NCBI GenBank assembly: GCA_000004985.1
Contig: GG739315.1
DNA from: Naegleria gruberi
Lineage: Eukaryota
Direction: 5' to 3' (one strand)
Length of the DNA: 1,847 bases
Shown: one piece after another, positions 1-1,847 of the stretch
Layout: the number at the start of each line of letters is the position of its first letter
Position numbering within the stretch: position 1 is the first letter of the stretch
Translations under genes and position numbers: made by a program
The notes under the pieces: model-generated
Databases searched by the model: none
The model's input: the letters and a program-made list of their open reading frames with translations, nothing else
What the model was told of the DNA's origin: nothing

Positions 1-684
1 GAATGGATTATATTCTAATTCCTCTGAAGTTTCCATATTTTTTTGAGAAACTGATCCAGTGGAAAGTGATGGGTTATATTCTACAAATTTTGACGATCCC
101 CAACAGATTTTTTGGGAAGCTGATCCTATACAAACCAGACATTCATGTACAAAATTAAAATCAGTCATTTGTAACAAATTCAAAATCTGACTCTTATTCT
201 TATAATACAAATATCCAAAATCTTTTGTCCATTCTTGAATTGGAGCAATAATATTTACAGGATGAAACAAGGAATCAGTCCAATCCATTCTTCCGTTTGT
301 TTTCTTCAATAATTCTCTAGTATAAAAATCAAGTTTAAAGCCTGGCATTCTTGTTTCGAAATTGGAAATTTCCTCTTCATCAACAGGCTCTTCATTCAGT
401 GCTCTCAGAATAAGATCTTCATCATTCAATTCCTTGAATATAGCCAAAAAGTCTCTCCTCTCCACAGATAGACAAGCCATCCTCAAATCAAGACAAACCA
501 ACTCGATCACCATTCGATGTTTTTCCTCTAAATAACTAATGATCAATTCTAAAGTATCGGGAGACATTAATTCTTTCCATCGGGTTTCAATTGATGAAGG
601 ATTTATATGATAGATACATGATGTTGATGATGATTCATTGTCCTCCTGTTTTTCTGATTCCTCGACTTCTCGTTCCGACAACAT
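1..684 (-). CDS. Protein-coding gene with its 5' end complete (ATG at 684..682) and its 3' end running off the window at position 1. It encodes an F-box-like domain protein. The N-terminal 228 aa read MLSEREVEESEKQEDNESSSTSCIYHINPSSIETRWKELMSPDTLELIISYLEEKHRMVIELVCLDLRMACLSVERRDFLAIFKELNDEDLILRALNEEPVDEEEISNFETRMPGFKLDFYTRELLKKTNGRMDWTDSLFHPVNIIAPIQEWTKDFGYLYYKNKSQILNLLQMTDFNFVHECLVCIGSASQKICWGSSKFVEYNPSLSTGSVSQKNMETSEELEYNPF...
   Basis: I translated the reverse complement by hand, codon by codon. Plus-strand frame 1 (positions 1-3, 4-6, ...) contains no TTA, CTA or TCA triplet from 1 to 771, so the minus frame is open for 228 codons. The first in-frame stop upstream of the ATG is TGA at 774..772, with no in-frame ATG between it and 684. 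The start context is A-rich with A at -3 (atcatcATGt) and has no Shine-Dalgarno. Residues ~36-74 (WKELMSPDTLELIISYLEEKHRMVIELVCLDLRMACLSV) fit the F-box pattern L-P-x-E-[IL]-L-x-x-I-[LF]-S-Y-L-[DE]...V-C. Codon usage (TTG/TTA Leu, AGA Arg, GAA Glu, AAT Asn) resembles Saccharomycetaceae. The ORF track omits it because no stop falls inside the window. Confidence 0.75.
   Translation of the reverse strand, partial: MLSEREVEESEKQEDNESSSTSCIYHINPSSIETRWKELMSPDTLELIISYLEEKHRMVIELVCLDLRMACLSVERRDFLAIFKELNDEDLILRALNEEPVDEEEISNFETRMPGFKLDFYTRELLKKTNGRMDWTDSLFHPVNIIAPIQEWTKDFGYLYYKNKSQILNLLQMTDFNFVHECLVCIGSASQKICWGSSKFVEYNPSLSTGSVSQKNMETSEELEYNPF
463..579 (-). other. F-box-like motif in the minus-strand ORF, residues ~36-74: WKELMSPDTLELIISYLEEKHRMVIELVCLDLRMACLSV.
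   Basis: This is a by-eye match to the F-box consensus (PF00646-type: LPdEil..Il.yLd..dL....VCk.W). The conserved hydrophobic positions are kept: L-x-P-x-x-L-x-L-I-x-S-Y-L, and V-C after a ~10-residue spacer. The usual Trp after V-C-K is replaced here by Leu (VCLDL). No profile search could be run. Confidence 0.45.
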
Positions 685-941
685 GATGATAAAAATCTTC
701 TCCCAACAAATATTTTTTTTGTGTTTAATTTTGGAAAGTTTACAATGTTTAAGAGCAGTGCCAAGTTCTTTTCATGAAATAGCACGTATTGAAATAAATT
801 GGTGTGAATAATGTTAAGTTTGCAAAAGAATATGAAAGTTTAAAAACTAATGAGACACCGTAGTAGAGCAAGTGAATGTGCTACGAAACCAAGATCAGGT
901 TGAACCACATTGCAAATGATTAATTACAAAAAATAGAGTTC

Positions 942-947
942 TATAAT
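942..947 (+). promoter_or_regulatory. TATA-like element (cTATAATtt) about 104 bp upstream of ATG 1051.
   Basis: TATAAT is a 1-mismatch fit to TATA(A/T)A(A/T). The spacing suits a yeast-style TATA-to-TSS distance of 40-120 bp, which would give a short 5'UTR for the plus-strand gene. This is sequence-only evidence with no expression data. Confidence 0.25.
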
Positions 948-989
948 TTCAGCAGTGTTACTTGGCAGCATTATCCAAAAACTGACCGA

Positions 990-996
990 TGACTAA
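990..996 (+). promoter_or_regulatory. AP-1-family site TGACTAA (Yap1-type YRE, or a Gcn4 half-consensus).
   Basis: This is an exact TGACTAA heptamer. Yeast bZIP factors bind TGACTAA (Yap family) and TGACTCA (Gcn4). A single 7-mer in 366 bp of AT-rich DNA has a modest chance expectation, so this is low confidence. Confidence 0.15.
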
Positions 997-1002
997 TTTC
1001 CT

Positions 1003-1010
1003 TATTTAAA
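1003..1010 (+). promoter_or_regulatory. Second TATA-like element, TATTTAAA, 41-48 bp upstream of ATG 1051.
   Basis: TATTTAAA has one mismatch to TATAAAAA-type boxes. If it is used with yeast spacing, the TSS would fall at or inside codons 1-25. In that case translation would begin at the second in-frame Met (1081), which still yields a good signal peptide. The alternative is that this is just AT-rich sequence. Confidence 0.2.
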
Positions 1011-1050
1011 CGTTCTAATATGGACTGATAACGCCAGCCCAGTAAAAAAA

Positions 1051-1134
1051 ATGGCACCACACAAATCTCTGCTCACAACAATGGTCGCCTTAATAGTAGT
1101 TACCTTAATACTCCTCGCCCCATCACTCTATGCC
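1051..1134 (+). other. Predicted N-terminal signal peptide or signal anchor, residues 1-28 (MAPHKSLLTTMVALIVVTLILLAPSLYA). The possible cleavage site is after Ala28, before ND.
   Basis: There is a positively charged n-region (H4, K5), then a ~17-residue uninterrupted hydrophobic stretch (MVALIVVTLILLA), then a small polar c-region (PSLYA with Ala at -1), and then N-D. One N-glycosylation sequon (N-N-T, FNNTAF) lies downstream, which fits a lumenal or extracellular domain. Without a predictor I cannot tell a cleaved signal from an uncleaved type II anchor. Confidence 0.55.
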
Positions 1135-1847
1135 AATGACTTGATTAACGCCAAGCTCGATACTACATATAATGTTAATTATCTTAATACAGAGGCTGAA
1201 CCTTCTGGTACTTATCTTTCATCTGAATACCAATATGATAATGCGTTTGGTCCGGTCACTGTGAATGATAATTTCCAAAACGTTCAAGTATTCTTTGAAC
1301 AACGCTTCAATAATACTGCGTTCGATTTTACACTTTCATTATTATCTGGAAAAGTTCTTCAACCAACAGCAACATTCGGAAAGTTGAAACTCTCAATGAA
1401 GTTGTACAATAATCCTGTGGAGAAGGTTGTGTTGAGATTTAATGCACCTTTGGGTATCTGGAATGTTGACCTGTTGAGACGTATGCAAGCTTACTTTTAT
1501 GATCCTACCACTTATACATCTGAATTAACTGTTCTTGGTGATCAATTTGGTGTCATTAGGAGATATATTAACATGTTTGAAGTTGAATTGAATTTGCCTT
1601 ATATTTTCCAAGCAATTCAAAAGACTGAATTTCAGCTTATTCTCTATACTGAAGACAGTCCTTTGGATCCAACTCCATTAGTTGATTATAGATGGATTGA
1701 AGTACCATATGCTGCATCATATGCTATGAAATTAGAATCAAATCCAAATTTCAATAGATACTTTACAATTGGATTCCCATCTATTACTCCTATTAATTAT
1801 ATGTTGTATCAACCTCCAAGATTCCTTCTTACTGAAGCTTATAATGT
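1051..1847 (+). CDS. Protein-coding gene with its 5' end complete (ATG at 1051) and its 3' end running off the window. It encodes a signal-peptide or signal-anchor protein of unrecognised family: MAPHKSLLTTMVALIVVTLILLAPSLYANDLINAKLDTTYNVNYLNTEAEPSGTYLSSEYQYDNAFGPVTVNDNFQNVQVFFEQRFNNTAFDFTLSLLSGKVLQPTATFGKLKLSMKLYNNPVEKVVLRFNAPLGIWNVDLLRRMQAYFYDPTTYTSELTVLGDQFGVIRRYINMFEVELNLPYIFQAIQKTEFQLILYTEDSPLDPTPLVDYRWIEVPYAASYAMKLESNPNFNRYFTIGFPSITPINYMLYQPPRFLLTEAYN...
   Basis: I translated frame 1 by hand from 1051 to 1845 and found no TAA, TAG or TGA: 265 full codons plus a partial one. The upstream in-frame stop is TAA at 994..996, with no in-frame ATG between 997 and 1050, so 1051 is the first ATG. 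The context aaaaaaaATGG is A-rich with A at -3, which is yeast-like, and there is no Shine-Dalgarno. Residues 9-28 form a hydrophobic core followed by polar ND. A second in-frame Met at codon 11 (1081) would give an even more canonical signal peptide, MVALIVVTLILLAPSLYA. The ORF track omits this gene because it lacks an in-window stop. Confidence 0.8.
   Translation, partial: MAPHKSLLTTMVALIVVTLILLAPSLYANDLINAKLDTTYNVNYLNTEAEPSGTYLSSEYQYDNAFGPVTVNDNFQNVQVFFEQRFNNTAFDFTLSLLSGKVLQPTATFGKLKLSMKLYNNPVEKVVLRFNAPLGIWNVDLLRRMQAYFYDPTTYTSELTVLGDQFGVIRRYINMFEVELNLPYIFQAIQKTEFQLILYTEDSPLDPTPLVDYRWIEVPYAASYAMKLESNPNFNRYFTIGFPSITPINYMLYQPPRFLLTEAYN

Follow-up and report, generated by a model that had tools for sequence, protein, structure and literature searches.

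The window analyzed here, which comprises a complete 1,847-bp mini-scaffold of Naegleria gruberi, carries two divergently oriented genes, each of them interrupted by an end of the contig. On the minus strand, positions 1..684 encode the first 228 codons of a partial CDS that its open frame, its homologues and its dN/dS place in a family combining F-box-like, SUKH-1, and DUF4116 modules. On the plus strand, the neighbour gene (ORF B, 1051..1845) was recognized by 100% identity over 250 aa to XP_002668109.1. The two are separated by an AT-rich spacer of 366 bp (685..1050; 31% GC). A preliminary description of this DNA, which had proposed searching fungal proteomes for homologues, thereby implied the wrong source, as N. 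gruberi is a heterolobosean amoeboflagellate (Heterolobosea, Discoba).

We assessed the extent of the minus-strand frame and the probability of its arising by chance. It remains open throughout 1..771 (257 codons) and is bounded upstream by an in-frame stop at 774..772. Its earliest ATG lies at 684..682, and translation of 684..1 from this codon yields 228 sense codons up to the window edge, exactly as previously described. The remaining five frames of 1..684, also reported earlier to be closed, contain 19, 9, 9, 17, and 20 stops. At the 33.7% G+C of the window, a fraction of 0.069 of random codons would be stops, and a run of 257 open codons is thus expected with P ~1e-8. Indeed, when the whole window was shuffled 5000 times by mononucleotide, the longest open stretch in the six frames had a mean of 80 codons and a maximum of 173, so that none of the shuffles attained 257 codons, and the improbability initially attributed to this frame is now quantified.

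The plus-strand frame is likewise open off the right edge, over 997..1845 (283 codons, first ATG at 1051), and, like its minus-strand counterpart, it is missing from the ORF list. The ORF lister leaves out by design those ORFs that run off the ends of the source, which agrees with the earlier explanation of why the left-hand gene went unreported; both real genes of the window were consequently hidden and only a spurious 60-aa ORF was left. The one listed ORF that reaches 60 aa (603..785, minus strand, GTG start) is read in another frame of the minus strand, and frame comparison corroborated that it overlaps the 5' end of the gene out of register. It overlies the homology-supported frame and extends into the non-coding DNA upstream. 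The loss of edge-running genes by the lister is the practical lesson from this window.

The 265-codon frame that starts at ATG 1051 corresponds to P0001, that is, XP_002668109.1/EFC35365.1, deposited as 'predicted protein, partial [Naegleria gruberi]'. Its RefSeq model ends at position 1800, the frame remaining open to 1845, and its N-terminus features a hydrophobic signal or anchor, MAPHKSLLTTMVALIVVTLILLAPSLYA. The searches run retrieved no homologue of this protein, in Pfam, PDB or elsewhere. The spacer at 685..1050 presumably holds the promoters and 5' UTRs of both genes as a shared bidirectional promoter region, and showed no similarity to the DNA upstream of the paralogue of the left-hand gene discussed below. 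A tRNA scan revealed no tRNA, and no Rfam model matched at its gathering score.

To assess the coding status of the minus-strand frame, we queried 1.84 billion proteins exhaustively with the 228-aa fragment using phmmer, which identified 13 representative homologues with E-values from 2.2e-80 to 8.5e-4. The top relatives were P0002 (784 aa, E 2.2e-80, ~75-76% identity), which is N. gruberi NAEGRDRAFT_76141, and P0003 (801 aa, E 8.1e-43, 52% identity). Further named matches derive from N. fowleri and N. lovaniensis, and the remaining relatives are metagenomic. A word-index protein search returned no match with either the 228-aa fragment or an alignment of 14 family sequences, despite the presence of a 76%-identical protein in that collection; it was phmmer that recovered the family. 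At the nucleotide level, window positions 69..581 aligned without gaps over 513 nt, at 80% identity, to the contig that bears the metagenomic relative P0016 (L001). The differences distribute over codon positions 1, 2, and 3 as 28, 16, and 58, respectively, and the Nei-Gojobori method rendered dN 0.146, dS 0.77, and dN/dS 0.19 for the pair. A dN/dS of 0.19 at this dS indicates that most of the divergence from the paralogue built up under constraint. Codon usage in the long frame also correlated with that of the annotated neighbour gene (r 0.63, as compared with 0.19-0.35 for mismatched frames). On these four independent lines of evidence, the length of the open frame included, the long frame is genuine protein-coding sequence under purifying selection, and the claim that it represents a true gene is upheld by the homologue and codon-usage checks proposed with it, with E-values down to 2e-80. 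A chance open frame in non-coding DNA, which has the missing annotation in its favour and nothing further, is refuted by homology and dN/dS, as well as by frame length and codon usage, and we assign it next to no probability.

A collection of 15 billion proteins did not contain the exact product of the long frame, be it started at Met1 (228 aa) or at the internal Met40 (189 aa). The left-hand gene appears to be unannotated in N. gruberi, a differently spliced model being possible. Neither an exact DNA match nor a relative of the long frame was detected in viral contigs, and a giant-virus origin was dropped on these grounds. A single-protein query of metagenome contigs did not find a close relative of the fragment.

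The nearest relative, NAEGRDRAFT_76141 (XP_002668908.1, UniProt D2W411), is an uncharacterised protein of 784 aa from the same species that shares about 76% protein and 80% nucleotide identity with the window gene over ~170 ungapped codons. P0016 (816 aa, metagenomic) is a version of it with >90% identity. Both NAEGRDRAFT_76141 and the window gene display the same order of units, with a leader followed by F-box-like helices and a SUKH-like region. They differ in that NAEGRDRAFT_76141 occupies a separate locus with other neighbours and unrelated upstream DNA, and in that a 22-codon duplication is found only in the window gene. Small unplaced scaffolds of draft assemblies are often alternative haplotypes, and the nearest relative does come from the same species, so the window could in principle carry a second allele of NAEGRDRAFT_76141 instead of a separate gene. 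However, nucleotide identity is just 80%, with dS at 0.77. Moreover, the similarity to L001 stops at window position 581, leaving the leader and the upstream DNA unalignable, and the upstream neighbours of P0016 in L001 are a kinase and a RhoGAP gene on the same strand rather than a divergent copy of ORF B. No relative of ORF B adjoins the family member in either L001 or a second contig, L002. The end of similarity at 581, the unrelated upstream DNA, and the different neighbours identify the window gene as a paralogue and make the allelic reading highly improbable. As for the contigs themselves, L001 (1..7526, ENA ERZ929261; 33% GC) and L002 (1..4693, JGI 3300002220; 38% GC) contain full-length family members next to genes of eukaryotic type (RhoGAP, protein kinase, ARL2_Bind_BART). 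These neighbours and the AT-rich composition indicate the presence of Naegleria-like amoebae in the corresponding samples.

The encoded fragment starts with an acidic, Ser-rich leader (residues 1-37; 574..684, minus strand) that is poorly conserved in the family alignment and predicted to be disordered, with an AF2 pLDDT below 50 over most of residues 1-31. Met40 (ATG 567..565) provides a second possible start. The RWKEL motif immediately before Met40 is nonetheless kept in the longer paralogue model P0016, and all other relatives too have N-terminal extensions, which makes the ATG at 684 the likelier start. The RefSeq model of the paralogue begins at the Met that matches window Met40, 32 residues downstream of the start called in the metagenomic P0016. 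Since RWKEL is conserved upstream of this position, the RefSeq model of NAEGRDRAFT_76141 may lack part of the N-terminus.

Residues 38-86 (427..573, minus strand; LMSPDTLELIISYLEEKHRMVIELVCLDLRMAC...) form an F-box-like three-helix unit according to the family profile and the AF2 model. The model of the whole fragment has a mean pLDDT of 64, with values of 85-91 in the block of helices predicted at residues 42-50, 54-60, and 65-86. A bundle of three helices in ~40-50 residues near the N-terminus, ahead of putative substrate-binding modules, is the layout of an F-box protein. The preliminary description had anticipated an F-box (PF00646/PF12937), an expectation that is sustained by the family as a whole and not by a direct match of the window protein. 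No Pfam F-box model hit this protein even at E<=10, Pfam F-box matches being also absent from its two closest relatives, and a direct phmmer comparison of the fragment with PDB returned noise alone. In the window protein, the LP..W positions of canonical F-boxes read SP..L, with Leu replacing Trp. On the other hand, an HMM built from the 14 family N-termini retrieved seven PDB sequences at E<=10, six of which are F-box domains aligned at shared profile positions ~5-55: TIR1 (E 2.4e-4), followed by COI1, FBXO42, KDM2B, FBXL3, and beta-TrCP. Pfam F-box or F-box-like models were matched in 5 of the 14 family members (best E 7.2e-5). In P0014, residues 146-180 exceed the Pfam F-box cut-off (20.9 versus 20.5 bits), and phmmer aligns this stretch to window residues 42-72. 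With Foldseek, 32-36 residues of the fragment model could be superposed at 0.8-1.2 A on F-boxes from D3, FBXO22, and FBXL5. The shortness of the unit keeps the E-values of these superpositions non-significant, and all matches to PDB had E >= 0.15, although their ranking was informative. The best reading of the family profile and the models is that the N-terminal unit is F-box-like, an assignment that applies at the family level.

Downstream of the F-box-like unit, a SUKH-1 (SMI1/KNR4) domain is present over its N-terminal two thirds, which Pfam delimits at residues 100-188 (121..387, minus strand), the remainder lying at or beyond the left edge. This Pfam family (PF09346) includes yeast Knr4/Smi1 and YobK of B. 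subtilis. The match is the sole direct Pfam signal of the window protein and was unforeseen in the preliminary description; its score remains below the cut-off (E 2.7e-4, 22.0 bits versus 25.4). Across the family, however, PF09346 was matched at E<=1 in 12 of 14 members, with P0004 (32.1 bits) and P0006 (26.0 bits) exceeding the cut-off, and the seventh PDB sequence retrieved by the family HMM was the SUKH-fold protein 2pag, matched by the SUKH part of the HMM. The alpha+beta SUKH fold is present in the fragment.

Closer to the contig end, positions 1..135 (minus strand) comprise an in-frame, degenerate tandem duplication of 22-23 codons, evidenced by a repeat and by alignment scores. The block at 67..135, VCIGSASQKICWGSSKFVEYNPS, is followed by that at 1..66, LSTGSVSQKNMETSEELEYNPF, and a direct repeat matching at 14 of 15 nt recurs within them at a spacing of 66 nt. 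The two blocks aligned with a score of 62. Shuffled sequences scored 19.9 +/- 6.0 (z ~7), and the other blocks of the ORF scored no higher than 34. Paralogues carry a single copy of the block, to which the tail of the fragment aligned with a score of 73, versus 36 to the collinear continuation. AF2 renders the duplicated segment, which belongs to the C-terminal half of the SUKH domain, as disordered, and the second copy is devoid of the hydrophobic ICW motif. Judging from the model, the duplication could impair the fold. It may be a real lineage-specific event, a sign of decay or an assembly artefact at the contig end.

The duplication bears on whether the window gene is a decaying duplicate, either a pseudogene or a piece of a gene, located on an unplaced mini-scaffold and still seemingly open over the visible 684 nt. 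Such decay would fit a 22-codon insertion that breaks into the SUKH domain with a second copy lacking the ICW motif, a tiny contig, and a source annotation that does not call the gene; furthermore, dN/dS between paralogues also integrates the selection that acted on the other copy and before any inactivation. Nevertheless, 257 codons of 34%-GC DNA contain neither a stop nor a frameshift, 513 nt align with the paralogue without a gap, the duplication itself keeps the frame, and dN/dS is 0.19 at a dS of 0.77. Residue conservation argues in the same direction. Alignment of 14 N-terminal regions of the family uncovered three invariant residues (R57, N87, and L96) and six near-invariant ones (G131, R132, H141, N144, W152, and G187), which delineate a TNGR...H..N...W core, and the window protein retains all of them. 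We accordingly regard decay as a rather unlikely account of the window gene.

We then considered the portion of the gene that is missing from the window. Full-length relatives range from 470 to 925 aa and carry DUF4116 repeats, usually 4-14, after the N-terminal module. DUF4116 (PF13475) was at least weakly matched in 11 of the 13 phmmer relatives and as strong multiple repeats in 9; an alpha-solenoid has been predicted for this repeat (PMC8078820). One relative, P0019, displays the whole chain, with an F-box at 249-281, SMI1_KNR4 at 306-349, and 8 DUF4116 matches. In the two closest relatives, whose ORFs of 2451 and 2406 nt have no introns, the window-homologous region is followed by 4 and 9 stretches that match DUF4116. 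From the size of these two ORFs, the window gene would probably span ~800 codons (~2.4 kb), of which ~28% lies within the window, and the remaining ~1.7 kb would encode DUF4116 repeats by analogy to the same relatives. A second AF2 model, covering the complete N-terminal module of the paralogue, was poorer (pLDDT 56) and was left out. Several paralogues occur in each Naegleria species, N. lovaniensis having at least five when counted by the clusters examined, and other named members include FDP41_006076 and C9374_011646. As far as the retrieved sequences indicate, the family is so far confined to Naegleria and related metagenomic sequences. We found no paper in the literature describing a Naegleria F-box/SUKH/DUF4116 family.

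Together, these data make it likely that 684..1 covers the 5' portion of a real N. gruberi gene that apparently lacks annotation, a paralogue of NAEGRDRAFT_76141 in a family of F-box-like plus SUKH-1 proteins, whose product would act as an SCF adaptor and whose DUF4116 repeats lie beyond the window. In the mechanism that we propose, the F-box-like helices would dock the protein onto Skp1-Cul1-Rbx1, whereas the SUKH-1 domain and the missing DUF4116 solenoid would recruit substrates for ubiquitination, as in FBXO3 and SKIP16. From this domain architecture and what is known of the latter two proteins, the product is most likely an SCF substrate receptor resembling FBXO3. Alternatively, the protein could be real but its helices F-box-like in shape only, so that it does not bind Skp1 and serves as a SUKH/DUF4116 scaffold or binder outside the ubiquitin system. 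The lack of a direct Pfam F-box match in the window protein and its two closest relatives, the SP..L residues at the LP..W positions, and the reported capacity of SUKH domains to bind proteins generically in diverse contexts (PMC3113570) would all accommodate this possibility, to which we give a small probability, comparable to that of a decaying duplicate.

With regard to its significance, the window gene represents an ordinary gap in the annotation, and with it an uncharacterised Naegleria family gains one paralogue. The architecture resembles that of FBXO3 with another C-terminal module and with several paralogues per species, which may be of interest to those asking how SCF adaptors or SUKH domains evolved in protists; the biology is modest and opens no long-standing question. 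A bolder scenario, drawn entirely from the domain architecture, the paralogue count, and the SUKH literature (PMC3113570), envisages a multi-paralogue F-box, SUKH-1, and DUF4116 solenoid family of Naegleria's own, separate from FBXO3 or a strongly remodelled version of it. In this bacterivorous amoeba, the F-box-SUKH receptors would seize toxins or effectors of bacterial origin and route them to degradation through ubiquitin, and the duplicated SUKH segment would mark the window gene as a member that is diversifying. We deem this scenario decidedly improbable.

Finally, we compared the window gene with known F-box and SUKH systems. In proteins of the FBXO3/SKIP16/CEHC1 class, an F-box precedes SUKH-1 and an ApaG domain, and the window gene shares the order of the first two elements, with an F-box-like unit ahead of SUKH-1. 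FBXO3 belongs to an SCF ligase, and an interaction of SKIP16 with ASK2, a homologue of Skp1, is on record (bioRxiv 10.1101/2024.03.22.586359); in an F-box protein, the SUKH domain holds the substrate-recognition position (PMC3113570). However, FBXO3 has ApaG/DUF525 (PF04379) at the place where the Naegleria relatives have DUF4116 repeats. ApaG was detected in none of the 15 relatives scanned, the window gene itself being cut before that region, and neither the fragment nor the family profile matched the FBXO3 chains of the PDB set (9kbd and 9kbf) at E<=10. We thus rejected orthology to FBXO3, since the relatives carry DUF4116 repeats instead of ApaG and FBXO3 was not retrieved by sequence searches. 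The two groups also differ in copy number, as the FBXO3 lineage is described as devoid of lineage-specific expansions (Zhang et al., PMC3113570) and the Naegleria family numbers several paralogues per species. Among the immunity proteins that protect bacteria from polymorphic toxins, SUKH domains are the most common (PMC3113570); there SUKH-1 (PF09346) stands alone, in contrast to its fusion to an F-box-like unit in the window gene. An independent F-box-SUKH-4 fusion has been noted in fungi (Zhang et al., PMC3113570). The Naegleria proteins could descend from an FBXO3 lineage that was remodelled, or they could represent yet another fusion that arose independently.

Follow-up and report, generated by a model that had tools for sequence, protein, structure and literature searches.

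A divergent F-box followed by a SUKH domain in a Naegleria gruberi protein, a likely SCF substrate adaptor of a lineage-specific family

A segment resembling an F-box is encoded near the start of an open reading frame in the genome of Naegleria gruberi, and it raises the question of whether this segment is a genuine F-box and, if so, to what kind of protein it belongs. An earlier note, made from the letters of the sequence, had proposed a fungal SCF substrate adaptor as the candidate product. The window analyzed here is the whole 1,847-nt stretch of N. gruberi DNA (assembly GCA_000004985.1, contig GG739315.1), whose GC content is 31–38%, and all positions given below refer to it. Its features are as follows.

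1..684, minus strand: 5′ part of the F-box/SUKH gene, 228 codons, based on the stop-free translation, the upstream in-frame stop and the identity to relatives
619..684, minus strand: acidic Ser-rich N-terminal tail, residues 1–22, from direct reading and low pLDDT in the single-sequence model
424..570, minus strand: divergent F-box, residues ~39–87, with predicted helices H1 (42–50), H2 (54–60) and a long H3 (65–87)
121..387, minus strand: SUKH-1 (Smi1/Knr4) domain, matched residues ~100–188, from the Pfam match
3..134, minus strand: diverged tandem duplication with a 66-nt unit, at the C-terminal border of the SUKH region, from the repeat, a shuffle test and the alignment
685..1050, no strand assigned: AT-rich spacer of 366 nt, from the ORF layout, with a GC fraction of 0.31–0.36
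1051..1847, plus strand: neighboring gene, separate from the F-box protein, 265 codons, open at the right end

The minus-strand ORF runs from 684 to 1 through 228 stop-free codons and is open at the left end of the window. The ATG at 684–682 is the first one downstream of an in-frame stop, which sits 29 codons upstream. The public NCBI/UniProt entry for the N. gruberi orthologue (XP_002668908/D2W411) has translation begin at the counterpart of Met40, already within the first residues of the F-box (window nt 565–579). The ENA model, P0015, is 816 aa long and has 32 residues beyond the NCBI one, reading ...TRSRWKELMSPDTLEL. The pentapeptide RWKEL, which precedes Met40, is common to the window protein and P0015, and its conservation favors the upstream start; probably, the start codon of the public orthologue is annotated too far downstream.

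The ORF at 1051–1847 on the plus strand is transcribed divergently from the F-box gene, and its hydrophobic N-terminus resembles a signal or anchor sequence (MAPHKSLLTTMVALIVVTLILLAPSLYA); its product may be secreted or membrane-bound. When scanned against Pfam, this ORF fell into no recognizable family, the best match being KRE1 at E = 0.13. An NCBIfam scan of the window proteins gave nothing, as expected for a eukaryotic protein. The spacer between the two head-to-head genes presumably holds both promoters and 5′ UTRs; neither a tRNA nor an Rfam match was found in it. An A/T homopolymer run lies at nt ~711–720 of this spacer.

Residues 36–74 of the minus-strand ORF (nt 579–463) read WKELMSPDTLELIISYLEEKHRMVIELVCLDLRMACLSV, and the peptide quoted in the earlier note, LMSPDTLELIISYLEEKHRMVIELVCLDLRMAC, is present exactly within them. 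When the whole ORF was scanned with Pfam, F-box models were absent at E ≤ 10, and a phmmer search of the whole ORF against the PDB returned only noise. For the isolated segment (residues 33–99), the sole matches among 24,736 Pfam models were F-box and F-box-like: the F-box model (PF00646) aligned through positions 4–40 of 43 to residues 40–76 (nt 567–457) at E = 0.074, a hit whose 13.5 bits nevertheless lie under the cut-off of 20.5, and F-box-like (PF12937) followed at E = 0.37 with 11 bits (cut-off 24.3). Pro42, L45, L47, I48, L52 and V63–C64 of the F-box signature are present. The Leu of the L–P pair is Ser41, and the usual Trp is Leu67. As a reading of the sequence, the earlier description is correct.

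An exhaustive phmmer search through 1.84 billion representative sequences found 13 relatives of the protein. A word-indexed homologue search with either the window protein or the family alignment returned nothing and so missed the 75%-identical N. gruberi protein that the collection contains. The closest relatives are P0001 (784 aa, 75% identical) and P0002 (801 aa, 52%), and the second N. gruberi model, P0015, is likewise 75% identical to the window protein; the others share 27–38%. Their alignments start at the motif or before it. By exact look-up, the relatives come from N. gruberi, N. fowleri and N. lovaniensis, and the remainder are metagenome sequences. The named ones are XP_002668908/D2W411 of N. 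gruberi (“predicted protein”), XP_044559622 of N. fowleri and, in N. lovaniensis, three proteins whose automatic names are “F-box domain-containing protein” (one) and “DUF4116 domain-containing protein” (the others). Contrary to what had been supposed, the gene is thus not fungal: it belongs to a heterolobosean amoeba, as the 75% identity to XP_002668908 and a set of relatives made up only of Naegleria and metagenome proteins indicate. The GC content of the window also fits such a genome. These relatives are already in databases and are essentially unannotated, and the literature search found no paper on Naegleria F-box, SUKH or DUF4116 proteins.

Evidence for the F-box becomes strong at the level of this family. 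The motif segments of 14 proteins were aligned (alignment A2) into a 59-position profile, and each member was scanned with Pfam. Seven of the 14 segments match F-box (best 2e-5) and seven match F-box-like (3e-5), with F-box_4 matching three (best 1.1e-6) and F-box_5 four of the 14. Searched against the PDB, the family profile finds the F-boxes of TIR1 (E = 1.1e-7), COI1 (5e-4) and FBXO42 (1.6e-3), followed by lower matches to FBXL3, KDM2B, beta-TrCP, FBXW11, FBXW7, FBXL17 and FBH1; every one of the best 13 matches is an F-box aligned in the correct register. To control for circularity, the profile was rebuilt from 11 distant paralogues with the lineage of the window left out, and the TIR1 F-box was still found at E = 9.3e-8. 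Residues 36–74 of the window protein score 29.7 bits against the 11-paralogue HMM, a value equaled by none of 2,000 shuffles (maximum 11.7). A profile made from the window protein and its two closest orthologues has a sole PDB match, the beta-TrCP F-box, at only E = 0.7, so the F-box of the window lineage is more divergent than those of the paralogues. Taken together, these results identify the motif as a genuine, if divergent, F-box, with homology established at the family level from sequence profiles.

Two columns of the family alignment deserve mention. At the position of the usual Trp, the paralogues have L, F, Y or W, and Trp is retained in P0010 and P0012. All 14 family members have the Arg of the F-L-D-x-x-D-R motif, which is Arg57 in the window protein (nt 514–516; column of R28 in alignment A2). 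This invariant Arg follows the F/Y-L of helix H1 by four residues, a place where most F-boxes have Leu. It is also present in TIR1 (DKDR) and COI1 (PKDR), which are the best sequence matches of the family F-box profile, and the F-[IL]-x-D-x-x-D-R motif in common accounts for TIR1 being the top match. The likeness is confined to the F-box of ~40 residues; TIR1 and COI1 are hormone receptors with leucine-rich repeats after the F-box.

Structural modeling agrees with this assignment. A single-sequence AF2 model was uninformative (pLDDT 37). With a 14-sequence alignment (A1), the best model reached a mean pLDDT of 67, and 74–91 over the motif. The three-helix fold for which the earlier note had proposed a check is found in it, with helices at residues 42–50, 54–60 and 65–87, the third being long. 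In a Foldseek search of the PDB, rank 1 was the cryo-EM SKP1–FBXO3 complex (E = 0.18, probability 0.85, 141 columns), followed by dozens of Skp1-bound F-box chains at 0.7–1.3 Å over 32–37 residues, and then by the Knr4 core; with 0.18 as the best E-value, there was nothing at E ≤ 0.001. Such weak E-values are unsurprising because the domain has only 40 residues and the model is of medium quality. The modeled F-box superposes on Skp1-bound F-boxes at about 1–2 Å.

What follows the F-box had been described as about 150 visible residues with no obvious WD40 or LRR domain, which would have placed the protein among the poorly characterized “other” class. The count is right, as ~154 residues lie between the motif and the end of the window, but the residues after the F-box match a SUKH-1 domain. 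SMI1_KNR4/SUKH-1 (PF09346) matches residues ~100–188 of the window ORF at E = 2.7e-4 (22.0 bits, cut-off 25.4) through profile positions 1–83 of 125, and the domain probably runs on to about residue 205. The cut-off is passed by the paralogues P0003 (32.1 bits) and P0005 (26.0 bits), and 12 of the 14 family members match at E < 0.1 (best 1.5e-7). A motif L-R-E-F-L-x-x-T-N-G-R ... H-P-x-N ... W is conserved in the SUKH part of the family. The alpha+beta SUKH fold is present in the model, where it resembles Knr4, YobK, Lin2918 and FBXO3 by structure search; a sequence search of the PDB with a SUKH-only profile gave nothing significant.

At the C-terminal edge of the SUKH region, the window protein has an insert of about 22 residues (SLSTGSVSQKNMETSEELEYNP) just before the conserved YNPF, which by alignment is absent from P0001 and P0002. 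A 15-nt direct repeat at 3–17 and 69–83, identical at 14 of 15 positions and spaced by 66 nt, marks a 66-nt duplication whose two copies share 29 of 66 positions without gaps, an identity equaled in 23 of 10,000 shuffles. The duplicated peptides (ORF residues ~184–227) are GSASQK...VEYNP and GSVSQK...LEYNP. An unspliced intron was considered as the cause of the insert and rejected: there is no in-frame GT...AG interval of suitable length, and the insert copies the preceding 66 nt.

Furthermore, the relatives carry DUF4116 repeats past the SUKH domain. The full-length relatives (784–925 aa) continue into arrays of DUF4116 (PF13475) with as many as 15 stretches and E-values between 1e-47 and 1e-122; for example, the orthologues P0001 and P0002 have six (1.5e-47) and eleven (4.8e-67) stretches, respectively. 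In P0001 the repeats begin near residue 235, past the end of the window. An alpha-solenoid is predicted for DUF4116 in the sole modeling study mentioning it (PMC8078820). Paralogues with the F-box–SUKH–DUF4116 order number at least three in N. lovaniensis, including the near-duplicate pair P0009/P0018, with one each seen in N. fowleri and N. gruberi. The presence of several paralogues within Naegleria points to a lineage-specific expansion.

The N-terminal tail is a different matter. An acidic Ser-rich stretch ahead of the motif is there as reported (EREVEESEKQEDNESSSTS, residues 4–22), and the tail of residues 1–22 is probably disordered in view of the model. Its sequence is unconserved apart from acidity: the N-terminus of P0015 is acidic but different, and it has no Ser cluster. 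The consensus of CK2 is S/T-x-x-D/E. The Ser cluster SSSTS (residues 18–22), once regarded as a set of CK2-type phospho-acceptor sites, is followed by C-I-Y-H with nothing acidic downstream; the consensus fits only S3 and S30, and the N-terminus of the N. gruberi orthologue has no such site, so the CK2 suggestion finds no support.

The order of an F-box and then a SUKH domain has known counterparts. FBXO3 of human, SKIP16 of Arabidopsis and CEHC1 of Chlamydomonas start with an F-box and a SUKH domain and are SCF components or Skp1 interactors. These F-box–SUKH–ApaG adaptors and the window protein have a like front end, whereas the Naegleria relatives have no ApaG/DUF525 and their C-terminus is a DUF4116 array. 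Sequence similarity to FBXO3 is insignificant, and the Naegleria family consists of multiple paralogues found so far only in Naegleria and metagenomes. The SUKH fold is shared with Smi1/Knr4 and with bacterial SUKH-1 immunity proteins (YobK 2PRV, Lin2918 2ICG, 3D5P, 2PAG); those occur as stand-alone proteins or in toxin–immunity loci, whereas in the window the domain follows an F-box within a single eukaryotic polypeptide. Fusions of F-box and SUKH-4 in filamentous fungi (Zhang et al., 2011, PMC3113570) are an independent precedent for a SUKH domain behind an F-box, although the domain in the window best matches SUKH-1 and its host is a heterolobosean. It has been argued that SUKH fills the position of substrate recognition in F-box–SUKH proteins (Zhang et al., 2011, PMC3113570).

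From this architecture, the protein is likely a lineage-specific F-box–SUKH–DUF4116 substrate adaptor of an SCF ligase. The F-box would dock on Skp1–Cul1–Rbx1, and the protein destined for ubiquitination would be held by the SUKH domain, probably aided by the DUF4116 solenoid. The 3′ part of the gene, past the window, would carry its own DUF4116 array by analogy with the orthologues of 784–816 aa. Thus, the F-box and the adaptor role of the earlier proposal stand, while the fungal origin, the domain-less C-terminus and the CK2 sites do not.

Other explanations can be weighed against this adaptor reading. The likeness to an F-box could be coincidental, produced by an amphipathic helical segment with no homology to F-boxes, as the sub-threshold E of 0.07 for the window sequence by itself and the uninformative single-sequence model might suggest; this is extremely improbable given the transitive profile match at E = 1e-7, the top 13 PDB matches being all F-boxes, the failure of 2,000 shuffles to equal the window score against the paralogue profile, the consistent lists of structural matches, and the N-terminal place of the motif ahead of SUKH, as in FBXO3. 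A more serious doubt is that homology may have outlived function. Some F-box proteins function outside SCF complexes, and the F-box of the window lineage may have decayed and ceased to bind Skp1, leaving a non-SCF role such as that of a scaffold made of SUKH and DUF4116 and capped by N-terminal helices. This would fit a window sequence that by itself stays under the Pfam F-box threshold, an orthologue-trio profile that barely detects F-boxes, the changes of the L–P Leu to Ser and of Trp to Leu, and the NCBI model of the N. gruberi orthologue beginning at a Met within the motif. However, the segment has hardly changed between the window protein and its N. gruberi orthologue even though the two are 75% identical overall, a contrast suggestive of constraint; Pro42, the hydrophobic residues of H1 and H2 and the V–C pair are retained; the model superposes on Skp1-bound F-boxes at ~1 Å; and among the paralogues, P0010 and P0012 keep the Trp and matches to F-box models reach 1e-5 to 1e-6. 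Decay is therefore rather unlikely, and the adaptor role is preferred.

Or the protein may be the Naegleria orthologue of FBXO3/SKIP16 with the same specific function. The order of F-box and SUKH-1 is identical in both, and the FBXO3 lineage has been described as an ancient one with a wide distribution among eukaryotes (Zhang et al., 2011, PMC3113570). When the family profile was aligned by hhalign with the FBXO3 sequence (validated against 9kbd_C), the SUKH start fell in the correct register with FBXO3 residues 115–150, but with a probability of only 4.6% (E = 0.0087, 36 columns). FBXO3 is absent from every sequence-profile search against the PDB, ApaG/DUF525 was found in none of the 10 relatives scanned, full-length or partial, which have DUF4116 repeats instead, and many Naegleria paralogues face a single-copy FBXO3. 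Orthology was rejected as undemonstrated on account of the weak hhalign result, the missing ApaG and the multi-paralogue family, and it is given very little chance beside the lineage-specific adaptor. A further idea concerns the targets of such an adaptor. Bacterial SUKH proteins neutralize polymorphic toxins by binding them, and the amoeba is bacterivorous; it is therefore imaginable, as a long shot, that Naegleria built SCF adaptors from a bacterial-type immunity domain and DUF4116 which catch toxins or effectors of ingested or intracellular bacteria for the proteasome in a ubiquitin-based anti-effector defense.

The general understanding of F-box proteins is unchanged by this locus, and the result is a sensible annotation that would not surprise a specialist. 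It gives a domain-level annotation to Naegleria proteins labeled “predicted”, “hypothetical” or “DUF4116 domain-containing”, including a protein of the pathogen N. fowleri, and, beside FBXO3/SKIP16 and the fungal SUKH-4 fusions, it is a third, independent case of a SUKH domain placed after an F-box. For the DUF4116 repeats, it offers a first functional handle, as they are likely to be part of an SCF substrate receptor.

What the first reader, a model, noticed from the sequence alone, without database searches (positions are those of the whole stretch)
1051..1847. Secretory-pathway protein of unrecognised family, also missing from the ORF track
The ORF is at least 265 codons, is open to the window edge, and has a textbook N-terminal hydrophobic signal. 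The mature region is rich in N, Y, F, T and P, has alternating hydrophobic/polar patterns that suggest a beta-rich lumenal or extracellular domain, and carries one NxT sequon. I cannot assign it to any family I know from sequence alone. It could be a conserved but poorly studied ER/Golgi/cell-wall protein or a lineage-specific one. Two in-frame Met codons (1051 and 1081) both give workable signal peptides, so the true translation start is ambiguous.
Basis: partly seen in the sequence, partly recalled or inferred. Interest (0 to 1): 0.55.

Follow-up and report, generated by a model that had tools for sequence, protein, structure and literature searches.

The report
Truncated orphan Naegleria membrane-protein gene
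The open reading frame is the front half of a real but ordinary gene of the amoeba Naegleria gruberi. It encodes a signal-peptide protein, probably membrane-anchored, whose only detectable relative is one other gene in the same species.

Summary
Window 1051-1847 (+) is an uninterrupted 265-codon reading frame that runs off the sequence end. It has an N-terminal hydrophobic signal, no cysteine and one NxT sequon.

The window is a complete 1847-bp scaffold of Naegleria gruberi. GenBank already carries this ORF as 'predicted protein, partial' (XP_002668109.1). It was 'missing from the ORF track' only because ORFs that run off an end are not listed.

A search of 1.84 billion representative proteins found one true relative. 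This is the N. gruberi paralog NAEGRDRAFT_50994 (46% identity, E 3e-61, dN/dS about 0.3). Its 551-aa form has a signal peptide, a roughly 480-aa ectodomain, a C-terminal transmembrane helix and a 12-residue tail (RRRKSAAYDSIN).

The best reading is the 5' half of a type I membrane protein from a two-member family restricted to Naegleria, cut off by the scaffold end. Function is unknown; a surface or endolysosomal role is only inferred.

No Pfam, NCBIfam or PDB match was found. AlphaFold models were unusable (pLDDT about 40).

One 22-residue motif (aa 130-151) resembles a single DUF285 (LRR-like) repeat unit. There is no tandem array and the paralog barely matches, so this is not membership.

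Met1 (1051) is the first ATG in the open frame and is the favoured start. Interest is low.

The parts
1051..1847 (+). 5' part (265 codons) of a protein-coding gene, cut off by the scaffold end. It is GenBank XP_002668109.1/EFC35365.1, whose model stops at 1800. About 285 further codons are expected by comparison with the paralog.
   Evidence: Open frame. 100% match to P0001, N. gruberi 'predicted protein, partial', on a contig of 1847 bp. 46% identity to paralog P0002 over residues 9-265, E 3.2e-61. The alignment continues to the last codon. dN/dS is about 0.30. The ORF is longer than any open frame in 5000 simulations.
1051..1134 (+). Predicted cleavable signal peptide, aa 1-28. The n-region is MAPHK (K5), the h-region is about L7-A23, and the c-region is PSLYA. 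Cleavage is inferred after A28 (SLYA|ND).
   Evidence: KD hydropathy 2.39 over residues 6-24. The paralog aligns with its own hydrophobic N-terminus and with Y-G|QQ at the same column as Y-A|ND. The cleavage site is an inference; SignalP is not available.
1081..1083 (+). Second in-frame ATG (Met11), an alternative start. It is less favoured.
   Evidence: Context ACAACAATGG here versus AAAAAAAATGG at 1051. There is no ATG between the upstream stop (994-996) and 1051. The paralog also starts with MA and has a Met at the column of Met11. The GenBank model starts at Met1.
994..996 (+). Nearest upstream in-frame stop codon (TAA). It bounds the open frame on the 5' side.
1309..1317 (+). The only N-x-S/T sequon (N87-N-T). 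It is not conserved in the paralog.
   Evidence: The paralog's sequons are at its residues 10 and 49 and do not align.
1438..1503 (+). Motif FNAPLGIWNVDLLRRMQAYFYD (aa 130-151), which resembles one unit of the DUF285 (PF03382) LRR-like repeat.
   Evidence: It caused all 38 non-family hits in the representative search. A single-unit HMM scores 16.6 bits, and 0 of 200,000 shuffles reached 12 bits. An ungapped PSSM scores 24.0 bits here against 0.2 bits for the paralog's motif, and neither protein has a second unit. hhalign probability is 45%.
1648..1710 (+). Most conserved block of the family, TEDSPxDPTPLVDYRWxEVPY (aa 200-220). Residues 201-225 are 80% identical to the paralog.
   Evidence: Invariant columns; windowed identity. 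A degenerate DNA pattern for DPTPLVDYRW found nothing in JGI metagenome contigs or GTDB genomes.
685..1050 (.). 366-bp AT-rich spacer between two divergently oriented ORFs. It is presumed to be a shared promoter and 5'-UTR region (inferred).
   Evidence: Positions of the two ORFs. GC is 0.31-0.36. No tRNA, no Rfam family near its gathering score, and no tandem repeats.

Best explanation
The window is a whole 1847-bp unplaced scaffold of Naegleria gruberi. Positions 1051-1847 are the first 265 codons of an intronless gene that the scaffold end cuts off.

Proposed mechanism:
- Translation most likely starts at the first ATG (1051).
- Residues 1-28 act as an ER signal peptide and are probably cleaved after SLYA.
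- The rest is the N-terminal half of a cysteine-free, beta-rich lumenal or extracellular domain.
- By analogy with its only relative, the N. gruberi paralog NAEGRDRAFT_50994, the missing 3' part probably encodes about 285 more residues. These would end in one transmembrane helix and a short basic cytoplasmic tail, which makes a type I membrane protein of the cell surface or endolysosomal system.

Shown here: the ORF is real and under purifying selection; it has an N-terminal hydrophobic signal; it belongs to a two-member family restricted to Naegleria; the paralog has SP + TM + tail.

Inferred: signal cleavage, the C-terminal anchor of this copy, its localisation, and any surface-recognition or adhesion role.
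For: - Identity with the N. gruberi partial predicted protein, on a contig of 1847 bp.
- The open frame is beyond chance.
- The paralog hit has E 3.2e-61 and 46% identity over residues 9-265. It is collinear to the last codon of the window.
- pN 0.38 against pS 0.68, giving dN/dS about 0.30.
- The hydrophobic N-terminus is conserved in both copies, with a small residue after a conserved Tyr.
- In the paralog, residues 510-538 give KD up to 2.90 and are followed by RRRKSAAYDSIN and a double stop TAA TAA.
- Nothing else in 1.84e9 representatives or 5.8e9 clusters belongs to the family.
Against: - The 3' half is not in the window and no other contig with it was found. The TM anchor of this copy is therefore only extrapolated from a 46%-identical paralog.
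- No dedicated signal-peptide or topology predictor could be run. The apolar stretch is about 17-20 residues long, which is also compatible with an uncleaved signal anchor.
- There is no expression evidence.
- Structure prediction failed (pLDDT 39.8 and 39.9), so 'beta-rich ectodomain' is weakly based.
- Function is unsupported by any homology.
Confidence: 0.6

Rival explanations
1. It is a soluble secreted or lumenal protein. This copy has the signal peptide and the ectodomain but, unlike its paralog, lacks a C-terminal membrane anchor.
For: The signal and ectodomain are seen directly. The C-terminus is unknown. Outside the conserved blocks the paralogs are only 24-36% identical, so the architecture could differ.
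Against: The paralog, which is the only guide available, has a clear TM helix and a stop-transfer RRRK. The alignment is collinear for as far as the window goes.
Confidence: 0.15
2. It is a divergent or relic member of the DUF285 (PF03382) LRR-like surface-protein superfamily. On this reading the ectodomain is a degenerate solenoid, with only one unit still recognisable (aa 130-151).
For: - 38 DUF285 proteins hit residues about 129-160, with E down to 2.4e-10.
- A single-unit HMM scores 16.6 bits, nominal E 2.5e-7, and 0 of 200,000 shuffles reached 12 bits.
- The motif keeps F, N, P, G, W, N, V, M and F of the consensus FNQPIGSWNVSxVTxMxxMF.
- hhalign gives E 2e-4 and tentatively extends the match to a second unit.
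- DUF285 proteins are themselves surface proteins (PMC11992049).
Against: - The whole-protein E-values are inflated, because one query segment matches 4-11 repeats per target.
- The Pfam DUF285 model does not hit the protein at E<=1.
- The paralog's homologous motif scores only 0.2 bits, and no second unit exists in either protein; the next best score is -21.6 bits.
- hhalign probability is only 45%.
- The test is post hoc.
Confidence: 0.12
3. It is a type II or signal-anchor protein. The N-terminal hydrophobic stretch would not be cleaved and would itself be the membrane anchor.
For: The apolar stretch LLTTMVALIVVTLILLAPSL is about 20 residues long, which is enough to span a bilayer. Only one basic residue precedes it.
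Against: - Pro at -5, and Ala at -1 after a conserved Tyr, fit a signal-peptidase site.
- The paralog conserves that layout (Y-G|QQ) and carries a second, stronger C-terminal TM with positive-inside residues. That arrangement is the standard type I pattern.
Confidence: 0.08
4. It is a dead gene fragment or assembly leftover: a pseudogene copy or an unplaced haplotig piece that makes no functional product.
For: It lies on a tiny 1847-bp scaffold. No exact copy of the gene product was found on any other contig. There are no expression data.
Against: - 265 codons (283 in the open frame) are intact in 34% GC DNA, where simulated frames never exceed 213 codons.
- dN/dS is about 0.3 against the paralog.
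- It has an intact start context and signal peptide.
- A second long intact ORF lies on the opposite strand of the same scaffold.
Confidence: 0.05

Closest known systems
Naegleria gruberi NAEGRDRAFT_50994 (XP_002674400.1 / UniProt D2VNG4), with a near-identical 551-aa product on ENA metagenome contig ERZ929261 k127_254462 (P0002)
   Same: It is a true paralog with 46% identity over window residues 9-265 (E 3.2e-61). It shares the N-terminal signal, the same order of conserved blocks (RFNAPxGIxNVDLLR, GxIRRYxNMFEVExNL, TEDSPxDPTPLVDYRWxEVPY) and the same low-GC genome.
   Different: - The first 125 residues are only 24-36% identical.
- The sequons are not conserved.
- The paralog has Cys residues in its ectodomain, whereas the window part has none.
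- The genomic neighbours differ.
- The paralog is itself uncharacterised, and its 1280-aa GenBank model looks like a fusion with the next gene.
DUF285 / PF03382 (BspA-like, LRR-related tandem-repeat surface proteins of mycoplasmas, other bacteria, giant viruses and phytoplankton)
   Same: One 22-residue stretch (aa 130-151) matches the about 25-residue unit consensus at its nine most conserved positions. Both are extracellular or surface proteins (PMC11992049).
   Different: There is no tandem array and only one unit. There is no Pfam hit, the paralog barely matches, and no solenoid is predicted. It is not a member.
Generic eukaryotic type I single-pass membrane glycoproteins with a short YxxPhi-bearing tail (for example the LAMP or sortilin-type sorting logic)
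   Same: The architecture inferred from the paralog is a signal peptide, a large lumenal domain, one TM helix, and a 12-residue basic tail. The tail contains Y-D-S-I, which fits the YxxPhi pattern. The meaning of that pattern is from my own knowledge.
   Different: There is no sequence or demonstrated fold similarity to any such family. The tail of the window's own copy is unknown, and the motif's function in Naegleria is untested.

Membership tests
Two-member Naegleria family (window protein + NAEGRDRAFT_50994) | Significant, collinear sequence similarity over the whole available length | tested here: met
   E 3.2e-61 and 46% identity over residues 9-265 aligned to 11-271. A single collinear alignment has 117 invariant columns.
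Two-member Naegleria family (window protein + NAEGRDRAFT_50994) | Protein-level constraint between the copies | tested here: met
   Nei-Gojobori pN 0.382 against pS 0.680, with dN/dS about 0.30. The core (residues 125-265) gives dN 0.353 and dS 1.18. dS is near saturation, so the ratio is approximate.
Type I single-pass membrane protein | Cleavable N-terminal signal peptide | tested here: inconclusive
   The hydrophobic core has KD 2.39. The layout is K5 in the n-region, Pro at -5 and Ala at -1, and it is conserved in the paralog. No SignalP or DeepTMHMM is available, so cleavage is not shown.
Type I single-pass membrane protein | C-terminal transmembrane helix followed by a cytoplasmic, positively charged flank | not testable with these tools
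   The window ends at codon 265 and no 3' continuation was found. The feature is met in the paralog: residues about 510-538 with KD up to 2.90, then RRRK.
DUF285 (PF03382) | Match to the Pfam model at or above the gathering score (25 bits) | tested here: not met
   hmmscan at E<=1 lists only KRE1 (12.4 bits) for the window protein. It lists nothing for the paralog at E<=0.01, and only COX14 at E<=5.
DUF285 (PF03382) | Tandem array of several about 25-residue units | tested here: not met
   The unit HMM and PSSM find exactly one unit, aa 130-151. The next best window scores -21.6 bits. hhalign extends weakly into a second unit at 45% probability.
DUF285 (PF03382) | Unit consensus FNQPIGxWNVSxVTxMxxMF | tested here: inconclusive
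   The window motif scores 16.6 bits (HMM) and 24.0 bits (PSSM), above all shuffles. The homologous motif of the paralog scores 0.2 bits. The test is post hoc.
KRE1 (PF17056) | Pfam gathering score of 27 bits | tested here: not met
   12.4 bits, E 0.13, over 35 residues only. This is treated as noise.
ER-retained (HDEL/KDEL) or GPI-anchored protein | C-terminal HDEL, or an omega site with a hydrophobic tail | not testable with these tools
   The C-terminus lies outside the window. The paralog ends in ...YDSIN after a TM helix, with no HDEL.

The most novel reading that the evidence does not exclude
The ectodomain may be a previously undescribed fold, defining a surface-protein family born within the Naegleria lineage. 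Its most conserved N-terminal motif would be a relic of a single DUF285/LRR-like unit. Such repeats are otherwise typical of bacteria, giant viruses and phytoplankton, so the unit could have been acquired from them. That would be an example of a solenoid repeat unit co-opted into a non-repeat domain.
Probability: 0.1. Interest if true: 0.35.

Novelty: new member of a known kind. Interest (0 to 1): 0.15.

Why it matters
It matters little beyond annotation.

- It ties an orphan partial GenBank model on a tiny scaffold to a paralog.
- It extends the coding region by 15 codons, up to the scaffold edge.
- It predicts the missing half (a TM anchor plus a short tail).
- It flags the paralog's 1280-aa model as a probable gene fusion.

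Lineage-specific surface proteins of Naegleria could be relevant to amoeba-environment or amoeba-prey contact. Nothing here points to an unusual mechanism.

Tried and rejected
- Pfam, NCBIfam and PDB sequence searches found no family, both for the window protein and for the two-sequence profile. The KRE1 hit (E 0.13) and the uS2 hits (E about 2) were rejected as noise.
- AlphaFold2 was run on the single sequence and with the two-sequence alignment. It gave pLDDT 39.8 and 39.9, so neither model is usable.
- The search for the 3' continuation and for more relatives found nothing:
  - exact-product look-up;
  - JGI metagenome contigs, by profile and by a degenerate DPTPLVDYRW pattern;
  - viral contigs;
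  - GTDB genomes;
  - the word-indexed profile search of 5.8e9 clusters, which returned only the two known clusters.
- The DUF285 lead was followed through a unit HMM, shuffles, a PSSM on the paralog and hhalign. It was downgraded to a single-motif resemblance.
- A segmental duplication with the paralog locus was rejected, because no neighbours are shared.
- RNA genes, tRNAs and tandem repeats in the window: none.
- A literature search for the accession numbers gave no papers.

Full report
**Origin of the window.** The translated ORF is 100% identical to P0001, a 250-aa 'predicted protein, partial [Naegleria gruberi]' (XP_002668109.1 / EFC35365.1). The only contig carrying it is 1847 bp long, which is exactly the window length. 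The window is therefore a whole small unplaced scaffold of the N. gruberi genome. Its 34% GC fits this and equals that of the paralog locus.

**Checking the observation.**
- Positions 1051-1847 (+) translate without a stop for 265 codons, up to the last full codon of the window.
- The frame is open from 997, after TAA at 994-996. There is no ATG between 997 and 1051.
- The 283-codon open frame exceeds all 5000 first-order Markov simulations of the window (median of the longest frame 82 codons, maximum 213).
- The N-terminus holds the only strongly hydrophobic stretch, with a Kyte-Doolittle mean of 2.39 over residues 6-24.
- After residue 28 the composition is L 11.4%, N 9.3%, T 8.0%, Y 8.0%, F 7.6% and P 6.8%. 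There is no cysteine, and the single sequon is N87-N-T.
- The ORF is absent from the mechanical ORF list only because that list omits ORFs running off an end.

All elements of the observation are confirmed.

**Is it a real gene, and what are its relatives?**
- A filter-only HMMER scan of 1.84 billion cluster representatives gave 40 hits. Two of them have E<1e-30: the protein itself and P0002.
- P0002 is 551 aa, with 46% identity over query residues 9-265 (E 3.2e-61).
- P0002 sits in the same 90% cluster as N. gruberi XP_002674400.1 (NAEGRDRAFT_50994, UniProt D2VNG4).
- A profile of the two proteins, searched against 5.8 billion clusters, recovered only these two clusters.
- Scans of JGI metagenome contigs, viral contigs and GTDB genomes found nothing. 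These included a degenerate DNA pattern for the invariant DPTPLVDYRW.
- The two copies align collinearly up to the window's last codon.
- Identity is 24-36% in the first 125 residues, 64% at residues 126-150 and 80% at residues 201-225.
- Nei-Gojobori counts give pN 0.382 against pS 0.680. This corresponds to dN 0.535, dS 1.78 and a ratio of about 0.30, with dS near saturation. That is protein-level purifying selection.
- The neighbouring genes of the paralog locus (L001) are unrelated to the window's neighbour, so there is no trace of a segmental duplication.

**What the paralog reveals about the missing half.** P0002 has four parts:
- a hydrophobic N-terminus (residues 9-32) ending in TCYG|QQ;
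- an ectodomain of about 480 residues, with Cys at 179, 333, 362, 418 and 468;
- a strong hydrophobic helix at about 510-538 (KD up to 2.90);
- the tail RRRKSAAYDSIN.

In the DNA the tail is followed by TAA TAA. This is the layout of a type I membrane protein. Y-D-S-I fits the YxxPhi tyrosine sorting pattern, an interpretation that comes from my own knowledge and is not tested here.

In the alignment the window's SLYA|ND falls on the paralog's CYG|QQ, with a conserved Tyr at -2 and a small residue at -1. Both proteins begin with MA, have a Lys in the n-region, and have a Met at the position of the window's Met11.

**Start codon.**
- Met1 (1051) is the first ATG of the open frame and has the context AAAAAAAATGG. 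Met11 (1081) has ACAACAATGG.
- Met1 supplies the basic n-region residue K5 and is the start of the GenBank model.
- Under ribosome scanning Met1 is favoured, unless transcription starts between 1051 and 1081. This is an inference and needs 5'-end data.

**Known families.**
- Pfam gives only KRE1, at 12.4 bits against a cut-off of 27.
- NCBIfam gives nothing.
- PDB sequence and profile searches give only E of about 2 noise.
- The paralog has no Pfam domain either.
- AlphaFold2 failed twice, with mean pLDDT 39.8 and 39.9.
- Both models do place mostly beta strands between residues 78 and 214.

**The DUF285 lead.**
- The other 38 hits are long repeat proteins, each matched in 4-11 stretches. The best stretch almost always corresponds to query residues about 129-160.
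- All eight of these hits that were scanned are DUF285 (PF03382) proteins. Several are labelled 'surface protein' by JGI.
- DUF285 is described as an enigmatic tandem repeat distantly related to LRRs. It has a solenoid conformation and occurs in bacteria, giant viruses and phytoplankton (PMC11992049).
- The whole-protein E-values (down to 2.4e-10) are inflated, because one query segment is counted once per repeat.
- A 25-residue unit HMM built from 51 units hits the window protein once, at aa 130-151 (FNAPLGIWNVDLLRRMQAYFYD). The score is 16.6 bits with a nominal E of 2.5e-7.
- In 200,000 shuffles of the protein the best score was 11.8 bits.
- An ungapped PSSM gives 24.0 bits for this motif but only 0.2 bits for the homologous motif of the paralog (FNAPNGIMNVDLLRHARATF). 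No second unit appears in either protein; the next best score is -21.6 bits.
- hhalign of the two-sequence profile against a five-unit DUF285 alignment gives 45% probability (E 2e-4). It extends only tentatively into a second unit.

The conclusion is a real but isolated resemblance to one DUF285 unit. The defining tandem array and the Pfam threshold are not met, so the protein is not filed under DUF285. A relic or chance origin cannot be decided.

**Best explanation.**
- The feature is the 5' half of an intronless N. gruberi gene.
- It encodes a signal-peptide-bearing protein of a two-member family restricted to Naegleria.
- It is most probably a type I membrane protein of the surface or endolysosomal system, and the gene is truncated by the scaffold end.
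- The steps shown are coding reality, constraint, the N-terminal signal, paralogy and the paralog's architecture.
- The steps inferred are cleavage, the anchor of this copy, localisation and function.

Rivals:
- a soluble secreted variant;
- a degenerate DUF285 solenoid;
- a type II signal anchor;
- a dead fragment.

**Surroundings.**
- On the minus strand an ORF runs from ATG at 684 to the left edge: 228 codons from the ATG, and 257 open codons from 771.
- It is longer than any simulated frame.
- It has only a sub-threshold SMI1/KNR4 (SUKH-1) match, 22 bits against a cut-off of 25.4 (E 2.7e-4).
- It has no counterpart at all in the protein database, not even itself. It appears to be an unannotated gene.
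- The 366-bp spacer (685-1050) between the two divergent ORFs holds no tRNA, no Rfam family near threshold and no tandem repeats.

**Verdict.** The feature is an ordinary lineage-specific orphan gene that is already present in GenBank as a partial model. Novelty is low and so is interest.

Noticed in passing
window 1-684 (minus strand; frame open to 771): A second long ORF lies on the opposite strand. It has 228 codons from the ATG at 684 and runs off the left edge, which is longer than any frame in 5000 simulations. It has a sub-threshold SMI1/KNR4 (SUKH-1) Pfam match (22 bits against a cut-off of 25.4). It has no match in the 5.8-billion-cluster protein database, not even to itself, so it seems to be an unannotated N. 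gruberi gene.
   Followed up: partly
window 1801-1847: The GenBank model XP_002668109.1 stops at residue 250 (nt 1800). The frame stays open beyond that, and homology to the paralog continues (MLYQPPRFLLTEAYN aligned to LQAAPPKFMLTEVNN) to the scaffold edge. The model is therefore 15 codons short.
   Followed up: yes
L001 3880-4100 (paralog locus): The 1280-aa GenBank model of the paralog (NAEGRDRAFT_50994, P0041) departs from the contiguous ORF right after ...IIGGI, inside the TM helix. It continues into the next gene. In the DNA the ORF instead ends MYWRRRKSAAYDSIN followed by TAA TAA, and the downstream ORF has its own ATG. The long model looks like a gene fusion made by a predicted intron.
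   Followed up: partly
L001 (ENA ERZ929261, run ERR1078381, PRJEB11402, contig k127_254462): A metagenome assembly contains a 5.4-kb contig whose genes differ by only a few residues from the N. gruberi NEG-M genes. This implies that a N. gruberi-like amoeba was present in that sample.
   Followed up: no
P0002 residues 540-551 (L001 3889-3924): The paralog's 12-residue cytoplasmic tail contains Y-D-S-I, which fits the YxxPhi tyrosine-based sorting pattern. This hints at endocytic or lysosomal trafficking. It is a pattern match only.
   Followed up: no
window 3-17 and 69-83: A 15-nt direct repeat (ATGGATTATATTCTA / ATGGGTTATATTCTA) is spaced 66 nt apart. On the minus-strand ORF it encodes a repeated EYNP motif 22 residues apart, near the window edge.
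   Followed up: no
window 1438-1503 (method note): phmmer whole-sequence E-values as low as 2.4e-10 arose from one 22-30-residue query segment matching 4-11 tandem repeats per target. Repeat proteins can thus make a single short motif look like strong homology.
   Followed up: yes
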